Translations under genes and position numbers: made by a program
The notes under the pieces: model-generated
The model's database searches: none
The model's input: the letters and a program-made list of their open reading frames with translations, nothing else
What the model was told of the DNA's origin: nothing
IMG/VR virus record: IMGVR_UViG_2778261058_000013
DNA from: a virus
Lineage: Duplodnaviria; Heunggongvirae; Uroviricota; Caudoviricetes
Length of the DNA stretch: 5,473 bases
Reading direction: 5' to 3' (one strand)
In this document: positions 1 through 5,473 of the stretch, one piece after another
Layout: every line of letters starts with the position of its first letter
How positions within the stretch are numbered: position 1 is the first letter of the stretch

Positions 1-1401
1 CAGGCGGACAAGCTGCCCCGCCTTGACTTTTATCCCCTCCGTTTTGAGGAATGTCTCAACGTCCATTTCTCCGGTGCTGATTGCCACCGTGCGCCAGTGT
101 TTGATCTCCCTGTTGCCGCCGTCCTTTGCCCCCTGTAATTTCCCGGAACCGTTAAACAGCGTATAGGCTGACGTGGACACCTCCCGCGCGTTTCCGGCCT
201 GGCCTATTTCATCCAGGGGTAAAAGCCCGTCATTGTGTGCCTCTGCTTCGTTGGCGATACCTAACGCTGTGCCGTACCAGGTCAGCCGCTGCGCGTCCGG
301 CTCTCCCCATAAACTTGATGCGATGTTCTGCGTTGTGGTCTTACCTGCCGATGACTGTTCGAAAAGATGTACCCCGAAGCCGTCAGCGCCCACCAGCCCG
401 ATTAATGGTGCAGATAACGATACCGCCACACCCAGCATCATGGACGGATTACCACCAGCCAGCCGCGCAACGGTATCGCGCCAGCCCTCCGCCGTTCCTG
501 CCACGGAATAACCATTAACAGCAGCCGTTTTTCCGGTAAACAGGACTGGCTTTTCGCAATCACCAATGACCGAACCGTCCGGCATGATGTACGCGCCAAA
601 ATGCCAGCCCGTTGTTGTGCTTAACTGCCATTCCTCATGGTTTCCGCTTAACTGCATCCAGTCAGCCAGGATAGCCCTGTATTTGCCGTTGGTTGTCACG
701 TTCAGGCCGTGGTCTTTCAGCAACCGCCAGCCGTCACGGTCGCCAATGCCCCCGCACGGAACCGCCATTGTGATGACTTCATGGTTTGCGGGTTTCTTCC
801 AGCGCATCACGCGGTAATGCTCTTTGCCGATTGTCCCCGTTCCCAGTAGTTCAAGCGGGGAACATAACCACGTCTCAGGCCGGATAATTTCGCCTGACTG
901 CTTGTCAACTTTTGGCGTTACCCAGAAAACACCATCGGCGCGGCTTTCAACGCGGGGCTTTAATTCATCATCGCTATAGCTTCCTGTGGCTTTTTTCTTT
1001 AAGGGCAACACCAGACTTTCCCCGCGCTCGTATTCGTCTTTCAGTCGGGCAAGCTGTGGTGTCCAGTCCTCCAGTAAATCGCCGTTCTCGTCACAAAAAC
1101 AGGCTTCCTTAACACCAGCCACTGCCAGCAGGGTTTCAATCTGTAGCGCCAGTTTGTCATCCAGTTTTCCGGCACGTCTGACGATGGCGCGTGACCGACC
1201 CTCATCCACAATACGCAGGTTTTCCAGATTACCCAGGTCACGCCGTCCGAGATAAACAGGTGGTATTTTGTCGCCGCGCTTTCTGGCTTCTCCGCCCTGC
1301 ATGTAATGCTCTGCGTGGCTGTATGCGTCATCCCCCGCAAAAATCACTGCATCCTCGCCTTTATCTTTCGGTAACAGTTTTACGTTCGGCGCCAGTTTCA
1401 T
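1..1401 (-). CDS. Replication protein, primase/helicase-like with a P-loop NTPase domain (possibly DUF927/toprim-type); 3'-partial, continues beyond position 1
   Basis: The minus strand frame from 1401 to 1 has no stop codon (467 codons, checked by hand); it is absent from the ORF track because no stop falls in the window. ATG 1401..1399 overlaps the stop of the upstream gene (ATGA), with GGGGAAAGG just upstream. Translation begins MKLAPNVKLLPKDKGEDAVIFAGDDAYSHAEHYMQGGEARKRGDK and contains a Walker A-like SSAGKTT (about 334..354) and Walker B-like LLPLDEIG (about 202..225). The plus-strand ORFs across this span are antisense shadows. Confidence 0.8.
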   Translation of the reverse strand, partial: MKLAPNVKLLPKDKGEDAVIFAGDDAYSHAEHYMQGGEARKRGDKIPPVYLGRRDLGNLENLRIVDEGRSRAIVRRAGKLDDKLALQIETLLAVAGVKEACFCDENGDLLEDWTPQLARLKDEYERGESLVLPLKKKATGSYSDDELKPRVESRADGVFWVTPKVDKQSGEIIRPETWLCSPLELLGTGTIGKEHYRVMRWKKPANHEVITMAVPCGGIGDRDGWRLLKDHGLNVTTNGKYRAILADWMQLSGNHEEWQLSTTTGWHFGAYIMPDGSVIGDCEKPVLFTGKTAAVNGYSVAGTAEGWRDTVARLAGGNPSMMLGVAVSLSAPLIGLVGADGFGVHLFEQSSAGKTTTQNIASSLWGEPDAQRLTWYGTALGIANEAEAHNDGLLPLDEIGQAGNAREVSTSAYTLFNGSGKLQGAKDGGNREIKHWRTVAISTGEMDVETFLKTEGIKVKAGQLVRL

Positions 1402-1712
1402 TTTGCCTTTCCCCGTTCACGAATAATTTCACGTACTGCCTTAATGCGTTCCATACCTGTAACGCGCATGATTCTGTCGATGTCGCTTAAGTTCGCTGGT
1501 GGTGCTTTGCTTACCAGGGTGAATTCACTCTCAAAACGCATATGAGACGACACGCAGGGATGCGCATAACCTTCGCGGATATAAGTCACGCGAAAATCGT
1601 CAACGGTTTTTATCGTTATTCGTCCGCCGTATTTATCTTTGAAAATATCGTCGGGGCGGATTTCAGGCCGAGGGAGGCCGCTGGCAGTAAAGCCAGAATT
1701 TTTCTTTTTCAT
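1398..1712 (-). CDS. Hypothetical protein (104 aa), translationally coupled to the downstream primase-like gene
   Basis: ORF-track ORF with ATG at 1712..1710 preceded by GAGGAA and an 8-nt spacer; starts MKKK; its TGA stop overlaps the primase ATG (ATGA at 1398..1401). No family recognised. Confidence 0.6.
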   Translation of the reverse strand: MKKKNSGFTASGLPRPEIRPDDIFKDKYGGRITIKTVDDFRVTYIREGYAHPCVSSHMRFESEFTLVSKAPPANLSDIDRIMRVTGMERIKAVREIIRERGKAK

Positions 1713-1782
1713 GGTTTTTATTCCTCTGCGCGGGTCTTGTCGTGCATTTCCATAACCGCGTTTAATTCATCAATAACCGGGG

Positions 1783-1926
1783 TTAACAGAGTGCTGAAAG
1801 CAGAAAGTAAATACCCCCCCGCTCGGTGTTATTTTCGGTTAATTCATCCAGTACCGTTTTTAATTCAAGCGCCCTGATTAATGCATTCTCAGAATGAATA
1901 AGAACATCGAAAGGGATTTTATCCAT
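1783..1926 (-). CDS. Hypothetical small protein (47 aa as written), possibly frameshift-truncated at a G7 tract; one extra G would give 79 aa ending at 1718
   Basis: ATG 1926..1924 preceded by GGAGGA with an 8-nt spacer; translation MDKIPFDVLIHSENALIRALELKTVLDELTENNTERGGIYFLLSALC. A C7 run at 1814..1820 (G7 on the coding strand) lies inside the ORF. Below the ORF-track length cut-off. Confidence 0.35.
   Translation of the reverse strand: MDKIPFDVLIHSENALIRALELKTVLDELTENNTERGGIYFLLSALC
1814..1820 (-). repeat. Homopolymeric G7 tract (C7 on plus strand) inside a small ORF
   Basis: Read directly: ataCCCCCCCgctcgg on the plus strand. Confidence 0.95.
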
Positions 1927-2152
1927 GGCTTACATCCTCCGGGAATTTTCTTCTGTAACGCGCCTCTGCAACATATTCCGCATAGTCCGACGCAATATTG
2001 AGAATCTCCACACCCTCTGACCTGTAGCCACTGGTACTGATAAGAAAAAATGCGGCTTTCATCATGTCGGCAACGCATAACAACGCATCGCCTGTATGTT
2101 CCGGTGCGCCATCAAATTCCTGTTTCAGGGCATTAAAACGATCATCACGCAT
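1919..2152 (-). CDS. Hypothetical protein (77 aa from ATG 2152; the ORF-track frame extends to 2179); may be the C-terminal part of a fused roughly 155-aa protein
   Basis: Frame open 2179..1919. ATG at 2152..2150 sits 2 nt downstream of the G8 tract, which could act as a G-rich ribosome-binding site, and overlaps the TGA of the upstream ORF. Translation MRDDRFNALKQEFDGAPEHTGDALL...EDVSHG. Start choice is uncertain. Confidence 0.4.
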   Translation of the reverse strand: MRDDRFNALKQEFDGAPEHTGDALLCVADMMKAAFFLISTSGYRSEGVEILNIASDYAEYVAEARYRRKFPEDVSHG

Positions 2153-2384
2153 AACCCCCCCCATTTTCACAATCAGCAATCAGGATGGCTTTAGCCTCAT
2201 TCAGTGCCATATCAGCACTAAATTGCATAACAGCCAGTGAGTGAGGAACGAAAGCCCCGGCATATTCTGTTTCGCTGGTGGCGTGCTTATGTGCCCTGTC
2301 CGCGATAACAGAAATATCAATCAGCGCGTGCATTAGCGTTTTGATGGCTTCGGCGGCTGCGTCCGGCGTGTTTTTATTGCACAT
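2145..2384 (-). CDS. Hypothetical protein (79 aa)
   Basis: ORF-track ORF; ATG 2384..2382 preceded by AGGGGG with a 6-nt spacer and overlapping the 3' end of the upstream 68-aa ORF; translation MCNKNTPDAAAEAIKTLMHALIDISVIADRAHKH...CENGGGYA, ending just after the G8 tract. Confidence 0.5.
   Translation of the reverse strand: MCNKNTPDAAAEAIKTLMHALIDISVIADRAHKHATSETEYAGAFVPHSLAVMQFSADMALNEAKAILIADCENGGGYA
2155..2162 (-). repeat. Homopolymeric G8 tract (C8 on plus strand) at the junction of two small ORFs
   Basis: Read directly: ataaCCCCCCCCatttt on the plus strand; on the coding strand it encodes the GGG near the C-terminus of the 79-aa ORF. Confidence 0.95.
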
Positions 2385-2580
2385 GGTGCACCCCCTGGCG
2401 AATACGGGCGGCGAATACCATCACGCAGCCAGCCGGTGATTGCTGACGGGCTTCCTGTTCGCTGGTGGCCTCAATGGTAATCATGCGCGGTTGTGCCGTG
2501 CTCAGAGCGATAAAACGCCAGATATATTTATTCAGGTTGTGCGAGTCCCGCCCTTGCGGGTGTGTGGTATGATTTAACAT
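2374..2580 (-). CDS. Hypothetical protein (68 aa), first gene of the minus-strand small-ORF operon
   Basis: Internal ATG at 2580..2578 of the long ORF-track frame 2374..3492, preceded by GAGGT with a 5-nt spacer; translation MLNHTTHPQGRDSHNLNKYIWRFIALSTAQPRMITIEATSEQEARQQSPAGCVMVFAARIRQGVHHVQ. The longer upstream extension is rejected. Confidence 0.45.
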   Translation of the reverse strand: MLNHTTHPQGRDSHNLNKYIWRFIALSTAQPRMITIEATSEQEARQQSPAGCVMVFAARIRQGVHHVQ

Positions 2581-2676
2581 AGCTACCTCGATACTGTTGC
2601 TATCGTTGGTGGTTAGAAGCCCCGTTACTGCTCCTACAGTGCGGGGTTTCGTCGTTTCTGTGCCTTGCATTAACAA

Positions 2677-2759
2677 GGTGTAAGACACAATGTAAAATAC
2701 AAGTGTCTTACACGTCAAGCCTTCAAAATAATTTTTTTTCGTGTATATTGTCTTACACC
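2677..2759. promoter_or_regulatory. Divergent promoter region with three copies of a 12-bp operator-like motif (core TGTCTTACAC)
   Basis: GGTGTAAGACAC at 2677..2688 (inverted) and GTGTCTTACACG at 2703..2714 form a palindrome with a 14-bp spacer; a third copy TTGTCTTACACC lies at 2748..2759. On the plus strand a putative -35 TTCAAA (2722..2727) and -10 TATATT (2744..2749) are 16 bp apart; on the minus strand a putative -35 TTGACG (2718..2713) is followed by TACATT. A T8 run sits at 2732..2739. Confidence 0.5.
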
Positions 2760-2779
2760 AACAACATAAGGAGTTAGAC

Positions 2780-2959
2780 ATGGCAACAGGTCCAAAGAAT
2801 GCAAAATCACAATCTGTAACTGCACGTATTGCCCATGAAATTATTGAAGGCATGGAAAACGTGAAAGAAGAAGGCGAAAGTACAGGGCAGTTTATAAGTG
2901 CAGCCATGCGCGGCGAGATCAAACGCCGCCAGCGTCGCAAGGCCAAAGAGCAGGAGTAA
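2780..2959 (+). CDS. Small basic protein (59 aa), possible ribbon-helix-helix-type DNA-binding regulator
   Basis: ATG at 2780 preceded by a consensus AAGGAG (2768..2773) with a 6-nt spacer; translation MATGPKNAKSQSVTARIAHEIIEGMENVKEEGESTGQFISAAMRGEIKRRQRRKAKEQE. The ORF-track start at GTG 2741 lies inside the promoter and is less likely. The RHH assignment is a guess from the N-terminal pattern. Confidence 0.6.
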   Translation: MATGPKNAKSQSVTARIAHEIIEGMENVKEEGESTGQFISAAMRGEIKRRQRRKAKEQE

Positions 2960-3016
2960 CCATCACTAGCGCCGTGGAGTGATGAACTGTGGCGCACAGG
3001 GTTACAGGTATATACG

Positions 3017-3214
3017 ATGACTGACAAATCATTAAAGAAATTATCCTCATCCAGGAAAAAACAACGCAAAAATGCGGTAAGCGAACAAGAACAGGAAAGA
3101 TTCGCACCTTGTTCGTTTGCTCTTGAGAAATTCCTTAAAGAGTACAGGCGCACAAAAATGGGATCGCATGCCTGGAAAACATCGCAGCATGGCGATACTA
3201 AAGAGCAGGAATAG
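3017..3214 (+). CDS. Hypothetical small basic protein (65 aa)
   Basis: ORF-track ORF; ATG 3017 with a weak AGGT 7 nt upstream; lysine/arginine-rich N-terminus; same strand as and immediately downstream of the 2780..2959 gene. Confidence 0.4.
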   Translation: MTDKSLKKLSSSRKKQRKNAVSEQEQERFAPCSFALEKFLKEYRRTKMGSHAWKTSQHGDTKEQE

Positions 3215-3317
3215 CCCACCAGCAAGCCAGCACACTGATCACATTGCCCACCAGCCGCAAATGTGGCATTGTTGGCTATGCTCATGCGTTGGGGATAACG
3301 TGTAGCTTGTGTCGAGG

Positions 3318-3346
3318 GGCCACCGTAGCGGGTGGCCTTTGTTTTG
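3318..3346 (+). terminator. Rho-independent terminator for the plus-strand small-gene pair
   Basis: Perfect 7-bp stem GGCCACC (3318..3324) / GGTGGCC (3331..3337) with 6-nt loop GTAGCG, followed by TTTGTTTTG. Confidence 0.5.
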
Positions 3347-3362
3347 CCTGTTATCCGGCAAT

Positions 3363-3392
3363 TGTGGCGCTTCGCCACACGGTTGATATAAT
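3363..3392 (+). promoter_or_regulatory. Candidate promoter: perfect palindrome next to a consensus -10 hexamer
   Basis: 7-bp inverted repeat TGTGGCG (3363..3369) / CGCCACA (3373..3379) with loop CTT, followed by consensus TATAAT at 3387..3392; weak -35 TTGTGG at 3362..3367 with a 19-bp spacer. Confidence 0.3.
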
Positions 3393-3441
3393 TCCCCTGC
3401 ACTGATCCATTTTTTTCGCAGCAGGTTAATTGTTCGCAAGG

Positions 3442-3466
3442 GCGCTCCGGCAACGGGGCGCTTTTT
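3442..3466 (+). terminator. Rho-independent terminator-like hairpin on the plus strand
   Basis: Stem GCGCTCC (3442..3448) / GGGGCGC (3455..3461), seven pairs including one G-U wobble in RNA, loop GGCAAC, followed by TTTTTGTT. The minus strand has no U-tract after the stem. Confidence 0.45.
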
Positions 3467-3496
3467 GTTATGTTCATCGCGTTACGCCTCACACCA

Positions 3497-3703
3497 TTAC
3501 GCAGCCGTTCCGCGCGCTTCTTCCTCGCGCTCTTTCAGCCAGGCCAGCACTTCATCTTCATACCAGCCAACACGGCGCAGACCGATTTTGAAGCCTTTCG
3601 GGAATTTTCCGGCGTTGATCATGTCCTGTAGCGAACTGTCTGCCTTGATGCGCAGAATATTTTTTACTTCCTGACGGGTAAGAATTTTTCTGATTACTTC
3701 CAT
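3497..3703 (-). CDS. alpA: AlpA/Vis-family phage transcriptional regulator (excisionase-like helix-turn-helix protein)
   Basis: ORF-track ORF; ATG 3703..3701 preceded by GAGGT with an 8-nt spacer; translation MEVIRKILTRQEVKNILRIKADSSLQDMINAGKFPKGFKIGLRRVGWYEDEVLAWLKEREEEARGTAA has the size (68 aa) and pattern of the AlpA family, and the gene sits in the expected position beside the integrase. Confidence 0.85.
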   Translation of the reverse strand: MEVIRKILTRQEVKNILRIKADSSLQDMINAGKFPKGFKIGLRRVGWYEDEVLAWLKEREEEARGTAA

Positions 3704-3767
3704 CGTGTTTTACCTCGTTAATACGGCGTATTCCGGTGATAAATACGGTAAAACAGGGCAGGGCGGG

Positions 3768-3810
3768 AAAAACAGTACTCACCGTTTTAAAACGGTACTC
3801 ACTGTTTTTT
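3768..3810. promoter_or_regulatory. Two tandem 20-bp near-palindromic repeats upstream of alpA (candidate regulator-binding sites)
   Basis: AAAACAGTACTCACCGTTTT (3769..3788) and AAAACGGTACTCACTGTTTT (3789..3808), 18/20 identical; each unit has partial dyad symmetry (AAAACNGT...ACNGTTTT). A possible degenerate third copy lies near 3741..3760. Confidence 0.4.
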
Positions 3811-3835
3811 ATCTCATTGATTACGCTTTCTTTTT

Positions 3836-3868
3836 GCAAAAAAATAGCGACCGCAAGGGGCCGCTATT
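3836..3868 (-). terminator. Rho-independent terminator after the 80-aa ORF and integrase transcription unit
   Basis: Stem AATAGCG (3843..3849) / CGCTATT (3862..3868) with a GC-rich interior; on the minus strand the stem is followed by a U7 tract (A-run 3838..3844 on plus); begins 5 nt past the stop at 3873. Confidence 0.55.
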
Positions 3869-3872
3869 GTGA

Positions 3873-4115
3873 TTACCGTTTCCACTTCTTAGGTCGCCCA
3901 CCACATTTAAGGCTGGTGGGCCTCAGCACCTTGTCGATGCTTTCAGCCAGATTTTTCGATGCGCCACGCGAGCGTAAAAAACTGACTACCTCGTGTTTTG
4001 TGGGGGCTGTTGATTTGTCTTCCGGATCGTATGTTGACCAGAATTCACGATTTGCCATTAACGCCAGTTGCAGCCCTTCGCCGCAAGCAGGGGATACCTT
4101 TTCATTGAAAAACAC
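3873..4115 (-). CDS. Hypothetical small protein (80 aa) with a basic GRPKKWKR C-terminus, between the integrase and alpA
   Basis: ORF-track ORF with a GTG start at 4115..4113 preceded by a consensus AAGGAG (4129..4124) and an 8-nt spacer; an alternative internal ATG gives MANREFWSTYDPEDK. Translation ends ...LKCGGRPKKWKR. Confidence 0.5.
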   Translation of the reverse strand: MFFNEKVSPACGEGLQLALMANREFWSTYDPEDKSTAPTKHEVVSFLRSRGASKNLAESIDKVLRPTSLKCGGRPKKWKR

Positions 4116-4171
4116 CTGGATAGCTCCTTGAATTTCATGATTTGGGTGACTCCTCTCTGTATTGGGTGGGT

Positions 4172-4210
4172 TGTGGCGATTATACGATGGTTTAGCATGG
4201 TTTGCATCGC
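4172..4210 (-). promoter_or_regulatory. Candidate sigma70 promoter for the 80-aa ORF
   Basis: Consensus TATAAT on the minus strand (plus 4184..4179) with a weak -35 ATGCAA 17 bp upstream; lies in the 116-bp gap between the integrase stop and the ORF's ribosome-binding site. Confidence 0.3.
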
Positions 4211-4231
4211 TTTTACTGGTTTTTTGTACAG

Positions 4232-5473
4232 TTACACGGCACGGATACCCCTTTTACCACTGGCTATGGTCACTCCGGTAGCTGCGGCCTCTACAAATTC
4301 CCCCCACCAGCGCATAAGCACCACGCGCTTTTCCAGGTAGTTACTTCTGTTATATGCCCGCCTTACCTCGTTCGTGTCCACGTGTGCGAGTGCGGCCTCG
4401 ATTACGTCCGGCTCGAATCCTTCCTCGTTCGCTGCTGTACTGAATATGGCGCGTAATCCGTGAGACACCAGCACACCAGCGTATCCCATCCGGCGCAATG
4501 CAGCGTTAGCGGTCTGGCTGCTCATTGGCAGCATTGGATTTTTAAGGCTGGGAAAAACATGTTCCCTGTGTGCGCTGATTGGCTTCATGGTTTCCAGTAC
4601 AGCCATAGCCTGACCGCAAAGGGGGATCACGTGGTCACGGCGCATCTTCATGCGTCCGGCTGGAATCGTCCATGTTTCGGCATCGAGATCTATTTCTTCC
4701 CAGCGTGCGGCGGCTGCTTCGGCTGGGCGTGCTACGGTCAGCAGTTGCCACTCAATCAGCAATCTGGTTTGCCGTTCTATGCTGGCGACCGATAAATCGT
4801 GCATTAGCTGCGGTAGCTGTTCCGGTCGGATGGTTGGCATGTGCTTTTTGGTGGGTGAGGGGAATGCCTTGCGGACGTTCGCGGCGGTGTTGATGTCAAT
4901 CAGCCCACTGTTGGCAGCAAAATCCATCACTTCATTGATGCGTTGTAAAACGCGTTTCAGGGTTTCCAGGTTGCCGCGTGCTTTAATGGGGGTGAGTATC
5001 TCAACAAAGCGGCGAGCTGTGAGGGTATCTATTGGCGTGTTTCCGATGTACGGGAATACGTATTTTTCCAGGGATCGCCAGATATCCTTAATCGTGTTGT
5101 AAGCCAGATTCTGGCCTTTTTTCATCTCGTACCAGTCCGAGGCAACTTTTTCGAACGTGTTGCCCTTTTTCCGACTCTCTGCTTCACGTTTCCGGCGTTC
5201 GTGGTCCTGTGGGTCAACTCCCTTCGCTATGAGTGACCTGTATTCATTCCGTCGTTCTCTGGCATCGGACAGGGAAACATCATTCAGCGATCCGAGGCTG
5301 ATGATAGTCCGTTTTTTATCTGCCGGGCGGTAGTACGTAAAACGCCAGATTTTTGATCCGGAGGGTTTCACCAGAAGAAATAATCCTCCACCATCCTGCA
5401 GGGTGTATTCCTTTTCCCCTGGTCGTGCGTTTTTGATCTCCGTAATGGTTAGTGGGGTGGTTTTTCGTGCCAT
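4232..5473 (-). CDS. int: Site-specific tyrosine recombinase, P4-type phage integrase (413 aa, complete)
   Basis: ORF-track ORF; ATG at the window edge (5473..5471). The N-terminus MARKTTPLTITEIKNARPGEKEYTLQDGGGLFLLVKPSGSKIWRFTYY is typical of the arm-binding domain of P4-like integrases; the C-terminal domain has the HxLR motif (VSHGLRAIF) and a catalytic-Tyr context (RRAYNRSNYLEKR). Confidence 0.95.
   Translation of the reverse strand: MARKTTPLTITEIKNARPGEKEYTLQDGGGLFLLVKPSGSKIWRFTYYRPADKKRTIISLGSLNDVSLSDARERRNEYRSLIAKGVDPQDHERRKREAESRKKGNTFEKVASDWYEMKKGQNLAYNTIKDIWRSLEKYVFPYIGNTPIDTLTARRFVEILTPIKARGNLETLKRVLQRINEVMDFAANSGLIDINTAANVRKAFPSPTKKHMPTIRPEQLPQLMHDLSVASIERQTRLLIEWQLLTVARPAEAAAARWEEIDLDAETWTIPAGRMKMRRDHVIPLCGQAMAVLETMKPISAHREHVFPSLKNPMLPMSSQTANAALRRMGYAGVLVSHGLRAIFSTAANEEGFEPDVIEAALAHVDTNEVRRAYNRSNYLEKRVVLMRWWGEFVEAAATGVTIASGKRGIRAV

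Follow-up and report, generated by a model that had tools for sequence, protein, structure and literature searches.

Five coupled small genes with two length-variable poly-G tracts and a candidate antisense RNA in a probable phage-inducible chromosomal island of Escherichia

Five small open reading frames, ORF1 to ORF5, run on the minus strand from 2580 to 1398 of the 5,473-nt stretch of DNA analysed here ("the window") and lead into a DUF927 primase gene (Table 1). The ORF list and its translation show that ORF1 and ORF2 overlap by 11 nt, ORF2 and ORF3 by 8 nt (ATGCGTGA), ORF3 and ORF4 by 8 nt (ATGGATAA), and ORF5 and the primase ORF, which starts at 1401, by 4 nt (ATGA). The sole gapped junction is that between ORF4 and ORF5, which lie 70 nt apart. 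A purine-rich, Shine-Dalgarno-like stretch is found 2-8 nt 5' of every start (GAGGT, GGGGG, G8, GGAGGA and GAGGAA). The original prediction described a compact operon between a regulatory region and a phage-satellite primase, made up of five small ORFs that overlap or touch one another and each have a ribosome-binding site; apart from the 70-nt gap, re-reading the sequence bore out this coupled architecture. One transcript would pass through the five translationally coupled genes into the primase gene. The coupled junctions recur in distant loci, and in E. coli relatives the NCBI pipeline annotates these ORFs too. Of 5426 complete E. coli genomes, 1485 contain parts of the operon.

Table 1. 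Coordinates of the genes and other features of the window.
Feature	Position	Strand	Basis
DUF927 primase/helicase, N-terminal 467 aa, gene runs off window	1-1401	minus	PF06048, E 3e-46; phrog_1139 DNA primase
ORF5, DUF4222 / RgdR family, 104 aa	1398-1712	minus	PF13973
Out-of-frame C-terminal ORF4 remnant	1718-1813	minus	Translation
ORF4, 47 aa, cut by frameshift at tract B	1783-1926	minus	Translation, variant counts
Tract B, G7 on coding strand (C7 on plus), within ORF4	1814-1820	minus	Read from sequence
ORF3 (C-half), 77 aa from ATG at 2152, predicted helical	1919-2152	minus	phrog_24341
ORF2 (N-half), 79 aa, predicted helical hairpin	2145-2384	minus	phrog_5146
Tract A, G8 on coding strand (C8 on plus)	2155-2162	minus	Read from sequence
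ORF1, Icd-like protein, 68 aa, first gene of the operon	2374-2580	minus	NF033153; phrog_6196
Candidate cis-antisense RNA, ~80 nt (~2580-2659), with promoter	2565-2659	plus	Covariation, strand test
Operator-like GTG-N5-CAC, three copies	2678-2759		Read from sequence
Promoter-like site of operon, -35 TTGACG 2718-2713, -10 TACATT 2694-2689	2689-2718	minus	Consensus scan
AlpA (PF05930)	3497-3703	minus	Pfam
Integrase	4232-5473	minus	ORF list, profile match

Taken as a whole, the locus is probably best explained as a Gram-negative phage-inducible chromosomal island (PICI) of Escherichia, in which the five small genes make up an early, replication-proximal operon. The integrase, AlpA and primase genes all have the same orientation, the arrangement by which PICIs are recognized. 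At 97.9% identity, the closest relative is L102, a PICI located at tRNA-Pro/yejM that carries SSB, ProQ, PerC and a small terminase subunit, and its primase gene encodes 710 aa; the window stops within the primase gene, and the late region falls outside it. Other relatives have capsid modules, as in capsid-forming PICIs. A P4-like satellite was rejected for the window proteins because none of them matched psu, delta, sid, epsilon or the P4 alpha primase in Pfam, NCBIfam or PHROGs.

None of the five proteins had been assigned to a known family in the original prediction. This does not hold for ORF1 and ORF5, and it stands for ORF2, ORF3 and ORF4, which matched only PHROG families of unknown function and had no match in Pfam, NCBIfam, PADLOC or PDB. 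The parts in helper derepression or helper interference that the original prediction suggested are conceivable; the PADLOC search gave no hit. Residues 19-62 of ORF1 span the full 48-position model NF033153, phage_ICD_like (E 6e-20, 71 bits, cut-off 25), the match to phrog_6196 has an E value of 1.5e-45, and the counterparts in relatives are annotated as Icd-like. By these profiles ORF1 is a member of the Icd-like family of host cell division inhibitors.

Upstream of ORF1 the consensus scan located a promoter-like site whose -35 element, TTGAC, is invariant across 14 aligned relatives of 72-95% identity, although the number of sites found by the scan is no higher than in shuffled sequence. Three operator-like copies of GTG-N5-CAC, GTGTAAGACAC at 2678-2688, an inverted copy at 2703-2713 and a third at 2748-2759, flank this promoter and a divergent gene of the YlcI/YnfO family. 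In relatives the copies co-vary by type (TAAGA, GGCCA, GCTGA, CGATT), as in immunity groups. Transcription of the operon would begin near 2690-2718, amid operator repeats common to the divergent small gene.

A second potential transcript would come from the opposite strand. Its putative promoter has an extended -10 element, TGGTATGAT, at 2565-2573, within icd codons 3-6, and the RNA would start near 2580, span the icd start codon and Shine-Dalgarno, and continue through a first hairpin, an invariant UUGGUGGUUAGA and a terminator hairpin at 2616-2650 to a U-rich tail. The -10 pattern TGnTATRAT is invariant in 34 distinct sequences. In a strand test of 16 sequences the plus strand gave 319 Watson-Crick, 55 G-U and 8 mismatched pairs, as against 319, 2 and 61 on the operon strand, and mean folding energies were -36.7 and -23.0 kcal/mol, respectively. 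A covariance model of the structure matches 88 places in related loci. Among 54 distinct sequences 97.9% of cells pair, a level that none of 500 shuffles reached (89.1% in shuffles), ten pairs have changed on both sides, and both hairpins covary. A simple terminator scan made no call at the terminator hairpin, and the U-tail is only modest. Judged from its sequence, the candidate combines the features expected of a cis-antisense sRNA: a promoter, a terminator and a strand-specific conserved structure. By analogy with the P1 c4 RNA and icd-ant, such an RNA would hold the operon down by blocking icd translation. An immunity RNA of the P1 c4 / P4 CI type was rejected, since a search of both strands of the window against Rfam found no family at E ≤ 1, C4 and isrK included.

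Two poly-G tracts lie within the run of small genes. Elsewhere in 891 kb of comparable DNA, with these two sites left out, only 13 runs of at least 7 G or C were found, and such runs are therefore too rare for two within 350 bp to be due to chance. Tract A occupies the last codons of ORF2 and doubles as the Shine-Dalgarno-like stretch of ORF3. The ORF list starts ORF3 at a TTG at 2179 (86 aa) rather than at the ATG that gives 77 aa; distant homologues of ORF3 begin at this same methionine. With G8, as in the window, ORF2 and ORF3 are two coupled genes; with G7 or G10 they are fused into one protein of 154/155 aa, and with G9 an extended ORF2 overlaps ORF3. Both halves remain translatable in all three frames. 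Among 94 related loci, the window included, the tract has 6 (1 locus), 7 (24), 8 (37), 9 (20), 10 (4) or 11 (2) G, and in 6 further loci of this set it is interrupted, always in the 8-frame. When loci are grouped by identical 300-nt flanks, three of the nine groups contain more than one tract length.

The split arrangement of ORF2 and ORF3 is, on sequence comparison, the ancestral one, because distant relatives have the halves as independent genes. Their homologues are separate proteins of 73-84 aa on the ORF2 side and 75-78 aa on the ORF3 side; the former stands alone in L099 and L100, and the latter occurs alone in L097, directly after an Icd-like gene. The split frame is also the commonest at the level of haplotypes (39 haplotypes, against 22 with the fused frame and 18 of the G9/G6 type). 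Complete genomes with exactly the 40-nt flanks of the window are led by the fused length 7 (18 versus 4, 1 and 2), which may be a clonal effect; the dominance of length 7 on these flanks indicates that the split state is not favoured in every lineage. AlphaFold predicts helices at residues 9-37 and 39-73 of ORF2 with a pLDDT of about 80. The joint model of ORF2 and ORF3 is also helical, at low confidence (pLDDT 65), and a fold search with this low-confidence model of the two proteins found no match.

Tract B lies within ORF4. The original prediction listed a 47-aa ORF here; the ORF is present, and it proves to be a frameshift-truncated copy of a 69-aa gene. Adding one G to the G7 of the window restores the 69-aa product, with ORF4 then reading to a TAA at 1720-1718, just past the Shine-Dalgarno of ORF5. 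The out-of-frame remnant aligns with the C-terminus of a tract-less 77-aa allele and also with phrog_2196. Exact products of 47, 69 and 52 aa occur on 88, 164 and 42 contigs, respectively, and full-length products have 68, 69 or 70 aa. The tract has 5-9 G across the 14 loci that carry it, including the window; five of these are in frame, and the downstream frame is intact in all nine frameshifted alleles.

The ratio pN/pS is 0.32 for ORF2 (44 distinct alleles) and 0.42 for ORF3 (33 distinct alleles). ORF2, ORF3 and ORF4 are conserved and under purifying selection, and the expectation that the frames would persist in related elements was confirmed. In the scheme we propose, the products of these three genes would be small helical accessory proteins.

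Both tracts are probably hot spots of slipped-strand mutation. Tract A is probably a G-rich Shine-Dalgarno that has expanded where two genes meet; one-base changes there switch between split, fused and extended products. At tract B, G8 gives the complete ORF4 of 69 aa, and G7 (the state of the window) or G9 gives a truncated one. The two sites show several of the properties of contingency loci, namely slippable tracts at coding sequences, frame-dependent products and length polymorphism on near-identical sequences. The on/off layer suggested for the poly-G tracts in the original prediction is upheld insofar as tract lengths vary in nature and change the products, and fails insofar as tract A is no simple on/off switch.

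Whether such switching is adaptive is a separate question, and we consider it more likely that switching is tolerated rather than selected. That reversible switching has been kept to diversify dealings with helper phages or hosts is possible, if doubtful. Alleles that are 78-96% identical in protein sequence retain tracts of 7-11 G at both positions despite the rarity of such runs, loci with identical flanks differ in length, the downstream frames have never decayed, and every state is common in nature. However, the lengths are unimodal around 8, close to what unselected slippage would give, with no frame enriched beyond the ancestral one, and most relatives carry the tract-less 77-aa ORF4 allele. 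Also, since tract A leaves both halves translatable in any frame, the phenotypic contrast may be small. A broader proposal, in which two selected poly-G tracts diversify satellite early proteins among sister cells, one by reversible fusion and separation of neighbouring genes and the other by switching a third gene between complete and truncated forms, while the operon is gated by a new family of antisense RNAs that accompany icd-like genes, we regard as unlikely. If it were true, simple-sequence phase variation would act within the conflict between satellite, helper and host in Enterobacteria.

Three other explanations were weighed against slippage tolerated at tracts that join or interrupt real genes. 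ORF2 and ORF3 might really be a single 154-aa gene, present in the window as a frameshifted pseudogene. Among the matches listed, each of the best 120 protein clusters is a full-length fused form (154-156 aa), a PHROGs family of 154 aa, phrog_2512, is matched end to end, and 20 of the 25 complete genomes with the exact flanks of the window have 7 or 10 G. Nevertheless, homologues at 39-58% identity are separate and each half occurs beside unrelated genes; the G8 junction is the standard 8-nt ATGnnnTGA overlap of the family, with its G-rich Shine-Dalgarno; every tract stabilised by an interruption has the split frame; and the linker is predicted to be disordered in the AlphaFold model. We judge a single gene to be improbable.

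Long-read assemblies are prone to error at homopolymers of 7-10 bases, and most of the differences amount to plus or minus one base, as sequencing or assembly errors would predict. Error is nonetheless a very unlikely source of the variation: each exact variant protein recurs on between 42 and 164 independent contigs, which come from several sources, variants that keep the frame through a difference of three G are common at both tracts (154/155 aa and 68/69/70 aa), interrupted variants exist, and the pattern is common to a viral-contig collection, a protein collection and complete RefSeq genomes. Least credible is programmed ribosomal frameshifting or transcriptional slippage, by which a split template would yield a constant proportion of fused protein: although 8 G holds a formally slippery heptamer and both frames are open across the run, programmed sites are conserved in length whereas tract A ranges from 6 to 11, the fusion requires a +1 shift whereas such heptamers favour -1, and known transcriptional slippage occurs chiefly on A/T runs.

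ORF5 is a member of the DUF4222 family: residues 16-67 match positions 1-52 of the 53 in PF13973 (E 7.6e-18, 64.3 bits, cut-off 27). It is encoded on a prophage-like island of the P4/PICI type, and in each locus examined its gene immediately precedes the replicase gene, whatever the replicase type. The AlphaFold core (residues 20-70) is an SH3/Tudor/KOW-like barrel with pLDDT above 90. ORF5 might bind nucleic acid or RNA polymerase and so act as a cofactor in early expression or replication. The family includes an experimentally studied regulator, RgdR (ECs1581), from O-island 51 / CP-933C of E. coli O157:H7, which is reported to activate LEE1, repress motility and bind DNA non-specifically, and whose RGD tripeptide was reported to be important for T3S activation (PMC3378721, PMC10877973). 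ORF5 shares with RgdR the Pfam domain, the size class and an N-terminal G-x-T-A-S-G stretch, and RgdR-like 99-aa alleles with RGD at residues 20-22 occupy the same place upstream of the replicase in related loci. The 104-aa allele of the window, in contrast, is ~48% identical to these alleles and has PDD at residues 20-22 (among related loci, RGD in 58, PGD in 20, PDD in 3 and CGD in 1), indicating that ORF5 is a family member and not an RgdR-type allele. The effects of RgdR were measured on host genes.

EDL933 OI-51 and strains CFT073 and ED1a have been reported to carry RgdR orthologues, and it is after these strains that the prototype PICIs are named. In those islands (EcCICFT073, EcCIED1a, EcCIEDL933) the integrase, AlpA and primase genes share one direction, as in the window, and SSB, PerC, and small terminase subunit or capsid genes follow, as in its relatives. 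The papers on E. coli PICIs that were consulted do not describe the small genes that separate the regulatory zone from the primase gene and make no mention of the G-tracts or the antisense RNA, and a text search found no relevant report on homopolymeric tracts or phase variation in PICIs.

The P1 immI operon consists of c4 RNA, icd and ant, and the P4 immunity / left operon has the CI RNA and a kil/icd-like gene and ends in the alpha primase. In both, an Icd-like ORF opens the operon and the downstream genes depend on it. The window resembles them in having an Icd-like ORF first and, as a plausible brake, an RNA complementary to its ribosome-binding site, and it resembles P4 in that the operon leads into a primase gene. 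The RNAs of P1 and P4 are, however, processed from the sense strand, whereas the candidate in the window is cis-encoded on the opposite strand, and no homologues of Ant, epsilon or other P4 accessory proteins were found in the window in Pfam, NCBIfam or PHROGs. The candidate also resembles P22 sar (against ant) and lambda OOP (against cII), RNAs of ~70-80 nt with their own promoter and an intrinsic terminator that are transcribed antisense to the beginning of a regulatory gene. It differs from them in having no sequence or Rfam relationship to either, and its putative target is a satellite icd-like gene.

The tracts resemble the poly-G contingency loci of Neisseria, Haemophilus, Campylobacter and Helicobacter, among them loci that switch C-terminal sequences, which also have G/C homopolymers of 7-11 bases in or at the end of a coding sequence, polymorphic in length among near-identical sequences and with frame-dependent products. 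Poly-G phase variation is unusual in E. coli. The window differs from these loci in that the carrier is a phage satellite and the host is E. coli, and in that tract A would toggle between gene fusion and gene fission rather than between on and off.

What is new in this operon is two hypermutable G-tracts, with gene fusion and gene truncation as their effects, and a candidate antisense RNA. The five small ORFs on which these features lie agree in coordinates and overlaps with the original prediction, as judged from both the ORF list and our own translation. They overlap by 11, 8, 8 and 4 nt, the sole gap being the 70 nt between ORF4 and ORF5, and a purine-rich stretch precedes each of the five starts. 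The preferred start of ORF3 is the ATG at 2152 (77 aa); the NCBI annotation of relatives uses the same start, and the first residue of distant ORF3 homologues is the same methionine. The ORF frames are conserved and under purifying selection, with pN/pS values of 0.32 for ORF2 and 0.42 for ORF3. The design of the junctions recurs in distant loci, where the end of the upstream gene (...CAT GNN TAA/TGA) encloses the next ATG and GGAGG or GGGGG stands about 6 nt upstream of that ATG. Translational coupling and module shuffling are both possible roles for this junction cassette. The protein P0243 (78 aa) is a natural chimera, the N-terminal two thirds belonging to the ORF3 family and the C-terminal third to a 77-aa allele of ORF4, which points to deletion or recombination between neighboring small genes.

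Features of the window and of related loci (L-numbers); positions are those of the window unless a locus is named
Feature	Position	Strand	Remark
DUF927 primase/helicase	1-1401	minus	first 467 codons
Five small ORFs (ORF1 to ORF5)	2374-2580, 2145-2384, 1919-2152, 1783-1926, 1398-1712	minus	downstream of regulatory gap
Tract A junction	2155-2162 (G8)		coding strand AAT GGG GGG GGT TAT GCG TGA; ORF3 start ATG CGT GA within
Tract B	1814-1820 (G7)		inside ORF4
Junction cassette (...H-x-stop)	2374-2384, 2145-2152, 1919-1926; L097 3729-4228; L100 2844-3255		
Candidate cis-antisense RNA, ~80 nt	2565-2659	plus	covers icd ribosome-binding site and start codon
Small hairpin CCTTG-N6-CAAGG	2662-2680	minus	near likely 5' end of operon transcript
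Three GTG-N5-CAC repeats	2678-2688, 2703-2713, 2748-2759		around operon promoter and divergent YlcI/YnfO-family gene
YlcI/YnfO-family protein	2780-2959	plus	NF041551; between AlpA and operon
65-aa protein	3017-3214	plus	between AlpA and operon
AlpA-family regulator	3497-3703	minus	PF05930
80-aa ORF	3873-4115	minus	
Tyrosine integrase	4232-5473	minus	
Second, more divergent copy of antisense-RNA motif	L096 8025-8115; L070 11859-11949; L047 8952-9042; L021 2326-2415; L081 7156-7245; L044 2327-2416; L073 8366-8455		

The operon belongs to a common, named kind of element. The layout of the window and its relatives is the one published for Gram-negative PICIs and capsid-forming PICIs. The closest relative in a complete genome (L102) is 97.9% identical across 94% of the window and is an island at tRNA-Pro, adjoining yejM; downstream of its primase lie genes for SSB, ProQ/FinO, PerC, DUF1441 and the small terminase subunit, and in other relatives the operon is followed by capsid, protease and portal genes. 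Among E. coli genomes PICIs are very frequent, but the small genes in front of the primase have gone unstudied. Partial matches to the 1183-bp operon region occur in 1485 of the 5426 complete E. coli genomes; in only 19 does the match span at least 80% of the region, which is therefore mosaic. A 280-bp stretch that separates the 65-aa plus-strand gene from the end of alpA holds no convincing ORF but two terminator-like hairpins (3315-3340 and 3438-3465, plus strand). One related locus, L001, has a replicase gene beside the operon that is annotated as frameshifted (3717-5004) and a truncated terminase next to its integrase; the latter places that island in or next to another prophage.

According to the original prediction, none of the five products could be assigned to a known family. 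This stands for ORF2, ORF3 and ORF4, for which Pfam and NCBIfam gave nothing above threshold, and fails for ORF1 and ORF5. ORF1 is an Icd-like protein, scoring 71 bits on NF033153 (cut-off 25), and ORF5 carries DUF4222 (PF13973, 64 bits, cut-off 27); sequence searches of the PDB with these two proteins gave no significant match. The products of ORF1 and ORF5 are thus assignable, one with published work behind it, while for ORF2 to ORF4 no functional lead was found. The studied DUF4222 member is RgdR (ECs1581), a 99-aa protein of O-island 51/CP-933C in E. coli O157:H7 that activates LEE1 and type III secretion, represses motility, binds DNA non-specifically and has reported orthologues in strains CFT073 and ED1a (PMC3378721, PMC10877973). 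Most related loci have, in the position of ORF5, an RgdR-like allele of 99 aa with RGD at residues 20-22, whereas ORF5 of the window is 104 aa long, about 48% identical to these alleles, and has PDD at the same residues. The AlphaFold model of ORF5 has a core at residues 20-70 with pLDDT above 90, forming a five-stranded SH3-like barrel that is followed by helices. In all loci examined the DUF4222 gene is directly upstream of the replicase, usually with overlap at the start, and the annotation of the replicase differs between loci (DUF927 protein, RepA-family helicase or DNA primase family protein). RgdR already ties PICI-type islands to virulence regulation in O157, and the predicted Tudor/KOW-like fold of DUF4222 offers a hypothesis, open to testing, of how RgdR affects transcription.

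ORF2, ORF3 and ORF4 matched PHROGs of unknown function (phrog_5146, phrog_24341 and phrog_2196, respectively), and the fused form of ORF2 and ORF3 matched phrog_2512. The ORF2/ORF3 family is narrow, with 52 representatives at the 50% identity level in a search of 1.84 billion proteins, and all named homologues of ORF4 are from Escherichia or Shigella. A PADLOC search with all proteins returned no defense-system match, and a PDB sequence search with the fused protein and with ORF4 returned nothing significant. The possibility that the three ORFs are tandem paralogues of one helical-hairpin family was rejected, since hhalign gave each of the three pairs a probability under 1%. The AlphaFold model of the fused protein (pLDDT 65) consists of two helical hairpins with a low-confidence linker at the tract, and fits two separable units. 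Foldseek comparison of this model with the PDB turned up helical matches alone, none of them significant (E above 1), and therefore we draw no functional inference from it.

Tract A sets the relationship between ORF2 and ORF3. By computed translation, G8 yields an ORF2 of 79 aa and an ORF3 of 77 aa, G7 or G10 yields a single protein of 154 or 155 aa, and with G9 ORF2 grows to 86 aa and shares 28 nt with ORF3. Tract lengths in five E. coli chromosomes are 8, 8, 7, 9 and 9, and in the one with 7 NCBI calls a single 154-aa gene. Among 94 loci (88 from IMG/VR, the five chromosomes and the window) the lengths were 6 (one locus), 7 (24), 8 (37), 9 (20), 10 (4) and 11 (2), and six copies were interrupted (CCACCCCC, CCCACCCC, CCACCCCCCCC), all six in the 8-frame. 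When each combination of flank haplotype and tract was counted once, split cases numbered 39, fused cases 22 and G9/G6 cases 18; among the protein clusters listed, the best 120 are all fused forms. Complete genomes with the exact 40-nt flanks of the window have lengths 7 (18 genomes), 8 (4), 9 (1) and 10 (2), so that the fused length 7 ranks first, opposite to the IMG/VR sample; the excess may stem from one clonal lineage, and because there are only 25 such genomes, possibly clonal, we do not take these counts as an estimate of frequency. Annotations of the islands of relatives show two to four "hypothetical protein" calls, with fused and split calls both occurring.

Distant loci argue that the split is the older state. 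Homologues of ORF2 and ORF3 at 39-58% identity are separate small proteins whose ends are ordinary and which lack a glycine run. L097 has an ORF3 homologue directly after an Icd-like gene and has no ORF2 homologue, and in L100/L101 and L099 unrelated small genes come after the ORF2 homologue. Since the distant homologues are separate, and each half occurs without the other, ORF2 and ORF3 are two genes; a fused 154-aa ancestor was rejected on L097 and L099-L101. L099 and L100 have a G5 Shine-Dalgarno-like run after the ORF2 homologue, shortly before the next ATG, and the overlap in L100 is again 8 nt. Tract A looks like an expanded G-rich Shine-Dalgarno, and the fused protein is a derived and recurrent product of slippage.

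Tract B acts on ORF4 by truncation. With the 7 G of the window ORF4 stops after 47 aa; 8 G would give 69 aa, ending just past the ORF5 Shine-Dalgarno, and 9 G would give 52 aa (both computed). Identical ORF4 products were found on 88 contigs for the 47-aa form, 164 for the 69-aa form and 42 for the 52-aa form. Full-length forms are 68, 69 and 70 aa long, and the 77-aa allele, which has no tract and is carried by the majority of relatives, can be aligned with the 69-aa form from end to end, C-terminus included. Tract B is in frame in 5 of the 14 loci that carry it, the window included, and the downstream ORF4 frame is intact in all nine shifted loci. Because 7 G truncates ORF4 and the split that G8 gives is ancestral, tract A of the window is in the ancestral state and its tract B in a truncating one. 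Two loci with 9 G (L005 and L076) have a 37-aa ORF (MPNRGGDLFSAF...) that begins upstream of the tract in another frame; it spans the ORF4 C-terminus, which might therefore be made separately.

Slipped-strand mutation at unusually long G runs is the simple explanation for these data. Runs of at least 7 are otherwise rare in the same DNA (13 in 891 kb), and tract A differs in length in three of nine groups of loci with identical 300-nt flanks on both sides. Such variation could also mark an adaptive contingency locus, in which tract switching is selected, but we consider this less likely: the length distributions are unimodal around 8, both halves are translatable in every tract A frame, and selection would act on the tracts only during induction, since the operon probably stays silent while the element is integrated. 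We therefore rate a tolerated hot spot with real consequences above an adaptive contingency locus. Programmed frameshifting at tract A is unlikely because the length of the tract is not conserved. Sequencing error is a very improbable source of the differences, as the same variants were found again on many contigs and variants 3 bases apart, still in frame, are common. If slippage at the hot spots switches the tracts at a high rate, it would be a biological cause for the unstable annotation of PICI islands, would place functionally different satellites in isogenic cells, and would provide a simple handle on the role of these proteins in helper exploitation.

The region upstream of the operon was aligned for 14 relatives (72-95% identity). 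The -35 element TTGAC is invariant and the operon leader is strongly conserved; the stem of the small hairpin is kept in most relatives, with a variable loop. The central five bases of the GTG-N5-CAC repeats vary together in all copies between types of relatives, as expected for putative operators of distinct immunity types.

Several lines of evidence point to an antisense RNA opposite the start of icd. An extended -10 (TGnTATRAT) lies within icd codons 3-6 and is invariant in 34 distinct sequences. The roughly 80 nt that follow comprise sequence complementary to the icd start codon and Shine-Dalgarno, then two covarying hairpins, the second GC-rich and trailed by a U-rich tail, and the invariant UUGGUGGUUAGA between them. 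The predicted structure is specific to one strand: G-U pairs number 55 on the plus strand and 2 on the operon strand, the mean folding energies are -36.7 and -23.0 kcal/mol, and the plus strand is the more stable in 16 of 16 sequences. A covariance model gave 88 full-length matches in related loci, in about 80 of them the candidate accompanies the start of an Icd-like gene, and the distant locus L097 has a match antisense to the start of an uncalled 70-aa Icd-like ORF (L097 2465-2677, plus strand). In an alignment of 54 distinct sequences 97.9% of cells pair, where shuffles reach 89.1% and slid controls 53% at most, the alignment having been fitted to the covariance model, which somewhat favors the structure; ten pairs change on both sides, and no shuffle out of 500 attains this. 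Some related islands have a second copy of the motif about 700-800 bp from the first, probably the counterpart of partial pseudogenes that are annotated as "Icd-like" close to alpA in relatives L002-L004, and the window has one copy only.

Scanned over its full length at E<=1, the window matched no Rfam family, and thus no C4 or isrK immunity RNA; literature searches on antisense RNA at the icd genes of PICIs and on the CI/seqB sequences of P4 yielded no usable report. In phage P1 the c4 RNA blocks translation of icd and thereby expression of ant. By analogy, the candidate RNA would limit icd translation and, through coupling and polarity, would limit the primase as well. If it is expressed, it could explain how silence of the replication operon is maintained, and it would act in Gram-negative PICIs as an RNA-based brake comparable to the immunity systems of P1 and P4.

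Follow-up and report, generated by a model that had tools for sequence, protein, structure and literature searches.

A viral sequence with the integration, control and replication genes of a probable EcCICFT073-type phage-inducible island

Described islands and the layout of the window

EcCICFT073 of E. coli CFT073 (NC_004431, 1377930-1388654; PMC6092414, PMC6739421) is the model Gram-negative phage-inducible island (PICI). Its genes run in the order int, alpA, a reverse ORF with a reverse YlcI/YnfO gene, an Icd-like gene, small ORFs, DUF4222 and Pri, followed by SSB, PerC, the capsid gene c1499, the decoration gene c1500 and a gene for a 144-aa protein of RppA size. The island requires int, alpA and pri-rep, and AlpA, which activates the cycle of related PICIs, is autoactivating and helper-phage induced in EcCICFT073 (PMC6092414). 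EcCIMP1 of E. coli MP1, whose helper is Kapi1, can be likened to it by description: it has int, alpA, an Ash/antirepressor zone and a primase-helicase, with alpA just downstream of int, needed for excision and induced only upon helper induction (PMC11773190). Satellite P4 (NC_001609) shares the integrase family, a small HTH regulator of the Vis/AlpA type and, after this regulator, a control zone with a nested small ORF, then small ORFs and a replicase.

The stretch analyzed here (the window, 5,473 nt) was compared with these systems. EcCICFT073, a PICI validated by experiment, encodes collinear homologues of nine of the window's eleven proteins, in the same order and orientation, indicating that the gene order is shared beyond chance. 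Identities are 98% for the Icd-like protein, 73% for YlcI, 64% for ORF65, 52% for ORF79, 54% for ORF77, 51% for DUF4222, 28% for the N-terminal region of Rep and 25% for Int; a three-box control region and leader hairpins are also common to both. The two differ in attachment site (the roxA-phoQ region in EcCICFT073, the proL tRNA-Pro in the window type), in AlpA allele and in replicase, which is of the DUF927 type in the window and of the D5_N/DUF5906/Pox_D5 type in EcCICFT073. EcCIMP1 differs in its site between proA and yagU and in a second alpA-like excisionase (PMC11773190).

We consider it highly probable that the window represents one half of an EcCICFT073-type Gram-negative PICI, the one with the integration, regulation and replication genes. 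The initial annotation had recognized the order integrase, small ORF, alpA, regulatory region, small-ORF operon and replicase, all of which are present at sensible coordinates, and had likened it to both P4-like satellites and phage-inducible islands; collinearity with EcCICFT073 upholds the latter likeness, whereas int placement and the absence of P4 markers from 27 related loci speak against the former. Gene set, order, orientation and homology to a validated PICI were read directly in the window; the tRNA/att boundary, island size, iteron origin and packaging genes were read in near-identical relatives.

Integration module and island boundaries

The window stops exactly at the int start codon (5473). 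The tyrosine integrase (413 aa, 5473-4232, minus strand; Pfam Arm-DNA-bind_3, Phage_int_M and Phage_integrase; NCBIfam PRK09692, E 3e-168) belongs to the P4/CP4-57 type, contains the arm-binding domain and retains all catalytic residues (R249, K276, H338, R341, H364 and Y374). It is followed by ORF80 (80 aa, 4115-3873, minus strand), with a GTG start 8 nt after an AAGGAG Shine-Dalgarno sequence; RefSeq annotates an alternative 61-aa form from ATG 4058, and the ORF is called at 76-80 aa in related loci. Its C-terminal tail is basic, no family matched it in Pfam, NCBIfam, PHROGs or PADLOC, and EcCICFT073 has no homologue. An intrinsic-terminator-like hairpin with a T-run (3868-3843, minus strand; 10 pairs, tail TTTTTGCAAA) probably closes the int-ORF80 transcription unit.

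Neither a tRNA nor an att site lies within the 5,473 nt, as the initial annotation had anticipated in placing the att site outside. In relatives, Int targets the 3′ end of tRNA-Pro(GGG) (proL), with yejM adjoining, and all 14 loci carrying the window's integrase have this tRNA ~210 bp past the int start. The identical Int protein is encoded in eight of these loci, and tRNA-Pro/yejM stood alongside in all eight places read. The insertion site of the window's island is thus most probably the 3′ end of proL, beside yejM, in Escherichia coli.

No database copy of the whole window was found at high identity, the best match spanning 94%. The closest genome, NZ_CP054662, is 98.9% identical over window positions 1-1722 and 2527-5473, and its island, 14.4 kb long, is located between tRNA-Pro and yejO. 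The check that had been proposed for a tRNA or att boundary could be made here: the att core GCACGAGAG occurs at both island ends, ~14.4 kb apart, and GTAGCTA arm-type repeats lie near both. Directly past the replicase stop, more than ten GT(C/T)GTCCCA iterons in both orientations surround an AT-rich stretch; EcCICFT073 has the same origin layout with different iterons, and an iteron origin after the replicase gene fits PICIs in general (PMC6092414).

The packaging and defence genes expected past position 1 were likewise encountered in relatives. The NZ_CP054662 island carries SSB, ProQ, two PerC, a DUF1441/TerS-like protein and a Nu1-type TerS, and has no tail, lysis or capsid-assembly set; AbiD and Panacea occur in some relatives as defence cargo. 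Relatives share with EcCICFT073 a post-replicase hypothetical gene, SSB, PerC and late genes. The closest ones have ProQ, two PerC and TerS-like genes where EcCICFT073 has capsid E/D homologues and Rpp, and other relatives carry lambda E/D capsid homologues and an Rpp-sized protein. EcCIMP1, like the closest island, has PerC-family cargo without identifiable capsid genes (PMC11773190). A full prophage with tail and lysis modules, which would have spoken for a conventional phage, was not seen at the tRNA-Pro site in relatives. The islands are strongly mosaic, the identical Int being found alongside replicases of three types and several different late modules, so the late module of the window's copy, and even its functionality, cannot be read from relatives.

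Replication operon and alternative origins

The genes of the replication operon, from Icd-like to DUF927, overlap by their stop and start codons. On the minus strand they comprise the Icd-like gene (68 aa, ATG 2580, 2580-2374; NF033153, E 6e-20), ORF79 (2384-2145; PHROG 2512), ORF77 (2152-1919; PHROG 5146), ORF47 (1926-1783; PHROG 24341), a DUF4222 gene (104 aa, 1712-1398; Pfam, E 7.6e-18) and the DUF927 replication initiator/helicase (1401-1), which runs off the window after the N-terminal 467 of ~710 aa. The DUF4222-replicase junction is an ATGA, consistent with translational coupling, and DUF4222 precedes DUF927, D5-type and AAA_25 replicases alike, making it the conserved partner of every replicase type seen.

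The replicase had initially been called primase-like. Pfam detects no primase domain; a degenerate Toprim-like region (residues 1-130) is followed by a DUF927 helicase whose Walker A motif is G353-K354-T355 and whose Walker B motif is D397-E398. By its domains the protein belongs to the SaPI-Rep/Cch type of helicase, with the degenerate Toprim-like region added at the N-terminus. The self-loading helicases SaPI Rep and SCCmec Cch (PDB 8tch, 5dgk; Pfam DUF927) are homologous to it at only ~14% identity, and, unlike them, the window protein has an extra N-terminal Toprim-like domain without acidic catalytic motifs and a coupled DUF4222 gene in front.

Three other origins were weighed. The window could be a decayed, immobile remnant or a generic integrative island whose satellite likeness is merely historical: the closest relative has an Ash-family gene that RefSeq annotates as a pseudogene, the Ash/Bro gene of many relatives is missing from the window, and int, alpA and pri alone are insufficient for a PICI call by SatelliteFinder (PMC10085698). 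We regard this as unlikely, since all eleven ORFs are intact with coupled stop and start codons, the control elements (operator boxes, leader and promoter) are likewise undamaged and agree with their counterparts in islands of other genera, and relatives retain att repeats, origin and TerS genes. Moreover, the control region of the type seen in related locus L010 likewise lacks Ash, so that its absence reflects an allele, not decay.

Alternatively, the window could be the early half of a capsid-forming or helper-prophage-embedded PICI rather than of a classical tRNA-site one. An identical ORF77 protein is encoded by PICIs at other att sites. It is also found, together with 88-90% identical DNA (window 1/672-3469), in two further kinds of element (loci L013, L014 and L017): some have capsid, protease, portal, connector, HNH, TerS and TerL genes, and others sit between the terminase and tail genes of a prophage. 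Their integrase, however, is another one (407 aa), and they contain two AlpA genes and a Bro-N gene, whereas the window's int-ORF80-alpA block (3244-5473) occurs, in the loci examined, only beside tRNA-Pro/yejM; where a DUF927 Rep at least 93% identical accompanies this int, the islands carry SSB-ProQ-PerC and TerS-like genes but neither portal nor TerL. An origin of this kind is quite improbable.

A P4-like satellite, with a P2-type helper, psu-delta-sid capsid-size control and CI-RNA immunity, can be dismissed with near certainty, being refuted for relatives by a six-frame search of all 27 related loci that gave no hits to sid, delta, psu, epsilon, gop, beta, cII, orf106 or orf151. The resemblances to P4 are Int (33% identity, with the R-K-H-R-H-Y catalytic set conserved), AlpA (35% identical to Vis over 37 aa), a weak alignment of the Icd-like C-terminus with the end of the P4 'cI' ORF product (E 0.086), a match of the relatives' Ash-family ORF to the same 'cI' ORF, and a long open frame at the alpA end, comparable to P4 eta after vis (PMC10111431). 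By contrast, P4 alpha combines a Zn-ribbon, Toprim and D5 helicase, while the window protein is DUF927 only, Pfam detecting neither a Zn-ribbon nor a Toprim primase domain in it, and shows no significant similarity to alpha; P4 int lies beyond attP at the far end from vis-alpha, while int, alpA and rep are contiguous in the window, int adjoining alpA; and C4/isrK (CI RNA) gave no match up to E 10.

AlpA, a ribbon-helix-helix protein and the control region

Within the probable EcCICFT073-type island, alpA (68 aa, 3703-3497, minus strand; Pfam Phage_AlpA, E 4.5e-8) encodes a MerR-like HTH regulator annotated in PHROGs as 'excisionase and transcriptional regulator', and its position matches alpA of EcCICFT073. 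Two tandem copies of the 18-nt repeat AACRGTGAGTACYGTTTT (3806-3769, minus strand), against 0.01 expected by chance, lie 66-105 nt upstream of its ATG. Because AlpA autoactivates in EcCICFT073 (PMC6092414), they are a candidate activator site for AlpA autoregulation or for a helper-encoded inducer. A 21-nt motif, GCCCACCAGCCGCAAATGTGG (3246-3266), lies where the integration module meets the variable control module: it recurs in 18 of 28 loci, among them EcCICFT073 and islands whose integrase differs, BLAST blocks break beside it at 3244 in nine relatives, and an inverted copy (19/21 complementary) lies at 3901-3921.

The regulatory region recognized in the initial annotation exists, but it also houses two plus-strand ORFs. 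One, divergent from the operon, encodes a 59-aa YlcI/YnfO-family protein with a ribbon-helix-helix (RHH) fold (2780-2959; an upstream GTG start is possible at 2741); the other, in the same orientation, is ORF65 (3017-3214; PHROG 21027, E 1.7e-43), a small basic protein whose 64% identical EcCICFT073 homologue occupies the same place. Two terminator-like plus-strand hairpins (3315-3340 and 3438-3465) would stop the ylcI-ORF65 transcript short of alpA.

The divergent control region (2678-2758) combines a sigma-70-like minus-strand promoter for the replication operon (-35 TTGACG, 2718-2713; -10 TACATT, 2694-2689) with three operator-like boxes flanked by GTGT/ACAC: box 3 (2678-2688), box 2 (2703-2713) and box 1 (2748-2758), the last overlapping the plus-strand -10. 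Promoter calls rest on position and conservation rather than statistics, the three found in the window not exceeding chance (5.7 expected in shuffled sequence). Downstream, the structured 5′ leader of the operon (2649-2585, minus strand) forms two predicted hairpins. Hairpin 1 (2649-2617) shows compensatory changes, with six of eight pairs still paired through double changes; hairpin 2 (2610-2585) is invariant and pairs with part of the Icd Shine-Dalgarno sequence. The leader tail, CUUCUAACCACCAAC, is also invariant, and the leader matched no Rfam family.

The boxes keep their positions and vary in sequence, and in seven allele types all three covary with the DNA-reading strand of the YlcI/YnfO protein. 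This covariation and the RHH fold mark the protein as a candidate for repressing both the replication operon and its own gene. It matched neither Pfam RHH families nor any PDB chain by sequence, and hhalign against CopG was not significant; among the RHH repressors compared (Arc, omega, CopG and antitoxin DNA-binding domains), Arc and omega share with the window repeated short operator boxes on promoters, and DNA binding by the YlcI/YnfO protein is predicted.

In the cycle that we propose, Int from the separately terminated int-ORF80 unit would integrate and excise the island. In the resting state, the YlcI/YnfO protein would occupy the three boxes, covering the -35/spacer and +1 region of the replication-operon promoter as well as its own promoter, and keep replication silent. 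Helper phage would turn on alpA, and AlpA would in turn activate the promoter of its own gene, perhaps by way of the two 18-nt repeats. Since alpA has no strong minus-strand terminator behind it, transcripts of this gene could run antisense across ylcI-ORF65 into the replication operon. A long open frame begins at the alpA end in the window; EcCICFT073 has none, so translation-coupled read-through would not be general. Once on, the operon would yield coupled synthesis of the Icd-like protein, small ORFs, DUF4222 and the DUF927 helicase, which would bind iterons just downstream of its own gene, outside the window, and replicate the excised circle. Late genes past position 1, TerS-like and others, would then divert helper capsids to package the island. 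While Stl is the master repressor in Gram-positive PICIs, the regulator pair here would be AlpA and the RHH protein, and the YlcI/YnfO protein appears to be a repressor not previously described in such islands.

Gene order and assignment to an EcCICFT073-type island

ORF listing and family scans confirmed the order proposed in the initial annotation: an integrase, a small ORF, alpA, a small-ORF operon and a replicase. The tyrosine integrase (413 aa; 5473–4232, minus strand) carries Arm-DNA-bind_3, Phage_int_M and Phage_integrase domains and all six of the six catalytic residues. It is followed by ORF80 (80 aa; 4115–3873, minus strand), which has a strong Shine-Dalgarno sequence and no family match, a terminator-like hairpin (3868–3843), and alpA (3703–3497, minus strand; Pfam Phage_AlpA). 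About 900 nt beyond alpA, the Icd-like gene (2580–2374, minus strand) starts a run that continues on the same strand through ORF79, ORF77 and ORF47 to DUF4222 (1712–1398) and the DUF927 protein (1401–1), which leaves the window at its left end. Stop and start codons overlap along this run, and an ATGA overlap couples DUF4222 to the replicase. The regulatory region described initially does exist, but two plus-strand ORFs missing from that sketch lie within it, encoding a YlcI/YnfO-family protein (2780–2959) and ORF65 (3017–3214). According to the ORF and Pfam scans, int, alpA and rep are all on the minus strand with int at one end, as is characteristic of Gram-negative PICIs (Fillol-Salom 2018; SatelliteFinder PICI model). 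A tRNA scan of the window returned none, and PADLOC found no defence gene among the five window ORFs scanned (ORF80, ORF79, ORF77, DUF4222 and ORF65).

We compared this block with EcCICFT073, an experimentally validated PICI of E. coli CFT073 (Fillol-Salom 2018) located between roxA and phoQ (NC_004431 1377930–1388654). Nine of the 11 window proteins have collinear homologues there, in the same order: int, alpA, a reverse small ORF, a reverse YlcI/YnfO gene, an Icd-like gene, small ORFs, DUF4222 and a replicase. Identity is highest for the Icd-like protein (98%), followed by the YlcI/YnfO-like protein (73%), ORF65 (64%), ORF77 (54%), ORF79 (52%), DUF4222 (51%), the N-terminal region of Rep (28%) and Int (25%); AlpA gave a short match only (60% over 25 aa). 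Beyond its replicase, EcCICFT073 encodes SSB, PerC, capsid and decoration homologues (c1499 and c1500, so named in PMC6092414) and a 144-aa HTH protein that agrees in length and relative position with RppA as published (c1503; PMC6739421).

The initial annotation had also entertained a P4-like satellite. Only Int (33% identity) and Vis/AlpA (35% over 37 aa) match between P4 and the window, and since P4-type Int and Vis/AlpA are common to PICIs too, these matches do not discriminate between the families. P4 sid, delta, psu, epsilon, gop, beta, cII, orf106 and orf151 had no matches in the window or in any of the 27 loci (six-frame tblastn, E 1e-3), an absence that for psu–delta–sid and epsilon past position 1 of the window's own element is read from relatives. 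Whereas P4 alpha combines a Zn ribbon, Toprim and D5_N/DUF5906/Pox_D5, the window protein has DUF927 alone and gave no significant BLASTP match to alpha; in P4, moreover, attP separates int from vis and alpha. Nor is there support for a P4/P1-type immunity RNA, as Rfam C4 and isrK were absent from the whole window (E up to 1) and from 2520–2760 (E up to 10), the scans returning only chance miRNA and CRISPR-repeat matches. The Icd-like protein matched a single entry of the phage collection, a 16.5-kb induced element, and P4 went unmatched. Gene-for-gene synteny with EcCICFT073 and the absence of P4 markers thus indicate that the block is PICI-type rather than P4-type. These results support the satellite interpretation in a narrower form, an EcCICFT073-like PICI most probably seated at proL. 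The element adds a new mosaic member to a well-known family, and the published division into "integration zone, dynamic zone, replication zone" (PMC10111431) suits the block. Under SatelliteFinder logic (PMC10085698), its closest relative, with int, alpA, pri-rep and terS and no capsid, would score as type B.

One feature of the window does recall P4, namely its vis–eta–kil nesting. A minus-strand frame (3534–2374; 386 codons between stops) stays open from the end of alpA to the icd stop, antisense to the two plus-strand ORFs, and reads 372 aa from a GTG at 3492. Frames of 385–615 codons are open in 10 of 15 variants and closed in the type represented by the related locus L002 (5 of 15). The third codon positions of this frame coincide with those of the plus-strand genes, a register in which antisense frames are likeliest to be open by chance. 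Outside its Icd part it has no family match, it is cysteine-rich, and EcCICFT073 lacks a long open frame after alpA; we therefore did not accept it as a gene for a P4 eta-like translated spacer.

Insertion site, late genes and mosaicism in relatives

All matches to the window sequence were in E. coli chromosomes, with parts of it present in 1,825 of the 5,426 complete E. coli genomes; 87 of the 5,426 carry the integrase at 95% identity or more. High identity over the whole window was found in none of them (best coverage, 94%), and the closest, NZ_CP054662, is 98.9% identical across 1–1722 and 2527–5473. The 77-aa reading of ORF77 and the Int protein recur in many places, none identical across the whole window, and an 86-aa reading of ORF77 has no database record.

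An identical Int protein is present in thousands of assemblies, and all eight places read lie 360 bp from yejM. The initial annotation had predicted a tRNA or att boundary beyond 5473, and both were found in relatives: in every one of the 14 loci with the same integrase, ARAGORN placed tRNA-Pro(GGG) ~210 bp from int, and in NZ_CP054662 the att core GCACGAGAG recurs 14.4 kb away, together with arm-type repeats. In that genome the block forms the right end of an island spanning yejO to tRNA-Pro/yejM; the tRNA 3′ end reads GCACGAGAGGATTTGAACC, an imperfect repeat, GCACGAGAGTATTCAAAAC, lies ~14.4 kb off, and GTAGCTA arm-type repeats adjoin both island ends. In the related locus L001, four GTAGCTA copies lie between int and tRNA-Pro (25848–25925). 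At its far end (11700–11720) are one matching 16-mer and a repeat of att that is imperfect: outside a 9-nt core, the distal tRNA 3′-end copy is degenerate.

The island of NZ_CP054662 measures 14.4 kb; the window covers only 5.5 kb of its own element. Directly past the Rep of that island, which is 98.9% identical over the part lying within the window, comes a dense GT(C/T)GTCCCA iteron array in both orientations around an AT-rich stretch, and an iteron origin is likewise present just downstream of the EcCICFT073 replicase. The iterons are followed, in order, by a small ORF, SSB, ProQ/FinO, PerC, DUF1441, Nu1-type TerS and a second PerC; the DUF1441 protein falls in a PHROGs class of small terminases. 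The packaging genes anticipated beyond position 1 are present in relatives, as Nu1-type TerS with DUF1441/TerS-like genes or as capsid E/D homologues with an Rpp-sized HTH protein. SSB–ProQ–PerC and TerS-like genes are present in every island that combines the same int with a DUF927 Rep of at least 93% identity.

A complete prophage at the site was the contrary case raised initially, and it was not seen in NZ_CP054662 or in the eight loci with identical Int. By annotation, the NZ_CP054662 island lacks tail, lysis, portal and large-terminase genes, and no temperate-prophage module (tail, lysis or full head assembly) lies between tRNA-Pro and yejO; nor were tail, lysis or full head modules present in the 10 kb downstream of int in those eight loci. 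Other islands read with identical Int are also ~10–15 kb long and free of tail and lysis genes. Among the loci read, islands combining this int and Rep type have no capsid, protease, portal, connectors or TerL, and a full head module occurs in L013 and L017, two related loci with the same small-ORF operon but another int.

These two loci and L014 share the control region and small-ORF operon at 88–90% DNA identity to window 1/672–3469 (L013 6182–19537, L014 6183–12000, L017 6183–17893). Their elements carry a different integrase, two AlpA genes and Bro-N, and either have a full head module (capsid-forming) or sit between prophage small terminase and tail genes (helper-embedded).

The initial remark on defence cargo further along agrees with what relatives show: three with the same int and Rep type end with AbiD and Panacea genes, and the present copy may carry similar cargo. 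In L012 (17860–20072; also L015 and L019), this defence or toxin–antitoxin cargo adjoins the distal att end and comprises genes for AbiD (PADLOC E 4e-62) and a SocA_Panacea-domain protein, with a partner ORF.

Mosaicism limits inference from relatives. Identical Int is paired with three unrelated replicase types (DUF927, D5_N/DUF5906/Pox_D5 and AAA_25) and with at least three late modules (capsid E/D homologues, a Clp-protease–capsid fusion or ProQ–PerC–TerS). Islands that use other att sites also encode the exact ORF77 protein, as do elements equipped with a full head module and elements lodged inside prophages; DUF4222 lies upstream of every replicase type seen (L002–L009, L010–L019 and EcCICFT073 among the loci).

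The replicase

The gene initially called primase-like does encode a replicase, but Pfam detects DUF927 (E 3e-46) as its sole domain and no primase domain. A PDB sequence search returned 8tch (E 4e-11) and the SCCmec helicase Cch (5dgk), and the protein has Walker A/B motifs and both sequence and fold matches to solved DUF927 helicases of the SaPI Rep/Cch type. The full-length model is poor (pLDDT 56.6), so we interpret only the N-terminal domain and the DUF927 core. Residues 1–130 (window 1012–1401) gave a confident model of alternating strand and helix that is Toprim-like, and Pfam Toprim had no match in the protein. Toprim domains are expected to carry EGxxD and DxDxAG motifs; at these positions the Rep family consensus reads IIFAGxDA and YRAGEL. 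Lacking the acidic catalytic motifs, the modelled domain may be an inactivated primase relic. We take the protein to be an initiator helicase of the Rep type that retains a Toprim-like relic, and its primase activity is doubtful.

A candidate repressor and its operator-like boxes

The 59-aa YlcI/YnfO protein was modelled (pLDDT 87.7) with an extended N-terminus and two helices, and this N-terminal strand with two helices matches the fold of solved RHH proteins. The family is spread over Enterobacterales genera, and the gene occupies the same slot of an int–alpA–rep island in every locus read, from E. coli, Salmonella and Citrobacter. It is divergent from the replication operon, whose minus-strand promoter it adjoins (−35 TTGACG, 2718–2713; −10 TACATT, 2694–2689). 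Three operator-like boxes with GTGT/ACAC flanks lie directly after the −35 (2703–2713), directly after the −10 (2678–2688) and over the −10 of the YlcI/YnfO gene itself (2748–2758).

The offsets of the three boxes are constant in relatives, and their sequence shifts along with the N-terminal strand residues across seven allele types (compare GTGTAAGACAC and GTGGCTGACAC, boxes of different types). The window, L010 and L012 pair the strand KSQSVTARIA with the box GTGTAAGACAC; L013, L014 and L017 pair KSQTVAARVP with GTGTTYAACAC; L004 pairs KSQKLQARAP with STGGAWTCCAS; and L019 and EcCICFT073 pair KSQALKARVP with GTGGRCCACAC. In the three remaining types, KSQMTTVRIP accompanies GTGTATTTCA (L023, Salmonella), KSKKLEARVP accompanies GTGGCTGACACC (L025 and L026) and KSLQVSVRLP accompanies GTGGTGTTCACC (L027, Citrobacter). 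Covariation of box and strand in a constant slot is the pattern expected of a repressor with its operators, making YlcI/YnfO a candidate island-specific repressor on comparative grounds.

In the Salmonella locus L023 (6336–8088), TumE-family and HVO_A0114-family genes come next after the RHH gene, and alpA is followed by a gene for an AntA antirepressor; the variable zone thus also holds possible toxin–antitoxin or anti-repressor cargo.

Between the promoter and icd lies a leader (2585–2649, minus strand) that occupies the same place in all 21 PICI loci examined. Its first hairpin shows compensatory substitutions in six of eight stem pairs, with support from only ~5 independent sequence types. 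Two invariant elements follow, CUUCUAACCACCAAC and a second hairpin whose pairing involves part of the icd Shine-Dalgarno sequence; no Rfam family matched the leader. Upstream of alpA, two tandem 18-nt repeats of AACRGTGAGTACYGTTTT (3769–3806; 0.01 expected by chance) lie 66–105 nt from the start codon and are a candidate activator site of a helper-induced, autoactivated alpA promoter. No strong minus-strand terminator was found 3′ of alpA, and two plus-strand terminators (3315–3340 and 3438–3465) close the convergent ylcI–ORF65 unit. Taken together, the repeats, the leader and the terminator layout suggest that AlpA-driven transcripts pass antisense across the RHH gene into the replication operon, bypassing the repressed promoter.

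A 21-nt motif, CCACATTTnnGGCTGGTGGGC, marks the junction of the integration and control modules (3246–3266) and recurs in EcCICFT073 (L022 15214–15234) and 16 other loci. It is kept even in islands with unrelated integrases, and its position coincides with the point (3244) at which BLAST matches break off. An inverted second copy lies within the 3′ end of ORF80 in the window (3901–3921), L001 and L011. The motif might serve in recombination or as a binding site.

The founding paper left open whether Gram-negative PICIs have a resident repressor (PMC6092414), and our literature search, incomplete in coverage, found no paper giving YlcI/YnfO this role. We put forward tentatively, at somewhat under even likelihood, that the RHH protein is the missing resident repressor of enterobacterial PICIs, a functional counterpart of SaPI Stl. 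It would bind the three allele-specific boxes over the replication-operon promoter and its own promoter, so that "immunity" would be specific to the island type. This repression would be overridden by AlpA-driven transcription crossing the RHH gene antisense, and the structured leader upstream of icd would act as a second, RNA-level check.

PICIs of such architecture have been catalogued by the thousand in Enterobacteriaceae, and the island assignment as given is ordinary. For annotation, its value is that the block is a satellite, neither a prophage remnant nor P4, that its "DNA primase" becomes a Rep helicase and that "YlcI/YnfO" becomes a candidate RHH regulator. The literature searched gives no settled account of how Gram-negative PICIs are kept silent or of how helpers rouse them. 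The candidate repressor/operator pair bears on this silencing question and could matter more than the island assignment; since the pair covaries across seven allele types and is present in EcCICFT073, the question is directly testable.

Follow-up and report, generated by a model that had tools for sequence, protein, structure and literature searches.

Why does a small gene in a compact operon end 70 nt short of its neighbour, when a single base added to the run of seven G residues within it would carry the frame almost to the next start codon? The question is posed by the window, the 5,473-nt stretch of viral DNA (Caudoviricetes) analysed here, which is IMG/VR record IMGVR_UViG_2778261058_000013. 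An original prediction, made from these letters, offered three answers: a homopolymer sequencing error, a frameshift mutation or slipped-strand phase variation. We compared the tract (T1) and the gene that contains it (gene 3) with their relatives on other islands.

Gene content of the island

The genes of interest all lie on the minus strand and form a single co-directional block (Table 1). Judged from its genes alone, the island resembles a phage-inducible chromosomal island (PICI), a satellite of E. coli phages. The core components listed for PICIs include an integrase, a regulator, a primase and a small terminase (PMC10085698). The integrase lies at one end of the island, and its homologue in the closest genome abuts tRNA-Pro. 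The regulation module, for which an alpA, merR or stl homologue is expected, is represented by AlpA (PF05930), and the primase-replicase by the DUF927 protein (PF06048, phrog_1139). Packaging genes lie outside the window.

The closest complete genome covers 94% of the window at 97.9% identity, and the best draft loci are 96-97% identical. Its island spans ~14 kb between tRNA-Pro/yejM and yejO and carries, beyond the block seen in the window, genes for SSB, ProQ, PerC, DUF1441 and a small terminase subunit; no capsid-morphogenesis gene was identified in it. The integrase, AlpA-family regulator and primase/replicase, together with the small terminase and the tRNA-adjacent position of the ~14-kb island in the closest genome, are features shared with the PICIs of Gram-negative bacteria. 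The island differs from them in its hypervariable G tracts, of which no description for PICIs was found in the literature searched. A P4-like satellite, defined by the psu-delta-sid operon together with alpA, epsilon and alpha (PMC10085698), was considered and rejected: psu, sid and delta are not annotated in the closest complete island, which shares with P4 only the AlpA and primase analogues.

Table 1. Positions of the features discussed, in the numbering of the window
Feature	Position	Strand	Evidence or remark
Tyrosine integrase, 413 aa	4232..5473	-	ORF list; end of island
80-aa ORF	3873..4115	-	ORF list
AlpA-family regulator	3497..3703	-	Pfam PF05930 (Phage_AlpA), E = 4.5e-08
Icd-like / ash-family ORF, upstream of gene 1	~2374..2640	-	phrog_6196, E = 1.3e-55
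Gene 1, 79 aa in the G8 state of T2	2145..2384	-	phrog_5146 and first half of phrog_2512
Poly-G tract T2, G8 in the window	2155..2162	-	Junction of genes 1 and 2
Gene 2, 77 aa from the ATG at 2152	1919..2152	-	phrog_24341 and second half of phrog_2512
Gene 3, truncated 47-aa ORF (putative 'off' allele)	1783..1926	-	ORF list, translation
Poly-G tract T1, G7 in the window	1814..1820	-	C7 on the plus strand
C-terminal remainder of gene 3 (YLLSAF...TRAEE and TAA), +1 G frame	1718..1813	-	Translation
DUF4222 gene, next in the operon	1398..1712	-	Pfam PF13973, E = 7.6e-18; homologues annotated likewise
DUF927 primase/replicase, N-terminal 467 codons, runs off the window	1..1401	-	PF06048, E = 3.1e-46; phrog_1139 (DNA primase)

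The junctions of this operon other than that after gene 3 overlap, as had been noted (ATGA, ATGGATAA and ATGCGTGA). The ATGA joins the DUF4222 and DUF927 genes, and gene 2, annotated in homologues as a 234-nt CDS, overlaps gene 3 by 8 nt. The overlap at 2145-2152 is itself set by T2, a point absent from the original prediction. The DUF4222 gene has its own ribosome-binding site, GAGGA, within the end of gene 3.

Two features lie upstream of this cassette. A 72-aa ORF at 2741-2959, between the AlpA and Icd-like genes, is the only plus-strand gene in the block; it matches phrog_949, and its homologues are annotated as YlcI/YnfO family. A 372-aa, GTG-started minus-strand ORF at 2374-3492 belongs to a known family (Icd-like/ash, phrog_6196) only in its last ~88 codons, the RefSeq name for homologues of this part being 'host cell division inhibitor Icd-like protein'. 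This ORF is probably not one real gene, because the equivalent stretch of the closest genome is annotated as an 'ash family protein' pseudogene fragment.

A G tract within gene 3

Gene 3 starts with an ATG at 1926 directly preceded by GGAGGA, and it stops at 1785-1783 after 47 codons, which leaves 70 nt (1782-1713) before the DUF4222 ATG at 1712. The sequence thus confirms the good ribosome-binding site, the early stop and the gap that were originally described. T1 occupies codons 36-39, and the 47-aa product consists of native residues 1-38 followed by the out-of-frame tail IYFLLSALC. Translation with an extra G in 1814..1820 extends the frame as predicted to the stop at 1718..1720. The restored ORF encodes 69 aa, ten fewer than the ~79 first estimated, and its TAA at 1720-1718 is separated from the DUF4222 ATG by 5 nt rather than 6.

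The restored frame reads ...GGYLLSAFSTLLTPVIDELNAVMEMHDKTRAEE up to its stop codon (given also as YLLSAFSTLLTPVIDELNAVMEMHDKTRAEE). A TAA closes this frame just 5' of the tract, and no ATG, GTG or TTG occurs in it before the internal AVMEM, so that the downstream frame has no start of its own, as the original prediction had it. Separate translation of the C-terminal part of gene 3 was rejected, there being no internal start after T1, unlike the ATG that follows T2. T1 therefore has the form expected of a phase-variable locus, in which a repeat within the coding region would alter expression by changing its length.

The G7 run alone is not improbable. The window contains three matches, against a mean of 0.77 per window in dinucleotide-preserving shuffles, of which 15 of 200 reach three. 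The significance of the tract comes from comparison with homologues.

Length of T1 among related islands

We aligned 22 loci, comprising 15 complete E. coli genomes, five metagenome contigs, one IMG/VR contig and the window, and added seven IMG/VR loci retrieved by frame-independent peptide patterns, which gives 29 loci assessed at the DNA level regardless of frame. T1 ranges over G5, G6, G7, G8, G9 and G10 in these 29 loci and falls in all three frames. Gene 3 is in frame in nine loci and out of frame in 20, where about one third in frame is expected by chance; the loci are phylogenetically non-independent, so that this fraction is only indicative. The first 22 loci alone give P(X <= 4 | n = 22, p = 1/3) = 0.10, and among them each of the wrong frames accounts for nine.

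Protein sequences imply an even wider range, from G4 to G13. Full-length proteins with RG, RGG or RGGG have 68, 69 and 70 aa and correspond to G5, G8 and G11, and truncated forms of 46-52 aa carry one to four glycines followed by either IYFLLSALC or F(T/I)FCFQHSVNPGY. RefSeq annotation of gene 3 in the 15 complete E. coli genomes varies in the same way, with CDSs of 210/207 nt, CDSs of 144/156/159 nt, or none.

The tract changes faster than its surroundings. All indel columns in the 670 nt aligned from the gene 1 ATG to the DUF4222 ATG lie within T1 or T2, and repeat length is polymorphic among close strains where the flanks are not. The window and three other islands (L001, L002 and L014) show 0 differences in 397 flanking nt, and their T1 reads G7, G8, G8 without the following T, and G7, respectively. 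Over 4119 nt, the metagenome contigs L011 and L012 differ solely by G10 in the former and G9 in the latter. Part of the public assemblies derive from long reads, in which homopolymer errors are common, so that at G8 and above the tract may look more variable than it is.

A search for the exact pattern in species-representative genomes, one per species, returned nothing, and a protein-pattern scan of the same collection gave no confirmed relative. Because both scans of this one-genome-per-species collection were negative, gene 3 appears to be restricted to Escherichia-type islands.

Strand slippage as the probable cause

We consider it likely, from the comparison of homologous sequences, that T1 is a homopolymer that mutates by strand slippage and so gives reversible on and off alleles of gene 3. 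Changes restricted to the tract, gains as well as losses, the use of all three frames, variation on identical backgrounds and a lack of secondary decay together form the signature of slipped-strand mutation. Among the three answers originally offered, slipped-strand phase variation is thus the one favoured by the G5-G10 range and by the islands with identical flanks.

The proposed mechanism would run as follows. An uninterrupted G run encodes glycines beside the predicted hairpin turn of the gene 3 protein, and this homopolymer would change in length at a rate far above that of change in the DNA around it, presumably through slipped-strand mispairing as it is replicated, so that related islands come to sit in any of the three frames. 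Tracts of G5, G8 or G11 would yield a full-length protein with one, two or three glycines, and other lengths would yield 46-52-aa products with either of two short out-of-frame tails. Off alleles should revert easily, which would keep the C-terminal coding part from decaying. The intact downstream frame of 28/28 off alleles and the spread of G5-G10 over three frames are consistent with such reversibility, in a comparison made across loci. Reversion within a lineage would be expected on this mechanism, and any benefit might lie, for example, in heterogeneity of satellite behaviour.

A different account would place the correction after DNA replication. RNA polymerase slippage, or -1 ribosomal frameshifting on G_GGG_GGU, could make the length of the DNA tract nearly neutral. 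The zero-frame tract does form a formal X_XXY_YYZ heptamer, and expression that disregards frame would permit the combination of near-random frames with an intact C-terminal frame. RNA polymerase is known to slip on long homopolymers, and slippage on this G run could add some full-length product from off alleles; efficient transcriptional slippage in E. coli, however, is documented mainly for A/T runs rather than G runs. The off alleles divide evenly (9 and 9) between two shifts of opposite direction, so that one programmed shift does not fit them all, and some off alleles offer only G5-G6 or an interrupted run. No stable RNA structure is predicted downstream of T1 (folding of 1822-1713, z = +0.77 relative to shuffles). 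A programmed -1 frameshift site was accordingly rejected, as tract length and shift direction vary among homologues and a downstream stimulatory structure is absent, and we regard recoding in general as unlikely.

Still less probable is an error of sequencing or assembly, by which the source would truly carry G8 and the G7 of the window would be a homopolymer miscall. Homopolymers of 7 or more are error-prone on several sequencing platforms, L001 carries G8 between flanks identical to those of the window, and the tract-only difference between the two metagenome contigs identical over 4.1 kb could reflect a choice of the assembler. The exact 47-aa protein is nevertheless found on 88 public contigs (NCBI, Logan and ENA assemblies) from independent sources, and PGAP annotates this ORF as WP_237764167.1. 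Ten sites that encode it were read at the DNA level; in nine of them G7 precedes a T, in the tenth G8 precedes an A, and the islands of these ten sites are 3-9% diverged from the window in flanking DNA and carry different replication modules. L002/L028 (ETEC4090), where G8 is directly followed by ATTT, encodes the same 47-aa protein as the window from different DNA. Off alleles also exist with tracts that are not error-prone, namely G6 in L004 and L005 and the interrupted G5, CTGGGGG, in the food-metagenome contigs L010 and L013 (whose NODE/cov names are SPAdes-style), and the in-frame G5, G8 and G11 alleles show real length variation. Since the identical truncated form is widespread, a sequencing error is unnecessary to explain the window.

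Homologues with G8 and a longer protein had been predicted and were found. The annotated G8 homologue WP_169000751.1 has 69 aa and ends 5 nt 5' of DUF4222, and the exact restored 69-aa sequence occurs on 164 public contigs. Relatives with the short 47-aa form and the same 70-nt gap, which would have spoken against the original prediction, exist as well, on the 88 contigs, but the 69-aa G8 form coexists with them. As both forms are widespread, the tract is length-polymorphic and not the site of a one-off error.

Conservation of the gene 3 protein

If gene 3 were dispensable, the frameshift could be an ordinary inactivation caught before decay, with neither reversibility nor function. The 20/29 DNA-level loci that are out of frame would agree with such one-way pseudogenisation, as would the annotation of the protein. 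No Pfam family matches genes 1-3, their PHROGs are families of unknown function only, and the sole PHROG match of gene 3 is phrog_2196, also of unknown function. However, a second lesion was found in 0/28 off alleles. In each of these 28 the C-terminal frame stays open and shows no more than two residue variants, and its 31 codons are nearly invariant. The indels, moreover, are confined to the tracts, go in both directions and take many lengths on near-identical backgrounds.

Constraint on the protein also extends beyond the loci that carry the tract. Paralogues of 75 aa with 50-58% identity, devoid of any G run, occur on hundreds of contigs, so that the family is conserved down to 50% identity. 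In the family alignment, which includes these paralogues, 20 columns are invariant, and eight of the 20 fall in the C-terminal half. The motif TLLxPVIxEL is kept in the 75-aa paralogues and also in a distant 77-aa paralogue, in the latter through seven codon changes that are all synonymous. Inactivation on the way to decay is, in our estimate, about as improbable as a sequencing error.

An AlphaFold2 model of the gene 3 protein is a helical hairpin of two helices (H6-32 and H36-68) with a mean pLDDT of 87.4. A Foldseek search of the PDB with this model gave only generic two-helix matches, the best at E = 0.6. In the model, the glycines encoded by the tract lie at the start of helix 2, beside the turn, where one to three residues could be tolerable. 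From this conservation, the full-length protein of 68-70 residues appears to be the functional form of gene 3, and the G7 of the window an out-of-frame allele of a real, conserved gene.

That the 47-aa product is the intended one and the 70 nt downstream an untranslated spacer is highly improbable, common as this form is and annotated by PGAP, for the spacer in the shifted frame encodes a segment conserved family-wide, including in paralogues without the G run, and the short tail is conserved DNA read in another frame, a different tail being equally frequent.

Two further G tracts, one of them in sister islands

T2 lies 340 nt upstream of T1, within the last codons of gene 1 and 2 nt 5' of the gene 2 ATG, and has lengths of G7-G11 in homologous loci. 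With G8 (and G11), genes 1 and 2 are split into proteins of 79 (80) and 77 aa whose genes overlap by ATGCGTGA; with G9 they are split into 86 and 77 aa; with G7 or G10 they are fused into one protein of 154 or 155 aa. Such fusions, with 154, 155 or 156 aa, are abundant, and PHROGs contains the fused family phrog_2512 in addition to the split families. Slippage in T2 would likewise make genes 1 and 2 alternate between a single fused product and a pair of proteins. The two tracts vary independently in length, T1 = G7 co-occurring with T2 = 7, 8, 9, 10 and 11. Given its position 2 nt before the start codon, the T2 run may also act as the ribosome-binding site of gene 2.

A third tract, T3, is found in sister islands. 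There the G-rich ribosome-binding site CAGGGGGTGAGTC just 5' of the ATG of the 75-aa paralogue is expanded to G7/G8/G9 in six loci (L047, L053, L054, L055, L058 and L078, at ~1488-1497), where it overlaps the last codons of the Icd-like gene. The equivalent site of the window, at ~2393-2397, is G5. No other G or C runs of at least 7 were found in the window, in the loci that bear T1 and T2 or in ~17 kb of chromosomal flank; beyond T1 and T2, the only such runs are those of T3, at the equivalent gene junction in the paralogue islands.

Selection or tolerance

Adaptive phase variation is only a possible reading of these data, because a dispensable gene with a mutational hot spot would also be in frame about one third of the time. 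The switching may either be selected, as in a contingency locus, or reflect no more than a hot spot that is tolerated, in genes with no work to do in the integrated state of the island. The maintenance of uninterrupted G runs across diverged alleles and the presence of two or three tracts in neighbouring genes point towards selection; the in-frame fraction close to one third points towards neutrality. Mismatch repair is efficient in E. coli, and classical homopolymer contingency loci are, to our knowledge, untypical of this species.

The tracts have much in common with the poly-G/C contingency loci of Campylobacter, Neisseria, Haemophilus and Bordetella: the poly-G run is intragenic, its length varies among close relatives, the frame is switched on and off, several tracts occur per element and the downstream frame is preserved. 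The host here, in contrast, is E. coli, a species with functional mismatch repair and no reputation for homopolymer phase variation. Whereas those loci concern surface or restriction-modification genes, gene 3 encodes a small, cytoplasmic-looking helical protein on a phage satellite.

Mobile elements offer two further parallels. The neuO O-acetyltransferase gene of the E. coli K1 prophage CUS-3 undergoes heptanucleotide-repeat phase variation with a surface phenotype. It resembles the switch proposed here in its repeat-mediated translational on/off control and in its place on an integrated mobile element of E. coli, and differs in that its repeat is 7 nt long instead of a homopolymer and its surface phenotype is known. 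Hypermutable poly-G tracts have reportedly been described in Campylobacter phages by Sorensen et al. in 2021 (Cell Rep 35:109214). According to the title of that work, the tracts lie, as here, on a mobile viral element and not in core host genes, and create subpopulations; they affect structural/receptor-binding genes of virulent phages with a poly-G-rich host, unlike the present tracts, which lie in early-operon genes of an integrated satellite. A phase-variation review cites the Campylobacter-phage tracts and mentions E. coli only for inversion and methylation switches (PMC11868660). A limited full-text literature search, directed at phase variation through poly-G or homopolymer runs in prophages of E. 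coli, PICIs and satellites, did not return a description of this locus.

We suggest, tentatively and with more doubt than confidence, that T1, T2 and the T3 of sister islands act together as a genuine contingency system in a phage satellite of E. coli. If so, stochastic and reversible frameshifts would generate island subpopulations in which gene 3 takes one of three states (full-length, or truncated with either tail), as does the pair of genes 1 and 2 (fused, or split in two ways). The coupling of translation into the DUF4222-primase replication module may vary among these subpopulations too, and the outcome could be bet-hedging with respect to host toxicity, interference or the exploitation of helpers. 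Homopolymer-based phase variation would then be described for the first time in a phage satellite, and E. coli would gain an example of something rare in that species. Switching of this kind is generally credited to a small number of pathogens with small genomes. That the early operon of a common E. coli satellite family has two or three such tracts suggests that mobile elements may bring their own contingency loci to a host otherwise without them.

The tracts also explain the inconsistent annotation of the region (proteins of 47, 51 and 69 aa, fusions of 154/155 aa, or none), and recognising them prevents false calls of pseudogenes or new genes. Recoding of the glycines would allow alleles locked on or off, a route to the roles of the uncharacterised genes between alpA and the primase.

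Mosaicism of the island family

The small-gene cassette is followed by one of two replication genes, a DUF927 primase like that of the window or a helicase of ~470 aa of the RepA/AAA_25 type, in a comparison of the genes downstream of DUF4222 in L004, L006-L009, L018, L019, L021, L024 and L031. As the cassette occurs with two replication genes, the replication module is exchangeable in this island family. In E. coli ETEC4090 (L002/L028, positions 3600-4887) the DUF927 gene is annotated as frameshifted and is ~830 nt shorter than that of ETEC4085.

The small-gene region itself (~1700-2400, alignment columns 1-700) is a mosaic with two or more allelic modules per segment. The modules are joined by short, near-invariant stretches: the sequences on either side of T2, and the segment made up of the C-terminal coding part of gene 3 and the start of DUF4222. 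These stretches look like recombination linkers, and both G tracts lie at or beside them.

Follow-up and report, generated by a model that had tools for sequence, protein, structure and literature searches.

Does the run of eight guanines between two small open reading frames of this phage DNA interrupt a single gene, or does it serve as the ribosome-binding site between two genes that are translated together, and what happens to their products when the run changes its length? The DNA analysed here, referred to as the window, is a stretch of 5,473 nucleotides. A preliminary description had offered two readings of the locus, namely one gene interrupted at the run and two coupled genes with the run as ribosome-binding site, and the truth is between them. 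We consider it probable, at roughly 60%, that the upstream and downstream frames (ORF1 and ORF2) represent a pair of genes coupled in translation, in which the Shine-Dalgarno (SD) region has turned into a hypermutable homopolymer, the fusion of both frames being a recurrent derived allele rather than the ancestral state; this reading is built on comparison of sequences.

Direct reading of the sequence places G8 at positions 2155-2162 of the coding (minus) strand, with C8 on the plus strand, and confirms that a homopolymer of at least 7 nt lies in coding sequence between two small ORFs, as had been described. ORF1 (79 aa; 2145..2384, minus strand) overlaps the end of the Icd-like gene by 11 nt and finishes with ...ADCENGGGYA*, in which the tract codes for Gly-Gly-Gly. 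Its end had been placed five codons past the run, which holds only if one counts from the start of the run, as two sense codons and the stop follow it. ORF2 (77 aa, MRDDRF...; 1919..2152, minus strand) begins with the ATG at 2152-2150, and its frame is open through the G run (TTG 2179..1919 in the ORF listing). The tract occupies positions -10 to -3 relative to this ATG, the place expected for an SD sequence, and the junction reads G8-TT-ATGCGTGA, where ATGCGTGA is an 8-nt start/stop overlap of the translational-coupling type (2145..2152, minus strand). The ATG itself does not overlap the TGA of ORF1 (2147-2145), as had been thought, but the two ORFs do overlap by these 8 nt, and the downstream start is thus found within about 10 nt of the upstream stop, the distance used for coupled genes in a previous survey (PMC3711429). 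When one G is deleted, the sequence becomes GAA AAT GGG GGG GTT ATG CGT (...ENGGVMRDD...) and a single ORF of 154 aa results, in line with the anticipated fusion of about 155 aa, and real proteins of exactly that form were found. It had also been remarked that two runs of at least seven G on the same strand, both at frame breaks, exceed chance; the runs are so placed, but their rarity is only weakly borne out. The motif GGGGGGG has three matches in the window compared with 0.77 expected, and at least three were obtained in 15 of 200 dinucleotide shuffles, so that by composition alone the count is only weakly unusual (about 7%), and the significance of the runs comes from the comparative data rather than from their number.

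The host element is an integrase/AlpA/Icd-like/DUF4222/DUF927-primase island that is E. coli phage-satellite-like. ORF1 and ORF2 belong to its leftward operon, all of whose members are on the minus strand and whose first gene is Icd-like (68 aa; 2374..2580; NCBIfam NF033153, 6e-20; phrog_6196; RefSeq annotation of homologues). Downstream of ORF2 are ORF3 (47 aa; 1783..1926), which overlaps the stop of ORF2 by 8 nt (ATGGATAA), a DUF4222 gene (104 aa; 1398..1712; Pfam PF13973, 7.6e-18), and a DUF927 primase/helicase-type replication protein (1..1401; Pfam PF06048, 3e-46), whose start overlaps the DUF4222 stop (ATGA) and of which the N-terminal 467 aa are present before the gene runs off the window. 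A promoter-like site on the minus strand (TTGACG-18-TACATT; 2689..2718) could drive this operon, although it is a consensus match only and such sites are no commoner than in shuffles. No terminator-like site was found on the minus strand between the promoter-like site and position 1300, and an Rfam scan of the window gave no match.

The layout of the ORF1/ORF2 junction recurs along the operon. Most junctions, both here and in distant relatives, have an overlap of 8 nt (ATGnnTAA/TGA) or 4 nt (ATGA), and GGGGG, GGAGG or GGGAGG stands about 5-9 nt before the ATG at the other operon junctions and in the distant relatives; the junction of a distant ORF1 homologue, for example, is aataaGGGGGttgatcATGCGTAG, with GGGGG at the corresponding place. 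The predicted duplex with the anti-SD sequence has a free energy of about -11 kcal/mol for tracts of G7-G12, and values of -9.5 to -12 kcal/mol were calculated for the other operon junctions with GGGGG or GGAGG. An SD-like element is therefore present inside the upstream ORF and before the start of ORF2, with spacing on the short side: the G run ends 2 nt before the ATG, nearer than a typical SD sequence, and only its 5' part has normal spacing. The suggestion made at the outset that the G run may be the ribosome-binding site of the ATG at 2152 in a pair of coupled genes agrees with this operon-wide design.

The encoded proteins also point to two modules. ORF1 and ORF2 are both predicted to be helical and were assigned to phrog_5146 and phrog_24341, respectively, and the fused form to phrog_2512; all are families of "unknown function", and the databases thus hold three families for two modules. 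No match was found for ORF1, ORF2 or ORF3 in Pfam, NCBIfam and PADLOC, for ORF3 in PHROG, for the fused form in Pfam and NCBIfam, or by tblastn against 50,697 phage records, and our literature searches found no report of the poly-G tract or of the ORF1 and ORF2 proteins. Fused proteins of 154-156 aa make up at least 120 protein clusters. In a scan of 1.84 billion representatives, the relatives at 39-58% identity resembled either ORF1 (73-93 aa) or ORF2 (68-78 aa) and were stand-alone proteins; the first residue of those resembling ORF2 aligns with Met78 of the fusion, which is the Met of MRDDRF. In distant relatives, ORF1-like genes are followed, and ORF2-like genes preceded, by unrelated genes, and where the G run is missing the two occur as separate genes, often with other neighbours. 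Both a single ORF of about 155 aa and two ORFs therefore exist among the homologues, the fused form being common in near relatives and separate genes in distant ones. The two modules are independent of each other, and ORF2 is a gene in its own right, having independent copies in relatives and being under purifying selection. The linker of every fused form inspected is ENGG(G)VM, i.e., G7 or G10, which indicates a slip within the tract. A protein of 141 aa with 46% identity (P0129) was initially a candidate for a distant fused homologue and proved to carry a frameshift, its sequence upstream of the tract being already in the ORF2 frame. An origin of ORF1 and ORF2 as paralogues by tandem duplication was also rejected, as the two profiles proved unrelated when compared (hhalign probability 0.3%).

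Across 127 viral, metagenome, and genome loci, tract length ranges from G7 to G12 and all three reading frames are present. One set of 94 loci contains G7 (24 loci), G8 (36), G9 (18), G10 (4), G11 (3), and interrupted tracts (9), and a set of 33 metagenome loci contains G7 (5), G8 (17), G9 (5), G10 (1), and others (5). The junction was also detected in 737 of 5426 complete E. coli genomes (about 1 in 7), at 884 places in all, where exact junctions were counted for G6 (7), G7 (371), G8 (165), G9 (94), and G10 (15). The commonest allele is G8 in the viral/genome and metagenome loci, and G7 in the complete E. coli genomes. Alleles that are already in frame account for 28 of 94 loci, 6 of 33 (two decayed G4 copies excluded), and 386 of the 652 exact junctions in complete genomes. 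E. coli O157:H7, O145, and strain 042 have G7 or G10 alleles with a single annotated CDS, and pipelines call one gene or two by a single G in about one-seventh of complete E. coli genomes. Every listed example among the 371 complete genomes that exactly match the fused allele is an O157:H7, O145 or related strain; as a separate observation, the fused allele is stably present in these very successful clones and is not obviously inferior. A scan of genome contigs gave a single locus, the G8 of Shigella flexneri, and is of little use for the census because this collection has one genome per species. The preliminary description had regarded an invariant G8 across homologous split loci as an argument against fusion; the length is in fact highly variable. 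Pure tracts shorter than 7 G were absent from the 127 loci and present in 7 of the 737 genomes, as would be expected if several G had to lie 4-5 nt or more from the ATG. Part of the length differences from assembly to assembly may be homopolymer sequencing errors, above all G6 in a few long-read assemblies.

The abundance of fused proteins raises the question of whether the approximately 154-aa fusion is the true gene and the G8 and G9 alleles, including that of the window, are frameshift mutants, pseudogenes or sequencing errors. The fusions are conserved as phrog_2512, G7 is the most frequent allele in complete E. coli genomes, and homopolymers are classic sites of assembly error. However, G8 is the commonest allele in the other two sets of loci (36/94 and 17/33), and in six loci the tract has a total length of 8 but is interrupted so that none of its G runs exceeds five (GGGGGTGG, GGGGTGGG, GGGGTTGG); these loci belong to several flank haplotypes and are without exception in the split frame. 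The split geometry is the standard 8-nt overlap of the operon, unlike what a random frameshift would produce. Moreover, purifying selection acts on ORF1 and on ORF2 whatever the phase class: dN/dS is about 0.42 for ORF1 (65 distinct alleles; 0.39-0.43 across phase classes) and about 0.33 for ORF2 (0.32-0.38 by phase class, with 0.32 in split and 0.38 in fused alleles). Selection on ORF2 is thus not relaxed 3' of the frameshift as would be expected of a pseudogene, although quick interconversion of the phases weakens this point, and for the same reason the equal dN/dS in the three classes is no proof that ORF2 is translated in the split phase. An intact single ORF is not the rule in relatives, either; no distant fusion with a different linker was found, and the modules are separate and in different neighbourhoods. 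In addition, the AlphaFold2 (AF2) model of a fused homologue (23-sequence alignment; pLDDT 54.7, pTM 0.37) predicts no confident contact between the halves and has a linker with pLDDT below 50, which is weak evidence, as a model of this quality is too poor for a fold search or for judging the packing of the halves. A single gene interrupted at the run, as the ancestral state, is accordingly disfavoured by the distant relatives with separate genes and unrelated neighbours and by the tract-derived linker, and we regard a broken gene as very unlikely. A variant with ATAT-GGGG in the fused frame was considered as a possible "locked", stabilised fusion; in all five such loci, however, the N-terminal half of ORF1 has been lost through a common rearrangement, which makes them decayed copies.

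Tract length was then compared with the divergence of the surrounding sequence. Among loci with identical 480-nt flanks, tract length differs in 6 of 10 groups, and the loci L002 (G11) and L024 (G10) have no mismatch in 3.7 kb. Pairs with identical flanks share the length in 59% of cases, and this falls to 19-34% once the flanks differ by at least one base (32% expected at random). The tract is hence polymorphic between closely related elements, although some of these differences may be assembly errors. Any G8 run is expected to show qualitatively such mutability.

Taken together with the census, these data suggest the following course of events. ORF1 and ORF2 would be separate small genes in the early (replication-side) operon of the island, and the G run would be the SD region of ORF2, embedded in the terminal Gly-Gly-Gly codons of ORF1. 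With a ribosome-binding site that consists of seven or more G and nothing else, the tract would slip during DNA replication, and alleles would interconvert faster than one point substitution accumulates per approximately 440 nt. G8 and G11 represent the canonical split pair, which is the state of the window; G9, G12, and the rare G6 give an ORF1 longer by 14 aa that extends across the start of ORF2; and G7 and G10 give the in-frame fusion, a protein of 154/155 aa. A length change alters the tail of ORF1 or forms the fusion, and the start of ORF2 is kept in all frames. ORF2 is presumably made from all alleles because each retains its own G run and ATG, and only the way in which ORF1 ends, or whether it is tethered to ORF2, would vary, so that the polymorphism may be tolerated. 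From these sequences we infer SD function, coupling, the slippage mechanism, and tolerance rather than adaptive switching. A tolerated hotspot is the simplest reading and makes the locus a useful curiosity, not a surprise: an SD sequence made of G would have grown into a mutational hotspot that repeatedly fuses and splits neighbour genes in a mobile element.

A homopolymer between overlapping frames may also act as a site of programmed recoding, in which case some ribosomes (by slipping +1, either within the G run or at GCG-UGA) or RNA polymerases (by slippage on the run) would yield the fusion from G8 alongside the two separate proteins, with a fixed product ratio for each genotype. The G run permits perfect re-pairing of tRNA-Gly after a shift, and UAU, a single sense codon, and UGA come after a G-rich, SD-like element, an arrangement similar to the +1 site of prfB, which is AGGGGG UAU CUU UGA. 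Homopolymers can cause transcriptional slippage too, and this would be conceivable here; efficient slippage in bacteria is, however, documented mainly for A/T runs, and GCG offers no re-pairing after a +1 shift. A recoding site normally requires one and the same shift in all members, whereas all three frame relations occur at this junction, 30-59% of alleles needing no shift and the others +1 or -1. Furthermore, the downstream frame does not lack initiation signals of its own, since the ATG of ORF2 follows the G run and ORF2 is a stand-alone gene elsewhere. Recoding is therefore highly improbable in our view.

Selection for variability would provide another explanation, which deserves more weight. 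In this scenario of adaptive phase variation, selection keeps the tract long, and slippage switches ORF1/ORF2 between split, extended, and fused states and ORF3 between full and truncated ones, generating diversity in the interaction with helper phage or host. Nearly all alleles have at least 7 G, and about 90% of them are pure although the genes around the tract are highly diverse. Shorter tracts hardly ever occur, each of the three frames is represented, and length does not follow the phylogeny of the flanks; a homopolymer of at least 7 nt at a frame transition also agrees with published sequence criteria for calling phase variation (PMC3711429). A second poly-G run is present in the next gene of the operon: a G7 tract inside ORF3 (1814..1820, minus strand), 340 nt downstream of the first, hypervariable, and away from any gene start. 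The window carries the allele in the truncating frame; one G more gives, in relatives, an ORF3 of 69 aa, whose end lies immediately ahead of the DUF4222 gene. Between 7 and 10 G were observed in ORF3 relatives, with the 69-aa form in five loci and truncated forms of 47, 48 or 52 aa in nine loci and the window. Two hypervariable poly-G tracts in one operon hint at more than accidental SD expansion.

Nevertheless, several observations argue against adaptive phase variation. There is no clear ON/OFF state, since ORF2 keeps its own start in every frame, ORF1 and ORF2 are without known function or phenotype, and the mutability is qualitatively what may be expected of any G8 run. The 371 complete genomes with the fused allele, confined in the listed examples to O157:H7, O145, and related strains, do not suggest very rapid switching, and stable interrupted alleles persist. 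Conservation of G at the two synonymous positions of the tract (pi of 0 and 0.08 versus a mean of 0.32) is suggestive but not significant, as 5 of the 16 remaining four-fold sites vary just as little and a pattern adjoining the tract had served to ascertain the loci. On balance, we consider adaptive phase variation unlikely but worth keeping in mind, and the wider proposal that both tracts (2155-2162 and 1814-1820) are contingency loci reprogramming three consecutive early-operon proteins of an E. coli phage satellite appears slightly more doubtful. To our knowledge, phase variation based on simple sequence repeats (SSRs) is not a common strategy in E. coli. Were the variation found to be under selection, E. 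coli phage satellites would gain SSR-type phase variation as part of their biology, and if the tracts were contingency loci, they would represent an SSR switch borne by a mobile element, in the ribosome-binding site of a coupled pair and in a species not known for such loci.

Comparison with known systems helps to place the coupled-gene reading. In coupled overlapping pairs such as trpE-trpD and trpB-trpA, the downstream ATG is likewise no more than 10 nt from the upstream stop and a purine- or G-rich SD sequence likewise lies in the upstream coding sequence, a design that is here repeated along the operon and in relatives. Frame transitions with ATGA or ATGnnTGA overlaps form the class "translational coupling" of Antonov et al. 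2013 (PMC3711429), and automated frame-transition finders would flag the present junction as a possible frameshift, as they do for coupled pairs (PMC3711429). Unlike in those pairs, the SD sequence here is a pure homopolymer of 7-12 G of changing length, at least a third of alleles are an in-frame fusion instead, and the stop/start geometry itself is unstable because the homopolymeric SD changes its length. The poly-G/C contingency loci of Campylobacter jejuni, Neisseria, Haemophilus, and Helicobacter also contain a coding run of 7 G or more whose length differs among near-identical strains, with frame changes that alter the products and annotation as one ORF or two depending on the genome; classic contingency tracts, however, switch a single gene ON or OFF, whereas at this junction the part after the tract is a separate gene that has a start codon to itself and there is no clear OFF allele. 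Programmed frameshift sites (prfB, dnaX, lambda G-T, and IS3-family transposases) share the slippery homopolymer between overlapping frames and an SD-like G-rich element before the stop, but at this junction the alleles do not all require the same shift, the second frame is self-initiating, and tract length is variable. Finally, Rosetta stone fusion/fission pairs are likewise separate in some genomes and one polypeptide in others, with the fusion point here being a short Gly-rich linker. Interaction of the two halves is unsupported by the low-confidence AF2 model, and the fusion is a recurrent and reversible one-base slip rather than a fixed evolutionary event, which makes this junction a natural example of reversible gene fusion and fission across hundreds of strains.

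The junction between ORF1 (2384..2145, minus strand; 79 aa, ending ...ADCENGGGYA*) and ORF2 (ATG at 2152, ending at 1919, minus strand; 77 aa, MRDDRFNALKQ...EDVSHG) contains a C8 run on the plus strand at 2155-2162, which reads directly as G8 on the coding strand, followed by an 8-nt overlap (ATGCGTGA) between the ORF1 stop codon (2147-2145) and the start codon of ORF2 (2152-2150). The ORF2 frame stays open across the run, and one G fewer gives a continuous ORF of 154 aa (...ENGGVMRDD...), close to the ~155 aa proposed in the preliminary description. That description also considered two G runs of 7 or more within 350 bp, both at frame breaks, to exceed chance expectation; judged by composition, the excess is mild, with GGGGGGG occurring three times versus 0.77 expected and 15 of 200 shuffles containing at least three matches.

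The gapped pattern GATTGTGAAAAT-N{4,18}-TTATGCGTGATGATCG detected 90 IMG/VR loci and one Shigella flexneri genome, which together with three E. coli genomes form a set of 94 loci; a relaxed pattern yielded 33 metagenome contigs, and exact 50-54-nt junction queries (G6-G10) found the junction in 737 of 5,426 complete E. coli genomes (about 884 places, ~14% of genomes). For the 94 loci, the metagenome contigs and the complete genomes, respectively, the counts were 0, 0 and 7 for G6; 24, 5 and 371 for G7; 36, 17 and 165 for G8; 18, 5 and 94 for G9; and 4, 1 and 15 (strain 042 among them) for G10. G11 was present in three of the 94 loci and in no metagenome contig. Interrupted tracts comprised GGGGGTGG (3), GGGGTGGG (2), GGGGGGGGTGG (1) and GGGGAGGGGGGG (3) in the 94 loci and three metagenome cases, and ATAT-GGGG was seen in two metagenome contigs and none of the 94 loci. 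All three frames are thus occupied, the window's G8 being the modal allele in viral, genome and metagenome loci, and we take the high G7 count in complete genomes to reflect heavy sequencing of O157:H7 and O145 lineages (the G7 examples listed among these genomes were all O157:H7, O145 or related strains). Three of the seven G6 genomes (H56-H62) are O145 '-C1' assemblies and other O145 strains (RM12761, RM9872) have G7; the tract has either truly slipped within the serotype or been under-called as a homopolymer in these assemblies.

The preliminary description had also considered homologous loci with two ORFs and an invariant G8; the tract instead varies from G6 to G12, and it does so rapidly. 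Among the 90 loci with full flanks, which represent 72 distinct 480-nt flank haplotypes, tract length differs within 6 of the 10 multi-member haplotypes. In a set of 113 loci, tract length agrees in 59% of the pairs whose 440-nt flanks are identical, and pairs with flanks 1-2 bases apart are already at the random level (19-34% versus 32% expected). A G11 locus (L002) and a G10 locus (L024) have no mismatch over 3.7 kb of flanking DNA, and the latter differs from a G9 locus (L074) by 7 mismatches over 5.3 kb. Such instability is expected of a run of eight G through replication slippage. Part of these differences may be homopolymer error in assemblies; however, we take the spread from G7 to G12 as real mutational instability that is hard to blame on error alone, because it recurs across three kinds of source (IMG/VR contigs from isolates, assembled metagenomes and complete RefSeq genomes), and because PHROGs and RefSeq each annotate fused and split forms.

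Comparison of homologues, which the preliminary description had suggested as a check, revealed both arrangements. The hypothetical fusion, used as a protein query, gave 479 matches, the best 120 of which are all 154-156 aa long and 80-96% identical; the source names listed are E. coli or Enterobacteriaceae only. PHROGs divides the same material into three families, phrog_2512 (154 aa, fused), phrog_5146 (ORF1 alone) and phrog_24341 (ORF2 alone), and RefSeq annotation tracks the frame, with one hypothetical protein for G7/G10 and two for G6/G8/G9. For instance, two CDSs are annotated both in TW10590 (G11) and in ETEC4090 (G8), which at 96.4% identity over the region is the closest of the complete E. 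coli genomes, and O145:H28 RM12761 (G7) has a single CDS of 154 aa. In one variant (P0125/P0128), the ORF2 module is in frame with an unrelated 90-aa N-terminal part (...SRERLRDDRFNSLK...) and Leu replaces the start Met. Either this is a further natural fusion or the gene, with a TTG/CTG start, has been called too long.

We consider it probable (about 0.6), judging from sequence comparisons, that ORF1 and ORF2 are two translationally coupled genes, and that the G run, lying inside the Gly-Gly-Gly tail of ORF1, serves as the ribosome-binding region of ORF2 and slips to generate three kinds of alleles: split (G8/G11), extended, with ORF1 longer by 14 aa (...GGGLCVMIVLMP*; G9/G12 and the rare G6), and fused (G7/G10). 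ORF2 keeps its own start in every kind of allele, and the variation would therefore be tolerated. Programmed recoding, the least probable of the explanations considered, is contradicted by a frame relation that is not conserved and by ORF2's own start. GGGGGG-UUAU-GCG-UGA-U (2145-2165, minus strand) bears a loose likeness to the prfB +1 frameshift site, AGGGGG-UAU-CUU-UGA-C, and a +1 shift at the ORF1 stop would likewise lead into the ORF2 frame; we regard the likeness as coincidental because GCG cannot re-pair in +1.

An original single gene broken at the run by frameshift or error is improbable, as distant relatives are stand-alone modules and all fusions inspected carry the tract-derived ENGG(G)VM joint. 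A HMMER scan of 1.84 billion representatives recovered only 52 relatives. Those that lack the tract and show 39-58% identity stand alone, either as ORF1-like proteins (73-93 aa, with endings such as ...KKIQGAHHA, ...NKGVDHA and ...APGDNEYE) or as ORF2-like proteins (68-78 aa), in which the initial residue (MYDDRF..., MNTEYF..., MNSKRL...) aligns with Met78 of the fusion. The two families are unrelated by profile comparison, and their modules are not adjacent in the loci of distant relatives, where unrelated small genes follow the ORF1 homologues (L095, L096/97) and unrelated genes precede the ORF2 homologues (L131-L134), all in the same kind of operon 5' of DUF4222 and DUF927 genes. The joint reads ENGGVM or ENGGGVM in all fused sequences that were inspected, and one candidate distant fusion (P0129) was rejected as a frameshifted variant. 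Together, the separate, non-adjacent modules and the tract-derived joint indicate that the two-gene arrangement is ancestral and that fusion is a recurrent product of slippage inside the tract. A short tract was seen in one lineage only, which carries GAATAT-GGGG-TTATG (G4, fused frame) in five loci (L099, L106, L135, L137 and L138); these share a rearrangement in which unrelated sequence has taken the place of ORF1's N-terminal half.

The coupled-gene alternative of the preliminary description, with the G run as a putative ribosome-binding site, fits a design common to the operon junctions, in which a G-rich SD-like motif lies a few bases 5' of an ATG overlapping the upstream stop by 4 or 8 nt, as in the window at Icd-like to ORF1 (caGGGGGtgcaccATGTGCAATAA) and ORF2 to ORF3 (cGGAGGatgtaagccATGGATAA), and in relatives at the ORF1 homologue of L096 to its next gene (aaGGGGGttgatcATGCGTAG) and in L132 to the ORF2 homologue (tcGGAGGgctggtcATGTATGA). 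In G8-TT-ATGCGTGA the window has this design with the G5 lengthened to G8. For G7-G12, pairing with the 16S 3' end is predicted at about -11 kcal/mol, compared with -9.5 to -12 kcal/mol for the operon's other GGGGG/GGAGG junctions and weaker pairing for G4-G5. Hardly any pure tracts below G7 occur in the 94 loci, 33 metagenome loci and 737 genomes; with 2 nt between the run and the ATG, we infer that at least 7 G are needed to bring four or five of them to a workable spacing. Published sequence criteria define translational coupling by a start within 10 nt of a stop and phase variation by a homopolymer of at least 7 at a frame transition (PMC3711429), and the ORF1/ORF2 junction shows both. More broadly, overlaps occur on the minus strand of the window at 2374-2384, 2145-2152, 1919-1926 and 1398-1401 and in L095, L096 and L131-L133; at nearly all junctions of the leftward operon and its distant relatives the ATG overlaps the stop by 4, 8 or 11 nt (ATGA, ATGnnTAA/TGA, ATGnnnnnTAA) with GGGGG/GGAGG 5' of it, and as a side effect many of the small proteins end in ...H-A, ...H-V or ...H-G.

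ORF1 and ORF2 are coding sequences under purifying selection (dN/dS 0.42 and 0.33, respectively; pS about 0.4). The ratios are equal across the three phase classes, which by itself does not prove expression in each phase because the phases interconvert quickly. Interrupted tracts of total length 8 with no G run longer than 5 occur in 6 loci with several flank haplotypes, all in the split frame, showing that the two-gene state is viable in the long term. Four-fold degenerate sites within the tract vary less than average (pi of 0 and 0.08 versus a mean of 0.32), but this is not decisive, since 5 of the 16 such sites elsewhere are just as invariant. Adaptive phase variation, in which the changes of tract length would themselves be favored, is rather unlikely, even though long pure tracts persist and ORF3 contains a second variable tract.

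This second run (G7, 1814-1820, minus strand), within ORF3 (1926..1783, minus strand; 47 aa in the window), spans 7 to 10 G in loci with window-type ORF3. ORF3 is 69 aa in five loci, ending right before the DUF4222 ribosome-binding site, and truncated (47, 48 or 52 aa) in nine others and the window; the full-length frame was found in 0 of 5 loci of the window's subtype (ccgagc-Gn-tattt) and not in the close relative L001 (ETEC4090). Because no start codon adjoins it, the run cannot be explained as an SD; it is simply a homopolymer that breaks the frame inside a gene.

A literature search returned no report of this locus. Its components (overlapping coupled genes, frame changes driven by SSRs, and fusion/fission polymorphism) each belong to a known kind, and their combination would be an SD turned hypermutable tract that toggles a gene pair among split, extended and fused states in a satellite-like element; its value lies mostly in annotation consistency and in a natural example of reversible gene fusion.

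The tract-bearing operon lies entirely on the minus strand, in the order Icd-like gene (2580..2374), ORF1, ORF2, ORF3, DUF4222 gene (1712..1398) and DUF927 primase/helicase-type gene (1401..1, running off the window), with no terminator-like site on that strand from the predicted promoter-like site at 2718..2689 down to 1300. The divergent control region (2580-2780) between the Icd-like gene and a plus-strand YlcI/YnfO-family gene (2780-2959) has promoter-like sites on both strands (2670-2698 and 2722-2749, plus; 2718-2689, minus), a GC-rich hairpin-like stretch at ~2628-2650 within the leftward operon's ~110-nt leader, and no Rfam match. Two strong plus-strand terminator-like hairpins (3315-3340 and 3438-3465) lie 3' of the divergently transcribed rightward genes (2780-2959 and the phrog_21027 gene at 3017-3214), facing the end of an AlpA-type regulator gene (3703..3497, minus). 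Domain and family searches identified this regulator and a tyrosine integrase (5473..4232, minus); an 80-aa ORF between them (3873-4115, minus) had no Pfam, PHROGs, NCBIfam or PADLOC match. Relatives of the locus are mostly 7-14-kb IMG/VR 'viral' contigs out of isolate genomes, sequenced phage genomes gave no match, and the gene content (P4-type integrase, AlpA, primase) suggests a chromosomal island of the phage-satellite kind. In ETEC4090 (L001 3694-4981), the gene that follows DUF4222, where the window has its DUF927 gene, carries the annotation of a frameshifted pseudogene, and this island copy may be decaying.

Follow-up and report, generated by a model that had tools for sequence, protein, structure and literature searches.

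The window, i.e. the whole stretch of 5473 bp that was analysed, carries six genes on the minus strand and only two on the plus strand. The minus-strand genes are a tyrosine integrase gene (int, 4232-5473), an 80-aa ORF (3873-4115), an AlpA-family gene (alpA, 3497-3703; Pfam Phage_AlpA, E = 4.5e-8), a gene for an Icd-like protein (2374-2580; NCBIfam NF033153, 71 bits), a DUF4222 gene (1398-1712; Pfam DUF4222) and the 5' part of a DUF927 primase gene (1-1401; Pfam DUF927). The Icd-like gene is the first gene of an operon and is followed by small ORFs; the order Icd-like, small ORFs, DUF4222, DUF927 primase is also found in the E. coli loci L001-L009. On the plus strand, a 59-aa ORF (2780-2959) encodes a YlcI/YnfO-family protein that is predicted to be a ribbon-helix-helix (RHH) repressor. 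Downstream of it lies a 65-aa ORF (3017-3214; PHROG 21027, function unknown), which is probably co-transcribed with the RHH gene.

What kind of element do these genes belong to? For a Gram-negative PICI we looked for co-oriented int, alpA and primase genes, a size of about 10-20 kb, a specific integration site and the absence of genes for virion structure or lysis. The window has its best E. coli match, at 97.9% identity, in a 21.8-kb locus (L001) whose island adjoins tRNA-Pro and yejM. This island also encodes SSB, ProQ/FinO and PerC-family proteins, DUF1441 and a small terminase subunit, while no capsid, tail or lysis genes are annotated in it. Thus int, alpA and the DUF927 primase gene are co-oriented on the minus strand, integration is site-specific and virion and lysis genes are lacking. 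Judged by this gene content and order, the window belongs to a PICI-like phage satellite of E. coli. The organisation of int, alpA and primase is as described for Gram-negative PICIs (PMC6092414, PMC10111431), and elements related to this island are induced and packaged by a helper phage (PMC6092414, PMC11773190).

The region between the Icd-like gene and the RHH gene contains three similar short sites, which are predicted operators: O1 (2677-2688, GGTGTAAGACAC), O2 (2703-2714, GTGTCTTACACG) and O3 (2748-2759, TTGTCTTACACC). O1 is inverted with respect to O2 and O3 and is separated from O2 by a 14-bp spacer (2689-2702). The original prediction had described three copies of a motif here, and their positions proved correct. 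The exact core common to all three is 10 bp, TGTCTTACAC (2678-2687 on the minus strand, 2704-2713 and 2749-2758 on the plus strand), and it is unique to them, for no fourth match was found in the window with one mismatch allowed. The same three are also the sole exact sites in the 21.8-kb L001 locus. In a repeat search, O1/O2 and O1/O3 were found as 11-nt inverted pairs with 100% complementarity and O2/O3 as a direct pair. Each site is itself a pseudo-palindrome, GTGT-nnn-ACAC. The chance expectation for the core in the window is 0.17 matches, and three matches were reached in 0 of 200 dinucleotide-preserving shuffles.

The sites were then placed relative to promoters, which were predicted by a sigma-70 consensus scan; each of the two matches the consensus at 9 of 12 positions, and the quality of -35 and -10 varies among loci. 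The predicted promoter of the Icd-like/DUF4222/primase operon lies on the minus strand at 2689-2718 (-35 TTGACG, 2718-2713; 18-nt spacer; -10 TACATT, 2694-2689). That of the RHH gene lies on the plus strand at 2722-2749 (-35 TTCAAA, 2722-2727, weak; 16-nt spacer; -10 TATATT, 2744-2749), and a Shine-Dalgarno sequence AAGGAG (2768-2773, plus) stands 6 nt before the ATG, with GGa kept in the class consensus sequences described below. O2 is situated within the spacer of the minus-strand promoter with a 2-nt overlap with the -35, O1 abuts the -10 of the same promoter and spans its predicted start, and O3 reaches over the predicted start of the plus-strand promoter and shares 2 nt with the end of its -10. 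The earlier claim that the motif overlaps both divergent promoters therefore holds at the consensus level of the promoter scan. A higher-scoring promoter-like match on the plus strand, TTAACA-17-TAAAAT (2670-2698), is not conserved across classes and was thus treated as probably fortuitous.

Are these sites peculiar to the window? To answer this question, a set of about 130 loci was collected with the 59-aa protein as query, comprising nine annotated E. coli loci, 43 from other species and 80 from IMG/VR; the genera include Escherichia, Xenorhabdus, Yersinia, Pectobacterium, Serratia, Enterobacter, Kluyvera, Hafnia and others. Of 5426 complete E. coli genomes, 1327 have a relative of the intergenic region itself (72-98% identity), and in 371 of these the query is covered to at least 80%. 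In almost every locus, a motif-blind repeat finder located three sites upstream of the divergent gene. Counted from its start codon, they lie at about 76 and 31 bp for O2 and O3 and at about 101 or about 112 bp, depending on the class, for O1. The three-site arrangement is thus kept across genera. Two loci (L040, L046) encode the protein and lack the sites, since their upstream regions are rearranged.

The sites share the frame GTG-N5-CAC, often widened to GGTG...CACC. Their centres vary between loci, and they do so in concert across all three copies of one locus, which defines at least 14 classes. The window belongs to the class GTGTCTTACAC; further classes are GTGTGGCCCAC, GTGAAATACAC, GTGTCAGCCAC, GTGTCGGACAC, GTGTTGAACAC, GTGGACTCCAC, GTGAATCGCAC, the GTGTTCCAC type and GTGCTTAGCAC. 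Within a class, identity is 85-96% in the sites and only 56-73% in the spacers between them. Such concerted change of three copies, together with purifying selection within each class, is expected of binding sites for one co-evolving factor. All class consensus sequences keep aGGTG.....CAC and, after it, TCAA at O2; at O3, about 31 bp upstream of the ATG, gTATAcTG, the site and CACC are kept. Outside the operators, nothing is conserved except the -35 TCAA beside O2, a T-tract, the -10 TATA(C/T)T abutting O3 and the Shine-Dalgarno sequence; the -35 region of the RHH-gene promoter is merely T-rich across classes. These conserved features are consistent with the repression geometry proposed below.

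The comparison also bears on whether the repeats act as nucleic acid, by an O1/O2 hairpin, a cruciform or an attenuator, or came about by chance or recent duplication with no protein partner. In the window, O1 and O2 do match perfectly as inverted copies over 11 nt, with 14 nt left for the loop. However, only some classes have O1 inverted relative to O2; in classes B, D, E, F, G, H and J the two copies run in the same direction, so that a hairpin is impossible there. The palindrome with its 14-bp spacer, as first described, thus exists in the window and is not a conserved feature. In addition, different genera keep both the third copy and the fixed placement of the sites with respect to the promoter elements, and chance is excluded by the shuffles given above. 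We regard an origin in structure or chance as hardly credible. The distance from O1 to O2 is 25 bp or about 36 bp by class, the longer one being found in classes C/H and in L136 (e.g. L015, L020, L049). Because this shift is one helical turn, the angular phase of the two sites is kept, which hints at a helical-phase requirement between O1 and O2.

Which protein, then, reads the sites? The 59-aa protein follows the site class exactly. For 64 non-redundant class/protein pairs, the mutual information between residue and class peaks at residue 12 (2.29 of 2.62 bits), followed by residue 14 (2.06 bits). Both residues are almost monomorphic inside each class, the residue-12/14 pairs being S/T, A-or-S/K, M/T, K/E, R/D, T/A, K/Q, Q/N, K/H and Q/A, while N7, K9, S10 and R16 are invariant in the 64 pairs. 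The window protein has S12/T14, whereas K12/E14 is found in class D, with GTGTCAGCCAC sites, and R12/D14 in class E, with GTGTCGGACAC sites. Across the family there are 28 distinct residue-12/14 pairs. In a prospective test, four homologues were picked solely for new strands (SQLFT, SLQVS, SQKMS and SQQIV) and their contigs were then examined. All four loci have new, internally concerted triples at the same positions, namely GTGAAACACAC, GGTGAACACCAC, CTGGCACCCAC and GTGAATGCCAC. They occupy the same genomic slot. Genes of the replication operon are found upstream (DUF927 primase in two, Phage_ASH in one); the downstream neighbour is an AlpA, Bro-N, AntA or ORF6N gene. One limit on the covariation should be noticed: with less than 110 bp between the protein and the sites, some of it is due to co-inheritance. 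Given this tight linkage, the argument rests on the triple concerted change, on covariation at the predicted DNA-contact residues and on the shuffling of flanking genes.

It might be supposed that the sites are read by another factor, i.e. AlpA, the Icd-like protein, the 65-aa protein, or a helper-phage or host protein. AlpA is reported as an activator of downstream PICI genes (PMC6092414), and the PHROGs label of the Icd-like family is 'transcriptional repressor'. Against AlpA, the window and L002 share one operator class and have unrelated AlpA proteins, while the window and L004 have nearly the same AlpA and different operators; in 126 classified loci the four AlpA types assort freely with the classes. 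The region upstream of alpA, moreover, has its own, different 20-bp repeats. The versions of the Icd-like protein are more than 90% identical across six classes, A to F. The 65-aa ORF is absent in L002, L005, L006 and L008, all of which have the operator module; it is therefore an accessory gene outside the conserved module, and the earlier suggestion of its product as a binder did not survive the comparison. A host or helper factor cannot account for 14 locus-specific classes that track the strand of the adjacent RHH protein. A reader other than the RHH protein is accordingly very improbable. The original prediction had favoured the 59-aa protein, and it is this protein alone that the site class follows, most sharply at residues 12 and 14. 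The comparison thus supports the operator reading through kept positions, concerted classes, the tie to the 59-aa protein and its predicted fold, and very probably the 59-aa protein binds O1-O3.

The 59-aa protein matches the YlcI/YnfO family model NCBIfam NF041551 at 66.8 bits (cutoff 30; E = 1.2e-18), and the identical RefSeq protein WP_000190552.1 is annotated as YlcI/YnfO family. Pfam, including DUF3950 (PF13132), gave no match up to E = 10, and sequence searches of the PDB returned no relative of known structure. The family is narrow: a search of 1.84 billion representatives yielded 90 clusters at E up to 0.001. No match was obtained by tblastn against 50,697 GenBank phage records, and thus no helper-phage homologue. 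The fold predicted for the protein has a strand at about residues 10-17, a helix at 19-28, a G32-E33-S34 turn and a second helix at 35-58. This agrees with the RHH superfamily (MetJ/Arc/CopG), in which an N-terminal beta-strand, helix A, a turn and helix B follow one another. The G-x-(S/T/N) turn that starts helix B in RHH proteins is present as G32-E33-S34-T35; E33 and S34 do not vary among homologues, and no residue is more frequent than G at position 32. The covariation points to the RHH habit of setting specificity by alternate strand residues, with 12 and 14 variable and R16 invariant. RHH proteins are obligate dimers with a two-stranded antiparallel ribbon and often assemble into higher order on repeated sub-sites. 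The model made here is of a monomer, and three sites per locus would be compatible with such a higher-order assembly. Many RHH operators have tightly tandem sub-sites, whereas the sites here are 25 and 45 bp apart.

In the Arc-operator complex, the side chains of Arc Q9, N11 and R13 contact bases. A profile alignment places residues 12, 14 and 16 of the 59-aa protein onto these three, with a weak hhalign match (probability 10%). By this alignment, the residues that covary with the operators, 12 and 14, are at positions expected to read DNA, and the invariant R16 probably reads the invariant GTG/CAC arms.

Does the operator rule extend to the whole YlcI/YnfO family? K-12 YlcI (DLP12) and YnfO (Qin) belong to the same NCBIfam NF041551, are small and have an RHH-like sequence pattern, which is seen in YlcI itself. 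YlcI, a distant member of the family, differs in having a match to Pfam DUF3950 (72.8 bits) and in lying in a lambdoid prophage; within this cryptic prophage its gene (DLP12, L133 6252-6840) lies directly beside nohD and the cos site. No GTG-N5-CAC triple was found upstream of K-12 ylcI. With this other context and no triple, the rule cannot be extended to the whole family, and the function of K-12 YlcI may differ from that of the satellite subfamily. In the full-text literature that was searched, no function was found for YlcI/YnfO proteins, including K-12 YlcI and YnfO.

We consider it likely that the RHH protein with O1-O3 acts as a double repressor, of the replication operon and of itself, and forms the local switch of the PICI-like satellite. 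The N-terminal beta-ribbon of the protein would recognise the 11-13 bp pseudo-palindromes O1, O2 and O3 in the frame GTG-N5-CAC, with residues 12 and 14 reading the variable centre of the site. Bound at O2, in the spacer and at the -35 edge, and at O1, beside the -10 and over the start, it would block RNA polymerase at the minus-strand promoter and so keep the Icd-like/DUF4222/primase (replication) operon off. Bound at O3, at the -10 edge and the start, it would limit its own synthesis. Binding at the three sites would make the module the satellite's local repressor/operator switch, and this module would exist in many mutually distinct specificity ('immunity') types. We infer repression and not activation, with transcription starts as predicted. 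The RHH protein might instead bind without being a simple double repressor. It might repress the replication operon and activate its own promoter, or the reverse, or it might act mainly after induction and govern copy number as CopG does, instead of maintaining repression in the quiescent island. However, O2 inside the promoter spacer and O1 and O3 over predicted starts are the classic positions of repression, and they are kept in almost all classes, which makes such a departure from double repression unlikely.

The leader of the Icd-like gene contains a further candidate element. A putative cis-antisense RNA of about 80 nt (2580-2661, plus) is predicted to be complementary to the Shine-Dalgarno and start region of the Icd-like gene. 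It would have a 5' stem-loop beside the anti-SD (2582-2613, plus) and a long bipartite terminator-like hairpin with a U-rich tail (2616-2650, plus); the terminator-like structure ends about 16 nt before O1. By RNAalifold on 66 non-redundant loci, the plus strand folds at -22.2 kcal/mol with 20 pairs, and the minus strand at -3.4 kcal/mol with 10 pairs. In these loci, 98.1% of the cells pair and 13 pairs show compensatory changes; none of 500 shuffles reached the observed covariation score, paired fraction or compensatory cell count. In these pairs, G.U cells number 188 and A.C cells 5, and when the pairs are read on the minus strand the paired fraction therefore falls to 84%. The window alone (2580-2662) folds at -35.9 kcal/mol on the plus strand (z = -5.6) and at -22.2 kcal/mol on the minus strand. 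This folding argues that the structure is conserved on the plus strand only, between O1 and the start codon of the Icd-like gene. A possible extended -10, TGgTATGAT (2565-2573, plus; hexamer 2568-2573), lies inside the Icd-like coding sequence, and a TAnnnT hexamer is found at this fixed offset in 65 of the 66 loci, though it codes for different N-termini; it is possible that TGgTATGAT is the -10 of the antisense RNA. When the whole window was scanned against Rfam (E up to 1), no family matched, including C4 and IsrK, and therefore the leader structures are not the known C4, IsrK or CI RNAs. The predicted RNA probably regulates the replication operon as a cis-antisense RNA, directed against the leader, SD and start of this operon. 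It is antisense to the operon, unlike the immunity RNAs P4 CI and P1 C4.

Are there known systems of this design? The P22 immI region has two RHH repressors, Mnt and Arc, divergent promoters Pant and Pmnt, and the sar antisense RNA. The module resembles it in having a small RHH repressor gene divergent from the controlled operon, operators over back-to-back promoters and, as proposed, autoregulation, as well as a short antisense RNA, predicted here, over the region where ribosomes bind the transcript of that operon. The residues predicted to read DNA also align to Arc Q9, N11 and R13. The differences are that no sequence homology is detectable beyond the fold; that P22 has one operator of two half-sites, whereas this module has three separated single sites at intervals of 25 and 45 bp; and that in P22 an antirepressor operon is controlled with two RHH genes, while here replication functions of a satellite are controlled with one. 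Comparable systems are CopG and the antisense RNAII of pMV158, acting on repB, and CopB and CopA of plasmid R1. In pMV158, however, copG is co-transcribed with repB and CopG binds one 13-bp pseudo-symmetric element, whereas here the RHH gene is divergent, the sites are three, the antisense RNA is predicted and the element is an integrated, probably helper-dependent island and not a plasmid. By analogy, the closest parallels would be P22 immI (Mnt/Arc with sar) and pMV158 CopG with RNAII, and the RHH protein together with the predicted antisense RNA would amount to dual control of the CopG/RNAII or Arc-Mnt/sar kind.

Among satellites, the nearest likeness is to Stl (Rpr) of SaPIs and Gram-positive PICIs, where the repressor gene also runs in the direction opposite to the genes for replication and packaging, from which a divergent promoter region separates it. 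Stl differs in being a large HTH repressor that is inactivated by binding helper-phage proteins; the 59-aa protein is predicted to have the RHH and not the HTH fold, and so is not a master repressor of the Stl/Rpr type by this model. The literature on Gram-negative PICIs describes the existence of a repressor as 'unclear', and AlpA as the central and documented inducer (PMC6092414); the stl-str slot is the regulatory slot described there as unfilled (PMC6092414). A zone of Bro and immunity-RNA genes is described in PICIs (PMC10111431). No RHH repressor or such operators were found described for PICIs in the full-text literature that was searched. Two stretches of the chromosome of CFT073, the strain of the model island EcCICFT073, contain only the icd prophage and core genes. 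The mechanism itself, a small autoregulated repressor with operators over divergent promoters, is conventional; the new part appears to be the assignment of a protein family and its sites in Gram-negative PICIs.

A wider reading, which we put forward tentatively as possible and somewhat short of probable, is that Gram-negative PICIs have their missing maintenance or immunity repressor in the RHH protein, which would lock the operon together with the cis-antisense RNA and whose hypervariable recognition strand would define the types that set cross-repression. The RHH protein and the antisense RNA would then hold the replication operon silent as a two-layer lock, cross-repression between satellites, whether co-resident or incoming, would depend on their immunity types, and helper induction through AlpA would need to override the lock. 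If these readings hold, they give a function to an uncharacterised ('y-ome') protein family and a concrete repressor/operator switch to a widespread class of satellites, and satellite-satellite immunity becomes directly testable. They would also provide a natural set of at least 14 orthogonal pairs of small repressor and operator with a readable two-residue code, useful for studies of RHH recognition and as parts for synthetic biology. A gap in satellite biology would possibly be filled, with a clean natural specificity code.

Some further features of these loci should be noticed. A long variant of the protein, with 98-103 aa and an additional C-terminal helical segment, is encoded in L003, L009 and L127-L131. 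It keeps the class A strand SQSLTARI, and its loci have degenerate O1 and O2 (GTGTAAGTAAC, GTGGCTTACAT) and a fourth copy, TGTAAGAC, between O2 and O3. In the window, a non-coding gap of about 280 bp (3215-3496) separates the convergent 65-aa ORF and alpA. It holds two strong terminator-like hairpins on the plus strand (3315-3340 and 3438-3465), which probably insulate the RHH transcript from alpA. Upstream of alpA, at 3769-3808, there are two tandem 20-bp direct repeats, AAAACAGTACTCACCGTTTT and AAAACGGTACTCACTGTTTT, with no relation to the operator motif. No sigma-70-like promoter was found in 3480-4240, and a terminator-like hairpin lies on the minus strand at 3868-3843. The 20-bp repeats may be sites for autoactivation by AlpA or for a helper-encoded activator.

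At the other end of the module, the operon's first gene begins with 18 codons (2527-2580, minus) that read MRNHTTHPQGRDSHNLNK or a close variant, with MLNH... in the window. When the window, L001, L077, L085 and L115 were compared, these 18 codons were seen fused to two different downstream proteins in different islands, either Icd-like (...YIWRF...) or 'ash family' (...AGMKNLLIATAS...). L001 carries about 358 bp extra relative to the window at this point, which looks like a recombination junction directly after the regulatory module.

Follow-up and report, generated by a model that had tools for sequence, protein, structure and literature searches.

A candidate ribbon-helix-helix repressor gene antisense to an eta-like reading frame in an Escherichia coli satellite island

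Introduction

Virulence and defence genes are moved between cells by Gram-negative phage-inducible chromosomal islands (PICIs), which are common and parasitise phages. The global repressor of Gram-negative PICIs has been called unclear, AlpA, an activator, being their sole known regulator, and AlpA overexpression alone induces the island EcCICFT073 (PMC6092414). The DNA considered here, a viral stretch of 5,473 nucleotides (the window, by which the whole stretch is meant), carries two small open reading frames, ORF1 and ORF2, for which an earlier note had proposed a repressor module. As set out below, the proposal is supported for ORF1, with candidate operators and covariation in its favour and repression itself suggested by these, and is not supported for ORF2, which lacks a confident fold and is absent from 68 loci that retain ORF1. 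The ORF1 gene was not found described in the literature on YlcI/YnfO/DUF3950, on RHH or CopG proteins in PICIs, or on a repressor of EcCICFT073. A putative repressor of EcCIMP1 that silences C. rodentium virulence genes (PMC11773190) belongs to a different island, and the portion of that article that was consulted draws no link to the ORF1 gene.

The island and its two small genes

The window is a PICI of the EcCICFT073 type. Family-model searches located int, alpA, DUF4222 and DUF927 primase genes in it, and the arrangement is that of EcCICFT073-type PICIs, in which int, alpA, a primase replication module and a late module share one orientation and the island occupies a fixed chromosomal site; a near-identical island resides at tRNA-Pro beside yejM and carries SSB, PerC and terS genes too. 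The model island EcCICFT073 shares the gene order of the window and contains the same ORF1/ORF2 module with matching operators; its ORF1 gene is C_RS30120, and this tag and C_RS30800 are out of series with the locus tags of their neighbours, which points to later additions to the annotation. The control region was matched in 1172 of 5426 complete E. coli genomes. The features that concern the two small genes are:

2768..2773, plus strand: Shine-Dalgarno sequence of ORF1, AAGGAG, 6 nt before the ATG, read from the sequence
2780..2959, plus strand: ORF1, 59 aa, YlcI/YnfO family, predicted RHH protein, candidate operator-binding repressor
3017..3214, plus strand: ORF2, 65 aa, basic, two predicted helices, Escherichia only
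3497..3703, minus strand: alpA, PF05930 (E 4.5e-8), role as activator from PMC6092414

The description of the two genes as a divergently transcribed pair had to be abandoned: both lie on the plus strand in the same frame, and the only transcription unit from which they diverge is the minus-strand operon beginning at 2580. They are convergent with alpA, which is found directly upstream of a long minus-strand reading frame. Both products are basic, as had been stated, with pI values of 9.69 (ORF1) and 9.87 (ORF2) and 12 and 16 lysine plus arginine residues, respectively.

ORF1 as a predicted ribbon-helix-helix protein

Structure prediction and family models indicate that ORF1 is most likely a ribbon-helix-helix (RHH) DNA-binding protein of the uncharacterised YlcI/YnfO family. 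The NCBIfam model NF041551 (YlcI/YnfO, DUF3950) scores ORF1 at 66.8 bits (E 1.2e-18; cut-off 30), and YlcI/YnfO family is also the RefSeq name of the protein identical to ORF1. In the AlphaFold2 monomer (pLDDT 88.3) residues 10-17 are extended, the strand being unpaired, and two helices follow; the layout comprises a strand (~10-17), a helix (19-28), a G-E-S turn, a second helix (35-58) and a basic tail, that is, the strand-helix-helix unit of ~45 residues predicted for an RHH protein. The G-x-S/T/N turn of this fold is represented by G32-E33-S34, E33 and S34 being the same in all 36 sequences compared. The earlier note had read an RHH-compatible pattern, a basic tail and a consensus ribosome-binding site from the letters of this gene, and each of these is borne out: the strand-helix-helix order is predicted and the G-E-S turn is present, the tail behind helix B is basic though variable, and the ribosome-binding site is the AAGGAG listed above. 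An alignment by hhalign places residues 12, 14 and 16 of ORF1 opposite residues 9, 11 and 13 of Arc, with a weak score (probability 5%) that is of use for the register only. In Arc, Q9, N11 and R13 are base-contacting residues. No match to ORF1 was obtained in Pfam-A, by tblastn in 50,697 phage records or by Foldseek in the PDB, and a profile search of PDB sequences returned only noise.

Candidate operators and their covariation with ORF1

In the whole 5.5-kb window there are three matches to the 11-bp pattern GTG-N5-CAC, all at 2678-2758 in a control region of 200 bp, where they sit on two back-to-back predicted promoters between ORF1 and the Icd/Kil-like operon:

2678..2688, no strand assigned: candidate operator O1, GTGTAAGACAC, in the opposite orientation to O2 and O3; overlaps the start site predicted for the minus-strand promoter
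2689..2718, minus strand: promoter-like site for the Icd/Kil-like replication operon (TTGACG, 18 nt, TACATT; consensus scan)
2703..2713, no strand assigned: candidate operator O2, GTGTCTTACAC, inside the spacer of the minus-strand promoter and abutting its -35
2722..2749, plus strand: promoter-like site for ORF1-ORF2 (TTCAAA, 16 nt, TATATT; consensus scan)
2748..2758, no strand assigned: candidate operator O3, TTGTCTTACAC, overlapping the -10 end and the predicted start site of the ORF1 promoter

These sites had not been remarked upon in the earlier note. Comparison with 68 related loci from many Enterobacterales genera, in which the common layout is Icd-like / ORF1 / variable region / AlpA / Int, revealed that the positions relative to the ORF1 start are kept, at ~-101 (or -111), -76 and -31. 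The -76 site (O2) is followed by a conserved C(G/T)TCA(A), and the -31 site (O3) is preceded by ATACTG or ATATTG. Along these lines, the promoter-like -10 of ORF1 (TATACT/TATATT) is kept across genera and the minus-strand -35 is kept beside O2 in nearly all loci. In the E. coli SQTVAARV type there is no site at the ORF1 start, the third site being located beside O2, so that autoregulation is not universal.

The GTG/CAC flanks are constant, and so are S10 and R16 of ORF1, while the 5-bp core, which is the same or nearly the same within a locus, differs between loci and varies together with residues 12 and 14 of the ORF1 strand. The mutual information with the core is highest for residue 14 (2.58 bits, 98% of the column entropy) and amounts to 2.16 bits (96%) for residue 12, compared with only 53-62% of the entropy for the variable helix-A residues 27-31 of the same gene. 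Linkage alone is expected to produce some covariation, the strand codons being 30-130 bp away from the operators; the contrast between residues 12/14 and 27-31 argues against linkage as the cause, without removing it. The mapping is not strictly one-to-one, since the strand SQKVQARA occurs with the cores GATTC, GAGTC and TACTC, and SQMTTVRI with AAATA and ACATA. From the combinations of strand and core we infer at least 15 specificity types. This comparative picture is consistent with the RHH mode of recognition, in which side chains of the strand read repeated operators.

Mosaic loci are instructive in this context. Loci with an identical AlpA (WP_042972395.1 or WP_000447941.1), an identical primase or a near-identical Icd-like peptide nevertheless have different operators, which track ORF1, and the same core occurs with the same ORF1 strand in E. 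coli and Xenorhabdus, in islands whose integrases are only 24-37% identical. As the core follows neither AlpA, nor the Icd-like peptide, nor the primase, ORF1 is very probably the protein that binds these operators and would act there as a repressor. None of 23 pairs of co-resident islands shares a specificity type, with 2.3 expected (P = 0.07), so that an exclusion between like types is only suggestive.

The long minus-strand frame and the leader of the Icd/Kil-like gene

Both small genes are embedded in a second, antisense reading frame:

2374..3492, minus strand: long eta-like ORF, 372 codons, GTG at 3492, 4 nt after the alpA stop
2374..2580, minus strand: Icd/Kil-like peptide, 68 aa, NF033153 (E 6.2e-20), first gene after the predicted internal promoter
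2585..2650, minus strand: structured 5' leader of the Icd/Kil-like gene, two hairpins around the conserved CUCUAACCA

On its way to the Icd/Kil-like peptide, which forms its terminus, the long ORF passes antisense over ORF2, ORF1, the predicted promoters and the candidate operators. All 74 loci keep the minus frame open across ORF1; over the 200 nt upstream of ORF1 it is open in 62 of 73, while the two remaining minus frames are open there in 0 and 1 of 73. The antisense position of both genes in this 372-codon frame was likewise missed at first reading. The Icd-like domain NF033153 (residues 323-366) is the sole family match in the predicted 372-aa product, and Pfam-A gave none.

The eta/kil region of P4 provides the background for comparison (PMC10111431). 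P4 Kil matches NF033153 as well (E 1.6e-21), and in eta the domain is located at residues 146-193 of 199; in the window, too, a Kil/Icd-like peptide ends a longer ORF that starts just after an alpA homologue. The promoter-like site at 2689-2718, recognised by consensus scan and with a -35 conserved across loci, falls inside the long ORF and is analogous to the P4 promoter PLE. The location of ORF1 antisense in such a frame has a bearing on how derepression would probably work.

Rfam models gave no match anywhere in the window at E values up to 1, so that RNAs of the C4, isrK or CI type were not detected; in place of the CI/C4-type immunity RNA of an eta/kil region a different conserved leader structure is present. 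Its fold has a z-score of -3.15, with compensatory changes at 10 of 14 predicted pairs (22 loci). The conserved leader suggests a further, RNA-level control, which might even be the main immunity, as in P4.

ORF2 and the junction repeat

The structure prediction and HMM search put forward for both proteins in the earlier note gave a predicted RHH fold and NF041551 for ORF1, and for ORF2 no confident fold and only a PHROG. AlphaFold2 returns two helices for ORF2 with a pLDDT of 62.7, too uncertain for a fold search; phrog_21027, of unknown function, matches with an E value of 1.7e-43, Pfam, NCBIfam and PADLOC have no match, and a profile search of PDB sequences gave only noise. The ribosome-binding site is weak (AGG at 3006-3008). 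Relatives of ORF2 form 37 clusters, all from Escherichia, the start being always 57 nt after ORF1, and all 68 loci outside Escherichia keep ORF1 and lack ORF2. ORF2 nevertheless looks protein-constrained from the pattern of substitutions, with dN/dS 0.36 and a mean BLOSUM62 score of replacements of -0.07 in the plus frame; the corresponding values for the opposite strand are 0.50 and -1.19.

The features at and behind the ends of the two genes are:

2930..2961, plus strand: junction repeat, copy 1, at the ORF1 end, with KEQE and stop
3185..3216, plus strand: junction repeat, copy 2, at the ORF2 end, with KEQE and stop; here the junction element is limited to its left part
3315..3340, plus strand: terminator-like hairpin and T run behind ORF2, conserved in E. 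coli relatives
3438..3465, plus strand: second terminator-like hairpin, before the convergent alpA

It had been pointed out that both proteins end in KEQE, encoded by the same 11-mer AAAGAGCAGGA, and this is indeed so (2945-2955 and 3200-3210). Of the two explanations then offered, a small duplication or chance, chance can be dismissed: the 11-mer occurs exactly twice in the window and in none of 200 shuffles, and the similarity extends over 32 nt at 75% identity (2930-2961 versus 3185-3216). KEQE represents no functional motif; its codons make up the 5' portion of a junction that is repeated between cassettes. Copy 1 begins a junction element of ~45-55 nt ahead of the next small-ORF cassette, and one locus (L076) has a full second junction and a further cassette after ORF2; a locus with clean excision, ORF1 being joined directly to the sequence behind ORF2, was not found among those compared. 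We infer that ORF2 is a lineage-specific small protein, co-transcribed with ORF1 and derived from a cassette insertion site, which stays outside the switch; its gene probably has an accessory role and is active while the island is silent.

Proposed switch and alternatives

It can be envisaged that the invariant S10 and R16 read the invariant GTG/CAC flanks, a proposed assignment that goes beyond the measured covariation of residues 12/14 with the core, and that the variable residues 12 and 14 would read the variable 5-bp core. The predicted minus-strand promoter, which from its position would drive the Icd/Kil-like peptide and the replication operon, has O1 on its start site and O2 in its spacer, so that bound ORF1 should keep the island silent; as O3 covers the predicted start site of ORF1 itself, the protein should also limit its own synthesis. 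By analogy to P4, a helper phage would switch on alpA, whereupon transcription and coupled translation would read through from upstream, bypass the repressed internal promoter and collide with the transcription of ORF1. We consider it rather probable that this explanation is right as a whole, with an RHH repressor acting on three GTG-N5-CAC operators, eta-like read-through as the means of derepression, and ORF2 outside the switch. A wider view can be entertained only tentatively, the balance being somewhat against it: ORF1 would be the long-sought repressor of Gram-negative PICIs, encoded antisense in a translated eta-like frame, the helper phage would leave the protein itself active, AlpA-driven transcription and translation would both silence its gene by collision and bypass its operators, and the strand/operator types would be immunity groups that allow several islands per cell.

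The alternative that survives best, unlikely as we judge it, grants that ORF1 binds the sites and denies that it is the maintenance repressor; it would be a late shut-off factor of the Cro or Arc kind or a fine-tuner for the Kil/replication promoter, or else an activator of either promoter, and immunity would reside in the leader RNA and Rho-dependent termination. In its favour, Mnt of P22 represses Pant and also activates its own promoter. The leader hairpins with their compensatory changes fit this reading, as do the RNA-based immunity at the homologous position in P4 (PMC10111431) and the induction of EcCICFT073 by AlpA alone (PMC6092414). Against it stand the location of O1 and O2 at the start site and in the spacer, which are typical repressing positions, the orientation of ORF1 as the sole gene transcribed against the lytic direction, the lack of an Rfam match to C4 or isrK, and the many specificity types, which resemble immunity groups.

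Somewhat less probable again is that ORF2, or even both plus-strand ORFs, are shadows of the long minus-strand ORF and encode no functional protein. Their third codon positions coincide with those of the minus frame, in the antisense frame where stops are rare, and the weak ribosome-binding site, low-confidence fold and narrow distribution of ORF2 would agree with such an origin. For ORF1, fold, family model, ribosome-binding site and operator covariation together exclude it. ORF2 is intact in all 16 loci examined, as 11 distinct alleles and alongside four ORF1 types, its indels are whole codons, its replacements are much more conservative in the plus frame, with values like those of ORF1, and the plus frame downstream of it is full of stops. 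The shadow reading was rejected on the strength of the covariation and fold of ORF1 and the plus-frame constraint on ORF2.

Very improbable is a type II toxin-antitoxin pair stabilising the island, in which an RHH antitoxin, ORF1, would be joined to a small basic toxin, ORF2. The pair is not conserved, the 68 loci outside Escherichia keeping ORF1 and the operators without ORF2, and it was rejected on this account; moreover, ORF1 has no toxin-binding extension and ends ~10 residues after helix B, ORF2 has neither a confident fold nor a match in Pfam, NCBIfam, PADLOC or the PDB, and the divergent promoter accounts for two of the three sites. Least probable of all is that AlpA, the Icd-like peptide or a host protein binds the sites and ORF1 is merely adjacent: AlpA is the known DNA-binding activator of EcCICFT073-type islands (PMC6092414), but AlpA and the Icd-like peptide were rejected as binders by the mosaic loci, where operators track ORF1, at least 15 different cores are beyond what a host factor could explain, and E. 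coli and Xenorhabdus share core and ORF1 strand in spite of their divergent integrases.

ORF1 is thus an overlooked repressor candidate in an E. coli satellite island. If it is the repressor, the YlcI/YnfO (DUF3950) family gains a function, the silence of a toxic Kil-like gene and of the replication genes is explained, and nature supplies a set of at least 15 orthogonal pairs of protein and operator; it would also be a rare case of a repressor gene and its operators being kept within an open frame on the other strand.

Comparison with known systems

Among protein repressors, Mnt and Arc of P22 are likewise small RHH proteins with a similar strand motif, [LV]R[WI]P[RH]EV, and ORF1 is, like mnt, divergent from the operon that it would repress, with back-to-back promoters and probable self-regulation. 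Beyond the motif there is no detectable homology (the hhalign probability of 5% mentioned above). The candidate sites of ORF1 are three 11-mers, 25 and 45 bp apart, in contrast to the single 21-bp operator of P22, the operon starts with a Kil/Icd-like peptide and replication genes instead of an antirepressor, and the ORF1 gene is antisense inside another reading frame. The omega repressor of pSM19035 differs in binding contiguous heptad arrays cooperatively, whereas the ORF1 sites are separated.

The Stl/Rpr master repressors of SaPIs, which are Gram-positive PICIs, share with ORF1 a gene divergent from the replication/packaging operon and a multitude of specificity types. Stl is a larger helix-turn-helix protein, co-directional with int and inactivated by helper phage proteins; ORF1 shows neither of the hallmarks of this group (helix-turn-helix, orientation with int), being a 59-aa RHH protein encoded against int and alpA in an island induced via AlpA (PMC6092414).

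The left operon of P4 (PLL, vis, eta/kil, PLE, CI RNA) is matched in the order of its parts on the operon strand, namely an alpA/vis homologue, a long ORF directly behind it, a putative promoter inside that ORF and a Kil-type terminus. P4 has no homologue of ORF1 (best E 0.2) and its immunity factor is the CI RNA, while the window has a protein gene with candidate operators on the opposite strand and no Rfam match to C4 or isrK.

Within the family itself, K-12 YlcI and YnfO (DUF3950) belong to the prophages DLP12 and Qin. YlcI lies beside cos and nohD in a lambdoid prophage, has no GTG-N5-CAC sites upstream, and showed no similarity to ORF1 in pairwise BLAST. NF041551 nevertheless recognises both (37.6 bits for YlcI, 66.8 for ORF1), both have the strand-helix-GxS-helix pattern, and two loci of the comparison, L068 and L069, represent intermediate forms.

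Gene layout of the island

The window has the gene order of Gram-negative phage-inducible chromosomal islands (PICIs), which recurs in the model island EcCICFT073 (1377749-1389210 of NC_004431.1, according to the PMC6092414 supplement), and genes for SSB, ProQ/FinO, PerC and terS lie further along the full island. Region 2580-3500 has a 99.8% identical counterpart in an island of E. coli IGC_RcoliRes_1.1 that adjoins tRNA-Pro and yejM; of 5426 complete E. coli genomes, 1172 gave weaker matches.

Features of the window
4232-5473, minus: P4-type integrase (family searches)
3873-4115, minus: basic ORF of 80 aa, between int and alpA
3497-3703, minus: alpA
2374-3492, minus: eta-like ORF, 372 codons, starting with GTG at 3492, 4 nt after the alpA stop
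3017-3214, plus: ORF2, 65 aa, with only a weak AGG as ribosome-binding site
2780-2959, plus: ORF1, 59 aa, with AAGGAG 6 nt before ATG
2748-2758: candidate operator O3, TTGTCTTACAC (repeat search upstream of ORF1)
2703-2713: candidate operator O2, GTGTCTTACAC (same search)
2678-2688: candidate operator O1, GTGTAAGACAC (same search)
Plus: promoter-like TTCAAA (2722-2727), 16 nt, TATATT (2744-2749) (consensus scan)
Minus: promoter-like TTGACG (2718-2713), 18 nt, TACATT (2694-2689) (consensus scan)
2374-2580, minus: Icd-like peptide
Between Icd-like and DUF4222, minus: several small ORFs
1398-1712, minus: DUF4222
1-1401, minus: DUF927 primase

Searches of Pfam, NCBIfam, PHROGs and PADLOC gave no family for the 80-aa ORF; it is kept in E. 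coli relatives (WP_141219638.1), with weak relatives in Serratia and Xenorhabdus loci. In 1783-2384 (minus), the overlapping ORFs 2145-2384 and 1919-2179 represent a split gene with its break at a C run (2153-2161), the counterpart in some relatives being one 154-aa protein (phrog_2512; a single 465-nt CDS in the E. coli locus L076). The next ORF, 1783-1926, spans another C run (1813-1820) and encodes 47 aa versus 77 aa in relatives; both cases may reflect frameshifts, sequencing errors or natural variation.

ORF1, a predicted ribbon-helix-helix protein

The earlier note had described ORF1 and ORF2 as two divergently transcribed small basic proteins. Both are indeed basic (pI 9.69 and 9.87), but they are co-directional and in the same frame, the minus-strand operon being the only one from which they diverge. 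ORF1 is a genuine gene, and the consensus ribosome-binding site ascribed to it is present. While a Pfam search gave no match, NCBIfam placed it in the YlcI/YnfO family (66.8 bits, cut-off 30); its PHROGs matches are families of unknown function. Homologues form 113 clusters spread over Enterobacterales, and only 94 clusters at 50% identity were found among a library of 1.84 billion representatives.

The suggestion that the N-terminus is compatible with a ribbon-helix-helix (RHH) fold was borne out by structure prediction. The alignment displays a stretch of alternating polar and apolar residues followed by two helices joined by an invariant G-E-S turn, and the AlphaFold2 model (pLDDT 88.3) has residues 10-17 extended, followed by helices 19-28 and 35-58. 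In an hhalign comparison of weak score, residues 12, 14 and 16 stand opposite Q9, N11 and R13 of Arc, the base-contacting residues in the Arc-operator structure. The predicted fold of ORF1 is thus RHH. K-12 YlcI, a distant member of the family, shares the strand-helix-GxS-helix pattern and is probably of RHH type as well; its gene (L070:6252-6446) and nohD are divergent, with the cos site of prophage DLP12 between them, and GTG-N5-CAC sites are absent upstream of ylcI.

Candidate operators that follow the ORF1 strand

O1-O3, 11-bp GTG-N5-CAC sites, are the sole notable repeats upstream of ORF1. The two predicted promoters stand back to back: O2 lies in the spacer of the minus-strand promoter, adjoining its -35, O1 covers its expected start site, and O3 overlaps the last bases of the -10 and the start site of the promoter that serves ORF1 itself.

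One genome per species was scanned, yielding 68 loci from many genera, including Xenorhabdus, Pectobacterium, Serratia, Yersinia, Enterobacter, Dickeya, Proteus, Morganella and Providencia. Wherever flanking genes were detected, synteny was kept: Icd-like (opposite strand, ≈ 220 bp upstream), ORF1, a variable stretch, AlpA and Int. Counted from the start of ORF1, the sites of nearly all loci lie near -101 (or -111), -76 and -31, with constant flanks, GTG...CAC (CTG...CAC for the third site); one E. coli type is without the site at the ORF1 start. The central 5 bp, or core, are the same or nearly the same among the sites of a locus and differ between loci, following the ORF1 strand (residues ≈ 10-17), although the mapping is not strictly one to one.

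ORF1 strand types and operator cores
SQSVTARI: TCTTA
SQMTTVRI: AAATA or ACATA
SQALKARV: TGGCC
SKKLEARV: TCAGC
SQQLNARF: AATCG
SLQVSVRL: AACAC
SKRFDVRV: TCGGA
SQKMSARV: GCACC

In a set of 56 non-redundant loci, residue 14 has the highest mutual information with the core (2.58 bits, 98% of the column entropy), followed by residue 12 (2.16 bits, 96%); S10 and R16 are invariant. Since the operators are near the gene, linkage alone gives some association, and it does contribute here; it is for this reason that the equally variable helix-A residues 27-31 matter, which share only 53-62% of their column entropy with the core. Mosaic E. coli islands add to this picture, the sites covarying with the ORF1 strand residues and not with other proteins. 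Operators differ, following ORF1, between the window and L073, which have the same AlpA (WP_042972395.1), between L072 and L074, which share AlpA (WP_000447941.1) and primase, and among the window, L072 and L076, whose Icd-like peptides are near-identical. E. coli and Xenorhabdus loci have strand and core in common with integrases only 24-37% identical. Positions, covariation, mosaics and distant hosts together argue that ORF1 is very probably the protein that reads these sites, and very probably the operator-binding regulator of this island family.

Two to four islands occur in one genome in X. mauleonii (L004, L024, L049, L053) and X. innexi (L021, L042, L056, L061). In these and 11 further genomes, none of 23 co-resident pairs had the same strand and operator type (2.3 expected, P = 0.07), which suggests that the types act as immunity groups.

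ORF2 and the junction element

Relatives of ORF2 comprise 37 clusters, all from Escherichia. The gene always begins 57 nt after ORF1, pairs freely with four ORF1 types and is intact in 16 of 16 loci examined; the core FAPCAFxLEKFLKEY is conserved, and variation, which always comes in whole codons, affects the basic N-terminus and two alternative tails. Its model (two helices, pLDDT 62.7) was too weak for a fold search, and no match was found in Pfam, NCBIfam, PADLOC or the PDB. Of the proposed repressor module, ORF1 is most likely the repressor of the island family, and ORF2 probably encodes an accessory protein that does not belong to the conserved switch.

Both proteins end in KEQE, encoded by AAAGAGCAGGA, for which the earlier note had considered a small duplication or chance. 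The two copies are identical as described and the only ones in the window; chance is disfavored, the 11-mer never appearing in shuffles. The KEQE codons are the start of a junction element of ≈ 45-55 nt, AAGAGCAGRARTAACC...GCGCCGTGGWGTGA, which follows ORF1 in the E. coli islands, so that the shared C-termini mark a cassette boundary. After ORF2 the window has the left part of the junction only. In L076 (E. coli PSS-15), a second junction copy follows ORF2 (L076:3133-3370; compare window 2930-3016), and then a further small plus-strand ORF of ≈ 60 aa beginning MMDAQKLD, with the minus-strand frame open over 470 codons despite the addition. Thus, small-ORF cassettes accumulate downstream of ORF1 without closing the frame on the opposite strand.

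The long minus-strand frame

The 372-codon frame passes ORF2, ORF1, both promoters, the operators and plus-strand terminators, and ends as the Icd-like peptide, residues 323-366 of its translation being the only family match. Of the 32 loci that gave an Icd-like match, 22 have the Icd-like gene in the frame antisense to ORF1, as does the window; the third codon positions of this frame and of ORF1 fall on the same base pairs. Resampling of synonymous codons gave a mean probability of 0.42 per locus that it stays open across ORF1.

Openness and constraint of the minus-strand frame
Across ORF1: stop-free in 74/74 loci
200 nt upstream of ORF1 (promoters, operators): stop-free in 62/73; other minus frames 0/73 and 1/73, ≈ 5.5 stops each
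100 nt downstream of ORF1: stop-free in 61/73; other minus frames 4/73 and 5/73
ORF1: plus frame dN/dS 0.26, mean BLOSUM62 +0.11; minus frame 0.34, -1.24
ORF2: plus frame dN/dS 0.36, mean BLOSUM62 -0.07; minus frame 0.50, -1.19

By these substitution patterns the plus-strand genes are constrained as proteins, whereas the minus-strand frame seems merely kept open. This part of the island is very plastic, the frame being preserved nonetheless. In RefSeq, parts of the 372-codon frame are labelled variously, either as a long protein of Icd-like type or as a pseudogene of the ash family. Some E. coli islands (L073:2142-2702 and L074:1965-2702, minus) carry 52-111 extra in-frame codons between the Icd-like start and the conserved domain, and L078 has an AntA-domain gene between alpA and ORF2. 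The stretch ISESGFYKLI in the long frame of EcCICFT073 may resemble the end of a Bro-N domain.

The Icd-like leader (2585-2650, minus) is predicted to form two hairpins with a conserved CUCUAACCA stretch between them and compensatory changes at 10 of 14 predicted pairs in 22 loci; an Rfam scan of the whole window, leader included, gave no match.

Proposed mechanism and comparison with known systems

Bound at O1 and O2, dimers of ORF1 would shut the internal promoter and so prevent expression of Kil and the replication genes; at O3, binding would hold down the synthesis of ORF1 itself. Helper-induced AlpA would drive upstream transcription with coupled translation through the long frame, a read-through that would bypass the repressed promoter and oppose ORF1 transcription. 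This scheme is consistent with the results on EcCICFT073, in which overexpression of AlpA alone led to uncontrolled replication and the repressor was described as unclear (PMC6092414). EcCICFT073 encodes an ORF1 homologue of the SQALKARV type and an ORF2-like gene, with two copies of GTGTGGCCCAC and one of CTGTCCCCCAC at the offsets expected, and an open frame of 434 codons.

As far as sequence tells, the control region follows the eta/kil design of P4. In P4, eta and the alpA homologue are coupled, a constitutive promoter lies within eta, Kil is a truncated form of eta, and eta translation prevents termination of transcripts from the upstream late promoter (PMC10111431). P4 Kil matches the Icd-like model (E 1.6e-21), and P4 eta has the Icd-like domain at its C-terminus. 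Unlike the window, P4 has no ORF1 homologue, and its immunity is provided by the CI RNA; by analogy, the leader may act in control at the RNA level, much as P4 CI/seqA or a termination site does, and immunity may be due partly or wholly to the leader RNA. Small RHH repressors at divergent promoters are a known kind; what is new, an earlier description in subscription journals being possible, is the setting of this one in Gram-negative PICIs, antisense within an eta/kil-type frame and with many specificity types.

Follow-up and report, generated by a model that had tools for sequence, protein, structure and literature searches.

A candidate cis-antisense small RNA unit opposite an eta-like frame in a P4-like satellite island of Escherichia coli

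The stretch of DNA analysed here (5,473 nt, hereafter the window) carries on its plus strand, just downstream of a small operon that converges on the activator gene alpA, a promoter and a terminator whose sequence elements are real and clearly non-random. On the minus strand the same positions belong to a long stop-free frame that begins immediately after alpA. From these elements we infer a small RNA that would be transcribed from the unit, would pair in vivo with the minus-strand RNA from codon 3 of this eta-like frame, and would block its translation, upon which Rho would stop read-through from alpA; we put the probability of this reading at roughly 0.45.

A promoter-terminator unit on the plus strand

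The elements of the unit and its immediate surroundings are:

3315..3347, plus strand: intrinsic terminator T1, located before the predicted small RNA promoter and closing the ylcI-orf65 operon
3363..3379, no strand: palindrome TGTGGCG-ctt-CGCCACA, covering roughly -36 to -20 in the predicted promoter
3384..3392, plus strand: extended -10 promoter element TGATATAAT, made up of TG (3384-3385) and TATAAT (3387-3392)
3399..3470, plus strand: predicted small RNA of about 70 nt, with the start inferred 7 nt after the -10 and the 3' end placed in the U-tract
3417..3441, plus strand: core CGCAGCAGGTTAATTGTTCGCAAGG, which together with T2 is the only part common to all three promoter classes described below
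3438..3470, plus strand: intrinsic terminator T2 (stem 3438-3465, loop GCAA, U-tract 3462-3469)

The preliminary description of this DNA had reported a perfect 7-bp palindrome in front of a TATAAT hexamer, and both were found where they had been placed; the palindrome arms (3363-3369 and 3373-3379) are 100% complementary around a 3-nt loop, and the hexamer occupies 3387-3392. The TG at 3384-3385, overlooked in that description, completes a perfect extended -10 element, i.e., 3384-3392 reads TGnTATAAT as in extended -10 promoters of sigma-70. TGNTATAAT has its sole occurrence in the window here (0.14 expected; at least one occurrence in 27 of 200 shuffles). At the -35 position (3364-3369, GTGGCG) only three of the six bases match the consensus, and the site is for this reason absent from the list returned by a consensus promoter scan. 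As an extended -10 renders the -35 match largely dispensable in sigma-70 promoters, the weak -35, which had been raised as a reservation and is indeed weak, matters little for this promoter.

Since five perfect 7-bp inverted repeats occur in 2550-3900, the palindrome alone is unexceptional. Among relatives its left arm and the flanking GGCAAT are nearly invariant while the right arm varies, and the sequence is thus not maintained as a palindrome. The 8-mer TTGTGGCG of the left arm recurs within 4171-4184, in the gap that separates the stop codon of int from the small ORF upstream of alpA, and there abuts the only other TATAAT of the window (4184-4179, minus strand); its presence at both TATAAT sites could reflect a site for a shared regulator.

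On the plus strand, the best terminator-like site follows the extended -10 at a distance of 46 nt. This site, T2, has a stem of 12 pairs, 7 of them G-C, followed by TTTTTGTT, i.e., the G+C-rich hairpin and U-tract on the transcribed strand that characterize an intrinsic terminator, and it scores highest among the seven terminator-like sites found in 2500-4300 (1.9 +/- 1.4 in shuffles). A terminator hairpin with a U-tract had been expected near 3442..3466, and T2 answers to it. The converse suggestion, that the hairpin might be the 3' end of the minus-strand alpA transcript, is contradicted by the U-tract and the G·U pairs, which exist on the plus strand only; a minus-strand terminator was not found for alpA. 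Together with T1, T2 encloses the promoter between two plus-strand terminators, downstream of the convergent ylcI-orf65 operon.

Because the two types of hairpin are shifted against each other by one base in an ungapped alignment, T2 was assessed by folding each variant rather than by counting covariation in single columns. All 24 T2 variants fold on the plus strand, with energies of -13.6 to -20.6 kcal/mol, and their minus-strand folds are weaker by about 8 kcal/mol. Compensatory double changes (GCGC/GCGC to GCGG/CCGC, and CCGG/CGGG to CAGG/CTGG) were observed, and other single changes survive only as G·U pairs, which correspond to A·C on the opposite strand. T1 variants are also compensatory, with a smaller asymmetry between plus and minus strands that is absent in some of them.

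The predicted RNA (3399-3470) would comprise a U-rich, mostly unpaired 5' part of 38 nt and then the terminator hairpin. It folds to -23.9 kcal/mol (z = -2.43, equalled by 3 of 200 shuffles), and its complement folds to -12.6 kcal/mol (z = +0.38), no better than shuffles. No plus-strand ORF fits between promoter and terminator, in agreement with the earlier view that no protein is encoded there. Judged by sequence only, this is a self-contained, non-coding plus-strand unit of about 70 nt, as had been proposed, and it has the promoter and terminator of its own that a cis-encoded antisense RNA would need.

An Rfam scan of the window at E <= 10 returned nothing relevant and no family for the unit, and an isrD match at 3312-3343 was merely the T1 hairpin. 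At the same threshold, the models for C4/P4 CI (RF01695) and isrK/seqA (RF01394) have no match in the window; both do detect P4 and a sister island (L001). The int-alpA RNA (RF02996) likewise gave no match in the window; a match to it was seen in a class B island (L007, 4657-4724, minus strand), between integrase and alpA. BLAST of the module containing the unit against 50,697 phage records yielded no match, and the Pas sRNAs and Esr41, which come from lambdoid prophages, are unrelated to the candidate. When the unpaired 5' part was compared with both strands of the 11-kb island for targets in trans, the best value was -30 kcal/mol, as compared to -31 to -43 kcal/mol for 30 shuffled sRNAs, and no site in trans therefore surpassed the controls. 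The only outstanding partner of the predicted RNA within the island is the cis-antisense site.

The island and its minus-strand eta-like frame

The window is a satellite of the type of phage-inducible chromosomal islands (PICIs) and P4, inserted at tRNA-Pro. Positions 2527-5473 are 99% identical to E. coli NZ_CP054662, where the matching island is inserted beside tRNA-Pro, near yejM. Its minus-strand genes run in the order integrase, small ORF, alpA, Icd/Kil-like, several small ORFs, DUF4222 gene and primase, with SSB, ProQ/FinO, PerC and terS genes after the primase in the sister island; this layout is of the Gram-negative PICI/P4-like satellite type (PMC6092414, PMC10111431). The genes and frames considered here are:

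4232-5473, minus strand: integrase
3497-3703, minus strand: alpA, the activator gene of the island (PF05930, E = 4.5e-8; 68 aa, PF05930/HTH_17)
2374..3492, minus strand: eta-like stop-free frame of 372 codons, with SD GAGG at 3489-3486 and ATG 3477-3475 as its likely start
2580-2377, minus strand: Icd/Kil-like protein, the C-terminal 68 aa of the eta-like frame
2780-2959, plus strand: YlcI/YnfO-family gene, ylcI (NF041551, E = 1.2e-18)
3017-3214, plus strand: orf65 (phrog_21027, E = 1.7e-43)
3234..3314, plus strand: conserved 3' UTR of the ylcI-orf65 transcript, the left part of a 236-bp module

The convergent ylcI-orf65 operon (2780..3214, plus strand) sits between alpA and icd, and beyond T2 the plus strand holds only the antisense of alpA, orf62 and int, with no co-oriented operon across attP. 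Upstream of alpA, two tandem 20-nt repeats (AAAACAGTACTCACCGTTTT, 90% identical, 3769-3808) may be sites of AlpA autoregulation, and a minus-strand intrinsic terminator (3843-3868) follows the small ORF between int and alpA. The region between ylcI and icd (2670-2760) is a divergent promoter/operator region, with an 11-bp inverted repeat (GTGTAAGACAC/GTGTCTTACAC) at 2678-2713, a third copy of this repeat (TGTCTTACAC) at 2749-2758, and promoter-like sites on both strands (2670-2698 and 2722-2749, plus; 2718-2689, minus).

The DNA of the unit is not plain intergenic spacer, as its minus strand is part of the 372-codon eta-like open frame, overlooked in the preliminary description, whose ATG at 3477 stands beside the 3' end of the predicted RNA and 20 nt past the alpA stop codon. 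Stop-free from just after alpA to the stop of the Kil/Icd-like part, this frame has no internal stops, as compared to 23 and 17 in the other two minus-strand frames, and orf65 and ylcI, together with the divergent promoter region, lie antisense within it; in relation to ylcI and orf65, the third codon positions of both strands are opposite each other. The non-coding stretches 3215-3476 and 2581-2779 were stop-free in only 2.2% and 0.9% of shuffles, respectively. P4 has the same frame after vis (8812-8168). There it is the eta frame, whose translation is coupled to that of the alpA homologue and, by preventing termination, lets transcription reach the genes downstream (PMC10111431).

Among the 173 related loci in which both frame ends are visible, 159 have a corresponding frame that reaches 250 codons or more, with a maximum of 819, and the majority of these frames end in the Icd motif. 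Indels between the promoter classes are multiples of three. Variable sites are distributed over codon positions 1, 2 and 3 as 15, 23 and 15, indicating that the frame is kept open while its peptide is not conserved. In some genomes PGAP has annotated "BRO-N domain" or "icd-like" pseudogenes across the module (e.g., L003, 3770-4481, and L005, 2405-2638, both on the minus strand); these look like side effects of the long frame and of upstream Bro-N remnants rather than decayed genes.

The unit had been described as antisense to the minus-strand RNA leaving alpA, and it does occupy the strand opposite the frame after alpA. The predicted RNA is fully complementary to nucleotides +8 to +79 of this frame, i.e., from codon 3 on, and the SD (GAGG) and the ATG at 3477 lie immediately beyond its 3' end.

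Distribution and variation among related islands

Sequence matching 3340-3480 was found in 444 of 5,426 complete E. coli genomes. The unit is part of a 236-bp block (3234-3469) that is 81-95% identical across islands with different integrases, alpA alleles and insertion sites, and that always has the ylcI operon on one side and alpA or a Bro/Ant gene on the other. This block, consisting of the 3' UTR and the small RNA unit, recombines as one unit. Homology ends exactly at the end of the T2 U-tract, with at least five different sequences beyond it, and the recombination junctions coincide with this point. A small hairpin (GCCGCAAATGTGGC) lies in the 3' UTR (3234-3314, plus strand). Matches to a degenerate core pattern were found in E. 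ruysiae, the sole species representative beyond E. coli, and in 117 IMG/VR and 66 metagenome contigs. The homologue set comprised 188 copies in 103 unique contexts, most of them gathered by the core pattern, so that conservation of the core itself is biased.

Three classes of sequence were distinguished upstream of the core, with distances between the -10 and the T2 stem of 46 (class A), 50 (class B) and 58 nt (class C). TGATATAAT is identical in all 73 unique contexts of class A, a class defined by this very motif, and as the module is 81-95% identical among relatives the invariance of these nine bases is only mildly informative. Two close relatives, grouped with class C, have the same site decayed to TATAAC; no linked decay of the eta-like frame was seen in them, which is uninformative. 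Class B follows an antA/antB gene and has TTCACT-17-TATAAT (10 of 12 matches), and class C, which is without T1, has TTGCCC-17-TATCAT, with T2 serving there also as the operon terminator. In both of these classes the -10 belongs to the only promoter-like site that the consensus scan returned in the region scanned. The first 17 nt of the 3' UTR are kept in class C and the remainder is replaced there. One variant without T1 begins its homology at the -35 region.

The position of the frame start relative to the unit also differs among types. In class B the ATG of the frame lies about 20 nt beyond T2, and in several other island types the eta-like frame begins 28-70 codons upstream of the paired region, so that blocked initiation cannot account for the action in all types.

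Islands were also chosen by their Icd protein alone; core and T2 were present in 38 and absent from 42 of these 80 islands, and the unit is therefore not essential. Among islands without the module, 25 of 26 still carry a terminator on the antisense strand, no more than about 150 nt from where the eta-like frame starts, which points to a general need for a terminator at the frame start. The promoter, unlike this terminator, is confined to some island lineages.

A possible antisense role and its alternatives

According to the reading that we favor, TGATATAAT would start a plus-strand RNA near 3399 that T2 would end near 3468; the product, untranslated and about 70 nt long, would act as cis-antisense partner of the minus-strand transcript leaving alpA. 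Translation of the eta-like frame would shield this transcript from Rho and thus allow transcription from the alpA promoter to reach the kil and replication genes, as in P4. Pairing of the small RNA would either block ribosome loading or trigger cleavage by RNase III, the eta-like frame would stay untranslated, and Rho would then terminate leaky alpA read-through before icd and the replication genes, keeping the island quiet. Strong, helper-induced transcription of alpA, running head-on through the promoter of the small RNA, would override the block. In the window, pairing at +8 to +79 would be near enough to the start codon for the loading of ribosomes to be hindered, and for types with a start 28-70 codons upstream cleavage of the duplex would be the likelier effect.

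The main rival of a cis-antisense RNA, somewhat unlikely in our estimate, is that T1 and T2 are tandem back-stop terminators that halt ylcI-orf65 transcription before alpA and that TGATATAAT is fortuitous, being silent or giving a functionless RNA. T2 is the sole plus-strand operon terminator in class C, nearly all module-less islands (25 of 26) keep an antisense-strand terminator near the frame start, 42 of the 80 Icd-anchored islands do without the module, and the high overall identity makes conservation of the -10 weak evidence, all of which a purely terminating function would accommodate. It would leave to chance, however, that a perfect extended -10 (0.14 expected in the whole window) is found on the correct strand with 46 nt between it and T2, that a -10 (TATAAT or TATCAT) is kept at 50-58 nt in the diverged classes B and C, and that one variant lacking T1 retains everything from the -35 position onward. 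The class C arrangement, where core and T2 are simply the 3' end of the operon mRNA, and the joint conservation of the 3' UTR from 3234 with the unit in one 236-bp block would also suit a product of the operon's 3' end, i.e., read-through of T1, a stop at T2 and processing, which if active would be an sRNA derived from a 3' UTR. We consider this improbable, as T1 is well formed and maintained by compensatory change, and as the extended -10 would be left without a role.

Conservation might instead act on the minus strand alone, through a real protein (a long form of the Bro/Icd family) or a minus-strand cis element, with any plus-strand RNA irrelevant. The open frame in 159 of 173 loci, the between-class indels in multiples of three and the PGAP pseudogene calls across the module in some genomes fit such an origin, to which we nevertheless assign little probability: variable sites (15/23/15) are without an excess at third positions, the peptide changes freely over T2 variants in which the plus-strand hairpin is kept, and the minus-strand fold is no better than shuffles. 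Matches to Pfam, PHROG and NCBIfam are confined to the C-terminal Icd part, and with the distribution of variable sites this led us to reject a real minus-strand domain across the unit. Very unlikely, finally, is a cassette for antitermination of the Q/AlpA type, in which a regulator bound to the palindrome between -35 and -10 would let polymerase pass T2. A site between -35 and -10, a short leader and a terminator do resemble the P. aeruginosa alpB promoter and lambda PR' (PMC7969949), but the right arm of the palindrome is not conserved, T2 is followed by no co-oriented genes, only by antisense alpA, orf62 and int and by none across attP, and the neighbouring genes include none for an antiterminator with a Q fold. 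The AlpA of P. aeruginosa, which is larger and has a Q-like fold, bears no relation to the 68-aa AlpA (PF05930) of the island, and AlpA as a Q-like antiterminator was dismissed as a coincidence of names with nothing co-oriented downstream.

Gram-negative PICIs have no known repressor (PMC6092414). A broader proposal, which we regard as doubtful, is that these islands are silenced partly by a convergent module (ylcI-orf65 and the antisense sRNA) lying antisense inside the long eta-like frame, which would be translated solely to exclude Rho from the RNA; the sRNA would gate ribosome entry and so determine, via Rho, whether transcription from alpA gets as far as the kil and replication genes, and in this lineage it would supplement or replace the P4-type CI RNA that the window lacks. 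If true, a constitutive antisense RNA at the entry of the read-through frame would give the quiescence of Gram-negative phage-inducible chromosomal islands a concrete negative control, and would provide, beside P4 and P1, a second instance in which termination depends on translation in this way, here driven from the opposite strand. As the unit is common, short and easily mutated, the idea is directly testable; if the RNA is inert, the region is still a clean case of tandem terminators that insulate convergent operons within an overlapping frame.

Several known systems offer partial parallels. Lambda OOP is a 77-nt cis-antisense RNA made from the promoter pO and ended by its own intrinsic terminator; its overlap with cII is at the 3' end of that gene, and it acts by way of cleavage by RNase III. 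The candidate would likewise be short, have a promoter and an intrinsic terminator to itself and run against the main early transcript, between a regulatory gene and the replication genes; unlike OOP, it would end 27 nt before alpA is reached and overlie the beginning of the following frame, and the two have no sequence relation. The sar RNA of P22 (68-69 nt, immI region) is transcribed from a promoter that faces the ant transcript and stops at a terminator; by pairing with the start of the downstream ORF, over the ribosome-binding site of ant, it keeps that ORF from being translated, the convergent promoters forming a switch. The candidate shares with sar the small size, antisense orientation, opposing promoter and terminator, and the class B unit directly follows an antA/antB gene; it differs in pairing at codon 3 or later, in its target, a read-through frame rather than an antirepressor, and in having no homology to sar.

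The c4 RNA of P1/P7 and the CI RNA of P4 prevent translation of icd or kil and thereby cause Rho termination before the downstream genes; both are processed from the target strand and exert their effect in trans, at sites close by. The candidate would be an element of the same kind in that a small RNA blocks translation and leads to Rho termination, but it lies on the opposite strand about 1 kb upstream, has its own promoter and terminator, and matches no Rfam family. A link to the P4 immunity RNA, as had been suggested, thus amounts to an analogy: C4 (P4 CI-like) and isrK (seqA-like) are found in the near-identical sister island (L001, 8688-8873, minus strand, upstream of icd and inside the eta-like frame), on the other strand and at a distance of about 1 kb, and are absent from the window and from five other islands, P4 and L001 having both. 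The window appears to have lost, or never to have had, a P4-type immunity RNA. At 2418-2527 the window has about 109 nt where the sister island has about 440 nt. Like P4 eta/kil, the frame of the window is long, follows vis/alpA directly, has its own SD and ends in Kil/Icd; unlike P4 eta, it is about twice as long and is antisense through two plus-strand genes and a promoter-terminator unit, none of which are present in P4.

FinP of the F plasmid is a cis-antisense RNA that acts with FinO against the start of a gene gating an activator-driven operon. The candidate would resemble FinP as a cis-antisense RNA of about 70-80 nt, with a ProQ/FinO-family RNA-chaperone gene present in the sister island (L001, 3721-4257, minus strand). 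Unlike in the FinP/FinO system, co-occurrence is only partial, ProQ/FinO homologues being found in 41 of the 95 module-bearing loci with enough flanking sequence; where present, such a protein may partner the antisense RNA.

Follow-up and report, generated by a model that had tools for sequence, protein, structure and literature searches.

The regulator gene alpA is the master switch of Gram-negative PICIs, and the DNA in front of it is where the signal of a helper phage must act. In the satellite analyzed here, this place is occupied by two adjacent 20-bp repeats, and the locus raises the question of which factor, if any, recognizes them and how this would control alpA. In EcCICFT073, AlpA activates PalpA-lacZ, and lambda or phi80 lysogens induce alpA (PMC6092414). 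EcCIMP1 behaves in the same way, with an AlpA-activated PalpA and a helper-induced alpA, and an EcCIMP1 alpA deletion mutant still responds to the helper phage (PMC11773190). According to a 2018 study in the ISME J, the helper-encoded inducer of Gram-negative PICIs is still to be found, and neither mapped AlpA binding sites nor a mapped helper signal was found for any PICI in the literature searched. Repeat operators that precede the master regulator of a mobile element are a familiar kind of control element, of which the window repeats would be a new, well-delimited example.

The window, i.e., the whole stretch of 5,473 nucleotides that was analyzed, belongs to a PICI/P4-like satellite of E. 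coli that sits at tRNA-Pro, and its gene order is int, an 80-aa open reading frame (ORF80) and alpA (Table 1). Its best match in E. coli, locus L001, is 98% identical and corresponds to a chromosomal island beside tRNA-Pro and yejM. In L001, the integrase gene is followed by a small hypothetical gene, the gene for an AlpA-type regulator and two small genes on the opposite strand, and then by ash, an icd-like gene and the genes for DUF4222, a DUF927 primase, SSB, PerC and the terminase small subunit. One of the two small opposite-strand genes belongs to the YlcI/YnfO family. A tyrosine integrase beside a tRNA gene is thus accompanied by an AlpA-family gene in the same orientation and by a primase block, the primase being seen in L001, and Gram-negative phage-inducible chromosomal islands (PICIs) and P4-like satellites are organized in this way. 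The minus strand carries int, ORF80, a terminator-like hairpin and alpA alike, and the repeats sit between the terminator-like site and alpA, just as the original prediction had placed them. The gene under control of the repeat region is probably alpA.

Table 1. Features of the alpA upstream region and its neighborhood, with positions counted in the window.
Feature	Position	Strand	Details
int	5473..4232	minus	PF00589, PF13356
ORF80 (80 aa)	4115..3873	minus	open reading frame between int and alpA
Intrinsic-terminator-like hairpin and T run	3868..3843	minus	10 pairs, 5 of them G-C; loop 6; ends the ORF80 unit
AT-rich spacer, terminator to repeats	3809..3842	minus	length kept (33-34 nt), sequence not; two types
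Whole 40-bp near-palindrome with A/T tracts	3768..3810		dyad center 3788/3789
alpA-distal unit	3789..3808	minus	window letters AAAACGGTACTCACTGTTTT; alpA-sense AAAACAGTGAGTACCGTTTT; sense-strand pentamers AC(A/G)GT and ACCGT around a 4-nt core
alpA-proximal unit	3769..3788	minus	window letters AAAACAGTACTCACCGTTTT; alpA-sense AAAACGGTGAGTACTGTTTT; sense-strand pentamers ACGGT and ACTGT around the core GAGT
Four ACNGT pentamers	3772-3776, 3781-3785, 3792-3796, 3801-3805	plus	9-11-9 spacing
Variable C-rich spacer, repeats to conserved leader block	3757..3768	minus	
Invariant TACCGT	3745..3750	minus	inside the conserved block TTTACCGTATTT
Predicted leader hairpin	3706..3755	minus	9/9 complementary; predicted in all types
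alpA (68-aa winged-helix regulator)	3703..3497	minus	PF05930, E = 4.5e-8

A repeat search returned exactly two copies of the 20-bp unit, identical at 18 of 20 positions and with a start-to-start spacing of 20, and the pair described from the sequence at the outset is therefore confirmed. Read along the alpA-sense strand, the block is A5-ACAGT-GAGT-ACCGT-T4 A4-ACGGT-GAGT-ACTGT-T5, i.e., it contains four self-complementary ACNGT pentamers at offsets of 0, 9, 20 and 29 bp. Such an arrangement is not expected by chance, since none of 300 shuffles contained a tandem 20-mer at a threshold of at least 18/20, and the degenerate unit AAAACNGTACTCACNGTTTT is found at two places in the window where 0.01 would be expected, with none of 200 window shuffles reaching at least two matches. 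Within the window, ACNGT-N4-ACNGT is confined to the repeat block (0.08 expected).

The symmetry of the block differs in emphasis from the internal dyad that had been ascribed to each unit. These unit dyads exist, although they are imperfect (arms 6/7) and secondary to a dyad of 40 bp that spans both units with 22-nt arms, 82% complementary. The units differ from each other at two positions (A/G and C/T), and precisely these differences render the left arm of one unit perfectly complementary to the right arm of the other, and the 40-bp symmetry is interrupted only at the 4-nt cores (ACTC on the plus strand), because these are direct and not inverted repeats. Across homologues, paired cells account for 97% in the long dyad versus 92.4% in the dyads within units. 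A test for a head-to-tail arrangement gave a mixed picture: in window-type sequences the units as well as their cores are direct repeats, yet the pattern at the N positions is inverted, other sequence types vary in the distal core, and the motif of the L023 lineage is inverted.

Regions upstream of alpA came from three sources, namely divergent E. coli genomes, contigs with AlpA homologues, and IMG/VR and metagenomes scanned for a conserved leader word outside the repeats; a genome scan seeded with the AlpA protein matched only remote relatives in unrelated bacteria. The collection comprises 93 loci with 38 distinct sequences, and the conservation alignment consists of 23 distinct two-unit sequences, the single-unit forms being left out. 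The repeats, whose conservation across related elements the original prediction had named as a check, are conserved in these 23 distinct homologues. In the proximal unit, 16 of the 17 columns that form the half-sites and tracts are invariant, and the core, with one invariant column out of four, follows G(A/G)G(T/A), with TGGT as the single exception. The distal half-sites are mostly conserved (10/17 columns invariant), while the distal core has no invariant column among its four and occurs in eight variants (GAGT, GGGT, GGTT, GGAT, GTAT, TCTA, TATA and GCC). The spacer that adjoins the repeats on the alpA side is invariant at none of its 12 columns; window-type sequences share 4-6 of these 12 positions with L002, L003, L014 and L018, and 11 of 12 with L016, which is itself of the window type. 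Similarity to divergent E. coli elements breaks off precisely where the repeats end on their outer side (BLAST, query 1-120 or 1-132 of 3690-3880), and the synonymous third positions of alpA are 57-80% identical between the lineages compared for the repeats.

Since the proximal unit is near-invariant while the spacer and the synonymous sites of alpA have diverged, the repeat block is under purifying selection. This is the behavior expected of a regulatory site, and in this respect the role originally proposed for the repeats holds up, because they are far better conserved than both their flanks and the synonymous positions of alpA. The alpA-proximal unit is clearly the most constrained one and the primary site, with the distal unit as the secondary site. 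A clean 20-bp deletion in three of the 93 loci (variants u06 and u16) has retained only the proximal-type unit. Conserved half-sites around a freely varying 4-nt core are the pattern of protein-binding half-sites, and we consider them candidates for such sites.

The original prediction had also noted that a convincing sigma70 -35 element is missing, and the search of 3300-4300 indeed returned no sigma70-like site. A relaxed scan yielded only weak candidates in window-type sequences (7/12, as 4+3 or 3+4) and, in several homologues, no candidate at a conserved position. The weak hexamers in the AT-rich spacer are TTGCAA at 3839..3834 and TGAGAT at 3816..3811, separated by 17 nt. Upstream of this spacer, homologues of the other sequence type have a different, equally good terminator in the same place. 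The absence of a sigma70 promoter fits an activator-dependent promoter, and the earlier suggestion of an activator-dependent or autoregulated promoter is thereby partly upheld: the canonical promoter is absent, and the role is of the right kind.

The TACCGT hexamer downstream of the repeats is invariant in the unbiased loci L001-L018 and may be an atypical -10 element, in which -11A and -7T are present, or else a fifth ACNGT pentamer. If it served as the -10, transcription would start at about 3737/3738, the unit centers would lie at -41.5 and -61.5, where class II and class I activators, respectively, classically bind, and the C-rich stretch at 3757..3768 would become the spacer between the -35 and -10 regions. 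Two findings count against this geometry, as TACCGT agrees with the -10 consensus at three of six positions and as its use would leave the 5' arm of a covarying leader hairpin untranscribed. The 3' arm of this hairpin, GGUAAAACA (3714..3706), overlaps the Shine-Dalgarno sequence GAGG (3716..3713). Across homologues it shows one compensatory swap (AU:12, UA:7), which argues that the leader includes at least the 5' arm at 3755.

The protein encoded by alpA matches a PHROG family annotated as 'excisionase and transcriptional regulator'. Its AlphaFold2 model (pLDDT 80) consists of three helices and a beta wing, and Foldseek aligned it to the GIsul2 excisionase (8c3t, TM 0.74, rmsd 1.3) as well as to BldC (6ama), RdfS (8dgl) and Pukovnik Xis (4j2n), with E-values that are weak (at least 0.04), as expected for a 68-aa query. 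The model points to an excisionase/BldC-like winged-helix fold. As a rule, proteins of the excisionase/BldC type occupy sets of short phased sites in a cooperative manner, and BldC and lambda Xis bind phased direct repeats. The window block, like the arrays of these proteins, has sub-sites with a periodicity of about 10 bp and adjoining A/T tracts, its presumed binder is of the same fold class, and it offers what is expected of an AlpA/Xis-type array, namely several phased sites that are more conserved than their flanks. Moreover, X1 and X2 of lambda, which together with X1.5 make up the Xis array, are direct repeats 20 bp apart, i.e., with the same start-to-start spacing as the two window units. 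In contrast, Xis and BldC arrays are strictly head-to-tail and lie near att sites or promoters, whereas the window pentamers are self-complementary, the block is a dyad and no att site is beside it. The block has no relation to the repeats near the tRNA gene that are probably arm sites of Int. The consensus of lambda X1/X2 was also tried as a match to the block and rejected, as the resemblance is limited to CTGTTTTTTAT.

Comparison of different alpA alleles suggests a closer connection between the regulator and its upstream repeats. In the Salmonella/enterobacterial lineage L023/L113, the recognition helix (FQDMINAG or LQDMINAG) resembles that of the window (LQDMINAG; the recognition helix of the window AlpA spans residues 22-31); its leader is otherwise non-alignable, and the core ACNGTGAG is kept as an inverted pair. 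This pair, AC(C/T)GTGAGGG ... CCCTCACGGT, is located at -132..-97, at a similar distance from alpA, and the 8-mer is expected about 0.06 times per locus. A core motif ACNGTG(A/G)G is therefore common to the window family and to a distant lineage. Alleles with a different AlpA helix are accompanied by other repeats: in the Salmonella group L115-118, AAACTTCCA occurs eight times upstream of alpA, and in EcCICFT073 overlapping copies of ACAACNNGNA follow each other with a 10-bp phase (L122, 29187-29246). Different alpA alleles thus carry different upstream repeats, and the pattern suggests a cognate regulator-operator pair. The same correlation could result from common descent of the whole alpA module instead of co-adaptation.

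Satellite P4 provides the nearest characterized relative, as P4 vis is the closest characterized homologue of AlpA (35% identity over 37 aa, E = 7e-9). The late-left promoter PLL of P4 is, like the window site, the first promoter of a leftward operon whose first gene encodes an AlpA/Vis winged-helix protein. In both elements no usable -35 precedes the vis or alpA homologue, short phased repeats lie upstream (P4 9176-9205), and a short identity, ATTAACGAGGTA, exists in the region of the ribosome binding site. PLL is activated by P2 Ogr or P4 Delta via a TGT-N12-ACA dyad, which in P2/P4 late promoters is placed about 55 bp upstream of the start, and by P2 Cox via Cox boxes; the dyad and the tandem 10-bp Cox boxes were confirmed in the P4 sequence. 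Saha and colleagues in 1989 and Polo and colleagues in 1996 are said to have found that helper-encoded and self-encoded proteins both act at this promoter. However, neither TGT-N12-ACA nor the Cox box TTAAAGNCA was detected on either strand of 3700-3880 in the window, while both were recovered in the P4 control. The window repeats also differ from PLL in being ACNGT-based, 20-bp units with an overall dyad, they are closer to the start codon (-66..-105 versus -103..-178 in P4), and the DNA upstream of alpA and of vis is not alignable.

The AlpA of P. aeruginosa shares with the window protein its name, and it is a positive regulator whose promoter has a terminator-like hairpin downstream. It is described as having eight helices, a 21Q-like fold and DNA contacts at residues 128-142 (PMC9371919), and its family as a 21Q-like antitermination system with the element GGGACG(N5)GGTA between -35 and -10 (PMC7969949, PMC9371919). 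An antiterminator model after this example was rejected, because the window AlpA, with 68 aa, three helices and a wing, is not a homologue; the ABE-like GGGACG-N5-GGTA has no match in the alpA upstream region.

Taken together, the two units can be read as an array of AlpA operator sites at an alpA promoter that depends on an activator, and we give this reading an about even chance of being correct. The block would then be a composite operator, in which the spacing of the four ACNGT pentamers turns them to roughly the same side of the DNA helix, flanked and separated by A/T tracts. AlpA would first bind the near-invariant proximal unit (sense ACGGTG(A/G)G(T/A)ACTGT) and then the weaker distal unit, and once bound it would help RNA polymerase to use a promoter that lacks a -35 and has an atypical -10. 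An initial pulse of alpA would come from induction by the helper phage, whose factor may use the same sites, and positive autoregulation would turn this pulse into full induction of the island. We infer AlpA as the binder, and likewise the stoichiometry and the promoter geometry. The original prediction of binding sites for AlpA or a helper activator agrees with this in the kind of role assigned to the repeats, but the motif was found neither in the 50,697 phage genomes searched nor elsewhere in the element. A second copy was sought in the whole element, including the region before the ash/icd operon and the surroundings of att; as there is none, it is context and analogy that link the repeats to AlpA.

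It is rather unlikely that the repeats are the operator of some protein other than AlpA, yet several observations would suit this. It could be a helper inducer that acts as P2 Cox or Ogr do at P4 PLL, a repressor of the satellite itself, such as the presumably constitutive ORF80 product or the convergent downstream YlcI/YnfO-like protein, from which the helper would free alpA by removing it, or a dimeric regulator of the host. In P4, it is Cox and Ogr of the helper that activate the equivalent promoter, and their sites are present in the P4 sequence. The 40-bp dyad contains an inner perfect palindrome, ACCGT-N6-ACGGT with 11-bp spacing, which is typical of symmetric dimers or tetramers, and as the dyad is the best-conserved symmetry, whereas excisionase-like proteins usually bind head-to-tail repeats, another protein, binding as a symmetric dimer or tetramer, would match the block. 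Furthermore, the helper induces alpA of EcCIMP1 in the absence of AlpA (PMC11773190), and therefore some other factor must act on the region. ORF80 is apparently expressed independently and is thus a candidate alternative binder: it has a good Shine-Dalgarno sequence (AAGGAG-N7-GTG), a possible promoter -10 (TATAAT at 4184..4179), its own terminator, 42 invariant columns and a predicted three-helix core with a basic tail. Its 13 homologues, as far as they are named, are all from E. coli, except for P0018, which is labeled as a nematode assembly. Nonetheless, ORF80 has no detectable DNA-binding fold or family, as searches against Pfam, PHROG, NCBIfam and PDB sequences gave no match and the predicted three-helix bundle no significant fold match, and as a recognizable DNA-binding protein it was therefore rejected. 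Between lineages that share the repeats, ORF80 and AlpA have diverged equally (68% each), which does not discriminate between the two. On the side of the helper, the consensus sites of Ogr/Delta (TGT-N12-ACA), Cox, CII, LexA, CRP (exact match only) and IHF are absent from 3700-3880. BLAST of 3705-3875 against 50,697 phage genomes gave no relevant match, and an IMG/VR scan for AACGGTGNGNACTGTT returned many chance matches, with the full 20-mer only in this satellite family among the matches listed; a cognate phage regulator is therefore not evident. It is improbable that the block is a sensor by which Gram-negative PICIs of this family perceive their helper, and on which a helper-encoded DNA-binding protein bound to the ACNGT array fires an otherwise silent alpA promoter. 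Such a protein might be excisionase/Cox-like or another early protein and might act alone or together with AlpA. If the block were such a sensor, it would be the cis-element for the inducer and could be used directly as bait for it, whereas a mere AlpA autoregulatory site would be a routine addition to the known regulator-operator pairs. In either case, the 40-bp candidate operator is precisely delimited and strongly conserved, which makes it a concrete target for footprinting, reporter mutagenesis and affinity capture.

Two further explanations do without a protein that reads the repeats as DNA sequence. The block could act as RNA, with a hairpin and the following UUUUU at the 5' end of the leader forming an attenuator, a terminator or a stability element. 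In that case transcription of alpA would begin upstream of 3810, and the block, together with the hairpin that covers the Shine-Dalgarno sequence, would keep the gene off until some factor prevented termination or unfolded the RNA. We consider this quite unlikely, even though the sense strand folds at -17.4 kcal/mol (z = -5.5, none of 200 shuffles as stable) with U5 next to the fold, and a terminator scan flags the repeat hairpin on the minus strand at 3797..3780. The pairing of the hairpin is retained in the same 97% of cells as the long dyad, where it systematically departs from Watson-Crick pairing the sense strand has G-U (GU:13 / AU:9, columns 21-50), wobble pairs likewise result from C-to-U changes in L004 and L113, and the second leader hairpin, with its compensatory swap, would sequester the Shine-Dalgarno sequence. 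Against a role as RNA, covariation in the repeat hairpin amounts to one pair with double changes (term 0.04, 9 of 500 shuffles as good), with no excess of pair types over shuffles; with sequences this similar and a single double change, covariation is unable to separate an RNA from a DNA role. Several singleton variants break pairs, and a symmetric internal loop does not predict that the proximal core is conserved and the distal one free. When examined as an intrinsic terminator, the hairpin has the stability and the U5, but its stem is AU-rich and contains an internal loop, and in single-unit variants (L006) a 9-bp, mostly A-U stem is left. The inverted repeat of L023/L113 lacks a U tract, a promoter upstream of the repeats is not conserved, Rfam returned no family for the window at E <= 1, and the antiterminator precedent of P. 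aeruginosa AlpA is a different, larger 21Q-like protein (PMC9371919). The leader hairpins of L109/L111 were considered as support for an attenuator and discarded, as they fold no better than shuffles. It is even less probable that the block itself serves no sequence-specific purpose and is an old 20-bp duplication in a curved AT-rich leader, silenced by H-NS or another nucleoid protein, with the regulation of alpA residing elsewhere. The GC content of 3766-3842 is 32.5% versus 50.8% in the window, the A/T tracts are phased at about 20 bp, and one unit is lost in the natural variants mentioned above. A precedent for H-NS silencing at another alpA promoter comes from the Shewanella prophage CP4So, where H-NS binds and silences the promoter (PMC8034616). 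Yet neither AT-richness nor curvature predicts that G/C-containing pentamers and the proximal core are near-invariant beside fully diverged flanks, or that the core motif persists in rearranged, inverted form in the distant lineage L023/L113.

A further comparison is with those PICIs in which alpA has been studied by experiment. EcCICFT073 and EcCIMP1 are organized like the window element, with int, alpA, an opposite-strand YlcI/YnfO-like gene, an icd-like gene, DUF4222 and a primase; these Gram-negative PICIs share several identical downstream proteins with the window element, and repeats are located upstream of alpA in both. The control regions are different, as EcCICFT073 and EcCIMP1 have alpA alleles and upstream repeats other than those of the window: EcCICFT073 has a 62-aa alpA allele, its phased ACAACNNGNA copies are accompanied by GACACAAYCC, and it contains neither ORF80 nor a terminator before alpA. 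As its repeats differ from those of the window, the auto-activation experiment in EcCICFT073 is not directly transferable. The EcCICFT073 island corresponds to positions 1377930-1388654 of CFT073.

Natural variation touches both the tandem 20-bp repeats upstream of alpA and the leader that follows them. A clean 20-bp deletion in loci L006, L036 and one further locus (upstream sequences u06 and u16) leaves a single unit of the alpA-proximal type, and L004 and L054 carry a leader with a 10-bp tandem duplication (CACCGGAATA). Loci with other alpA alleles have upstream repeats of their own. In the Salmonella/enterobacterial loci L023/L024 and L113/L114, the segment from -132 to -97 relative to alpA contains an inverted pair, AC(C/T)GTGAGGG ... 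CCCTCACGGT, which shares the core ACNGTGAG with the units of the window and folds with -19 kcal/mol, without a U tract. A third alpA allele, the protein of which is 65-69% identical, is found in Salmonella (L115-L118), and here direct copies of AAACTTCCA fill the upstream intergenic region (Table). The experimentally studied PICI EcCICFT073 of E. coli CFT073 also differs from the window in its alpA allele; its int-alpA spacer contains ACAACNNGNA direct repeats with 10-bp phasing, and GACACAAYCC repeats directly precede the alpA ribosome-binding site. Both repeat families are candidate AlpA sites in this model element. Several TAGCTA(Y)AC repeats near tRNA-Pro in L001 are probably integrase arm-type sites, and they are unrelated to the alpA repeats.

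Yet another allele, in L109-L112, is preceded by a clear sigma70 promoter (TTGACT-17-TATTCT). The leader word (T)TTACCGT is retained in these loci about 10 nt into the transcript from this promoter, and it is therefore conserved across alpA alleles, whatever its role.

For the alpA leader, a hairpin with the arms GUUUUACC ... GGUAAAAC is predicted. Its 3' arm overlaps the Shine-Dalgarno sequence GAGG, and a compensatory U-A to A-U swap distinguishes window-type elements from those of the divergent L002 type (AU:12, UA:7). This combination suggests that translation of alpA is occluded by the hairpin. Across the ribosome-binding sites of alpA (window 3711-3722) and of vis in P4 (L198 9037-9048), 12 nt are identical (ATTAACGAGGTA); this stretch may be left over from a shared leader or may be coincidental.

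Positions of features in the window and in compared loci
Feature	Position	Strand
Two small genes converging on alpA	2741-2959 and 3017-3214	+
Terminator-like hairpins, one after each small gene	3315-3340 and 3438-3465	+
372-aa ORF	2374-3492	minus
Predicted alpA leader hairpin	3706-3755	minus
ORF80 region (small, conserved gene that lies between int and alpA)	3873-4207	minus
AAACTTCCA direct copies (n=8), L115-L118	about 40-260 nt upstream of alpA	
ACAACNNGNA direct repeats and GACACAAYCC repeats, CFT073 (L122)	29187-29246 and 29456-29497	
TAGCTA(Y)AC repeats between tRNA-Pro and int, upstream of int and outside the window (98%-identical locus L001)	11832-12040	

ORF80 comes with a strong Shine-Dalgarno sequence (AAGGAG-N7-GTG), an exact TATAAT hexamer (4184..4179) and a terminator of its own. 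With a single exception, its named homologues come from E. coli, and RefSeq annotates the gene only as a 61-aa version. Family and fold searches with ORF80 returned no match; the predicted structure is a three-helix bundle with a basic tail, GGRPKKW.

Downstream, alpA and ash form a direct operon in the variants L015 and L017, which in the window is interrupted by the two small plus-strand genes. One of these encodes a YlcI/YnfO-family protein, the N-terminus of which resembles a ribbon-helix-helix strand; the product of the other belongs to PHROG 21027. The 372-aa ORF overlaps both genes, and its composition is implausible; RefSeq places a pseudogene, labelled 'ash family protein', across about half of its span (roughly 2620-3210). 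The ORF is probably not genuine but what is left of a decayed ash/eta gene.
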